The notes under the pieces are model-generated. The model was not told where the DNA came from. It saw only the letters and a list, made by a program, of their open reading frames with translations, and searched no databases. Below, in pieces: positions 1 through 64,000 of a stretch of DNA of 64,000 nucleotides. The position numbers were made by a program, and so were the translations under genes. The stretch spans positions 434,001 through 498,000 of the forward strand of contig MCFH01000028.1 of the NCBI GenBank assembly GCA_002104945.1, in the 5' to 3' direction. The first letter of the stretch is position 1. Each line of letters starts with the position of its first letter. The stretch is from Piromyces finnis finn (taxonomy: Eukaryota > Fungi > Neocallimastigomycota).

Positions 1-2129
1 TTTTTTATAGTAATCAAGTAAATATAATGATTCTTGGAATAATAACACTATTTTTTGAAAAATAAAAAAAAAAAAAATACTTGAAAAATGATGAATATAT
101 ATATAAATAAATATATATTGAACTATTGTAATTGAATTAATTTATTGAACTATATAGGTAAAAAAAAAATAAGTTCTATTTTTAATGACAATAATTTATA
201 TAGGATATATCAATAAACTTTCTTTTAAAGATAAATTGAAATATTTAAAAATTAAAAAAAAAAAAAAAAAAAAAATTAAAATTAAAATTATAAAATTAAA
301 ATTATATATTAATTTATTTATTTTATTATTATAATAAAATAAAAACGACAAATTGAAAATTCGCCTTTTTTTAAAAAAAAAAAATAAAATAAAATAAATA
401 TTAATATATTATTGATATAACACTTTTTTTAAAAAAAAAAAAAAAAAGTATTTTTTAATTCTTATTGATTCTTGATAGAAAGACCTTATTAAAAAGAAGA
501 AGAAGAAATTTTTAAAACAAAAAATTATACTTTTAAAAAATATTAAAGAATAATACTTGAAATTTGATGGTTGGTGCAACAACAAATAATCTTTTATAAA
601 TAATTAAATTGTTTCACAACTTATAGAGTATTAAATTATTAGAATTTAAAAAAAAAAAAAAAAAGGTTTATATATATATATTGTATTTATAATAATATTG
701 CTAATAAAATAAAATAGTGACACCCATCAACAAAATACAAACATAAAGAGATATTTAGTTTTTTTTTTTCCTTTCTATGTACTTATTTGGGGCTTTTTCT
801 TTTTTATAAGACGTGAAATATCAAAAAATTAAATTTTTATAAAATAGAATAATAATAATAATAATAATAATACTTATTATTAATATAAAATAAAATTATA
901 AAAATACACGATATTATTTTCCTTTTAGTCCTTTTATCTTTTTTTTTTTTTTTTCTTATGTATAATAATGAAATTTATTCGATTTTTTATTATTAATGAT
1001 TTAATAATAAGACTTTGTAATAATTGAAAGAGTAAAAAGAAGAAAAAAAATTTTTTTCTTTTTTTGTTTTTTGATTATTTTTGATTTAAAATGGCTATAT
1101 TTTTCTCTATTACAAAAGAATAATATTTCATTTTAATACATTTTTGATGTTAATAAATAATGCTAAGAAAAAAAATATAAAAAAAAAAAAAATTAAAAAA
1201 AATGCTTTGAAAAATATTGACTATATGTTTAGATTCTAATAATAATAATATAAAAAAAACTATTTATGAAATTTAAGATAAAAAAAAAAAAGAAATTATA
1301 TAGAAAACTTATTTTGTCTTGATATAAATATATAGATATTTAATTAATAATACATATAATAAAAATATTATATATATTTTAAAAGTATGAATGGTTTTAT
1401 TTTTTTTTCTTTCTTTCGGTTAAAACTTTGTTGATTCATTCATTTTATAAATTCAAAACTTTCTTTTTATATAATACATTATATATAAAGAAATTATAAA
1501 AACTTAAATCTTTTGATTTTTTTTATTTGGTATGTTTTATTTTGGTTTTTAAATTTTGGTTTTGATTATTCCTTTTTTTCTTTCTTTCCTCTTATTATTG
1601 TATTGTATATTTATTTATTTTGTTTATTTTATTGTTATATTGATAAATTTTGTTTATTTTTTGTTTTTTGTTTTTTGTTTTTTGTTTTAATTAAAATTAT
1701 TATTATCGATTAATATTCTACTAAAATTTTTGAGAATAACTAATGTATAATAATAATCGTTGGTTTTTAATTTATTTTTTAATTTTGTTTTTTAATGTAT
1801 ATTTTTATTGAACGTCGATAGTTTCCTTTAGTCTAAAAAAGATAAGTATTTTTATCGCTTAATTTTAGGATTATAAATAAAGCTTTATGTATTATATAAT
1901 TTCTTTAATAAATAAAGAAATATCAATAATTATTCCAAACTTTATTGTTTTTAAGAAAAGATATTAAGCTTTTTCTCTATTCAAAGAAATTGGAAGGCAT
2001 TGTAAATTTATAACTACTTAAAATTAAAATAGTTATGGGTATTTTCTCATTTTTTTGATGAGAGTTTAAAAACAATATAAAATAAAGGTATTTGAATTAT
2101 CCTATAATTCTTTTTATTTATTATTGTTT

Positions 2130-2457
2130 TTAATTTAATGAATTGTAAAGTTCAAAAATTGACTTTGTAATTATTTCATTTGAGTTGGATAAGCATATTG
2201 CGTTTCTTCTCTGTTATTATTATATTTATAATTTAAATTAAAATAATTAATAAATAATTCTTTATGGGATAATATTCTATTATAAATTATTATAAAAATA
2301 AATTTTTATTTTTATATACCTTTCTTAAATATTCAATTGGTGGTCTTGAACAGATATCTTCTAAAGTTTCTTCCTTTTGAATTTCAAGGTATGCTCCAAA
2401 AGAATCCATTTGATTATTGAAATCTAAAGAATTGAATGGTTGGCTAGCTGCTAACAT
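2130..2457 (-). CDS. Small two-exon orphan protein (72 aa) with an RRNAI motif
   Basis: Exon 1, 2457-2320: MLAASQPFNSLDFNNQMDSFGAYLEIQKEETLEDICSRPPIEYLRK. Intron 2319-2211 is GT...AG. Exon 2, 2210-2130: RRNAICLSNSNEIITKSIFELYNSLN*. The ATG has an AAAATG context, and both exons are GC-richer than the flanks. Confidence 0.65.
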
Positions 2458-4177
2458 TTTGATTGTTTGTTTGCTTTTTTTTTTATTTATTTAAATGAAA
2501 TAATTTATTTTTTAAAGTGATTTTATTTTATCTTAATAACTTGTTAATTTAACAATTAATTTTTTCTTATTCTTGTATAATTTTTTATGAATTATCTGGT
2601 ATTTCAGAAATTAAATAAAATTATAAGAATGTAAATTATTTATTATTGTTAATTATTTTAATTTTTCATTTATTATCTACTGATTTATTTTCTATCTATT
2701 TTAATCATAAATAATGCTTTTATGATTACTAATTTGCTAATATAAAATAATTCAAAAAAAAAAAAAAATAAAAAAATAAAAACTTATTTTTCTTTTTATA
2801 TAGTTTTAAAATTTCATTATATTTTTTTCTTTTTTATTATACTAAACTATAATCATTATGATTATTATTACAAAAAAATTAAAAAAATATTATTAATTTT
2901 CTTTTAATTTTCATTACAAAAAGAAATTGTATATTATATATATAAAGAATATAAATGAATATATGTAATATAAACAAAAATTATTGAAATTAAATAAATA
3001 GATATTAAATAATTTTAAATTATATTAAAATAATCTATACTAATTATTAAACTTTATTAAATAGTTGAAGTAGAATTTTTATTTTATATTAATTAATAAA
3101 AAAATAATAATTTTTATATATGCTCAATAGAAATATTTTAAATTTATATATTATATCATTTATAATGAATATATTGAATATATATAAGTAAATCAAATAA
3201 AAATAGTTGTAAAACTTTATAAAATATTAAAAATTTCAATAAATATAAATTTATTTTAATAATAACATGATAGCAGTATATAGTATATTTAGTTATATTC
3301 ACAAACCTCTTATAAATATTATAAATATTATTATAATGTATATATAAAATATAATTATAATATAATTATACAACAAATAATTATATTATTACAATACAAT
3401 ACATAATAGATTTATTATTCTACAATTTTTATTCCACATATTAATATTTTGTTAAGCAATTCAATTATCTATTAAAGTTTATTTTAGTAATATAAAAAAA
3501 GCCATTTCGTATTAATCCAAATTAATTAATTTAATATGGAATATTATTTCTATTAATAATAGTACATACCATAATACACTATAATATAATATATATTATA
3601 TTATATATTATATTAAATTATCATGGTTCAAACATTGAAGTATATTTTATAATTATTTATATTAGCTATATATTTTGAAATATATTATTGTATGACATTT
3701 AAATTAATTTAGAAATGTGAATAAAGAAGATGGTATGACAAAAATGAAAATTTTAATTTATTTTTTTATTTAATAATAATAGAAAAATTAAAATACTATT
3801 TCAAAAAAAAAAGTTAAGATAAAAAAAAAGGTAAATAACAATTAATGGTTTATGTAATAGTTATGTAATAAAGATTTATTCATCTGGACTGGTATTTGCA
3901 TTAGTTATAATGAAATAAAATAATGAATTTCTACTTTTTGATGAATATTTACTAAAATTTATAAAGGATGGTCATGTTAGTGGTAAACAAAATGAACAAT
4001 TTTAAAAAAATTAATCATTAGTATCATAAATTAAATAAAAGGATATACATTTTAATATTACTAAATACTAATTTAATTAAAGTAAAAATAATGATTACAT
4101 TTTAGTCTAATGGTTCAATAAATGGATAGGATGTCTATTAAAATACCAATAACTTGCTACAATTAAATGAAGAAAGA

Positions 4178-4497
4178 GAATCATGCCAAATACAATAAAA
4201 CTTTTATTTTCATTGTATTAAAATGTATTAAAATGTATTAGATATAAAAAAAATCAAGAATCATGCCAAATACAATAAAACTTTTATTTTCATTGTATTA
4301 AAATGTATTAAAATGTATTAGATATAAAAAAAATCAAGAATCATGCCAAATACAATAAAACTTTTATTTTCATTGTATTAAAATGTATTAAAATGTATTA
4401 GATATAAAAAAAATCAAGAATCATGCCAAATACAATAAAACTTTTATTTTCATTGTATTAAAATGTATTAAAATGTATTAGATATAAAAAAAATCAA
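4178..4497. repeat. Perfect tandem repeat, 80-bp unit x4
   Basis: TCATGCCAAATACAATAAAAC recurs at 4181, 4261, 4341 and 4421 (period 80). Each unit contains an internal TGTATTA(AAA) x3 sub-repeat. Confidence 0.95.
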
Positions 4498-6338
4498 ACA
4501 ATATATTATTATATATTTGCAAAATATATTAAAATAAATAGGAAGTTTTTGTATACTAATAAAATACATATAATTAAAGTTTATTTATTGAATAAATGAT
4601 ATTATCCAATAAATAATTAACTTTAAATAGTATAAATAATTGTAATATTACACAAAAATAATTAATTTATATCCATTATTTTTTTATATTTAAAATAAAA
4701 CAGATTTTCATAATTTTATATACAAATATTAAAAGACTATTAAAATAAATTTATTATATAATATATTATCAATATATCATTAATACATAGCTAATATATG
4801 GTTACTTGAAAGAATAAATAATTATAAAAGTTTAAAGGTTAAGAAAAAAATCTTTAACGGAAACATTGGTTATATTACTATAAAAGGTAATATTAATTAT
4901 TTAAAAGTGAACTTTTTTTAACAATTTCTGTAAAATTAACTTTTCATTTTTTAATAACTTCTATGGTTAGATAAATAAAGAAAAAAAAAAGAGAAAAGAT
5001 TTCAATAAAAATCAGGATATAATATTATTATTTTTTTTCAAAATCTTTCATTCATTATATTTATTTTTATTATTCTTGTATAATGATTAAAATCATTTAT
5101 TAGTTATGCATAAATTATAAATAATTTTTTCTTAAAGATGTTAAATGATTAATATTATCAATAATAATTTTTTAATATAAAAATAAAAATAGTGTCATAC
5201 AAAATGTATGATTTCATGTACATTGTAATACAAATTTTTATTTTTACTTTTTCAAACCCTTCAATATACTAATATTTATTTATTATTAATTGAAAGATTT
5301 AAAATATTTATGGAATGAATTTTTGATTTTATATTACTATTAATTATTTTTTAAAATTATTAAAATATTTATATATATTAATGTTGAAACCAAATTATTA
5401 TCATGTTGAATAATGACAATTATAAAGTAATAAATGTGATATTCATTATATTTATATTTTTTAAATGTTTTCTTAAAATATTATAGATTAAATTGTAATA
5501 TTTCTTGTTCTTTATTATACTAATTTATGTCAAATGAATAGATAAAAAATTTTGTTAGATTTTTTATAAATTAGAAAATAAAAGGAAATTATTTTAAAGT
5601 CTTAATATTATATATTTTTTTTCCCTACATTTTCAACATGTACTATTAATAATATATAAGCATTAAATTTAATTTTTAACTAAAAGCTATATATTTTCAT
5701 TTCTTTTTATATTATATTTTATTAAGAAAATATCATTGCTTATTATATAATAATAATAGAAATGTTGTATGGTGTTTCCATCCATTTTTCAATATGGTTT
5801 TTAAATTTTAACCCTTTAAAAATATATCATGATTGGATAGTTTTTTTATAATAATTTTTTAAATTTTTTTTCCAATATTTGATTATTAAATGAAATAAAG
5901 CAACCAACAATTATCAATTAGAGAATTAGAGGAATTTGCAATTATATTAAAAGAAATTGTAGTTATATAAAATTTAAAAAAAATCATAAATAATTGTTAA
6001 TTGCAATAAGAATTATTGAAATTTCAATAATAAATATATATATATTTAAAATATAAAAATAGTATAATTATTTTTAATTATATAAAATTAAATATATATT
6101 TTTATATAACGGATAAATTCAATATTTAAATTTCTTTAAATTTCTTATTTAAAAGAAAATAGAGAAAGTATTTATTTATTGAAATATACGAGTATATTTT
6201 TATATATAATTTTATAATTATTTTTTTTAAAAGAAATTGATAATAACAAAAAAAAAAGCAAAGCTATTTAATTATCAGGACTGGAATTTAATATTTTTTG
6301 TACATAATCTGATTTATTTAATATATAAAGTATAAAAA

Positions 6339-6514
6339 ATGTCAGAAGAAATAATAAAACGTTTATTTATTGGAGGTATAGCTGATGATTGTACCGAAAA
6401 AGATTTAAATGGAAGATTTGAAAGATTTGGAAAAATTCTTACAGTTGATATTCCACAAGATTCTCTTAGTGGTACTTATTCAATATAAAATATAACAATA
6501 ATAATATTAATAAT

Positions 6515-6552
<38 letters not shown>

Positions 6553-8407
6553 GTTAAATGTAACGATATTATAAATTATATTCATATTTCTATATTATAA
6601 TTTTATTGTAATAAATAGGAAGACCAAAAGGTTTTGGTTATATTAGTATTAAAATCACAGAACAATCCTATAAAAGATGTAATTTTAGAATTCAGATTTT
6701 CAATTCATAATAATTTTTGTATTCCAACAATTATTAAATATATTAACATTTTTCAATATAGGTGTTTCATTGTTAAATAAAACAAAATGGAGAGGAAAAG
6801 AATTAAAAATAGAAGAAGCTAAACCTGATTATATGCAACGGTATAATTTCTATTTAAAAATTCATTTTTAGAATGATTCATTTTTAATTTTATAATCTAT
6901 TATAATCTATTAATCCATAATATATTTTTTAATAATATATATTTTTATTTATTATTATTATTTTTTTATTTTATAATTATATAATATAATTCATCTCAAA
7001 TTATATAAACATTAAAAATAATCACACACACACAAAATGTATACTTTTTCATTATTAATAAATTATTAAAATATAAAATTATTAGTTTAAGAAATGAATG
7101 GGATGGTATATATATAGAACAAGATAAGAAAAAAAATAAATTATCAAAAAAGAAGCAAAAGAGACAACAATATATATCTGAAGCTGAAGATTTAACTCCT
7201 GTAACAGATATAACGGGAAAAGATAGAAAGGTTGATACATTAAAAAAAATTATATTCCCCCCTAGTTATCATTTATTCAATTAATTTTAAATGTTTCCTT
7301 TTTTTTTTCTTTAAATTTCTTTTTATTAAGGGATGGGTAATTGGAAGATATGGCAGAGCAATGACTATATTAAGAATTAAAGACCCAAAAACTAAACAAG
7401 TAATTAGTTTTAATACACTTAATAAATATGATGAATACATATATTAACTAATATTTTAATGCTATTTTATTTTTATTTTGGTGTACTATAAAACAATTTA
7501 TACATATATAATATTTATTATCTCTGTATGCATATAAAATTTTGAAAATAAAAGATATTTAAATATGACCCATCAAAATATAAAAATTCATTAAAAAAAT
7601 TAAATGCTCCATATGTTGATATACCAATAAATAAATTAAGTTTGAATTATAATGATATTTCAAAATCATCAATAAATAACAAAGAAAATAAATATGAATC
7701 ACAAAAAGGAATAGATGTAAAAGAAAAAGAAGAGATTCAAATAAATAATGTAAAATCAAATAATAAGGATACCGTAAAGAATGAATTAACAAATGAAGTA
7801 TGTAATATATATGTAATCACTTATTATTGTAATTAAAAAAAAAAAAAAAAAAAAAAACTATAATATATTTCATATAAATAAATTAAATTTATATTAAATT
7901 AATAATTATTAAAATATCATGCATTATTCAGGAAAAGAAAGAAATGGCAAACCAAAAAAGATTAGAAGCATTAAAAGAAAAGCAAGAAAGAAGTAAATTA
8001 GCAAAACAACAAATTAAAATATCGTTAACTAATATTGATTCAATGGTAAAATATTATTTATTATTTTGATATAATTTGATATTTCTCATTTCATTTATTC
8101 TAATTGTTTTTATACTTTAATATTTTTAAAAATTGCATATAATAAACTATTAGGAAAAGAGTAAATCTCATATAAAATTTGATGATGATGGTGATGATGA
8201 AAATAATGATGATGGTGATAATAATGATAATAGTGAATATGTTAGTCCTGGAAGTAATCTAAAATTATTTGATTCAGATGATGATGACGAGGAAAATGAA
8301 GAAGAAGATCTTGGTTCGTATATAATTATAATATATTATTGAATTATTTATATATTATCATTAGCCAACCTATTAAAGTAATGTTGAAAAATAATAAATA
8401 CTAATTT

Positions 8408-8445
<38 letters not shown>

Positions 8446-10061
8446 CATTTATATTTAAATATAAATAGATGATCTTTTCAAAGTTAAAAAGGTATTTGAA
8501 GGAAAGGCTGGTGAAGAAAGATTTAAATTACAAAAGTCGTTTAATGGTGATAGCCGTTTTAAGCTTGGTGATGAATTTATTGATGATGATGAAGAAGATG
8601 AGGAGGATAATGACGATGAAGATTATAATTTAGAAGGTGACAAACCTATTTCAGCAGATACAAATGAAGATATTGATCAAGAAATGGAAGAAGACCATAA
8701 ACGTACATTTGATGTATTAAATATGATTTTCGGTGATGAATTACCAAATACTGCTAATGAGATAAAGAGTACACCAAATGAAATAAATGCTGTTTCTGAA
8801 GCAAGGTAAATTAATTTAATTATCAAAATCTATCAATAAATAAATAAATTAATTAATAAATAATATTACCACTACCACTACTAGTAGATTTAATAAATAT
8901 TTATATTAAATTTATTTATTTATTTATTATTAATTAGTTATAATAAGGGCACTGTAATAACTACTAAATCAAAACTAATGTGGAATGATACTTTACGTTA
9001 TGATCCAGATGCAGAGGATGCAGAAGAATATTTAGTTAAAGATGAAAAGACATCAAAGGTTGAAGAAGAAGAAGAAGAAGAAGTTCCTGAAAATAAAGGT
9101 ATTTTATTTAATTATTAACTAACCAAATAAAACAATATGTGATTAATAATTTTTACTATATCTATACAATATTAATAGTCGAAACTTCATTACAAGCTCC
9201 AGAGGTATCAAAGGAAAAGCATTTTGAAGTTTCAAAGAATTTAACTTCTATTTTACTTGGTGAAACAAAGAACGAGAGCACCGGTAACTATTAATTACTA
9301 AAACATTTGATGATAGAAATATAAATATCATGATTCTATGAAATAAATGATTCTTATAATAATCATATAATTTTATTTTATTTTATTTTTATTAAACAAT
9401 AAAGGTTTTTCATTATTTGGAAATAGAGATGATGAAGATAATGACAATAATAATGAAAGTAAATCGTCTTTTCTTTTTGGATTTGGTAACAAAAATAATG
9501 ACAACAACGACAACAATACTTCATCCTTTAGTTTTTCATTTGGTAGTAGTCAAAAAGAGGATAAAGAAAATGATGCAAACAATAATACTAATGATTTCAT
9601 GAAAAGTTTAAGTACATCAAAACTATTTTTCTTCCATTTCAACGATAAAGACTTAAGACATAGGTAACAAACTTTATAATTTTACTTAACTAATATGTAT
9701 TAATAAAAATTTTTCTAAAAATTACTTTAAAAAATTTTAGAACATTATATTCTGATACTAATCGTGTATTTATGAGAACTGAATCAATGTAAGTAGTAAT
9801 AAAAATAAAATGAATATTTATATTTATATTAGAATAAATATTTTTATTTAAAAAAAAAAAAAAAAATTATTTTAATAAATTGCATAATAACTTTTTATTT
9901 TAATACTTTTTTAATTTTCTATTCAAAGTGCTGATATTAATGCCGCATTTGAGGAAAAGAAGCAAGAATTAACTCAAGAATTCAAACGTAAACATAAATC
10001 AGCTACAAGAAAAAAGATAAAAATGAAAAAATTAAATAACAACAAAAAACAAAAAGTTTAA
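6339..10061 (+). CDS. NOL8: Nucleolar protein 8-like RRM protein (multi-exon)
   Basis: Spliced N-terminal RRM: MSEEIIKRLFIGGIADDCTEKDLNGRFERFG...RPKGFGYISI...CVSLLNKTKWRGKELKIEEAKPDY. The LNKTKW(R/K)G motif is typical of NOL8. The middle is acidic and includes GDSRFKLGDEF; the basic C-terminus reads QEFKRKHKSATRKK. Internal exon boundaries were only partly traced. Confidence 0.8.
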
Positions 10062-10941
10062 TTTTTTTTTTTTTATTCTTTTATTTCTTATTCTTTATTT
10101 ATAAAATATAAAATATTTCTTACTATTATTATTACTTTTTTTTTTTTTTTTTCAATGTTTTTCCTTTTTCCTTTTATTTATTAATATATTTTTTTTTATT
10201 ATATATTATATATTTATACATAGAAAGATATAAAAATAGTGTGCGTTTTTTTTTTTTTTTTTTTTAATAGTAATATTTAATTATTTAATATTATTTGTAA
10301 TTTTTATATTTTATTTTTTTTTTAAAATTGAGTTTATGAATAAAAAAAATAATAAATAAAATAAAATATTAGAATATTTTTTAGATATTATAAAATATTT
10401 ATATTAAATAAAGTTATAGTATTGTAAAAAACAATTACCGAAAATAAAAATAAAACAAAAACAAAAACAAAAACAAATCTAACATTTTTATCTGGTACTT
10501 TTATCTATCATATGTACTCCTATTTATATATATTATTATTTTTATTTTTTTTTAATTTTATTTTTTATTTTATTTTTTTTTTTTATTTTTATTGGTGTTA
10601 TATGTAAGAATAATAATAAAAAGAGAGATTATTAAAAAAGTAATAAAAATAAAATAAAAAGAAGTTATTTTTTCTCTTTTTCTTTCTTTTTCTTCTATTT
10701 TTATATTAATTAAAAAAAATAATTAAAAAATAATATTACATTAGAATTTAATTATATTATTAATGCTTTGTAAAATTATCATTAATTCATCTGTTACTTT
10801 GATTATTATTTTATAAAAGTAGTCATTAGAATAATTTTTTATTTAAATAGTTTTTTATATTTTTTTGTTTTAATTTGCATTTGAAATTAATAATAATTAT
10901 TAATTGAAATTATCCATTAATTATTTTGATTAATATTAAAT

Positions 10942-12969
10942 TTATTGTTCTGGTTCAATAGTAGATCCTCTCTTAATTGTACCCCATCCAATTAAACTAT
11001 TTATTAAAAATAATAATAATAAAAAAGATATTTAGTTACATCTGTATTTAACATTTATATTTATATTTTTTAATATAAGATATTTAAATAAAAAACTTAC
11101 CGCCAGTGCTTATCAATTCTTCTACTTAAAGCAATCTTTTCATTGACTTCAGTACAAGCTGGTGAACTTAATTGAATCTTAGCAAGATCAGCCTTAACAC
11201 TAATTACACGACCACCAGTAGATGTAGAACCAATATTAACCATAAGAACTTCATTCTTAGATAATTTTTGAACTTTAGCTTGCTTCTTATCATCGGTTTT
11301 AACACCAAGAAGTCTACGAAGTAAGAAGTAGTTGATTTCTAATTCAGTGTAAATAGCTGGTAATTTACCAACAGCACCTAAAACTTGACCAACAAGACGA
11401 TCAGCACGACAAAGGGTTGGATCAACCTTAGTACCAACACCAATTAAACCTCCTGGAACAGCGAATTTCATTTGGTTGGTTTCGGCTAAAAGTGAAACAA
11501 TCTTTGAGAAAATTGGCTTACACTTAAGTTTACCTTCACTATCCTTAGAAACAATACCTGGTCTAATTTCAATTTCATCATTGATCTATTTTAATGTATT
11601 TTATGTTAATTTTTGTAATTTAATAAAAATATTTTGATAATTATAATCATAAGCATATTGTATTTTTTTAAAAACAAATATAGTAATTAAAATGTATATT
11701 TAATTATTTTATAATTTAACTACCTTTAAAACACCACATAAAATAGAACCACCAGCAACACCACCCTTTAAATCATCAACTTCAGAACCTGGTTTGTTAA
11801 CATCGAAACTTCTAATAACAATTAAACGTGGATCAGCAGTAAAATCTCTACGTGGGATTGGAATCTTTTTAACAATGTATTCATTGACAGCATCAATATT
11901 ATACTTTAATTGGGCAGAAATTGGGATGATTGGTGCACGATCAGCAACAGTACCTATTCAAGTTCAATATTATAAGTATTTACTTTTTAAATACAATTAT
12001 AAAAATAATACTAAAATTTACCTTTGACGAATTTTAAGATACTTTTGTAATGTTCTTGAGCAGAAGTTTCTTTTACTAAATCAATTTTGTTTTGAAGAAT
12101 AATGATATGCTTTAACTTCATAATTTCAATAGCAGCTAAATGTTCAGAAGTTTGTGGTTGTGGGCAAGATTCATTACCAGCAATTAATAATAAAGCAGCA
12201 TCCATAACAGCTGCACCGTTTAACATTGTAGCCATAAGAATATCGTGACCTGGACAATCGACGAAAGAAACATGACTATTATATGTTTATTAATTATATT
12301 TTATATCAGTATGTGCATTGATTATTATATTACTATCTAATTAAGTTTAATTGATAGGCCATATTTTAACATCTCATAACCATTACTATTTTTTTAAATT
12401 AAATGTTTAAGACTATTTAACATTAAAATATAATAAAATATATATACCGAATTAATTTCATTTTTCCATCACAACCTGGTACTTCACAATCAAAACCTTC
12501 TTTAGTATCACTCTTGCAAGATTTATAACAACCTGGTCTTGGGCACTTTTCATTAGAACACTTGAAGATCTTTTATTTTGAAAATTTATTTATAAGTAAA
12601 TACTTTATCTTTAATTTTAGTTATTTTTAAAAAACTTTATTTATTATACCTTAGCATTAGCGTAACCTAACTTAATAGTAATGTTACGTTCTAATTCGTT
12701 CTTAAAACGAACAGTTTGAACACCAGAAATAGCCTTGACAACAGTAGATTTACCGTGAGCTACATGACCAATAGTACCTTTTAAATAAATAATATAATGA
12801 TATTCAATAAATATAGATATTATAAATAAACTATTATTATTTGCATCATGATTTTAAAATATGACTATTAATATTTACCAATATTAATGGTAGCTTGGTT
12901 GCAAATAACTTCTGGTGAAAGTGGATCTAATTTAGTTGGGTCAACGTTAATTTCTTCAACTTCTGCCAT
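10942..12969 (-). CDS. GCD11: Translation initiation factor eIF2 gamma subunit (multi-exon)
   Basis: [89 protein letters not shown] and terminal [17 protein letters not shown]. Confidence 0.97.
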
Positions 12970-13942
12970 ATTTAACTGAAATTATTTATATTATAACAAA
13001 AAAATAATTATATTAATATTAAAATTAATGTTTCCAATTAAATTGTAATTTTAATTATCTATTGATATTATAAATATAAAGTTTAATCTCTATATAGATT
13101 ATTTATTGAATTTTATTTTATCTTTTTTCTTTATTTTTTCTTTATTTTACTTTATTTTTGTGGTGTTATTGACATTATTAAAAATTTCATTATTGATTAA
13201 TATTTATAATGATTGATTTAGATTTTCGATGATTAAAAACATGATTGATTTAAATTATCGAATAATTATTATATATTTCGAAATTTCTTGTATTTTATCA
13301 TTTCATTTCTTTTTATAATTTCATCTTATTTTCTTTTCATAACAAATTCTAATATTAATTATAATAATTCTTAAACATTCTTTTATTAATTACGATATTT
13401 ACTTCAAAGATTTTTTGTATTTTTAGAGTAAGAGAAAAAAAAATATATTATAATTTAATGTTCTATTATCTTAATCAACTATAATACATAATACATTTTA
13501 TTTTACATTAAAATTAATATAAAATAATGTATTAAATAATAATTTAAATTATTTAAATTAATTTATTGAAGGATGTAATTAAATATGTATTGTAATCAAT
13601 ACAATTTGTATTTTTATATATTAGTTTTAATATGAAAAGTAGTTATAAATTGTTTAAAAAATAAAAAATAATTTTACCCAATCATAACAAAGAATTTTAT
13701 ATCCAATCAATATATAGAAAATGTATAATAAATCTTATTGATAATATATTAGATTAAATTAATAATATATTATATTTTTGGTAAATACATAAATTATTAA
13801 AAAATTATAAAATGTACATCTTTATATATAATAATTTAGATTATATATTAATGAATAAAAAAAATAAAAAATAAATAAATTGAAAAGTATTGAAATAATA
13901 ATTATAATTTTTTTGCTTAAATAAATAATAAAAATTACAAAG

Positions 13943-14829
13943 ATGAAGGAAAAATTAGGAATTATAACTGGATTTGGTGTAAAATTTATTTGGAATCATA
14001 TAATAAATAATAAGCTAACTATTTATGAAAAAATATTTTTTATTATTATTATTGTTATTATTTATGTTGATTCTGGATATTAAAGATTTTTATATAATTT
14101 TATTTATCTATTTATTTTTATTTAAAAATAATTTTAAAAGTTATTTGGAGATAACAAAGTAAATCCTAGCTGGGAAGCAGCAAAGACTTTTAAAGATAAA
14201 ATTATTGAGGAAAATGGAAAAATTGTTCATTTAGACGTAGAATATTTTGATGTAGATTACAAAATTGTTAAAGGTTTATTTAATATATTTATAATAATGT
14301 CTTTACAAAAAAAATCATTAGAAAAAAAAAAATAAATATTTATGTTTTTATTATTATAATCTTATTATGATAAATATACCATTATTATATTATATTTAAA
14401 TAAGAAAGTGTTAAAGAAAAAATTTATGATAAAAATCCATCCTTTATATTACATATTGGATTAAATGCATCATTAAAAGATACTCTAGATTTTGAAACTT
14501 CTGCTTATTATACTGAAGATGTAGATATAATTGAAGAAAAGTGTCCTTTAGTTATTAAAACAGATATGAGATGGATTAATGATTTAATGAATAATACTAA
14601 AAAAAGGTTAACATATTGTGGATGGAATTGTAAATTATCAGAAAATCCTGGGAGATATTTATGTAATTTTATTTATTATTTATCTATGAATTATAAAATA
14701 TCCAATAATAAAGATTTCAAAGTTTTTTTCTTACATATTCCAGAAGCAAATAACAGCCCGAAACAAACACAACAATGCATAAATGAAGCAATTAATATAA
14801 TAGTTCATGAAATAATTAAAACACTTTAA
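13943..14829 (+). CDS. PGPEP1: Pyroglutamyl-peptidase I (peptidase C15), multi-exon
   Basis: IITGFG, NPSWEAAK, ILHIGLN, DFETSA (catalytic Glu), SENPGRYLCNFIYY (catalytic Cys) and FFLHIP (catalytic His). Confidence 0.88.
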
Positions 14830-15065
14830 AACTTTTATTGTAAATTTTAAATAATAGAAATAAATTTTAATACCTTTAAGTTTTTATTATAAATTTATTA
14901 TTTTGTTATTAAAAAATTAGACATTATCTATTTTTTAATAATTTTTTATAAATATTTTAATGAGTTTTTATATTTAATTAAATGTTTCTTCCTATTTAAA
15001 AATAATTTATGGATAATAATTATATCATGGAAAGTTTATTTTTTTTATTTATTTATCTTATTATT

Positions 15066-16804
15066 CTAAAGTACTAATCCGATACTACAATATATATATG
15101 TTTTTTTAAAAGGATAAAAATATTAATATATTATTAATAAAAAATAGTAATAATATTATATTGTGATATCTTACCCAAAAGTAGTTTTTATTGGGTTAAA
15201 ATAGTAGTTTGTCCAGTTTGATTTAACTTGTTCATCATATGGAATTTTAAGACCAGATTGATTGACGGTAAGAACAACTCTATCGCTTTCTTGAACGAAG
15301 CTTAATGTAACATCAGTATAGTGATTTTCTGGGAATTCCTTAATTCTCCACTTAAGTGAAATAGATTCATCTGGAACTAATTTTGTAATGTAACCACTTA
15401 CATTTCCCCAGAAATTGAATTTTCCGTTTTCTTTTGGTTCAATCATGGAAGCACCACTACGACTATTATTAGTATTATTATTATTATTATATTATAATTA
15501 TAGTTAAAATCAACTTTCTTAATAAATAAAAAATGAATAAAAAAATTATTATTTTGATGGCATTTTTATATTGTACATACGTCCAAGCTTTAACCTTATT
15601 TGGATTTAAGAAAATACTGTATAATTCGTGTGCACTGGTAAAGAATTCATCTTTTACAGTAATACTTTTATTCCAAGAACCAAGTGATACAATTTCTTTT
15701 TTAGTTTCTCCTTTTTCATTTGATTGCTTATCAATAACAATATTTGTGGTTGTGTTAACAGGGTGTCCAGTCATTTTTTCTGGTGGAATATATACATCAC
15801 CAGTATTTGATTTAATTAAATCACCTTGGAAATTAACTAATTTACTCTTTATTTTTGGAACTAATTGTTTTCTAATGAGATCTTTAATTGGACGCTTTTC
15901 TGAATTTTCATTTTCAATAGTAATATCAAACTTTAGGCATTTATATTTATTTTGTTATATATAATTTTAAAAAGTAGTATCAAAGAAAAAAAAAGTCAAA
16001 TTAATTACCATTTTTAATTAGATTAAAATAAACATTTATTTTATATAAAATTAATATAGTCTTAATAATTTTTATATTACTTACAACATATTCATCTTCT
16101 TCTGTATCATGGGCAATTTCTGGAATGTTAATTTTTCCTTTAATGTCAATGTCATTAACTTTTCCTTTAATGGCAAAATCACAATCAATGTCATAAATGG
16201 CAAAAACTTTTCCTTTTCTTTGATTTACATCAACATCACCATTAAATTTCTTAATTTCAGTGATTTCAACTGAGCAATTATCAGATTCTTCTTTTAAACC
16301 AACAAATGTATTTTTAAAATATTCTTTAGCCCTTTATTATATACATTTAATCATATATTAGCATAATTAAAAAAAAAAAAGAATTAAATTAAGACCTAAA
16401 AAATGTTGAAACCTTACCATGGTATACAATTCTTTTCAACCCTATTTATTATTATATTATTATTTTTTTTTAAAAAGAACAATATAAGATTTAATTTATA
16501 CTTACTAAAAGTAATTTAAATATACTATAAAAATAATTATTAAATATATGTAAATATCTTACCAGTGCCTATTTTTTTTTTTAAAAAATAAAATAAATAA
16601 AATAATTATATTAAAAATTAATACTTTTTGATATTAAAAAGTTTATATATATATATGTATATAAATATTTACCAATTGTTAACTAAGGGATTAGAATTTA
16701 ATATAAATTTATTATTAATATCTTTTAGTTTTTTTCTTACTTTAATTATTTTATTAATTATATTTTTTTTTATTATATTTACCGTTCTTCCAGTTTGTTG
16801 TCAT
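15066..16804 (-). CDS. AHA1: Activator of Hsp90 ATPase Aha1 (multi-exon, with micro-exons)
   Basis: Spliced N-terminus MTTNWKNVNNWHWVEKNCIPWAKEYF, followed by VNQRKGK. The C-terminal START-like domain contains SLKWRIKEFPENHY...NWTNYYFNPIKTTFG. A last small exon adds IGLVL* (stop 15066-15068). Confidence 0.93.
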
Positions 16805-18019
16805 TTTTTAAAATAAAATACTTATAATATAGTAAAATAAAGATCTTTATTTTATTTATATTCAAGAAATTCAAGAATAAAAAAAAAAAATTTTTTTAAT
16901 GATTTTTATATAATTTTTGTTTTGCTTATTAAATTAATAAATTAATGTTAATATATTGTAATATATATAATGATTTATATTTTTTAAAAAATATATAAAA
17001 GTATGTGAAATTTATGTGTTTAAGAATATTAATGTTGATTATTATTATTAACTATTAAATTTTATTTTTACTTTAATAAAAATAATTATATTATTACCTT
17101 TTATTATTTTATTTTAATATTATATTTCTTTATTTTATCATTTTATTTTTGTAGGTAATTCCTTTTTAGAAAGACTGAGAACATCATCGAATTTAATTAG
17201 AAATAAAAATTTTCAATATATAATCGAATGATTTAGAAAGTTTATAAATTATCATTCTTGTATGATACATAAATGTATGTTTTACATATATTTATGTATT
17301 ATGTATGATCCACATCTTACATCATTTATTATTATATTTAATGTACATTGTTATAAACTCCGACATCCATTATTTTATCTATTTACTACAATACAACTTT
17401 AGAGGTATTAAACACAATTTTTTTTAATATTATAATACAAATATGTTATATTGTTTAAGATATTATTAATATATATATCAATTTGTTAGAGTGTTATATT
17501 TAAAATTAATTTTATATATATCATAATTTTCTTGTTTTCATAAAATCAATAATGTATAAATGTTTTTGGAAAATTAATATTGCAAATAATAGATTTTATG
17601 CAAATTTTATTTTCAAAAACATATTTTACTCAAATTAAATTAAAATTAATCTAAATTAATATCTTTTTTTTTTAAAAAAAATTAAACAAGTAAATGTTAA
17701 TAATTAATATTTATTAATGTTTTAATTTATTGAATTTAATTTTTTATCATTTTTTTTATGTTTATATATCTGAATTAATTGAATTTAAATTAAATTTCAT
17801 TAAATTCAAATTTATTTTTTTTCTTTTTTTAAATTTTTATAGATATATTTACATTGAAGCTATTAAAGAGTTTTTTTTTTTTTAAGAGAAATGATATATC
17901 AATTAATGTGAACAATTTTTTTTGGCTTCATTATTTTATTTTAAGCAACATAAGAAGATTTGACTATTCTTTTTATTTATTTTATATTTTATACATAAAT
18001 TACAAAAAGGATTAATAAA

Positions 18020-21000
18020 ATGAATACAATTGAACCTGATATAATAGGATTATCAGAATATGCTGATAATAATTCAGAATACTCAGCATATGAGGTTGAT
18101 GAACCACCTATATTTATGTTTTCATCATTTTCAAACATTAAAGATTCTGATGTAAAAAATAATATTAAAATAACACTTAATGATGATAAATATAGACCAA
18201 GTACATATATGCAATGTCGCTCTTTGTCATTAAAAGAAAAGCTATTTCAACTATCATATATAAATACAATTATGTCATATAAAAAAAAACCAAAAATAGG
18301 TGAAAAATATCTACCTGAAAAGATTAAAATTATTGATTTGATACATGACCCAGATGTTGTTAATCATTCATATGATGTACCTATAGATACTCCTATATTT
18401 CAACCATTCCCATCACAAATAGTACTTCAGAATTTTATACCGTTTGAAAAATATAATATAATCATATCATTTAGAAATAATGACAAAGTATGTATTTGTT
18501 TTAAAATTATATATTTATTAAATTAATATTTTTTAAATAATAATAATAAATTAATATATTATTAATTGAAACAATACTTTGAAACATTGAAATAGTTTGC
18601 AAGAAAAATGAAAATATTACCAATTAATTATCCATATTTTTCAATAAGAGGAATTAATTCTGCTTCTTTAAATTCAGAAAAAATTGCACCTGGAATGGAA
18701 GTTCAATATATAATAACATTTGTACCAGAGGAAAATATTGATTATAATTATAATCTTGTATGTATAACTGAAAGAGAAAAGTTTCTTGTACCAATGATAG
18801 CAATCGGAGCAAGAGGTATAATTTATTTGATAGAATTTATTACAGTCTTTGAATTATACACAAGAAAATATTTATTAAATTTTAACTATTTTTTTTTCAA
18901 GCAATATTGGATTTTCCAGATATGGTTAATTTTTCAGAATGCCCAGTAAATTACGAATCATCAAAAATTCTATTAATAAGAAATATTGGTAATAAAAGTG
19001 CAACATTTAAATTGACAGTTAATGAACCATTTAAAGTAGTTCCAAGTGATGGGTATTTGGATATTGGAGAAAGCATGCAAATAGAAGTTAAATTTGAACC
19101 AGAGGTATAATATAGAGTTATGAATATATTATGTTTAAAATTTTATTAAAACATAGTATATATATAAATAATAAAAATTATTACATATTTTGATTTGTAT
19201 AGAAAGTAGGATCATATGAAGGTGAAATGTTATTAGAATATGATACAGGAGAAGAAGTATATATTAATGTATATGGAAGTGCTGATGATGTAAATATAAG
19301 ACTAGAAAAACAAATATTACAAATGGATAATACATATATTAATTTAGTTTCTATGAAAGTGTTGACGTTGTATAATCGCAGTGATATTATTGTAAAATTT
19401 TAATTTTAAATTTATTATATAGTTAAAATCATTGTTAATAATATCAGTAATAATTGATAATCATATATTATTATTATTATTATTATTATTATATAGATTA
19501 AGTATCAATGGAAGCAATTTTCAAGTCAAATTGAAGAAAATCAATTTCGTGAAAGAAAAATAATAGAATTAAATCAATTAAGAGAAGAAGAAGAATTATA
19601 TATAAGAGAAAATGAAGTAAAATATTTTTATAATGATATATATATTTAATATATTTTCATATTTTCTAAACATATTTTTTATAAAGACAAATCCAGAAGT
19701 AACAAATCAGAAAATCGCATTAATAAATGAAAAATATAAAGTAATAATTACTATAACAATATTTATTTAAAACAAAATAGTAAAAATTTTATTAATATTC
19801 AATTGCTTTAATAATATATAAGAATTTAATAAAAGAAAAAGAAAATGAAGAATTTTTGTTTTATGGAAAATGTATTAGTATAACGCCGCAAGAAGGAACA
19901 ATATGGCCTAATTCATCTTCTGAATTTAGAATTTTATTTCAACCAGAAAAATCTATAGAATACAAAAGAACAATATATTGTTGTGTAAATGGAAGAGAAA
20001 CTAGATTACCTTTACAAATTAAGGTATTAATTTAAATGAAAAAAAAAGTAAAAAAAAATTAATAAAATCATATTAAAATTTAATATTTATTACAAAGGGA
20101 AATGGTATAGGTCCTAAAGCAAGGTTTTCTTTTGACCAGTTGGAAATTGAAGATGTTTTTATAAATACTATTCATAAATTTCAGGTACATATATTATTTA
20201 TGATATATATATTTATATTCTATATAACTTATATTAACATATAAACAATCATTACATACTAAGGCATATTTAGAAAATAAGGGAGATATTGATGTTAAAT
20301 TTAAATTACTTCCAAAAAATACATTATTTGGTCCAAAATTTTCATTCTCACCAGACATCGGTGTTATTAAAGCTGGAAATAAACAACCAATAGACATTAT
20401 ATTTAATCCAGACATATTAGGAGAATTTTATGAAGATTTTCTCTGGAATATTGAGGTAATAATTTTGGTTTTAAATTTTATGTATATTATTTTACTAGTT
20501 ATTACTAATATTAATGTATTTAATACTTAAATTATGAATTTTTAGGGTTCATCTAATGCAATTTCATTAGTAATTACAGGAAAAGTAATTGGTCCAACCT
20601 TTTTCTTTGAACCAAATATATTGAATTTCGGAACATCTGTTTATGGATTTTTAAATACTAGAACAATAAAATTAGTAAATACATCTGATATAACGATTTC
20701 GTATCGCTTAAGATTAGTATCTGATAATTCAGAAGATGCTAATGAATTTAATATTATACCAGAAATTGGAACTGTTTTACCAATATCAGAAAAAGAAATA
20801 AAAGTCAACTTTACTCCAAATAGAATTTCAAATTATAAAGCTTCAATCATGGTTGATATTGAACATATAGGAAATGATGTAATGGAATATCATATAGAGG
20901 CTGAAAGTATTGTTCCAGATGTAACTATCATCTTTAAAAATGATTTTTCATAGCTTTAATTAATTTTTTGATTTTTAATTATAATTTTAATGTTTATTAT

Positions 21001-24000
21001 TCTATAATATATAAATATTAATCATTTATTTTAATTTATTTAATAAATAAATATCAAATATAAATTAAATATTTTTAATAGATTGTTCTAAATACTGTCA
21101 CAATTGATTATGAAAAATGCTATCAAGGATATCCGTATACAAAAACAATTGAATTATATAATCCATCAAATTATCCAGCTAGATATAGATTAATACATCA
21201 GGAAGAGTCAGCAAAAATAGTTTATTCCTATGAATCATTAAATGGTTTTGGTATTATTAATCCTAATTCAAATGCTCAAATTGATTTAACTATAATTGTT
21301 AAAAAATTAGGAACTGTTGTATTTCCGGTATTTATTGAAATTATTGGAAAATATGACGTTAATTTAGTTGTTGATATTACAGCATATGGAATAGGGCCAA
21401 CAATATCTTTATCAACTGAGGAAATAAATTGGGGAAAGATTAAAGTTTTAGAAAATAATACAACTGTATTAGAAATTAATAATAATTCACCTATTCCAGC
21501 AAAATTCGAATGCAATACAGTAAATGGAAATTCTATATATACTATAAGTAAACATTCTGATATTATTCAGCCTTATTCTAAGTATCCATTAACTATTACC
21601 GCTTTTCTAGACGATTCGGTTAAATTTACCGATACATTAAAAATAGATGTCAAATCAGATAAAGTTCATAATATAAAACTAATATCACAAGGAATAGGAA
21701 CAACAATTGTTTTTCCTGAAGATTTTACAAAAATTAATTTTGGGGACGTATTTAGTAATAGAAAATGTTTCAAAACATTTAAAATTAAAAATTGTGGAAG
21801 AAGAACACATACTCTTCATTGGTTATATAGAAACCCACCACAACCAAAAAATCATCCAAAAGAAGATTATCAAAGTATTTTTACTATTATACCTCAACGG
21901 GTTGTTTTAGCATCAGGTGAAACGTGTGAATTAACTATTGAAGGTTATTCTAAAATATCAAAATTTTATTGTGAAAATTATATATGTCAAGGTGTTATTG
22001 ATAAAAATCCTACAAGATTTGATTTAATTGAAAGCGTAATTTCAGTAAATTTTATTAATCCATTAATATCTATTAAACCATCTTCTTTAGACTTTGAATC
22101 GATACATAAAAACGAAAATGATTTTGAAATTCAAGAAAAATCATTAGAGCTTTCAAATGATTCATCTCTTATTCTTCATACAAAATTCATATATGAAAAA
22201 CCATTTGATTTAATAGTACCATCAAATCCGTTGGAGTTAAAACCTGGTATTTCTATACCTGTTAAAATAAAATTTGATTCATCTTATTTTAAAAATAAAA
22301 TATCTGATAGTAAGAATTGTAAATTAACGTTGGAATATCTAGAGCATCCTCAAATTGATACAATTGATCTTAATTATAATGTATTATTTCCAAATCTTTA
22401 TATTGATATTACTGAATGTAAATTTGATTGTATTCCACAAAATACAACCATTAAAAAAGCTTTTACTATATTAAATAAAGGTAAATTGCCAGTATATTAT
22501 ACATGGAATTTTTTCAAAGTACCATTTAATAATGAAAATGATTCGATTGACACAGAAAATGAATTAGTCCCAATATATCAATTATTCGATATTATTCCTT
22601 TAAGAGGGTATTTAGAACCAGGAGCTTGCGAGAATTCTGAGATTGTTTTTCATGGTTTATGTAATGGTATTTATAAAGTGCTAGCAGTTTGTGATGTTAT
22701 TGGAGGTCCCAAGTATAAAATTGTTCTTAGTGGAGAAACATCAGTAGTATCATATAAATTTGATCGTGAAGTGGTAGATTTTGGTGTTCAGTATTACCAA
22801 AATATTGTAAAACAAGATATTACTCTATTTAATAATGGTAAAGTTGAGTTTGATTATTCTATAATACTACCAAAAAATTCTATAATTAATAAAAGAGTTT
22901 CAATTTATCCAGCTGATGGTAGTATATTACCAAATCAAAAGCAAAAAATAACAATTAGATTTTCGACAATTACTCCAGAGGATGTTGAAGATTCATTCTT
23001 TATAAGAATAGCTCATTTTGATCCTATTCCAATAAAAATTATTGGAAAGGGTATAGCTCCGCATATTATGATAAATTTACCAAAAACTACTGAAATAGAA
23101 TCAAAAATTAGTAATGAAAATTTGTATCAGAATACTAATGATCTGGATCAAAATTGTAATAATAAAGGAATAAATCCAAATGGATATTTTGAAGAAGAAG
23201 AAGAAGAAGATAACAATAATCATAATAATAATAATAGTAGCAATATTAATAATTATAATAAGAGTGAGTCAAATCTTTTCATTTTATCTAAAGATCAAAT
23301 TAAAAAAATTAAAGAATGTGAAAGAGAGTTATTAACAACAAAGACAATGGAATATTTTGATATGTTATATTCCGATAATAAACAAAAAAGTCAAACACCA
23401 TCAAAATTAAATTTTGTTGGAAGCTCAATACTAATGAGTAAGACTATAAAAAAAAAATCAAATAAAAAATTAAATTCTAACGAAATTAATTATTTATCAG
23501 AATTATCAAAAATTCATTCCACTGAATACACATGTGATTTTGGGTATGTTATAAGAAACACAACAAAAACTAAAAAAATTATAATTACAAATATTGGTCA
23601 AAAGAAAGTTTCTTTTTCATTTAATATAACAAAATTAAAGAATACAGGGCTTTCAATAGAACCGGAAAAAGTTAAGGAACTTCCTCCTGAAGAATCATTT
23701 GAATTTTATTTAACTTTTCAATCAAGAGATATATCATTGTCAGAAAAGGAAGTTAGCATATTATTACCAATTGAAATTGTAGATGGTCCAGTTATATTAA
23801 TAAATATGAAGGCATCATTAACAATACCAGAAATTAAAATTAAAAATGATGAATTAAATTTTGGTGAGGTTATATGTGGTCAAAGAAAAAGTATTGCTAT
23901 TCAACTATTTAATGATAATTCAATACAAGCCGATTGGAAAATAAAACAAAAGATAACTAAAAATAAAGCTTTTTCTAAAAATAAAACTGAATTTACTATA

Positions 24001-27000
24001 GAGAATTTAAATAGTGTATATAAAATTATTCCAACATCTGGATCAATACAACCTGGAAAGAATCAATTAATTTATATAAAGTTTGAACCCACCGAGGAAA
24101 TAGATTATAATACAAGTGTTATTTTAAAAACTGCAATGAATAGTAAATCAATTATATTACATTTAAATGGTACAGGAATCCAAAACAAACTTGAATTTCA
24201 ACCAGAAAGATTATGTTTTGACCCTGTATTACCATATGCTGATATAGTAGAAAAGAAGTTTTCCATATATAACCCAAATGAATATCCGATTGAAGTATAT
24301 TCAAGAGATTTTGATACAATATATAGTGAAGAAAAAAAAATATTACAAAGAATTGAAAATTATGAAAATAATGTTGTATATTTACCACCAAGAGAAATAG
24401 GACAACCAATTACTGAAAGTTATTTAGAATCAGTAAATATTAAATTAAAACCAGCAATAAATGAGAATGATGAAAACAAAGAAATTCTAGTTAATCCACC
24501 AGAAGAAGGTGTTGGTGAAATTGAAACAATTGTTAGAAAGAGATCGATAGTATCAGAAAATTCACCTATAGTATTTATAGTTTATGGAACCCCATTTTCA
24601 GGAAAAACTACTGTATCAAAAAGTATTGCCAAACGTTATAATTTTTTATATTTAAATATAAATGATATAGCAGAAAATTTCCTTTCAATCCATAATATAA
24701 TAAATGAAAGCAAAACAAATATTAATTCTATTCAAGTATCGGAAAGCTCTATTCCTTTATCGAATACTAATATAAATAATTCAAGTATTATTGAGGAAAG
24801 TAGAAATGGAAGTTCAATAGATATACATGAAAATAGTCACTATAATCGTATTATACCTGATGAGAAATTTATAGATGCAATAAAAACAAGATTATTAAAG
24901 GAAGATTGTAAAAATGGTGTAGTTATTGATGGTATTGATTCAAAATACGCAACAAATGCAATTGTAATTTTAAAAGGTATAATGAAGGCATGTCCTAATA
25001 AAAGTAAAAGAGTATTTATAAATCTTATTACAGACCTCAATAATATTCATTTAAGAGAAATTCAAATGAAACAAAAGAATAATAACACTGATCCTATATC
25101 TGAAATTTCATTGATAAGTGAAGATGAATATGATAAATTAAATCCGGATGAACAAAAGAAATATGATATTATGTTAAAAAATTATAAAAAGCAGAAAAGA
25201 CTACTTAGAGATCAAGTAAAACTTGAAAAGAAAAAACAAGTTGAAATTGAACAACAAAAATCTGAAAAAAGAATTGATGATGAGAAAAATAAAAAACGTG
25301 AAAGAAATAAAAGCTTCTTGGTTCAAAAAAATATTAGTAAGGATAGTAATGATAAAGGAAAAGAAATTAAGGAAGTTATACAGGATAAAGGTGTGCTTCA
25401 ATCCTTTATTAAAACATTTACAATATTAAAATCCCTTCTTGATGGAAGAAGGTCTGTTTCGCCTCAATTTAATAAAAAGAAAGATGAAAAGGATAAAGAA
25501 AAAGATAAAGAGAAAGAAAACAATAATAAGGATAAGGATAAAAATGATAAAGAAAAAATGGATAAAAATGATAAAGAAAAAATTATTGAAAATGAAGTTA
25601 TAGCAAATATTGATATGTCGAATTTGACAATTAAAAAGTGTGAAAATTATACTTCCACAATGGACTTAATTATGGTTGTCTTAAAAGAAGGAGAAAAGTT
25701 CAGTCATAATATTGTCAATACAAACAATAATGGAAATGGAACAAATTCATCATATAACAATAAGCAAAATCAAGGTCTAAGCTTTAACGAAAAAAGAATT
25801 AATCAACAAAGAAATAAATCAGATATGGTTACTACTCAAACTGTTGAATCCTCAAATGATAGTGAACTTAAGGACGAATATTTATTTGGTCATTATTTTG
25901 AAATTAATTCTAATTTATCTATAGATGAAACATTTGAAGCAATAATTAATAATATACCATCTACATTAGACCCAGAGAAATTGAAAAATGAAAAAATAAT
26001 AAAAGAATTAATACCAAAAATTGAACAAGTTATAAATTATCCAGAAGATATTCCTGAAGAAAAAGAAGATAAATATAACTTTTTCTTAATAAATACAATG
26101 CAGGATGAAGAAAAAAGTGAAATATCATTGACAGAAATAACACCTCAAGTATCTATTACAACTAAACCTGAAACTTCTAAAAAAGGAAAGTTGACACAAA
26201 AGCAAGTAGAAGAACAAAAAATAACTGAAAAAAGTGAAGAAGATGTTGAAAAAGAACTTGCTCAAAAGTATCGATGGATAATAAAACCTGGAAAAAAAAA
26301 AGATCTGATTGTAAGATTTAATTCTAAAGTTGTTGGAACATTTACCAGAAATTTAAGTTTTTCGATTGTTGGATCAAATTATAAATATAATATTGATTGT
26401 ATTGGACAATGTGAATATTCTCAAATTGAAACTGATTATACTAAACTCTTTCAAAAATATAGAAAGACCAAAGATGACAAGAGTTTAAGTCATTGTGAAT
26501 TTATTGCAAATACATCTACATTTGAATTTGGACCACTATTATATAATAAACCTAAGGAAAAAAATATAGAAAGATACATTGATAATAAAACAACATTAAA
26601 TATAATTAATCCTTCAAATCTTTTAACTTTAAATGTTGATATGTGCTTTAAAAATGATATAAAATCAGAAATATTTATTATCGATCCACCATCAGTTGTT
26701 GTTGGGCCCGGTGAAATGAAACAAGTTTCAGTAAGTGCTTTTCCAAAAAGTTTGGGATTATTTGAAGATGAAATGGTTATATCAATTAAAGATAATCCTG
26801 AACCATTATGCTACAAATTTTCTTGTATTGGTGTTAAACCAGAACTTGAGTTAGACAAAAAAGTATTATCATTTGATAAAATTCATATTATGAAAACTGA
26901 AAATAGACAATTAGTTTTGAAAAATATTAGTCAAATATCAGCATATTGGAAACTTAGTGGAATTGAACAACTAGGTGATGAAATTAAAATAGCACCGGTA

Positions 27001-30000
27001 GAAGGCATTATTGAATATGGGAAAGAATGTGTTGTAAATGCTGAATTTCATGGTTCTAAGGTTACAACTATCAAAAGATCGATAAAATTAGAAGTTAGTG
27101 ATGTAGAAAGAATTAATAATTCTATTCAAACTGAAAATATATTAGTAACAGCTGAAGCATATGAAGCTCTCATTGATTTTCATCCTAAAAATTCAGATGC
27201 TATAATAGATTTTGGAATATTAGGTGTTCAGGAAGAAGGAAAACAACAATATACACTTAAAAATAAAGGTAAATATGAAGCAGGTTTTAACTTTTCAATT
27301 AAAGATAAAGAATTAAGTGAATGCTTAACATTTGTTCCAAATAATTTCGTATTACAACCAAATGATAAACCATTCAATGTGCAAATTTTATTTAAATCTA
27401 AGAAAGAAATATCATTTAAAGATAATAAAAATAACAACATTGTTGAATTTCAAGTTTATGATCCAGCTGATGGAGATATAACATCGAGAAGTACTGTAAA
27501 GATTATAGCAAAGGCAGTATATAGTAAATTTAATATATATCCTGCTAAAGACCTAAACTTTGGTGCATCAATTCATGGAACTAAAGGAACTAAACAATTT
27601 ACTATAGAAAATACAGGAGAATTTGATTTTAGATTTAATATATACAGTTCATCAAATGGAAATGATAATAAACAAAATAACAAGAAATTAAACAACGTAG
27701 GAAATATTACAGCATCAACTAATATTAATTCGAAACCAAGTAAATTTGGTAGATTATCACCACCACCATCTGCATTTAAACAATTTAGCAGAAAAGATAA
27801 TAAACAAAATGAAAACTCTGATTTAGGTCCATTTTCAATTGTTCCAACAACAGCTATGGTTAGCGCGGGTTCAAAACAAATAATAAATGTTGATTTTCAT
27901 CCAGAAACTCCTGGTGTTTACGATGAAGATATTGTTATTGAAATTATTGATAGAGTTCCTGAATCGAATATAATATCAGAATATAAATTAACTGGAGAGA
28001 GTTGTTTACCTGGAATAAATATTAAAGATTTTAATTCTATTTTTGAAGAACATACTGTATGTAAAAGATTAGAACTATTTAAAGTTCAAAATAATGTATA
28101 TGCTGAAGAGGATCGAGTATTTTATTTTGGTGCATTGTTAACTGGATTACATAGTCAAGCCAGATTTAAAATATCAAATCCATATAAAATTCCATGTGAT
28201 GTTTCATTATCTTTAAAACCAAGAGGAAAATCGAGTAAAAATGATTCATCTGAATTTCCATTTGAATTAGAACCAAAAAAGATAAATATTCCTAGTTATG
28301 AATATAAGTACGTTACAATTACTTTCCATCCAACATCAATTCAATCATATTCTGGAATATTTGAAGCTATAGTGGAAAATGTTGGTGATATTAAAGGAAG
28401 AAATTTACAATTTGAAATTAGAGGTGAAGGAACATTACCCAGATTTATAATTGAAAAACCAACTATAAAAAATAAGCAAGGAGTACATATACTAAAATTC
28501 AAAAAGTTGATTGTTGGTGCATCGCAAACACTTCCAATTCTTTTAAAAAATGTTGGTATAATTGAAGCAAAAGTTAAACTTGAATGGGTTCAAAATGACG
28601 AAAATGAATTTTCATGCCAAGATATTAACTCATATAAAACATTGAAAATTAATGAAACAGCATATATTGAGGTTAAATGTAGTCCAAAAAGTATTGGTCC
28701 AAAATATTCACAATTAAGAATAAAAACTATTGATAATAATTTTGAAGATACAGTTATCTCCATGGAGTGTGAAGGATATTTACAAGATTATGTTTTTGAA
28801 AATTTTCCAGATGATCTTTCAGATGAAATTCAATTTAAAGATTGCTACATAAATTCTTTAAATCAATTATCATTTACAGTATTTAATAGATCACAAGATT
28901 TAATAAAAGCAAAATGGGAAAATTTAGAAATGTTCAAGTTTTCACCAAGCGTATTTCATTTAAGTAAAAATAGTAGAAAAAACATTACAGTTTCATTTAA
29001 TTCATCAAAACCTATTAATATTAGTGAACAGATTGCAAAATGCACTATAAATAAAATAAAGTATTCTAATATAAATCAAATTACTGAAAATGACTGGGAT
29101 GACCATATTACTACTGTAAAATGGGTTACTTCTACAGATCCATTCTCAACTAAAGGTCAATCATTTAAAAAAGTATTAGAAAAATTACCTGAACCAACTA
29201 ATGAAATAATACCAAACACTGAATTTATATATCAATTAAAACTAGCAGCAAATGCTGATTATGTTTCCTATGAATGTGATGTTGATTCGATAAAATTTAA
29301 AAGTACAATGATGTATCAAACTAGAGCATATAAATTTATGTTAAAAAATATAGGAACAATAAAAATGGATTATTCATTTGTATTTATTGATGAAAAATTA
29401 GGAGAAGTTTTAGATGAAAATAATGATGATTTCCCATTCTCTGTTGAACCTGAAAATGGATCGATTGAAGCTAATGATTCAGCATTAATTACAGTAAGAT
29501 TTACACCAAATGATGTATATGATTATCAATGTACTTTATATTGTAATATTCAAAATCTTATGAATGACGAAAAGCCATTACTAATTAATATCTCAGGAAG
29601 TAGTTTAAGACCATTTTGTCACTTTGAATTGGATGAATGTGAATATATAACAAATGATCATCATCATCCAGATTTAGTAAATGTAAGTGGAGAACCAATT
29701 GTATTTGATCCATTAACTAAGGTCTTATCATTTAATTCCTGTGGTGTTAAAATTAGAAATTCAAAACGATTTTACATTGTTAATACAACTCAGATATCAT
29801 ATGATTTTGAATGGGTTTGTATAGCAGGGAATGATAAAATATTTAAATGTTTGACTAAAAAAGGAAGAATACTAAGTGGGAAGAAATTTGAAATAAACTT
29901 TGAATACATTCCTGAAAATATTGATCAAAGGGTAAAAATATTTTAATATAATATATTTTATTATAATACCAAATAATAATAAAAAAATAAATTTCTTTAA

Positions 30001-32899
30001 TATAAATTAATAGGAATCTTTATGGATGTTTAGAATTAAGGATTCAGAAATTTCAGTTCCATTTTTATTAGTAGGACAAGCTATGGAACCAAATATATAC
30101 ATGGATAGAGCTAGTATAAACTTTAATTCGATTTTAGTTGGTCATTTAAGAAAAGAAACCATTAATTTAGTTAATAGCGAAAATACCCCATTTAATTTTG
30201 CATTTATTGAAAATAATCTCAACAAAGAATTAACCAGTACGGTAAAATACTCACCAGTAAGTGGTGTTATTCAACCTCATTCTGAGGTTCCAATTGAAGT
30301 AATCTTTAGTCCATTGGAAGAAAAATTATACAATATTTGCTTAATTTGTAATGTTAAGAAAAAACCAACTCCTGTAAAAGTCAATATTAGAGGTGAAGGA
30401 TATGAGATACATGAAAAGTTAATAAGCGAAATAAGTGATAACAATATAATATCATTAACACCTGGAGATAAAGCAGAAAATATTATTGATTTTGGAAGAG
30501 TATATATAAATGAAAAGCATGTTAAAAAAATTATTATTAAGAATACTGGAAAATTTAATATTGAATATTCATGGAAATCCATCATATCAAAATATTCAAA
30601 CATTCTTTCAATTGTACCAGAAGTAGGAACTGTCATAAAAGGTGAAAAGGTTGTATGTGAAATCATATTTTCACCAAATAATAATATTAAATTAAAAAAT
30701 GTAAAGGCTTCATGCTCAATTATAAACGGAAATACATATAACCTAAAAATAAGAGGAATTGGTTGCTGTCCACTTTTGTCAATTGACAAACCATTTTTTG
30801 ATTTCGGTGTTAATTACATTAATCAGCAAAATTCAAAAAATTTATTTACAACATTCCAAATTATAAATAATGATACAAGAGAAATTTCATTTGAAATAAT
30901 ACCCCCAACAGATCCAGCATTTGAAGTTACTAATGATCTAACATGTCTTCTTCCTAATGAGGAATCGACAATTACTGTATATTTTAATCCAACAGAAGTT
31001 AGAGAATATAAAGATCAAATTAATATTGAAATCAATGGCTATATATCACAATCTATATTCTTAACAGGTGAAGGTTCAGAAGTTAGAGTAGAATTAGTTA
31101 ATTCTGATTTACAAAAAATATCATTTGGTGCAGTAAATATGAATAGTGTTAATACAAAAATTGTAAAAATAAGAAATAGAGGTGTTATTCCAGCTACATT
31201 TACTATTGGACCTTCTTTAGCACTAGAATCACTAATTACTAAATATGTTACAATAAATTATGAAAATATTCAAATAACTAGTAATCAAAATGAAATTACA
31301 ATGAAACCTAAAGATATTATATCAATAGAAGTTAATTTCCTACCAAAACAAAGAGTATTGGCATTTGATGAGGATATAGTATTTGATTTTAATTCTTTCA
31401 AGAAAAAGCTATTTTCAATATCAGGTGTCTGTCAAGGCATTGATATTAAACTAGAGAACAGTATTTTATCTTTCGGACCTGTTGTTCAACATAGTTCAAC
31501 AATAAGAAAATTAAATATTCAAAATGTTGGTGATATTGGAACAAGATTTTCATGGGATACAAGCAAGTTTTATCCTGATTTTACCATTAATCCTAGTGAA
31601 GGATATATATCTCCTGGAATAGATATACCAATTGAAATTACTTTCCATCCACAAAATGTTCAATCTGAAATTAGATATGAAAATTTAATATGTAACATTG
31701 AACATTATCACCCACTAAAATTAACATTAGTAGGTTCTTGCATAGTTCAACCGATTCAAAGTGAAATACTGAAATTTTCATGTCCTGTTCGCCAAGTGGA
31801 TGTTAAAAGTGTTATAATACAAAATAAAACACAAACTATATGGAATATTTCTCCAATAATTGAAAATAATAGTTGGTCTGGCCAAGATTCATTTGAAGTT
31901 GAACCTGGTCAATCTAAATCGTATGATGTAACTTTTAAACCATTAGAAATGAATGGAAAAGGAGAAAATGGAAGACATGAAGGTTCAATATTTTTCCCAC
32001 TTCCTGATGGTTCTGGTTTATTATATAAGTTAAGTGGAATTGCTGAAAAGCCTGTTTCTTCTGGAATTATATCTAGAGATGTTCCATGTAAAACAAATTA
32101 TTCTGAAACATTATCTATATCTAATTGGATGAAACGATCACAAAGATTTAAGGTTTCATTTGAATTATTAAAGCCTGATCCAGCAATAATTGTTAAAGGA
32201 AAAGAATATATTGATATCCCTGGCTTAGTTGAAAGAAAATATAAAGTTAATTTTTATTCATATAAAGAGGGAACTGCTAATATTAAAGTCATATTTAAAA
32301 ATGAAACAACTCAAGAATATATATTCTATAACTTAAATATAAGATCAACACCAGCAGGTGTTATTTCAACAATTGAAATGTCAACAACAGCAAGAGTTTC
32401 AATATTAAAAGAAATAGTAATATCTAATCCATTATCTACCATTGCATCATTCGTAACTTCATGTAATTCATCTGAAATTTCATGTTTGCATTCATTCCAA
32501 ATACAACCAAGGTATTTCTAAAATATATATATATATATATATATAATACAATACAATAATTAAGTAGTATTATATATTTATATTAAAAATACTAATGATA
32601 ATATTTTTATAGGTCTGATTATAAATTACAAATAGAGTACTTACCATTAATTCCAAAAGAAGTAGTATCAAATTTAACATTAAATAGTTCTGAGTTAGGA
32701 GTTTATTTATATGATTTAAAATTAAGTTGTTCAAATGCCAGTCTAGAAAGAAAATTGCAATTTAAGGTTCCTCTAGGATTAAATCAAGTTCAAACATTTA
32801 GGTTCTTAAGCTATACTAAAACTAAAACAGAATATTCATGTAAAATTGATAGTCCTGACTTTACTGTTGATAAGACAGTTATTGCTCCATCAGGTATTT

Positions 32900-32936
<37 letters not shown>

Positions 32937-33698
32937 GTATATTTTTAAAATATATATAATATAACTAACAACTTATTAAAATATATAGCACAAAATGGTG
33001 GCGTTGAAGTATGTGTAGATATAACATATGAACCATCAAAACTTGGTGATATAAGATCTACACTTGTAGTTTCTTCACCAATTGGAGGAGATTACATTTG
33101 TCCATTATTTGGGCATTGTGTTATCCCTAGACCTCAAGGTCCTATTCTTGTTAAATCTGGAACTGCATCATCTGTAATATTTAAAAATGTATTTACTACA
33201 CAAGCAGCATTTAATTATTCTATAGACAACCCTGCATTTACTATCAAAGCTACTGATACAATCGGATCAAAGAAAGTATGTAATATGTTAATTAATTTTA
33301 AACCTATAAATCCAAATCAAAATAGTATTAGCAATAATTCAGTATCAGGAGCTTCACAAAATAATTCAAATAATTCAAAACCTTCTACCAATAATAACAG
33401 TAATAATAATAATAATACTATTAATAATAGTATTATTAATAGTAATAATAATAATAATGGGAATAACAACAACAGCAATAACAATAATAATATTACCAAT
33501 AATAATAATAACTGTTGTTGTGGTAGTAGTAGTAGTAATAATAGTAATTGTGGTAGCAATAGCAGTTGTAGTTGTAATAATTATAATGGCAACTCAACAT
33601 ATAATTCAAGGGTATCAACCCCTTCAAAAATTGGAAAATTAACAATTACTCATCAAAGTGGTGTATCCTGGGTCTATTATTTAAAAGGAATGACATAA
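18020..33698 (+). CDS. HYDIN: HYDIN axonemal central-pair protein (roughly 4,500-4,800 aa, multi-exon)
   Basis: FQPFPSQIVLQNFIPFEKY near the N-terminus, and many Ig-like ASH/PapD-type repeats (F.I.P..G.I.P). There is an adenylate-kinase-like P-loop (VYGTPFSGKTT), a charged coiled region and the terminal GVSWVYYLKG. Introns are GT-AG; the largest exons are 21082-29931 and 30014-32511. Confidence 0.93.
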
Positions 33699-34008
33699 AC
33701 AAAAACCTTATGTTGAAAAAAAAATTATATTTATATATTAATATTTTTAATAATCAAATTCTAATATTATTTATTTATTTATTTATTTTTATTATTTAAC
33801 TTTCAATTTCAGAAAATATATAATTATATATATTACATATAATTAATTATATTAATAATGTTTTATTTAATTATTCAATTATACATAATAATAATCATAT
33901 TTTTTTAAAAAATATCTAAAATTATAATTAATACCCAAAACTATATGTTTATTTAATAAAAAAAATAAATATAATATAAAATTGTTTAATTTATGTCTTT
34001 TACAACAC

Positions 34009-34777
34009 TTATTTTTGTTTGTTGGTTAATACTTTCATAAAATCTTCTTGTTTAATATTTTTTATCTACGAATAAATTTAATATTAGTAATTGAAAAATA
34101 TTATTTTTTTTTCTTTTATATTTTATTTTTATACTTACTATATCATTATCTTTTTTTTCATTTTTTATATTATATATTCTTTTTAAAGCACATAAACCTG
34201 TTTTTCTAAACAATTCTTTTATATCAGCCCCACTATAACCATCAAGTTTCTCAGCTATTAATTTATAATTAACATCATCACTAATCGGCATATGTTTTCC
34301 AATAACTTTTAATATTGATTCTCTTTCAGCACAATCTGGTAAAGGAACGTGTATTAAATGATCAAGTCGACCTTCATTAAAAATTATATTATTTATTCAA
34401 ATTACTATTAAGCTTATTATAATTTGATACTTCATATATAATAAATTTTATTACCTGATCTTGTAATTGATGGGTCCAAAGCTTTTACATTATTTGTTGC
34501 ACCTAATATAATTACTTTATATTGACCAGAATTTAATTCATCTAATTGTAATATTAATTGTGATGAAAGCTTAAAAAATATATAATAAAATATTAATATT
34601 TACCATTAAGCTGTTAATTATTTTTATAAATATCAATTCCATACCTTTTGAACAATACTATTATCACCTTTTCTTTTTGAAAATAATGATTCTAATTCAT
34701 CTAAAAAAATTATTGAGGGTTGAGTACTTTTTGCTAAATCAAAAAAATTCTTAATTGCTTTTTCTGATTGCCCAACC

Positions 34778-34809
<32 letters not shown>

Positions 34810-36444
34810 GTATTATTATTAAAAAGTACATTATAAAAATAATCTTACTTCTCCTTTAACTAAATCTGATATATTAATAAGAATAAATCTTGAATGAATT
34901 TTTGTTGCAATAGCTTTTGCTAAAAGAGTTTTACCAGTACCAGGAGGCCCATATCTAATATATTCGTAAAAATTTATATTAATTTATCAAAATGTCATAA
35001 AATATATACAAATACTATATTAATATTTACAATAAAACTCCTTTTGTTGCCTGAATTCCTAAACGATCAAATGCTTCAGGATTATTAAAATACCAAATTA
35101 CTGATTCTTCAATATCTTCCTATATAATATTAGCATACCATATTATTAATATTTATATTAGTATCATTAATTATTATATATATACCTTTATTTTATCAAG
35201 ACCACCGATATCTTCCCATTTAATTGATTCATTTATTGATGAATCATAAGAATTTTTAATATTATTATTTAAAACTTTATTAATTGCATTCACAAATTTT
35301 GTTTCTATAAATAAAATTGTTTAATATAAATATAGGTTGATAATTAATACTTTATTATTATTATTATTATTAAAAGTTACATTATAAAAAATTATTAATA
35401 TCAAAATAATAATTTTTACATTACCTAAATTACTATCTGTAGTATTTTGAATAACAAATTTACAAACAGTTAAAATATCATTATATGAAAATCCTTTACA
35501 TAAATTTGCTATTTTTTTTAAATCAATTGAGTGTATATCATATTCATTTAAATAATTTTTAAATATTGAAATTGTAGCTTCAAGTGAAGGATTTTTTATG
35601 TCTATAAATTCCTATAGCAAAAAGCATTATACAATATATGCATTAATATTATATAATATAAACAAAAAGAAAAAAAATCTTTGTAATAAAATTTTTTGGA
35701 TTTACTTACTTCAAAATAATTTTTTACTATTGGATGTATTTCATCTATAGAGTTTGTTTTCCCTATCTAATAATTTAAATTTTAAATGGTTAATTATTAA
35801 TTATTAAATTAATTTTTTAAGATTTCGATAGAAAATAAATACTTTACTATTATTATTTCATTTTTATATCTTTTTGCATTTTCAAGGAAACAATAAACAA
35901 ATTGACAATTTGAAATATTATTATTAAATATTTCTTCACAATTTTCAAAAATTACTTTTTAATAATAAAATATATTAATAACAATTAATTAATATATTCA
36001 TATCAATATACAATAACAATTTTGGAATGTTTATAATTACATATTGAAGGTTTGCATCTATAAGCATATTCAAAATAATTATTTAAACAAGTTTGAACTT
36101 GTAATGGGTATCTAAGAAGCATATCTGCTAAGCTGACATAAACAATCTTCAACATTAATTAAAATTATATATAAATTAAATTATCATTATTAATATCATC
36201 AGTGTTGTCTTTGATGTAAAATTTTAACTATTAATTCTTGTAACTACTATAAATGATACAATTAACATACTTCATAATCTTTGTAATTATTTAATAAATT
36301 ATTTACATAATAGGTTTTTCCTTTTAATAATAATTTAAATAATTTAAAAAGTTAGCATATTATTGTTAATTAATATAAAATTATAAACAATATATTAATA
36401 CCCGTTCCATTGATAAGTAATGATTTTTTTGACAGTAGCTTCAT
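34009..36444 (-). CDS. CDC48/AFG2(SPATA5)-like AAA+ ATPase with degenerate D1 and intact D2 (multi-exon)
   Basis: D2 reads WEDIGGLDKIKEDIEESV...[26 protein letters not shown], with [22 protein letters not shown] and DGYSGADIK. D1 has LLINGTGKT and VIFENCEEIF. Start and some D1 exon limits are approximate. Confidence 0.8.
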
Positions 36445-36517
36445 TTTAATTTTTAGTATTAATTATTAATGATACTATTATTTAAGATTATTACATTTTA
36501 TAATAAATTTTATTAAA

Positions 36518-36524
36518 CACGTGA
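36518..36524. promoter_or_regulatory. E-box (CACGTG; TCACGTG on the minus strand) in the short divergent AAA-ATPase/thymidylate synthase intergenic region
   Basis: An exact CACGTG sits near the middle of a 163-bp, otherwise nearly pure-AT head-to-head spacer (36445-36607). It matches the bHLH (Cbf1-type) consensus. Confidence 0.3.
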
Positions 36525-36607
36525 TATAAATTAATATAAATTTTCTTTTGTTTTTTTTTTAAGAAAAAAAAAATATTAATAAAAGCTATAAATTATTAAA
36601 TAATAAA

Positions 36608-37780
36608 ATGAGTACAAAAGAAGTTGAGGAAAAAATAGAAGATCAATCAATTATAGAAAATGAAGAAGAAATGCAATATTTAAATCTTATAAAAAAAATT
36701 ATAAAGGAAGGAGAATTAAGAAATGATAGAACTGGTACAGGTACTCGAGCAATATTTGGACCAAATCCATTAAGATTTTCTTTGAAAGATCATTTTCCTT
36801 TATTAACAACAAAAAAAGTATTTTTTAGAGGAGTAGCAGAAGAATTGTTTTGGTTTATTAGAGGTGATACTGATTCAAAAATATTATCAAAAAAAAATAT
36901 TCATATTTGGGATGGAAATGGTTCTCGTGAATTTCTTGATAAAATTGGATTAACAAATAGAGAAGAAGGGGATTTAGGACCAATATATGGTTGGCAATGG
37001 CGTCATTTTGGTGCTAAATATATAGATTGTCATACAGACTATACAGGACAAGGAAAAGATCAGCTTCGCGATGTTATTGACAAAATTGTTAATAATCCAA
37101 CAGATAGAAGAATAATCATGTCTGCATGGAATCCAGCAGGTAAATTTTATTTTCCTCCCTTTTTTTTAAAGTATATTTATATAAATTATAATAGCAATAA
37201 AAATAAAAATAATAATAATAATTATTTTAATAATAATATTTACAATATTTTTATTATGATTATTAATTGGTTTTCTATAATAAATTTATTTCTAGATTTA
37301 TCCGATATGGCATTACCACCATGTCATATGTTTTGTCAGTTCTTTGTTTCAAATCCAGAAACTGACCCAAGTTTATCATGCATTCTTTATCAAAGATCAT
37401 GTGATGTTGGATTGGGCGTACCATTCAATATTGCCAGTTATTCCTTATTAACATGTTTAATTGCCCACGTAATTGGAATTAAACCTGGAACTTTTATTCA
37501 TGATATGGGAGATACTCATATATATAATAATCATATTGAAGCTCTCCAAGAACAAATTAAAAGAAATCCAAGACCATTCCCAAAGTTAATTATAAAAAAG
37601 AAAGCTTCTAATGAAGATATTGAACCAAAAAAGAAATTACAAAAAATTTCAGATAACAAAATAAAAACGAAAAAAACTGTAGATCAAATACTCAAAGAAC
37701 TAGAGGAATTTACATACAAGGACATTGAAATTATTAATTATAATCCACATGATAAAATCTATATGAAAATGTCGGCATAA
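36608..37780 (+). CDS. CDC21: Thymidylate synthase (2 exons; intron 37140-37295)
   Basis: [84 protein letters not shown] and GDTHIYNNH. Confidence 0.97.
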
Positions 37781-38035
37781 ATAACACCTAATTTATTAAA
37801 AATATTAAAAAAAAAAATAATGTACATAATGTATTTTGAAATTATAACCACACCATTTTTTTAATTAATTCTTTTTTATTGAAATTTTGTTAAATAAATA
37901 AAGTATATAAATAATTATTTTATAAAAAGAAATTAATATATATATATATGTCTATTATAAATATGTCTATCATAAAAAATAATAAGAATAATAACTAGTA
38001 AATTAAATTATATTTTTATATAAAATTTAAACTAA

Positions 38036-38961
38036 CTATTCAGATTTTTGTTTTTTGTTATTATTTTCACTTTTAGTATTTTGTTTTCTTTTTTTAGAAT
38101 TATTTATCATGTCTTGCTTATGTAATATCTTTTGCTTATCATATTTACTCATTGTATTAATGGTTTTACGTTGTATTGGTCTATTTCTTAATTTTTTCTT
38201 CATTTCTTTTGTTGGTTTTTTTAATTCTAACATCCAATCAGGAACATCACAACCAGAACTTTTCATAACATTTACAATACTATATTCCAAAAAAAAAAAA
38301 AAAAAAAAAAAAAAGAAAAAAGAAAAAAAAGAAAGAAATTAATATTAAATAATTAAAATAATATATATATTATGTTTATTATTATTTTACCTTTTTAAAT
38401 AAGTTACATCATCCCTAGAAAAGAATGTAACAGCCTCACCATCTCTTCCTGCACGACCTGTTCTACCAATTCTATGAATATAACTCTGAACACTTTGTGG
38501 GAAATCATAATTAATAACAAGTTTTACACCCTTAAAATCCATACCACGTGCCATCAACTCAGTGGTAATTAATACCCAGATTTTCCCTATTCTAAAGTTA
38601 TTAACAATATTATCTCTCTTTATATAATATTATTTAATTATTAGAATATTATTATTTATTATAAAAAAAAAATAGTATATAATAAAATATTTCGTGCTTA
38701 CTTGTGCTTTAGTTCTTTCAGAGTGTATAACATCAACATTAATTCCATCATATACTAATTCATGGAAAAGTTCTTTTGCTCTTTCTACAGATTGAACAAA
38801 TATTAATACTGGAGGTTTTAAACCGCTTTGAATCATCTGTCGTATTTCAATTAATTTTCCTTCTTCACCACCAACATACACTAATTTTTGCTTAATGGTT
38901 TCTGTAGCTGCATTTCTTTGAATATACAATAATTATTCATTTTAATATGTTAGTTTAAAAC

Positions 38962-39005
<44 letters not shown>

Positions 39006-40560
39006 TATAAATTTCACTAACTTTTGACCAATAACAATTCTTATTGGGTCTTTCATAATTGTTCTAGCAATTGATTCAACACCAGAATGAATAGTAGCAC
39101 TAAATAAGGATGTTTGTAATGTTGGTGAATTACATGCTGCAATAATTTCATCCATTTGTTCTAAGAAACCTAATTCAAGTAATCTATCGGCTTCATCAAG
39201 AACTAATTGTTGAACACTATTAAAAATAATATTATGTTACTTTTGTTATTCATTATAGCATATAAAAATTAAAAATAAAAAAAGTATTTAAAAATAATAA
39301 ATAATAATATACCCATCTAATTTAATTGATTCATGTTGAATTGCATGAACTAAACGAAGAGGTGTACTAATTAAAATATCTATTTAATTAAAATATATTA
39401 ATATTATTTTCAATAAAGAATACATAATTTTTAATATTATAATACCAAAATTTTTATTATATCCAGTTTCAGTGTTTAAATTAGTTGCTTTAGAAAGTAA
39501 GCAAAAACGGAATGGTTTACCCTTAGCAATCATTTGAAATTCCCTATAAATCTTTTAAATAATATAATATATATTGTATTTAATCTCTATTAAAGAATTT
39601 TATTTTATTTTATTTAAAAGATTAAGAAAAACACTAACTTGTTGTGCCAATTCACGAGTAGGTGATATAATAACAGCACGAAAACCTTTTTTCATTGGTG
39701 ATTTTAAAATATGTAAAATAGGTATAATAAATGACAAAGTCTTACCAGAACCTGTTGGGGAACAAGCAATTAAATCTCTTTTCTTTGTTTTAAATTAATA
39801 ATTATATTAATATTATTTATCAATATTATTTTATATATTATTAATATATATAATATATATACATGGAGCATAATTGTTGTTGCTTGCATTTGAATTGGAG
39901 TTGGCATATTAAAACCATTATCTTTAAGATTATTTTCAAGATATGGTTTTACATTATATCTTTTTTATAAAATAATAAAAAAAAATTAATATATATTATA
40001 TATATTAAACATAAATAATAGTATTTGATATTTACATTGTTTTTAAATCTTTAAATGATTGAATTGGATTTGGAACATCTGTACCATAAATTTTAATTTT
40101 ATGGTTTAATCTGAATTTCTGAACCTGATAATAAATTTAATTATCAAAATATTAGTTAAAATTATATTTTTAATATTATATTTTAAGACATTAATACATA
40201 CTTCACTTTGATTTGAAAAATTAATTTCTGGTTCTATATCATTTTCTTTAAAAAAAAAAAAAAAGGGGGGATTTTTTAATATTTGAAATAACATCTTTAC
40301 AACATAAATTTTTTTTTTATATATTTAATATAATAATAAAATTTAAAATTAAATATTTACCATTTGTTTCTTCCACCTTTTTTTCTTTTTTATTTTTATC
40401 CTTTTTAACTTCTTTATTCTCTTTTGCCGTTTTATTCGTATTAAAGAAATCTAACTCCGGAACAGCGGATTCCTCTTCAACATCGACAGTATCTTTTATC
40501 TCTTCAATATTTGTTGATTTATTCTTTATTTTAATAAGTAATGATAAAATTGTAAAGAGG

Positions 40561-40608
<48 letters not shown>

Positions 40609-40795
40609 TTAAATAATTAAACTTCAATACTTTATTTTAAGATTTTAAGATTTTAAAATTTAAATTTGTTTTATTTAATAATTGAAATTAAAAAAATTAT
40701 AAAATGAAATAAATTACCTTAAAGATATCAATATCCTCTTGAAAACGTTTTGAATTAAACTTTGTTCCTTTTCCCAATAATTTAAAAAAATCCAT
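38036..40795 (-). CDS. ROK1: DEAD-box RNA helicase ROK1/DDX52 (multi-exon)
   Basis: [18 protein letters not shown] start, [78 protein letters not shown] and GCDVPDWML. Confidence 0.95.
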
Positions 40796-40841
40796 ATTTA
40801 TTTAATATAAAAATTTTAGTTAAATAAAAAAATAAAAAAAA

Positions 40842-40875
<34 letters not shown>

Positions 40876-42613
40876 TATATTATACCAAAATATAGCTAAT
40901 ATATTGGTTTAATGGTTATTAAAAAATAAAAAATTAAAAATAAAATTATTTTTTGAATTGGTTAAATGAGGAATCGAACCAGTATCATTTACTTGGATAT
41001 TAATCAATTAAAATATAAAAATGTAGAAATTTAAATAATATAATTAAAATTTAAGCAATATAAAAGAAGTATTAGTAATTCTTATAATATTTTGGTAAAT
41101 AATATTTAACAATATATTATAATAAATATAACAGTTTTAAATATGTATTAATAATAAATAATTGTATAAATAATAATTATAATATTACTCAATAAATAAA
41201 AATAAAATGAACAAAATATTACTAAATCTCATCAATTTTTTATATATTTATTAATTACTAATTCATATTTAAAACAATTATATTTATTATAATAATAAAC
41301 TATTATTCTTAAAATTATTATTACTTATTCTGTAATGCTTAATTTTAATTATAATGTTTAAATTATTGAATTATTAATTTTATTTATATTACACTAGTTA
41401 CAAATTGATCTGGAGTTTACATAAGAAATTGTGTTTTCTTCGTATCATGCAATACCAATACCATTTTTTAAAAATAAATAATCATTAATCAATAATTTAT
41501 CCTATACCATTTCTTACTAAATTTCTAAATAAAATAAAACTCTACTAGTAGATAAATAAATAAATTTTAAATAATCTATTTTTGTCGATTTACCTATACT
41601 ATTCTATCAATTAGATGTTTTTTTAACCCTAGAGACCTGCTGTAATTATAAGGCTAGGTATGAAAAGTATCTTAAATATTCTATAGAAACCTTTTAACTT
41701 AAAAAAATATTTAATTGTGTAACAATTTCTGAATTAAATATAATTATTAATTGTCATAAACTCATACTTTTATATTAAATAATTGTAATTATTTCTTTTT
41801 ATCTATTATTATATATTTATTAAAACTACACATAAATCCTTTTGTCTCACCATTTATAAAAAAAAAAATAAAATAAATATAGTACTTAGTAGAAATCTAT
41901 TAAAAATTATTTTATAACTATTATTTAACATCATTGTTATACGAATGAAAATATTTATAAATGAATGATAATTAAAATAAAACTAAATGAATTATTAAAT
42001 TATGAATATTTTGATATACAATATCTTAATATAATATATATTTTTTTAAATAAAAAGGGTTAATAACAATATATATGTTCATATATTCTTATAACAATAT
42101 ATATATTATTATTAATCTTTTATTTAAAAAATATATATATTATATTATCATAAAACTAGCTATCTAAAAAAAAAAATAAAAATAAATTATATTATATCTA
42201 TTATAATCTATCTAAAATGAATATATAATTATTATATTAGTATTTTTATTTGCAAACAAATATCAAATTAATTGTTCTCTTATAATTTACTATTTAAAAA
42301 AAAAAAATAAGTATATAATCTTTTAAAAAATTTAATTTTTTAAAAATAAATAGGAAAATTTTTATAGTTATATATTAATTAATTATTACTAAATATATAT
42401 TTGATATTTGGAAAAATTTAAAATGAAAAACTATGAAATAATTTTATACTTGAAAAATATTTTTAATCTATGATATATATATTTGTATACATGAATAATT
42501 ATATAAATAAAATTAAAAATTTATTAATAAAATTAAAATTATAACTACTTAAGAAGTAACTTAAGAAGTAATTCGGAAAATCATTCGCTATTCATTTATA
42601 ATTAATAAGAATA

Positions 42614-45387
<2,774 letters not shown>

Positions 45388-46109
45388 TTCTTTGATGCTT
45401 CAAAAGGCACTATTCTATAAAAGTATAAAAATGTATAAATAAATAATTACAATTTATAATATTAATATCTATTAAATAGTTTATATATAATTATAATTTA
45501 ATAAGGATAGTAAAATAATTACAATTTAATAACATTTTATTAGATAAGATATTTTTTCTTAATATTTACTAATGTAAATAAAAAATAATAACAATAATAA
45601 TAAAAAAATTAATTTTTATTTATTAATATATGTTAATGTTATTTAATATGTTAATTCAATAATTAAGAGGAAAATTTAATTATAGTAATTTATTCATAAT
45701 AATTCTCATTAATAAGATATTTTTTAATTTTTATTAAAAATTTGTATTTTTAATATATATTTCTTATAATATTATAATTATTATTATAGAAATATGCTCA
45801 ATTATTATATTTCATAAGTAATATTTATCATTCTGAATGTATAATATAATAAACATAATCTAAAATAGAGTAATTTAAAATATATATATAATAGATATAA
45901 CCACAAAATAAAATGTACATTTTATAATATTAAATATGTAAATATGATTATTGATTTTTTTTTTTTTTTTTTTTTTTTAGACTAGGATACACTTCTTATT
46001 GTATTTATTTATTTAATTGAAATATTATATAATATTAGGTGATAATACATATTGATATAATAAATAATAAATAAAAATAATAAAATATATGTATATAAAT
46101 ATAAATATA

Positions 46110-46560
46110 AAATAAAATAATTATTAAAGTTGCATAAAAGTTCAATGAACTCTATAATTCGTACCCGTGTGGGATTGGTCCTTATCTAATATATTAAAGT
46201 AACATCAGGTATGATAGTGTGGTGTCTATTAAACTCTCCCATATGCTCATAATATTTTCATTCGAAGAAATGCTAACATTGAACTCTGTGTACGGAGCAT
46301 AAGGAATGTTCCTTTCCCATAAACGTCGTCGCTCTTGATTACGTTAGGTATCTTACTAAACCTATCAAAAAGTAGCTAATGATAGGGATTGTTTTAGTAA
46401 GAAAAGCTACGAGACTCTCTACATATGGAATATAAGACCCCGATGATCTGTAAAGCTGTTCATTCAAATGTCTTTGTTCCGCCTTATCGATTTGTAGCTC
46501 ACTATAAGCTAAAATTCCAACAAGTAGGAACGTATGATTATTGATAAGTATCAATTCTTT
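46110..46560 (-). mobile_element. 5'-truncated LINE copy (ORF C-terminus plus 3' UTR)
   Basis: The reverse complement aligns by eye with 59970-60375, for example LQIDKAEQRHLNEQLY versus LQIDKTEQRHLNEQLY. Both share the terminal GAGTTCATTGAACTTTTATGCAACT followed by an AT-rich tail. Confidence 0.9.
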
Positions 46561-46945
46561 ATTAAGAATAGAAACTTTTTATGTTTAAATAAATATATAT
46601 TGGTAGTTCTTTATTATTTAATTGAATTTCTTTAACTTAAAATCAAACATTTATTTTTTATCCTATAAAAATATTTATAAATGCAAATATTATTAAGTAA
46701 TTTAATATATGTTCTAATGCCTAATTTTATATGTTAATCTTAATCATATTATATAAATATAAAAAAAAAAATGAAAAATGAAAAATTAAACACTCCATTA
46801 TTAAACCCATTTATTATATTTATATATTTTTTTTATTAATTTTTTTTTTATATGTTTCTATTTTTACAAATTCTTATCAAATTTAATTGATATTATATAA
46901 TTATATTATATATATAAGTTAAGATAAATCATTTAAATGATCAAC

Positions 46946-49222
46946 TTAACAGTTGGATGGAATACCACACCAGTCATTGTTTTCAACACCCCATTTACCA
47001 TCTTGGTCTTCGTAGTAAACGTAGGAACAACCGGAACAGCACTTGTAACCTTGGTTGGTGATGGCCTTTGGACAAGAACTGCCGGAATCACCACCACCGC
47101 AACCACACCATTGACCGTTTTCGACACCCCAGTCACCATCAGCATCTTGGTAAACGACTTGGCATCCGGCCTTACAACACTTGTAACCTTGGTTCTTAAT
47201 AGAAGCTGGACAGTTACCAGAAGAACTGCCGCTGTTACCAGAACCATTACCGGCACCGGAACCACCGGTAACACCATAAATGGAAAGAAGACCATTAGCA
47301 ACCATAATTTCAGTTTGACCCCAGAATCTGTGGTAAGTGAATTCTGGTGGGTTACCACCGTTAAGGAAGTTTTCAACTTGTGGCCAGTCTGGATCTTGCT
47401 TGTACTTTGGACGAATATCAATGAATTTAACACCACTCTTAATGTTGGCACCTTGAGCGTTCTTACCAGTCCAACCAGATGGAATGTAAACTTCCTTACC
47501 GAAGTTTTCGTAATCATTACGAGCTTCTAAAGCAGCATAACCAAGATCATCCTTGTAGTTTTCAATAGCATCCATAACATCAACAACAAGGTTAAGACCA
47601 TCTTGATCACCATCCTTTAAGGAAACCCAGAAGAGACCCTTAATGATAGAAGCAATGGAACCAAGATCAAGACCTTCAGCAGAAACAGTACCGTGAAGGG
47701 ATCTGTTAAGACCAGACTTGTTGAAGTTGCTCTTGTTCCATTCATCTGGGTTACCTTCCCAGGCAAGGTTAGTAGCGTGGACAATTTCACCACCGCTAAC
47801 ACGAGTAGTGTCCTTAACCCACTTAGCCCAGTTTTGACAAATAAGACCAGCTCTTTCATCACCAGAAAGGTAGTATAAAGAACAGACACGTTCCATACCC
47901 CAACCTTGCATACCAGTCCAGTTGTTGGATGGTGGGTCGTGGTAAACTGGTTGCCAATCGTACCACATACCATAGAAGGAGGTAATATCACTTGGTGGTT
48001 GAGCGTAAGCACCAGTCCATGAGTTAGTGGCACCACCAGCAATACAACCTTCTGGGGTTTGTAACCATCTGAATAATTCTAATTGACGGTCAAGAGAGGT
48101 AGCCCAATCCTTAGCACCAGTGGAAGACTTTGGCTTGAAAGCAGATTGAGTAGAAAGAATCCAAGCAGCTAATGGGGATTGGTAACCAGTGTGAGTGTGG
48201 GAAGAACCAATTCTCCAGGACCAGTCACCTTGTAAACCACCACCCCAAGCGAAGTACCAAGAGATAAGGTAGTGAGCAGAGTTCTTACCAGAACCAGCAG
48301 AACATCTATCGTAACCAACACAGTTACCAATCTTCTTGAAGTATTTATCGTATTGAGCGTAACGTAAGTAATCACCAAGCTTGGCAGCCTTAGAAGCAAC
48401 AGAAGAAAGATCTTGACCATCTTCCTTAGCCCATAACCAACCGAAGTAAGCAGCTTGAATAGCACGAGCATCAGCATCTGGAGCAGCAGTGTATCTCCAT
48501 TGCTTAGCGTAGGAGTTATCAACAGTGAAAAGATCTAAGAAACCGTTACGACCACCCCACTTCATGGCTTCCCAACATGGGTGTGGAACAGTCTTCCAAG
48601 TAGATTCGGAAGCACCACGTTGGAAGGTGTTAATGAAAGATGGCTTAGAAGTACCATCACCTTGTTGACCATAACCATACCAGTTATCACCATCAATAAT
48701 CCAGTGCATGATGTAGATATCCCAGTTACCGTAGGCTTGAGAAAGTTCCTTAGCAATTGGATCTTCACCAACAATACCATCTTGGAAAATAAGCTTAGAT
48801 GGATAACCATCAATATCATCATGTTCAGCAGCATAAGTAGCTGGAGAAGATGGGTTGTACTTACTGTTACCTGGTTGGTTCTTGCTGTCTGGAATCATGT
48901 GCTTTTCAATGTAGCTCCAAGCAGTTTCAACACCAGTGTAATCACCAGTAAGCTTACCATTAACAGCTTCTAACCAAACCCAGAAAGAGTAGGTTTCAGA
49001 TACAGATTCATGACCATGATCTGGAGCTTCGACCATAAGAGTTTCAACAGAGTGGTATGGAACATTTTCTGGTGAGAAATATTCAGATCTGTAAGAACCA
49101 TTACCAGTAATCTTGTTGTAATGTTCAGTAGCACGAGAGGCATACTTGTCATTAGCACGCTTAGAAGCGGCTAAAACGGTGCTAGCACCAAGAAGGAATA
49201 AAGCGTTTCTAATACTTGGCAT
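46946..49222 (-). CDS. cel48A: Glycoside hydrolase family 48 cellulase with two C-terminal fungal (non-catalytic, CBM10-like) dockerin domains
   Basis: Intronless 758-aa ORF with a signal peptide. GH48 motifs: [46 protein letters not shown] and YHRFWGQ. A G/S/N linker leads to two CP..I..QGYKCC...V.Y.D.DG.WGVEN..WCG repeats. Confidence 0.97.
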
Positions 49223-50812
49223 ATTTAATTAATATAATAATAAAAAGAAATATAAAATTTACAATAATTAAATTTTACTACTATTTTAAAAGAATTATTT
49301 TTTAATTCTAAACTCTATCAAAAAATATATTCTATTAAATATGTTGAAGAAAAAAATAAAGGTGATATTTTGAAATATTTATACTTTTTTTTTTTTAGTT
49401 TATATCACATTTTTATATCAACCATTTTATCATTATAATTATTATTATTATTTTATTATTTTTTTAGTTGTTATATAATTTTATTTATAATTATTATCAA
49501 AATTAAACATTTAATCTTTTTTTGATGTTTCAATTTCAAAATATAAAAAATATTAAAAAAACTTTTATATAATTTCAAATTAGTTACTAATCACTTATAA
49601 TAAAATAAAATCTTTAATACCACATATTAAAATATATAAAAAAAATGGTAACTATTTTGTAATTTTGTATTTAAATAATAATACATTATTATTTTTAATT
49701 TTTTATAAATATTTTTTTGTTTTTACCTTAATATATTGTCAATATACAGAATATATATTATTATTTATTGAAAGACAAGAATTTAATTGTTAAAAAAAAT
49801 TTAATATATAAAGATTAAAAAGTAAAACTTTAATTTTTCAAAAATAAAATTAAACACTTTTTAAATAATATATATTCTATATATATAGGAATTTTGAATA
49901 ATAAAATATATTAATTTAATTTGTTATTTATAATTTATTAATGGAATCAAAATAATATCAACTAAAAAGTAAATAGAAAAATAAATCAAATAAATTTGTA
50001 ACTGTTATTAATTTTTCAATAGCATTAAATGTTAACATACAAACTCTATGAATTCATTTAATATTTTTACAATAATTAAATGCCTAATAAGAAGTAAAAA
50101 TCATACTATAAATGTCACATTTTTCGTTAAAAAAATATATACATATATATAAATAAAATCCTTTAAAAAGTTAATTTTAAAATAAGCAAATTTTTAATTT
50201 TTAATTAAATGATAAAGTTTAAATTATATCTTCCAAATTTTAATACTTTTAATATTTTTATTTCTTATTTTAAGACTTTATATATTCATATTACAATATG
50301 ATCTTTTTTTTTTTTTTTTTTTTTTTTTGAAAATATTTATGAAAAACAAACAGTAATCATAAAAAGAGTACATGTCAAATAAGAAAATTATATTTAATGC
50401 ATTATTACAAATAAAAATTTTAAAATACATTTATACATTTACAATATTTTTTTTTTTTTTAGTTTTATTTAAAAATTATAAAAACTACTAATAAGAAATG
50501 AATAAAAAAAAAAAGAATAAATATTTAATATTTTTATATGAAATTTTTTATTTTTTTATTAAACAATTTTTATATTAATTCGTACTTGTTTCTTAATTAT
50601 AAAAAATGAAATTATATATATGAAAATAAAACTATTTTTTTATATTGGGTATTAATAAATAATTTTCTATTCTATTGTTAAGATTTATAATTAAATGAAA
50701 TTTGATGTTTTTTTTAAATAAATTAAATATTATAAAAATTAAATTTAATAATAGTATTAGGTTGGATTTTAGATTTCTAAAACAACAATAGAAATCTTTA
50801 CTTATAATATGC

Positions 50813-51593
50813 TTATCTTCTTCTCTTTTTATTTTCTTTTTCACGTCTCTTTGCTGCACGTAATTCCTTCTTCATTCTAGCATCAACCATCTTATAACGT
50901 CCCTTAACACCCTTTGGACGACCTTTAATACCACGGTTGAAACCTGTAGCCACAACTAATTTAACTTCAGTCTTCTTCTTCTTTCCAGCATTATTAATCA
51001 TCTTTTGAATAGTTTGTAATTTTTGTTTATCATTCATTTCACCATCAGCATCATTATCCCACATGACTGCTGCCTTCTTCTTAATTTTTTCTAATTTATT
51101 TATGGCCTTCATCTTCTTACGAGCTCTAGCTTCAGCAATCTTCTTAATTGGTCTAGCATTTAATGCCTTTAATTTATCTCTTACAATCTTAACAGCTTCT
51201 TTAGTAACTGGTTTTTGTGGTGGTTTATTGTATTCTCTTTCGTCATTAAGGAACCATTCTGGTAAACCATCTGTGTAATAACGTGTACGTCTATTATATG
51301 AATCATCAATTAAGTCACGTTTACCCTTCTTAGTGATAAGTTTTTGTGCCATAGTGTAAGCTTCTGGATCCATAAGAGTATAATCCATTTCTTCATCTGA
51401 TTCATAAGTTTGAGCAATTGGAACAACTTCAAAGTCATCATCATCAACTTCATTTCTTTTTCTCTTCTTTTCCTTTTTACTCTTTTTCTTTTTATCACTT
51501 TCATCTTCACTACTACTGCTATCATCATAAAATGATGATTTTTTAACTTCTGGAACTTCTTGTTCTTCTTCAGCTTCTTGTTCAATTTCCTCT

Positions 51594-51628
<35 letters not shown>

Positions 51629-53968
51629 TTCTTCACCTTCATGTAAATCAATACCCTTAAATACATCATTTGAGAAGAAAAGCTTAGCTTTCTTAGAAAG
51701 ATTATTACCTTCTCTTTTTATGTCTTCTGATTCATCATAAGTATCATTAATTTTATAGGTAACATTATTACTTTCATATTCATCATCATCAGTATCTTCA
51801 GCATTTTCATCTCTTTCGAGTTCAATTTCTGAATCAGTTTCGGAATCAGAATCTGAACTATCATCATCATCACCCCTTTCTTTAAGTTGCTTTTCAGTAA
51901 GCTTTCTAACTTCTTCCTCAACACCATTCCATTCCTCAAATCTATTCATTTTTTCATTCTTAGCTTTAACCTTTGCTTCTCTGGACATTTGTCTGTCTTT
52001 ATGGAATTCATAAATCATATCCATACTCTTTTCTAATTTTTTAAGTCTCTTTTCTTCTTCATCCATATCTGAATCTGATTCAGATTCAGAAAGTTCATTT
52101 TCAGAACCAGATCCATAATAAATATCTACATCACCATGTTCATCGATTTCAGGAATTGAATTAATACTAGAGTTTCTTAATATGTTGATATTACTTTCTT
52201 TACCAATGTTATTAATACTAAAAAGATGTTCAGAATCACCTTGACCAATATTACCAGCTTCAATACCAATTTCAAATGGAGCTTCCATACCCATTTGCAT
52301 TTTTTTAATAACCTTAGCCTTAGCCTTACGATCCTTCTTTTTTTGTTTCTTTATTTTTTTAGCTTCATCTTTTTTAATATCATCTAATTCTTTCATAACT
52401 TTTCTTTCTTCATCAGATGAATTTTCTTCCTCTTCTTCTTCTACAACAACTTCCTCTTTCTTTTCTTCTTTCTTCTTGTTTAATCCCATGTATCTACGAA
52501 TACTTTCTCTCCATTTTAATAATAATTTATATTCTTTTTTACTTAATACCTTTAAATCATCACAATTAACTTTAATATCATCAGTAGTTAATGGATTTTC
52601 ATATATTTCTTTTGATTTTTCATCATCTTTAAAGACTAATGCACTTGATCTTGCTAATATATCAATTGGGTCATCACTTAATATAAAATCAGAAACTTTA
52701 GCAGCATGATATAATGTATAATCATTATCAGCATAACCATCACGTTGTCTTCTTTTTTTCTATTTACAATTATTTAATGGGAAACAATTTTAAATTTTTT
52801 AATAAAAAAAATAAAATTTAATCTTTATCTATATATATTTAAAAAAATATAAAAATATCTTTTTATATGATACTATAAATTATTTTTATACTTACTTCTG
52901 GATGAAGTAAATCATTCATAATTGCATTTTTGTTTTTTTCAATAGTTTTTTCTTCAGTATTAAGATCTAATTGTTTGAAAACGTATTTTGGATCAAGGAA
53001 CTTTGGATCAATTTTAACACTTTTAAATCCTTGACAAACAACGAAAATTTCTGCAGAAACATTTCTAGAACTTGGTGGTTTAGTAGCTTCTACTGTATGG
53101 AAAAGTTGACTGAATACCCAAATTAAAGAATTATAATCTTGAGAACGGAAAACTTTTGTAACAAATGTACCACCTTTAGTTAAGAAATCACATGCTAATT
53201 TTAAAGCAGAAAGTGTTAATTCAGATTGTGTATAAGCATCTTGAAGCCATGCAGAACCAACGTTTGGAGCACCATCGTGTAATACACTATTTAATTTATA
53301 AAAAAAATAAATTTTGAATATTGTTTAAATTATAATAATATTCTTCATAACTCATATTCAATTATTTAAGTAAAAAATCAACTATATTTATATAAATTAT
53401 AGTCAAGTTTATCATTCTTATTTAGTTTATAAAAAAAATAAAAATTAAATAAAGCATACACATCAGCCTTCCATTGTTTTAATTCACCACGTAAAGTTGC
53501 ACGACATTTATCAGTAGTAATATCTTCTACAAAAGAAATACATCTTGGAATTGGCTTAATTGGATCCAAATCAACACCTTTTTGTTTTTTTTTTATTTTG
53601 TTTTTTGTTTTTATTTAAATATTTTATAAATTTAAATATTAAATATTTGAAATTAATTTATACTATTAATAATTCCCTGAAAATCATTACAAAAATTTTG
53701 AATAAAATTTATTAAAAAAAAATATAAAACACAATATTAACTTACCAATAATAATACTGTTAGCTGGCATGTGTTTAGAAGCAACTTGCATCCAACCACC
53801 AGGAGCAGCACAAAGATCGATAAGTACTCTAGCTTTAGCTAAGAAATTATACTTTTTGTTAAGGTGAATTAACTTAAAAGCTGAACGAGCTCTGTAACCT
53901 TGTTCCTTAGCTAAGTAGTAGTACTTATCCAAACGTCCCTTACCTGTCTTCTTTTGAGTCTTACCCAT
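50813..53968 (-). CDS. SPB1: 27S pre-rRNA 2'-O-methyltransferase Spb1/FTSJ3 (multi-exon)
   Basis: [68 protein letters not shown], and the C-terminal Spb1_C region ([37 protein letters not shown]). Confidence 0.96.
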
Positions 53969-56292
53969 TTTTTTTTAATTTATATTAATTAAATTTATGA
54001 AAAATTATTATTTTTGATATTATTAATTTTGAACTATTTAGCACTTATTAATAACTTTGTATTGTTGATATATTTCCCCTCGCCTTTACTATATTAAATT
54101 TTAATTTAAAGAGATAATATATGAAAAAAAAGTAGATATTTTCAAAGTAATAGTAAAATTACAAATTTATTTGGATATTATAATTTAATTTATACACATA
54201 TAGATATTAAAAAAAAAGATTAGCAGTTAATTTAATAAAAATATTTCGAACATTTGATAGAAATTATATATAATCTTTTCATAATAGTATTATTCATTAA
54301 TAGTAAATCAATTTAAAAAAAGAATTTTATAATCTCTAATTATGTTATGTCTTATTATATAAAATATATTTTTATATATAATTAAATAATGATTATAACA
54401 TATACCTAAAAAGAAGAAAAAATAAACTTTAATAAAATGAAGGGGAATATATTAATAATAAATTTAAATTAACAAATAATAAATTAATTTAAAGAAGAAA
54501 AATTAATCTCCTTTAAACAAAGTTAGTTTAAAAAAATAAAATATTATAGGCTAATAATAATTAAAAATTATTAAGTAAAAAAAAAAAAAAAAAAAAAAAA
54601 GTATACATATGAATATATTTGTATACATATAATGTATACATATAATGTAATGTGTTAATACATTAATGTAAATTTTTAACAGAAAATTTTAAAAAAGATG
54701 ATGAGTTTTTTATTCGTTAAAAATTAACAAATTACATGCAATAATAAATCAATAATAATCTTTAAAAATAAAAATGAAGAATATTAAATAATATATTTTA
54801 TTATTAATTATTAATATTAAAAAAAAAAAAGGATGAATAATAAAAATATGAAAATATATACCTTATTGATTTAACAATTATATATTTAAAATTATCATGC
54901 ATTAGATCAAATTCATTTTAATTTTAATATACGATAATGTATAAAATAAAGGATTATGATTGGGTAATATTAATTCCAATCAATTCGATATATAATTAAA
55001 ATTTTGATTTTAATTATAAAAATAAAAAAATGTTTATTACACATATAATTATTACATTATTTATATATGTATACATAACCAACTTATTAACTTGAAATAA
55101 ATATTAATATTTATTAAGCAACAAATATAATTTTTCTTTTTAAATATGAATTAAATATTTAACTTATATTTGAATAGTGCTTTAATAGTATAATTATAAT
55201 TTATTTTTTATTCTTTTTCTTTATCTTTTTTTATATTAAGAAATGAAGATAGTGAATAGTATTTATAATTAGTATTTATTATTAGTATTGTTATTATTAA
55301 ATAGCCTTATATTCAAAAAAAAAAACTTAACATTTATATTTAATTAATTATTACAATTTATCTGATGATTTTTATAATTATATAATTATTAATCCACAAA
55401 ATACCCAAATATATAAAAAATGATTAATTAATTAAAACTTTACTTATTTTATACATCTTTTTCTTACCCCAAGAAAATTATTAAAGCTTTAAAAGTTATT
55501 GTTACACCAAAAAAATGGAAAAAGTAGATAAAAATTACAAAATCGAGATAAAAATGAAAATTATTAATAAAAATATAATATTAAATACATAGAAAATATA
55601 ATGTTTAAATATATACATAACTGGAATAATAAAAAGGTAGAAATGGCATATAACATCACATAAAAGGTTATTACTAAAAATCTTTTATTATATTCTTTAA
55701 ATATTTATAAAATATTCTTTTTTTTATATTTTTTTCTTCTATTATTTTATAAAAACTTAATTTATAATGCATTCTTTAACATAAAAAAATTGACCAATAA
55801 TATCTAAAAAATTTAATTGAAATTAAAATATCTAATATATATTACGGGTGTAAAGAACACAATTTTTTTTATATTGTTTTCTTTCTTTTATTTTTTGATG
55901 TTTACTCTCAAATAAGGACAAAACCTTTTTTACTTAACATATTTTAAGGTTAAATAATTATTAATTAAAATAACTGCCTATAAAATAAATAGGAAAGATA
56001 ATTATTATCTATTAAACAATATATGATAGTTAATAATAATCTTAATAAATTCAATATTAAAAATTTTTCAAAAAAAAAAAGTATAAATACTGAAAATAAT
56101 TTCAAAAAAAAGTTGTTGTTTTTTTTTTATATATATATAATTATTTATACATTCTTTAATATTTTTTATTTTTACAATAAAAGTAATATTATTATAAATA
56201 TATATATAAATATAAATAAAAAAAATTTTTTATATAAATAATATTAATATTGGTATATATATTATATATAGAATTCTTTTTTTAATTGCACC

Positions 56293-57386
56293 ATGTCTGA
56301 AACCCAAACCGTATACATTACACCAACATTCTCAAGTACTGTTTTAAGTTGTTCAACAACTCAAAGAAGTACAGTTGGTCAACTCCGTAATAGAATTTCA
56401 AAGCAATATCTTGGTATTGTTGATAACTCTGAAAATATTATTTTTGAAGATGATGAAAGAAAATGTTTATTAAAGGATGACGCTATTTTAAAGGATAAAC
56501 AAAAGATTAATCTTTCTCTTCATAATTACCCAACTTATTCTAGTGCTTTATCAAAAAACCTTTCAAACTACTTTGATTTAAAAAATAAAGATAAGTATGA
56601 TACTACTGCTAATGGTAAATATTAAAATTTAATTTCAATATTATAATATAAAATAACTATCGATAATAATTATTATTTTATCAATTGCGAATAATATATA
56701 TAATATATATAATAATATGCAAATTAATAAAATAATTATTTTAATATTTTACAATAAATAACAAATATTAATTGTCTTTTATTTTTTAAAAATATTCAAT
56801 AGAAAAGTTTTCAAAAACTTCTTTAATTATAAACTCTATTTTCATTGTTCTTGGTACTATTTTTATTTCTGTATTTGCCCAAATTTCTTTCCATCTCCCA
56901 ATTGATAAGGAAGTTCCAATTACATTCCAAACCTTTGCTGTTCTCTTAAATGGTGCTGTTCAAAGTCCACTTAACAGCTTTTTATCAAGTGTTCTTTACA
57001 TTTTAGCTGGTTGTATTGGTATTCCTGTTTTTGCTGGCTTTTCTCATGGTGTTTCTTCATTAACTGGTTACAGTGGTGGTTTCTTAATTGGTTTCATATT
57101 CTCTTCTCTTGTTACTGGTTTCCTTTCAAAAAGAGGTTGGGATAAGCAATATCGTAAGATTTGGCTTTCTATGATTATTGGTAACCTTGTTATCTATTTA
57201 TTCGGTTTTTCATGGTTCGCTTACAAAACTAAAAGTTTCTGGGGTGCTTTCCCAAAGGTTGTTTTCCCATTTATTCCAGGTGATCTTATTAAGATTCTTC
57301 TTGCTTCTCTTTTCGTTCCACTTGGATGGAAAATTTTCTATTTCCGTAACAAGAAATTAGAATTAGATATTGAAGAACAAAATTAA
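56293..57386 (+). CDS. bioY: BioY biotin transporter (ECF S-component) with N-terminal extension; 2 exons, 301 aa
   Basis: Exon 1 is 56293-56614, the phase-1 GT-AG intron is 56615-56802, and exon 2 is 56803-57386 in frame. Exon 2 has BioY motifs VPITFQTFAVLL, LYILAGCIGIPVFAG, LTGYSGGFLIGF, IIGNLVIYLFGFSW and FPFIPGDLIK, with about six hydrophobic segments. Confidence 0.88.
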
Positions 57387-57909
57387 ATATAATTAATTAT
57401 ATTTATGATTAACAAATTTTATTATATATTTAATTAATGTAATATAGAAAAAAAACGCTTAATCATTATCTATTTGTATACAATAAATTTAGAGTTTTAT
57501 TTTTATTATATTTAATAATTAGAATTACTATTTATTCATCATTTAATATATTTAATAAAAATTCAATAATTTAATAAAAAAATTTCTAAAAAAAATTGAA
57601 GTATTGAGGGTTAGATTTGTATAACAAAAATTAATTAAAGGTTAGGGATAAATTATTTAATAATTATATATTATATAAAAAATTGTTCATATGGTTTTTT
57701 TATTATTAGATTCTAGGTTTCTTCATCCAATTTTTATTGTCAGTCTTTTTTTTTTTTTTTTTACTTTTTTTTCTTAAACAAAAATAAAAGAATCCTATTG
57801 ATTTCCTTTCTTCCTTGTTGCTACAAAAAAATTTCCTTAATGAGCTTAAATTGATAAAAAATATTTATAAAATTAAAATTATTATTTATATTTTCCTTCT
57901 TGATAAAAC

Positions 57910-58255
57910 GTAGAAATTAATAAGGTGGAGCAAAAATATATAAATAAATGGTTTTATTGTTCATTGAGAGTTTTTTTTTTAACAATATAGTTCCTATCAT
58001 TAGAAATTCTATAAGGCTACTTTTTAACAAGATGAGTAATATACCTAAGGTTATTATGTTATTAGGATGTTTTGCTGCGAATCGTTATGCCAAAGAAATA
58101 TTCTAAATGATTTATATATAGAGTTTAATGTTAAAAACACTTTAAAAAAAATTGTTAAAAGTTAGTGGACACTATATTATCATCCTTTATATTATTTGAT
58201 TTATTAGGTAGAGATATAACCCATATAATAATTTATAGAATTCATCAAACTATTA
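57910..58255 (+). mobile_element. Old, heavily decayed 3' end of the same LINE family
   Basis: ATAAGGTGGAGCAAAA ~ ATAAGGCGGAACAAAG; CCTATCATTAG; GCTACTTTTT; TTAGTGGACACTATATTATCAT ~ TTAGTGGACACTACACTATCAT; ATTTATTAGGTAG; GAATTCATCAAACT ~ GAGTTCATTGAACT. The blocks are in the same order as in 59970-60375 and 46110-46560. Confidence 0.75.
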
Positions 58256-58259
58256 TTCA

Positions 58260-60375
58260 TTTTGATTGCAATAATTATCGTGGTATTTCTCTCATCAACG
58301 TAGGTCTTAAAATCATTTCAAAAATTGTAATTAATAGAATTTCAAAGTATGCTCTTTTTCATAATTTTATAAGACCTGAGCAATTTGGTTTTCGCAATAA
58401 AGAAGAATGCATTAGCTTATTTATTTCCATTAGAGAAATCTGTCAAAGAAGAAAATTTAAAGGAAAAGCCACTTATGTTGCTTTTCTTGACCTTAAAAAA
58501 GCATACGACTCAGTTCCTATTTTTAATATCCTTACAAAGTTATATAAATTAGGTATACGTGGTAAGTGTTTTGGCTTTCTCAATAATCTCTACTCTACCT
58601 CAAAAGCTCGTGCACGTTTCTTGGATATGCTTTCCAATGAATTCCCTATCAATCGTGGTGTAAGACAAAGATGTCCTCTTTCTCCTATTCTATTTAATCT
58701 CTTCATCAATGATATTTTAAATAAATGTGAAAGGCTTGGGGTTAGCTTAGGAAATAAACGTTTCTGTGGTGGCCTTTTCGCTGATGACATTGTTCTAATT
58801 GCTCCTAGCAAGAAGAACCTTCAAAAAATGCTCAATCTAGTCCTTGATTGGGCTAATTTAAATGAAATGTCTTTTGGAATAAATAAATGTGCAACTATTG
58901 TTATTAAACCTATCAACTTTAATAGATCCCCTAGTTATGTCGACCCAACATTTTACATCAGTATGTACTCGATTCCAAAGGTTTCTTGCTATACTTATCT
59001 TGGAATCCCATTTGACGAAGATCTCTCTCTGACTTCTATTCTGTCTAATATGTACAAAAAAGTTCAGAAATCTTTATTCTCTTTTAAGAGCTTTAAGAGC
59101 TTCCTCACTAACAATTGTATTCCTATTGGTTTAAAAAATATAGTAATTCATTTCTATATTTTAAGCAAAGTATCTTATTATACTCCTTTACTTGGTTCCA
59201 ACAAAAATAGAACTAGAAGAGTCCAATCTCTTATCAATACTGCTGTTTTTTATAGAGTGTCAATAGCTTTCACAATAAAAGTCTTAATAACAAAGATTTT
59301 GTTTTTGAATAAAATTCATTTATTAGTCTGTATGCTCTTACAAGAGTACAAGAGATATGAAGATTCCTACCCTTTCAGGTATTTGTGCTGCGCAACAAGT
59401 GAAATGCTTTGTTAAATGGAGAAAATCAAATTGTATAATTAAAGATCTCGTCCGTTCTATTCCTTCCATGTCTCATTACTCTTGGGCCAAAGAATCTTGT
59501 TCACTTCATAAGAAGCTTATGAAAATAAATATTAAAAGTACTAAAGATATTAGAGAATACTATTGGAATAATAGTAGCCTAAATAATGGAAGTCAAGCCT
59601 TCAGATATACTAACAACAAATTCCTTAATTCAAATCGCCTAATGCATATCGGTCTCAACAAACCTCACTTAAATTTAGGAATTACCTGGATTATTCGTAT
59701 TCGATGCGGTTATGAATACACTACTTGAATTGCTATTGCCAGTAATAGAGTTACTCCTGACTGCCCTCGTGTCTGTCCATGTTGCGGATATGACGAACAA
59801 TCTTTTTACCATTGGATATTAGAATGTTCTGCATTCTCTGAGTACAGAACTTTTTCATTTTGCTTTCTTGACGATCTTTTTACCCTTTTTTTACAATAAA
59901 TATAAGAATCAATTCATCACATACTTACTCCCTGAAATGGAAGTAAGAAAAACAGTTTATAACTATATTTTTACGTTCCTTCTTGGTGGAACTTTAGCTT
60001 ATGATGAGCTACAAATCGATAAGACGGAACAAAGACATTTGAATGAACAACTTTACAGTTCATCGGGGTCTCATGTTCCATATGTAGAGGGTCTCGCGGC
60101 TTTTTAATAGGTTTAGTAAGACACCTAACGTAATCAAGAGTGCCGACATCGTACCGATATGGCAAAGGAACATTTCTAATGTTCCGTACACAGGGTTCAA
60201 TGTTAGTATTTCTTTGAATAAAAACATTATGAACTCATGGGAGAGTTTAGTGGACACTACACTATCATACCTGATGTTACTTCTTTTTTTTATTTCATTT
60301 AATTTATTAGGTAGGGACCAATCCCACACAGTACAAATTGCAGAGTTCATTGAACTTTTATGCAACTTAAATAAT
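58260..60375 (+). mobile_element. 5'-truncated, disabled non-LTR retrotransposon (LINE): RT domain, C-terminal Cys/His knuckle and 3' UTR
   Basis: DCNNYRGISL, EQFGFR, FLDLKKAYDSV, GVRQRCPLSP (G>R in the conserved motif), LFADDIVL, YTYLGIPF and CPCCG...HWILEC. Frameshifts lie near 59240 and 59890, and there is an in-frame TGA at 59726-59728. An AT-rich tail follows 60375. Confidence 0.93.
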
Positions 60376-61029
60376 TATTTTATATTATTTATATTTTTAT
60401 TTTTATATATTTTATTATTTTATTTATTTTTTATTATATCAATATGTATTATCACCTAATATTATGTAATAATACAAATTAAATAAATAAATAAAAAATG
60501 TGTATTCTCTTCCTAGTCTAAAAAAAAAAAAAAAAGAAAAAAGAAAAAAGAAAAAAGAAAAAAAATTATTCATTTTATTTTTTTTTTTTTTTATAAATTT
60601 TATTGTTATTTTCTTATTTATTCTTTTTAAAAAACTAAATAAATCAAGAAGCATACTTTTTTTCTTGTAAAAAAAAATAAATAACTCTTAATAATTTAAA
60701 GCTAATTTTTTTTTAATACTTTTTTGATTATAATACAGCGGTTATTTAAAATATAATAAATTATAATAATTAAAAATAATTCAATTTAAACTTTTTTTAT
60801 ATATATAAAAAAAAACTTTCATATGTATATTTCTATAATTATTAGTTAATTAACTGAATATCAAAAATGGTCATTATCAATTCAAAATATATTTATATCA
60901 TATTTATATAAATTTATTATAGGAAAGATTATATATAATTGATTCGCTCACTCCAGTCATAGCTTACATTTTATTTTTTACATAAATTAATAATTTAATG
61001 ATGGATATATGTAAAAAGGTTAACAATTT

Positions 61030-61065
<36 letters not shown>

Positions 61066-61881
61066 AAAAAGAATTTAATGTAGTACGAAATGAAATAATG
61101 AAATATATTTGTTTACCCTCCAAAAAAAAAAAAAAAATATAGCTATAAAAATTTTTTGTTTTTATTTTAATTTTATATTGATTTATATACAAATATACTT
61201 TTTCATTTATATAATATATTAAAAGCAAGCAAACAAAAGAAACAATATAAATTATGAATAATTTCCTTGAAAATCAATTGAAACCTGTATTTGGAATTAT
61301 CCAAATTAAAAATACTTTTCTTAAGAATGGAAGAAAATATTTATACTACTATTAAATTAAAAAAGAATAAAAATCAAGATAGTAAGCTCTATTATATTTA
61401 TTTTATTGCGATAGTAATTGATGGTAATATATTATATATTAGTCAACCATTTACTACCATGAGTCATAAGCAATTTTGTAAGAGGAATAAAGATAATTAT
61501 TTTTACAATTTATCTAAATATAATAATAATAAAACTGTACAATGTTATTATGATAATGTTTTATTTCAAAAAACTAAGAATGAATTCAATAATATATTAA
61601 ATTTTAAAATCAATTTTTGTATTTTTTAAAAAAAAATTAATATTCACAAGATAAGTAATAATACATTATTACAAATTTTAAAAGAATACACAATGAATTA
61701 CAAAAACAAAAATAAAAATATAGACAATCTAAACATAAACTATAGCAATGATATAGAATCATATGCTTTTATCTTTGAAAATAGTAGTATAAATAATTAT
61801 TTATATGATAGAACTAATCAAATAATTGATAATAAAAATGGAATTAGTGATTTTATTTCTCAAATCCAGGATAATTCATTT

Positions 61882-62061
<180 letters not shown>

Positions 62062-63374
62062 AGTATTAATAAATTTTATTTTTATGATAACATCAATATA
62101 GATAGTCTAGATGAAATAATAAATATAGCTTCATTATATAATTCAGATAGTATAACTATAGATGAAAATATAAATGATATAAATGTATCATAATAAATGA
62201 TGATATAAATAGTTATCAATTAGGAATAAATTTTCACAAAAATAATATTAATAAATAATAATAATATATTAATTTTTGTATTGTAATATCATCATCAATA
62301 TTTTGAAGAAAATAAATAAATTATGTTATATTTAACATATAACATAAATATTATTTTAATAATCTTGTATAAATGGATAATACATATATAATATATATAA
62401 ATTTTTAACGATTAAATTAAAAGAAAAAGAATATTTATTAAAATTTTATTATATATTATTTTTTACAATTTTTATTATCCAATATATTATTATGAAAGAA
62501 GAGTGGTACAAAAAAATTATAATAAATATATATATATTTTTTTTATAAAATTATTTGTATTTAATGATAATAATAAAAAAAAGGACATGCTTTTAAAGTT
62601 TTAAAGTTTTTAAAAGCTAGAGAGGACGCATCAATTGATTGGAAAAAATAATTTATTAAATTTTGTTATTGCTAGTTAAAATAATTAGATTAATGAAATA
62701 ATGGCTTATATTTAAATATATTAACAAACAAAAGATGTAAATTAAATTTATATTAATTTACTACATGTTTTACAAACCTATCAATTTATGTATTTGTATT
62801 AAATTAATGTAAATGTATTAGCTATTTAATTATTTGTGATATAGAATCAAGCCACAAATAAGAAAAAAATTTTCTTTATTTTAAATTGTCATAGCCTATC
62901 ATATATTAATAATTTAATATATTAATAAATTTTAAATATTATAAATCAATATAAGTTTAAAAAATAAGATGAAATAAACAACATAAAATTTCATTTTAAT
63001 TATAAATATTATTAAAAATATATAATTAAAAATATTCATTTTAAAATAACGCTAATAATATTTTAAAAAATGTATATATTAATAAAAAGTGAAATATGTA
63101 CTTTTTTTTTCTTATTTAAATCTCCAAGAAATATATATATATTTTCTTATTAAAATTTTTATATATAAATCATTATATATTGACAGTAAAAATTAAATCA
63201 TTTTATTTATTACATACCAATATTTCTATTTTATGTTCAAATTACATATTATTTTTATATTATTATAAACTTTAATCATTAATATATATTTAAATAAAAA
63301 AAGATAAAAAGTTCATCAAAAAAGTTTATTTTTTAAGAAAACTATATAAGTTTAAATATTTCACTACGCAAATG

Positions 63375-63408
<34 letters not shown>

Positions 63409-63560
63409 TTAAATAAATATTTTTAAATACCTTAAATTACCAAAATATTTAATAAAGGTGAATATTAAATAATATATATTAATTAAAAAAAAAATCTAAA
63501 TGATTTTTATTTTTTATTTGTTATCTATAGCAAAAAAAAAAAAAATAAAAAAAAAAAAAA

Positions 63561-64000
63561 ATGAATTTTCTACAAATTCATTGCGAAATTGACGATATAA
63601 ATAAAGGTCATGAAAATGCTGAATTTAGAAAATATCTTAAACAACTTCGAGATGAAAATAATGAAAAAGACGTTAAAAAATCTAAAAATCCGTTTATTAT
63701 TTATATTCCTTATATGCAGAAAAACGGTGGTGTAAAAGTAATAGAACGCAAATTTTTATTTAATATTGGAAAAGAACTTAATATTGAAAGTATATACTAC
63801 TTTCAATTGAAAATAAATTGTAAAAACCAAACAACTACAGATAAAATTATTAATAGTTTGACTAATCTGAAAATGGAAGAGCTCGACGTTGAAAATATTG
63901 AATTTAAAAATGGTGAATTTTCAATTGAATGCGAACCAGATGGAAATATACTCTATTTTATAATAATGAAAATTTCAGGATCGTATTATATTTTATCTGC
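63561..64000 (+). CDS. Hypothetical protein, open to the window edge (at least 146 aa)
   Basis: The ATG follows a poly-A run and there is no stop before the end: MNFLQIHCEIDDINKGHENAEFRKYLKQLRDE...IIMKISGSYYILS. It is missing from the ORF track because it has no stop codon. Confidence 0.55.
   Translation, partial: MNFLQIHCEIDDINKGHENAEFRKYLKQLRDENNEKDVKKSKNPFIIYIPYMQKNGGVKVIERKFLFNIGKELNIESIYYFQLKINCKNQTTTDKIINSLTNLKMEELDVENIEFKNGEFSIECEPDGNILYFIIMKISGSYYILS

Follow-up and report, generated by a model that had tools for sequence, protein, structure and literature searches.

BioY is a prokaryotic protein family, and S-components of the BioY type are regarded as a prokaryotic speciality. The fungal and animal biotin transporters, yeast Vht1 (an MFS protein) and SMVT, belong to folds and families unrelated to BioY, and any likeness to them lies only in the presumed role, the uptake of external biotin. 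In bacteria, solitary BioYs can act by themselves: in the assays of Finkenwirth, Kirsch and Eitinger (2013), as summarised in PMC4049904, eight out of eight allowed an E. coli ΔbioH ΔyigM strain to grow on 1 nM biotin, which bears out what an earlier, sequence-only reading of the present DNA had said about biotin uptake by such proteins. For eukaryotes, the existing record of BioYs consists of isolated items in HGT lists, for Dictyostelium and for anaerobic fungi, which carry no assigned function. The Dictyostelium gene DDB_G0292424 and its D. purpureum counterpart 79107 were listed as candidate bacterial transfers of unknown function (Sucgang et al., 2011; PMC3188802, Table 2), so that their listing among HGT candidates dates from 2011 or earlier. 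The literature searched treats the Dictyostelium gene as a transfer into its own lineage, and no link to the fungal genes or to the fusion described below was found there. On the fungal side, the gene studied here is itself already annotated and deposited, and an orthologue of 301 aa and 93% identity stands in GenBank as AWI66875.1, “BioMNY high-affinity biotin transporter [Piromyces sp.].” This title implies a BioMNY complex, whereas the Piromyces finnis window shows a BioY without T/A genes. Murphy et al. (2019; bioRxiv 10.1101/487215) describe transcripts deemed horizontally transferred as deposited singly in GenBank, and the words “BioY” and “biotin” do not occur in the main text and one supplement of that preprint; they are likewise absent from Ciach et al. 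(2024) and Wang et al. (2019). The way AWI66875.1 is named, its organism label and the series of its accession make it probable that this deposit belongs to the Murphy et al. catalogue. The earlier guess that the gene might already figure in bulk HGT lists thus holds with certainty for the Dictyostelium orthologue and probably for the anaerobic fungi.

The gene analysed here lies in a 64-kb stretch of DNA, called the window, from Piromyces finnis, a fungus of the rumen. After splicing, its CDS measures 906 nt, from the ATG at 56293 to the TAA stop at 57386, and the translation is a 100% match to residues 11-311 of ORX48166.1 (“BioY-domain-containing protein [Piromyces finnis]”), which is encoded on a 676-kb contig. 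Its features, in window coordinates, are as follows.

56002-56182, plus strand: 5′ UTR exon, minimum extent; RNA contig X1 is placed on 56002-56101, and the exon end is deduced arithmetically, as 81 further X1 letters before the piece at 56272 fit the repeat-skipped 56102-56182
56183-56271, plus strand: probable 5′ UTR intron of 89 nt, GT..AG (GT at 56183-84, AG at 56270-71); X1 and X3 pieces begin at 56272
56293-56614, plus strand: coding exon 1, predicted ubiquitin-like (Ubl) domain and linker helix; residues 1-107 and the first base of codon 108
56302-56520, plus strand: predicted ubiquitin-like beta-grasp domain, residues about 4-76 (AF2, Foldseek, family profile)
56527-56598, plus strand: YPTY junction and predicted helix 82-102, connecting the Ubl to TM1 (motif conservation, prediction)
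56615-56802, plus strand: spliceosomal intron of 188 nt, GT..AG, phase 1; joint seen in RNA contigs from four runs
56803-57386, plus strand: coding exon 2, with the six-helix S-component domain of BioY, an acidic C-terminal tail of eukaryotic type and TAA (PF02632, 4DVE, AF2)
57273-57293, plus strand: helix-6 PFIPGDxxK motif with D268 and K271 (67-sequence BioY alignment)
57387-57458, plus strand: 3′ UTR, minimum extent (X1 and X2 contig pieces; one contig continues beyond 57700)

The canonical intron proposed from the sequence is spliced as proposed: in the four RNA runs, which come from the same organism and three studies, every contig joint omits exactly the 188 nt of 56615-56802. An intron of the same position and phase is found in copies a and b of Anaeromyces and in two genomes of Neocallimastix, which makes three genera with Piromyces. 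The surroundings are fungal, again as first described. SPB1 adjoins divergently on the minus strand (53968-50813) and is also a neighbour of the BioY gene in Anaeromyces, while a GH48-CBM10 cellulosome gene lies 7 kb away, at 46946-49222. With a GC of 0.31 and a GC3 of 0.20 (0.19 for SPB1), the gene is host-like in composition, as it is in its choice of GGT (17/19), GCT (10/11) and GTT (15/17). The likeness first noted to the codon use of the highly biased genes survives for GGT and GCT, but the bias is only moderate in AAG (12/23) and TTC (16/27) and far under that of GH48. The gene is hence confirmed as a real, spliced and expressed nuclear gene and not a contaminant. Purifying selection maintains it in the anaerobic fungi, some genera of which have duplicated it: exon 1 of their orthologues is 77-93% identical to that of Piromyces finnis, and the dN/dS against Anaeromyces is 0.116 for exon 1 and about 0.12 for the Ubl and BioY domains alike.

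Exon 2 is confirmed as a complete BioY domain, with a predicted six-helix S-component fold. All four motifs quoted in the sequence-only reading occur in the frame-1 translation of 56805-57386, and the Pfam check places PF02632 on exon 2 residues 36-173, with an E-value of 6.5e-39 and a score of 133.5 bits where 25 is the threshold, covering positions 3-137 of the 140 in the profile; an NCBIfam scan of exons 1 and 2 returned zero matches. The solitary BioY of Lactococcus lactis (4DVE) is matched by sequence in a PDB search (E 9.6e-8). The AF2 model has a pLDDT of about 90 across residues 110-290, and Foldseek places it with 4DVE (E 1e-8, TMt 0.78-0.80), followed by FolT, ThiT, RibU and PanT. 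The protein shares with 4DVE the six-helix fold, the invariant glycines and PGDxxK. Within an alignment of 67 BioY sequences, it carries every invariant residue (G180, G190, G200, G242, K271) and every residue conserved at 90% or more (P146, P182, F184, Y239, F264, D268). D268 and K271 of the PGDxxK motif may have a role in biotin binding, as mutagenesis of Rhodobacter BioY is reported to indicate. The anaerobic fungi carry F where the bacterial “PITGQT” motif has G, a change that is not common to all eukaryotic members. Compared with bacterial BioYs, to which its identity reaches 45% at most, the Piromyces protein is eukaryotic and intron-bearing, has an N-terminal Ubl and linker helix, and differs further by a one-residue insertion in loop 1 (found in 25/26 eukaryotes and 9/138 bacteria) and a longer acidic C-terminal tail.

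What does exon 1 encode? It had been passed over as a mere leader, and this is not how it appears once the family is considered: it is identified, by profile and structure model, as a conserved ubiquitin-like domain. A profile of 22 N-terminal domains matches single PDB ubiquitin chains with E-values of 1.8e-7 to 1e-5, positions 4-78 aligning with Ub 2-73, and five of the 22 members match PF00240 (best E 3.6e-5). The Piromyces finnis Ubl sequence taken alone falls below Pfam detection for PF00240, and a homology search with exon 1 only returned just split gene models from the same fungi, so that the window sequence by itself hides the domain. In AF2, an alignment rich in BioY and shallow at the N-terminus gave an N-terminal pLDDT of about 32 for the full-length protein; once diverse eukaryotic N-termini were added the domain folded, with a pLDDT of 76, strands at 4-11, 18-23, 49-52 and 70-76 and a helix at 28-38. 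The top 50 Foldseek matches of this Ubl model are nearly all Ubls of the ubiquitin, SUMO or ISG15 type (TMt about 0.8, rmsd 1.6-2.2 Å). None of the family members has a C-terminal Gly-Gly: at its end the Ubl has L(H/R/K)xYP(T/S)Y and continues into the linker and TM1. To judge from these sequences, the exon 1 Ubl is a built-in domain that would be non-conjugatable, and no modifier. As a side observation, structure matches to the N-terminal domain in the ESM Atlas reach TM 0.56-0.66 and offer a lead.

Herp/Usa1, Dsc3 and TMUB1 are membrane proteins with a cytosolic Ubl that act in ERAD or sorting complexes and are not solute carriers. Like these type-2 Ubl-domain proteins, the Piromyces protein has a predicted beta-grasp Ubl without C-terminal Gly-Gly, tethered to TM helices. 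No sequence kinship to them was detected past the generic ubiquitin fold, and the likeness serves as a lead.

The same Ubl-BioY fusion is present in Gonapodya (Monoblepharidomycetes), a free-living water fungus, and in Amoebozoa, namely Dictyostelia, Balamuthia, Ceratiomyxa and Dracoamoeba, with five amoebozoan genera among the matches listed; the sequence L084 counts as a further holder outside the anaerobic fungi. In an exhaustive search, the best matches outside these fungi include the Ubl-BioYs of Gonapodya, Ceratiomyxa, Balamuthia, Dracoamoeba and Tieghemostelium, and the sole bacterial protein to outrank them is a tandem double BioY. The Dictyostelium family of DDB_G0292424 and 79107 shares architecture, junction motif and clade with the Piromyces protein, to which the Dictyostelium counterpart is about 32% identical over its full length; the D. 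purpureum protein (P0295) has the fusion and the junction motif and falls in the same clade in the trees. The junction L(R/H/K)xYP(T/S)Y is conserved across anaerobic fungi, Gonapodya and Amoebozoa, and in an hhalign comparison the N-terminal profiles of the anaerobic fungi and of the remaining eukaryotes prove homologous (Prob 96%, E 3.8e-9). Gonapodya, whose gene has four spliceosomal introns and eukaryotic neighbours, resembles the anaerobic fungi in its C-terminal tail, YFR..(K/R)..(D/E)LD.E, and differs from them in intron positions. Among the matches listed, only Gonapodya and Neocallimastigomycota hold the gene within the fungi; the homologue search was clustered at 50% identity and the best 150 matches were listed, and the apparent patchiness may stem from both. 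In the ESM Atlas, no Ubl-BioY cluster of at least 50 members was found.

In the trees, the eukaryotic Ubl-BioYs form one clade against the bacteria, with UFBoot 76 (the bootstrap not being fully settled) and SH-aLRT 95 in the careful tree, and SH-aLRT 96 in the quick one. The best tree has Gonapodya as sister to the anaerobic fungi, with a node support of 56/47; the stem of the anaerobic fungi is long (1.02) and its composition skewed. Inside the eukaryotic clade, Amoebozoa are non-monophyletic and interspersed with unidentified metagenomic sequences. The long-branched P0198 (L085) sits among eukaryotes in the quick tree and among bacteria in the careful one. An AU test on the BioY domain only, with the anaerobic fungi forced together with gut-type Firmicutes BioYs, does not reject that grouping (delta lnL 20.5, p 0.225), and the tree therefore cannot bear the argument alone. 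The closest bacterial BioYs, at most 45% identical, belong to phyla of environmental bacteria, Chloroflexota, Actinomycetota and Planctomycetota, not to rumen Firmicutes or Bacteroidota.

Since BioY is a prokaryotic family, its ultimate source is bacterial, and this part of the horizontal origin first proposed stands; the gut-bacterial donor does not. A fusion common to Gonapodya and amoebae indicates that the gene is of long standing in eukaryotes and did not come recently from gut bacteria, and the shared fusion, the clade and the environmental nearest bacteria together imply that transfer and fusion predate the gut lifestyle. It is probable, in our judgement, that the Piromyces finnis locus is a copy of a eukaryotic Ubl-BioY family, inherited by the gut fungi and encoding a putative solitary biotin carrier. 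Its BioY part would descend from a bacterial BioY whose gene has no ABC ATPase gene beside it. Transfer and fusion would have taken place a single time, either ahead of the separation of Amoebozoa and Fungi or in its early phase, unless the gene spread between them already fused. For the anaerobic fungi, inheritance would most simply be vertical, from a zoosporic-fungal ancestor common with Gonapodya; with one other fungus only among the matches listed, such descent implies many losses. It is very unlikely, by contrast, that a rumen or gut-bacterial BioY passed recently to the anaerobic-fungus ancestor, which then gained an unrelated 5′ exon and intron. Such an event would suit fungi that the bioRxiv text of Murphy et al. 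(10.1101/487215) presents as rich in bacterial transfers, the bacterial-style name of AWI66875.1, the GH48 gene of transferred kind 7 kb off and the AU result, but the architecture and junction motif recur in five amoebozoan genera as well as Gonapodya, homology extends to the N-terminal domains, all eukaryotes fall together in the best tree, the bacterial matches are distant and of non-gut lineages, and codon usage and GC are wholly host-like. The picture of a gene specific to Neocallimastigomycota and nested in a gut-bacterial clade is not supported, on the same grounds, with the proviso that the AU test on the BioY domain by itself leaves room for a Firmicutes grouping.

A bacterial contaminant or chimeric assembly is a negligible prospect: the domain's prokaryotic family, and nothing else, speaks for it, and it is ruled out by the spliced RNA, the intron conserved in three genera, the SPB1 synteny in Anaeromyces and the host-like GC, the identical GenBank protein lying moreover on a 676-kb contig. 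It is more reasonable, though still unlikely, that the already fused gene reached the anaerobic fungi, or their zoosporic-fungal ancestor, by transfer from another eukaryote such as an amoebozoan or other protist. The patchy range, with just two fungal lineages among those listed, the mixing of non-monophyletic Amoebozoa with metagenomic sequences, the low support for the node uniting Gonapodya with the anaerobic fungi and their differing intron positions would all fit this route; against it, the two fungal lineages are sisters in the best tree and alike in their C-terminal tail, and the patchiness may come from the clustering and the listing of the best 150. If there is indeed one Ubl-BioY family, one item drops from the Neocallimastigomycota tally of “gut adaptation by HGT,” the transfer moves back to a time before the Amoebozoa-Fungi split or to its early phase (or the fused gene spread between the two), and the tractable Dictyostelium becomes a model for an S-component without an ECF module and for what a tethered Ubl contributes.

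How the Piromyces protein would work is inferred: this holds for its substrate and membrane, for what its Ubl does and for its independence of an ECF module. The six-helix BioY domain would bind biotin on the non-cytosolic side and move it through the membrane with no energising T/A module, in the manner of solitary bacterial BioYs. The Ubl, on the cytosolic face and joined to the BioY-type S-component by the conserved YP(T/S)Y junction and an amphipathic helix, would be a docking or sorting module, and could govern trafficking or turnover of the carrier or the recruitment of partners. As the sequence-only reading had it, no ECF T or A gene was found in the window, the ABC signature LSGG[QE] occurring in no frame of the 64 kb; likewise, 79 of the 80 nearest bacterial loci have no adjacent ABC ATPase gene. 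Stand-alone action is plausible by analogy, given that an ABC-ATPase-like ORF lies within 2.5 kb of only one of these 80 bacterial relatives and that solitary BioYs transport in E. coli. The protein bears on the biotin economy of the anaerobic fungi, whose biosynthetic pathway appears incomplete, yet biotin is non-essential for Neocallimastix lanati in defined medium (PMC8561657), so that uptake may be dispensable.

A possible but doubtful alternative is that the BioY fold was kept for a task other than import at the plasma membrane, be it endomembrane export of biotin or biocytin-derived biotin (from phagolysosome or vacuole), with the Ubl as a sorting tag, or the carriage of a related substrate such as dethiobiotin, the two being judged jointly. 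Phagotrophic amoebae make up most of the non-fungal holders, one family member weakly matches Dsc3_N (E 0.013), Ubls of membrane proteins typify sorting and quality control, and the F of the anaerobic fungi in “PITGQT” would agree with an altered role; yet all family-invariant BioY residues are kept, PGDxxK included, and the G-to-F change is absent from some eukaryotic members. Rather improbable, but of wider consequence, is the idea that Ubl-BioY is an ancient, Amorphea-specific class of vitamin carrier, in which the Ubl and the YP(T/S)Y helix either replace the T/A module in its job, which could be to hold or re-orient the S-component, or route the protein to the phagosome or endolysosome, where it would salvage biotin from digested prey. 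Were this true, an ECF-type S-component would for the first time have been shown to work in a eukaryotic membrane.

The window is fungal DNA rich in A and T. The BioY gene within it has two coding exons, and its spliced coding sequence of 906 nt encodes a protein of 301 residues:

56293 (ATG)-56614, plus strand: exon 1 ORF, with a GTAAAT donor directly after it
Intron ending at 56802 (TAG acceptor), plus strand: 188 nt, GT..AG, RNA-supported
56803-57386, plus strand: exon 2, in which the frame resumes, with a TAA stop codon at 57384-57386

The gene is already annotated in GenBank: by sequence comparison, its product is exactly residues 11-311 of ORX48166.1 (P0123), "BioY-domain-containing protein [Piromyces finnis]", whose gene lies on a contig of 676 kb. 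The deposited model has 10 extra N-terminal residues (MEKNSFFNCT) that a small exon near 55515 (ATGGAAAA) apparently supplies. Unlike this model, all orthologues start at MS(E/T)TQ, and the additional residues look like an annotation artefact. RNA contigs indicate a 5' UTR exon at 56002-56182, joined to 56272 (the 56002-56101 piece was placed directly in one contig), and the arithmetic of that contig would fit a second intron of 89 nt within the 5' UTR (56183-56271). In this RNA-supported leader, an upstream ORF from 56023 would stop shortly before the main ATG.

A joint omitting exactly 188 nt, with GT..AG ends, occurs in contigs of all four RNA runs (same organism, three studies). The phase-1 intron at codon 108 recurs in both paralogues of Anaeromyces robustus and two Neocallimastix genomes, and an Anaeromyces Logan RNA contig (L083) carries an uninterrupted 301-codon ORF. 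SPB1 lies divergent to the gene (53968-50813, minus strand) and is retained as a neighbour in Anaeromyces, while GC (0.31), GC3 (0.20, against 0.19 for SPB1) and favoured codons are those of the host. With an RNA-supported intron kept across genera, a conserved neighbour and host-like composition, contamination or chimeric assembly is excluded. The sequence-only reading was right to see a spliced nuclear gene in a fungal chromosomal context; its codons, likened there to those of the highly biased genes, are host-preferred, but their bias is moderate and far under that of the neighbouring GH48 gene. The latter (46946-49222, minus strand) has no intron and encodes 758 aa, with a GH48 cellulase domain (E 2.3e-261) and a pair of CBM10 dockerin-type modules, as is typical of cellulosome genes in anaerobic fungi; both GC (0.44) and codon bias are much above those of the neighbouring genes. 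Directly downstream of the BioY gene, an RVT_1 reverse-transcriptase ORF (58165-59415, plus strand, on to about 60400; E 4.4e-33) lies in a GC-richer block and is probably a retroelement remnant.

The BioY domain recognized by eye in exon 2 is confirmed by Pfam (PF02632, E 6.5e-39, 133.5 bits for a threshold of 25). By sequence this part matches 4DVE (E 9.6e-8), to our knowledge the sole solved BioY structure, and its AlphaFold model (pLDDT about 90) superposes on 4DVE with a target-normalised TM of 0.78-0.80, the next structural matches being other ECF S-components. All invariant and near-invariant residues of a 67-sequence BioY alignment are kept, including D268 and K271 of the PGDxxK motif.

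What precedes this domain is no less conserved. Anaerobic fungi share 77-93% identity over the 108 N-terminal residues, and a comparison of P. finnis with A. robustus shows the two parts of the protein equally constrained, with dN/dS of 0.116 here and 0.123 for the BioY part. Alone, the N-terminal residues of the window protein had no Pfam match, and a homology search with exon 1 returned only split gene models from the same anaerobic fungi; a ubiquitin-like (Ubl) signal emerged only after aligning the N-termini of other eukaryotes (22 members). The resulting profile matches single ubiquitin chains of the PDB (E 1.8e-7 to 1e-5; profile 4-78 on ubiquitin 2-73), and PF00240 is matched in 5 of the 22 members. 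AlphaFold predicts a beta-beta-alpha-beta-beta domain (pLDDT 76), for which the Foldseek matches are nearly all ubiquitin, SUMO or ISG15-type Ubl (TM about 0.8, rmsd 1.6-2.2 A). Because the domain has no Gly-Gly, and its last strand continues into a conserved L(H/R/K)xYP(T/S)Y motif and then a predicted helix up to TM1, it is a built-in Ubl rather than a modifier.

An exhaustive phmmer search with the BioY domain (1.84 billion representatives) yielded 8,738 relatives. Among the best matches listed outside anaerobic fungi, all but one bacterial protein (P0143) carry BioY at their C-terminal end and are about 290-400 aa long. The Ubl-BioY fusion is held by Gonapodya sp. JEL0774, a free-living monoblepharid fungus, Ceratiomyxa fruticulosa, Dracoamoeba jomungandri, Balamuthia mandrillaris (annotated "Biotin transporter"), Tieghemostelium lacteum (UniRef name "Ubiquitin-like domain-containing protein"), by profile search Dictyostelium purpureum and Acytostelium subglobosum, and several metagenomic or metatranscriptomic sequences. 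In Gonapodya the gene is interrupted by four spliceosomal introns and lies among eukaryotic neighbours, and the seemingly short P0209 is a further Ubl-BioY gene whose Ubl exon is set apart by a GT-AG intron (L084). The N-terminal profiles of anaerobic fungi and other eukaryotes match over 69 columns, including the junction motif (probability 96%, E 3.8e-9). Loop 1 carries an insertion of one residue, LPx(D/N)KxVP, in 25 of 26 eukaryotes and 9 of 138 bacteria, and eukaryotic members have in common an extended C-terminal tail, most alike in Gonapodya and anaerobic fungi.

A. robustus (L082, L088) and Piromyces sp. E2 (P0009, P0141) each have an a and a b paralogue, the E2 b copy being annotated as two genes, 9063 (Ubl) and 9062 (BioY). 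Since the b copies cluster together (SH-aLRT 97), the duplication is older than the Anaeromyces-Piromyces split. A compact 20-kb metagenomic contig (L089:564-1544) carries, beside PARP and protein-kinase genes, an intronless 326-aa Ubl-BioY gene with an additional hydrophobic stretch following the Ubl; its source may be a compact-genome protist or, conceivably, a giant virus.

Acquisition from gut bacteria, as first proposed, is not supported: the same fusion occurs in Gonapodya and amoebae, and the nearest bacterial BioYs are at most 45% identical, those among species representatives coming from metagenome bins of Actinomycetota, Chloroflexota, Planctomycetota and Deinococcota, with no rumen lineages. 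In a quick ML tree (163 rows, LG+C20) all fusion proteins stand apart from 136 bacterial BioYs (SH-aLRT 96). A careful tree (89 rows) again splits eukaryotes from bacteria (UFBoot 76/SH-aLRT 95), with anaerobic fungi monophyletic (100/100) and Gonapodya as their sister (56/47). On the other side, an AU test did not reject anaerobic fungi forced with gut-type Firmicutes BioYs (p 0.225). Given this test, the short domain and the long anaerobic-fungus stem, the argument for a common eukaryotic origin leans mainly on shared sequence characters (fusion, junction motif, indel), which point to it, and the tree agrees.

The branching order of the nearest bacteria relative to eukaryotes has a support of just 46/22. 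In a crude screen of the 80 nearest bacterial loci (Walker A and LSGG[QE] motifs, ABC ATPase only), an ABC-ATPase-like ORF lay within 2.5 kb in a single case, on the opposite strand; the source lineage would therefore be of a type that has no ABC ATPase gene next to its BioY gene. An AT-rich 179-aa BioY without Ubl (P0198; L085:1031-1570), from a densely packed metagenomic contig, groups with eukaryotes in the quick tree and with bacteria in the careful one; with a branch length of 2.3-2.5, it is possibly a donor-lineage relative, or else an artefact of long branches. Solitary BioYs presumably act as oligomers, hence the interest of P0143 (383 aa; rank 2 in the exhaustive search), whose two tandem near-identical BioY domains form either a covalent dimer that exists in nature or an artefact of assembly.

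The suspicion that such genes already figure in transfer lists held for Dictyostelium, where DDB_G0292424 (D. purpureum orthologue 79107) is tabled as a candidate bacterial transfer of "Unknown" function (PMC3188802). As for the fungi, a Piromyces orthologue stands in GenBank as AWI66875.1, "BioMNY high-affinity biotin transporter"; most likely it belongs to the transferred transcripts that Murphy et al. deposited individually. In a search outside which many subscription journals lay, we found no published link between the fungal and Dictyostelium genes, nor a description of a Ubl-BioY fusion. The notable point is an old, conserved family of candidate carriers common to amoebae and zoosporic fungi.

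In S-components both BioY termini are cytoplasmic, and with the lysine-rich flanks the Ubl is therefore expected on the cytosolic side, which is why a carrier with a Ubl-YPTY arm is proposed. By analogy with solitary BioYs, it is moderately likely that Ubl-BioY would be a biotin carrier independent of the ECF module; more speculatively, the arm would serve sorting, turnover or partner docking. No ABC signature occurs within the 64-kb window, in agreement with the ECF ATPase reported missing there from sequence alone. Solitary BioYs allowed E. coli delta-bioH delta-yigM to grow on 1 nM biotin in 8 of 8 cases (PMC4049904). In N. lanati the biotin pathway looked incomplete, yet biotin was non-essential in defined medium (PMC8561657). 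Three metagenomic Ubl-BioY proteins (P0146, P0147, P0152) end in -DDEL, -DDNL and -HHEL, which resemble ER-retrieval tetrapeptides although this end is expected to be cytosolic; the likeness may be chance.
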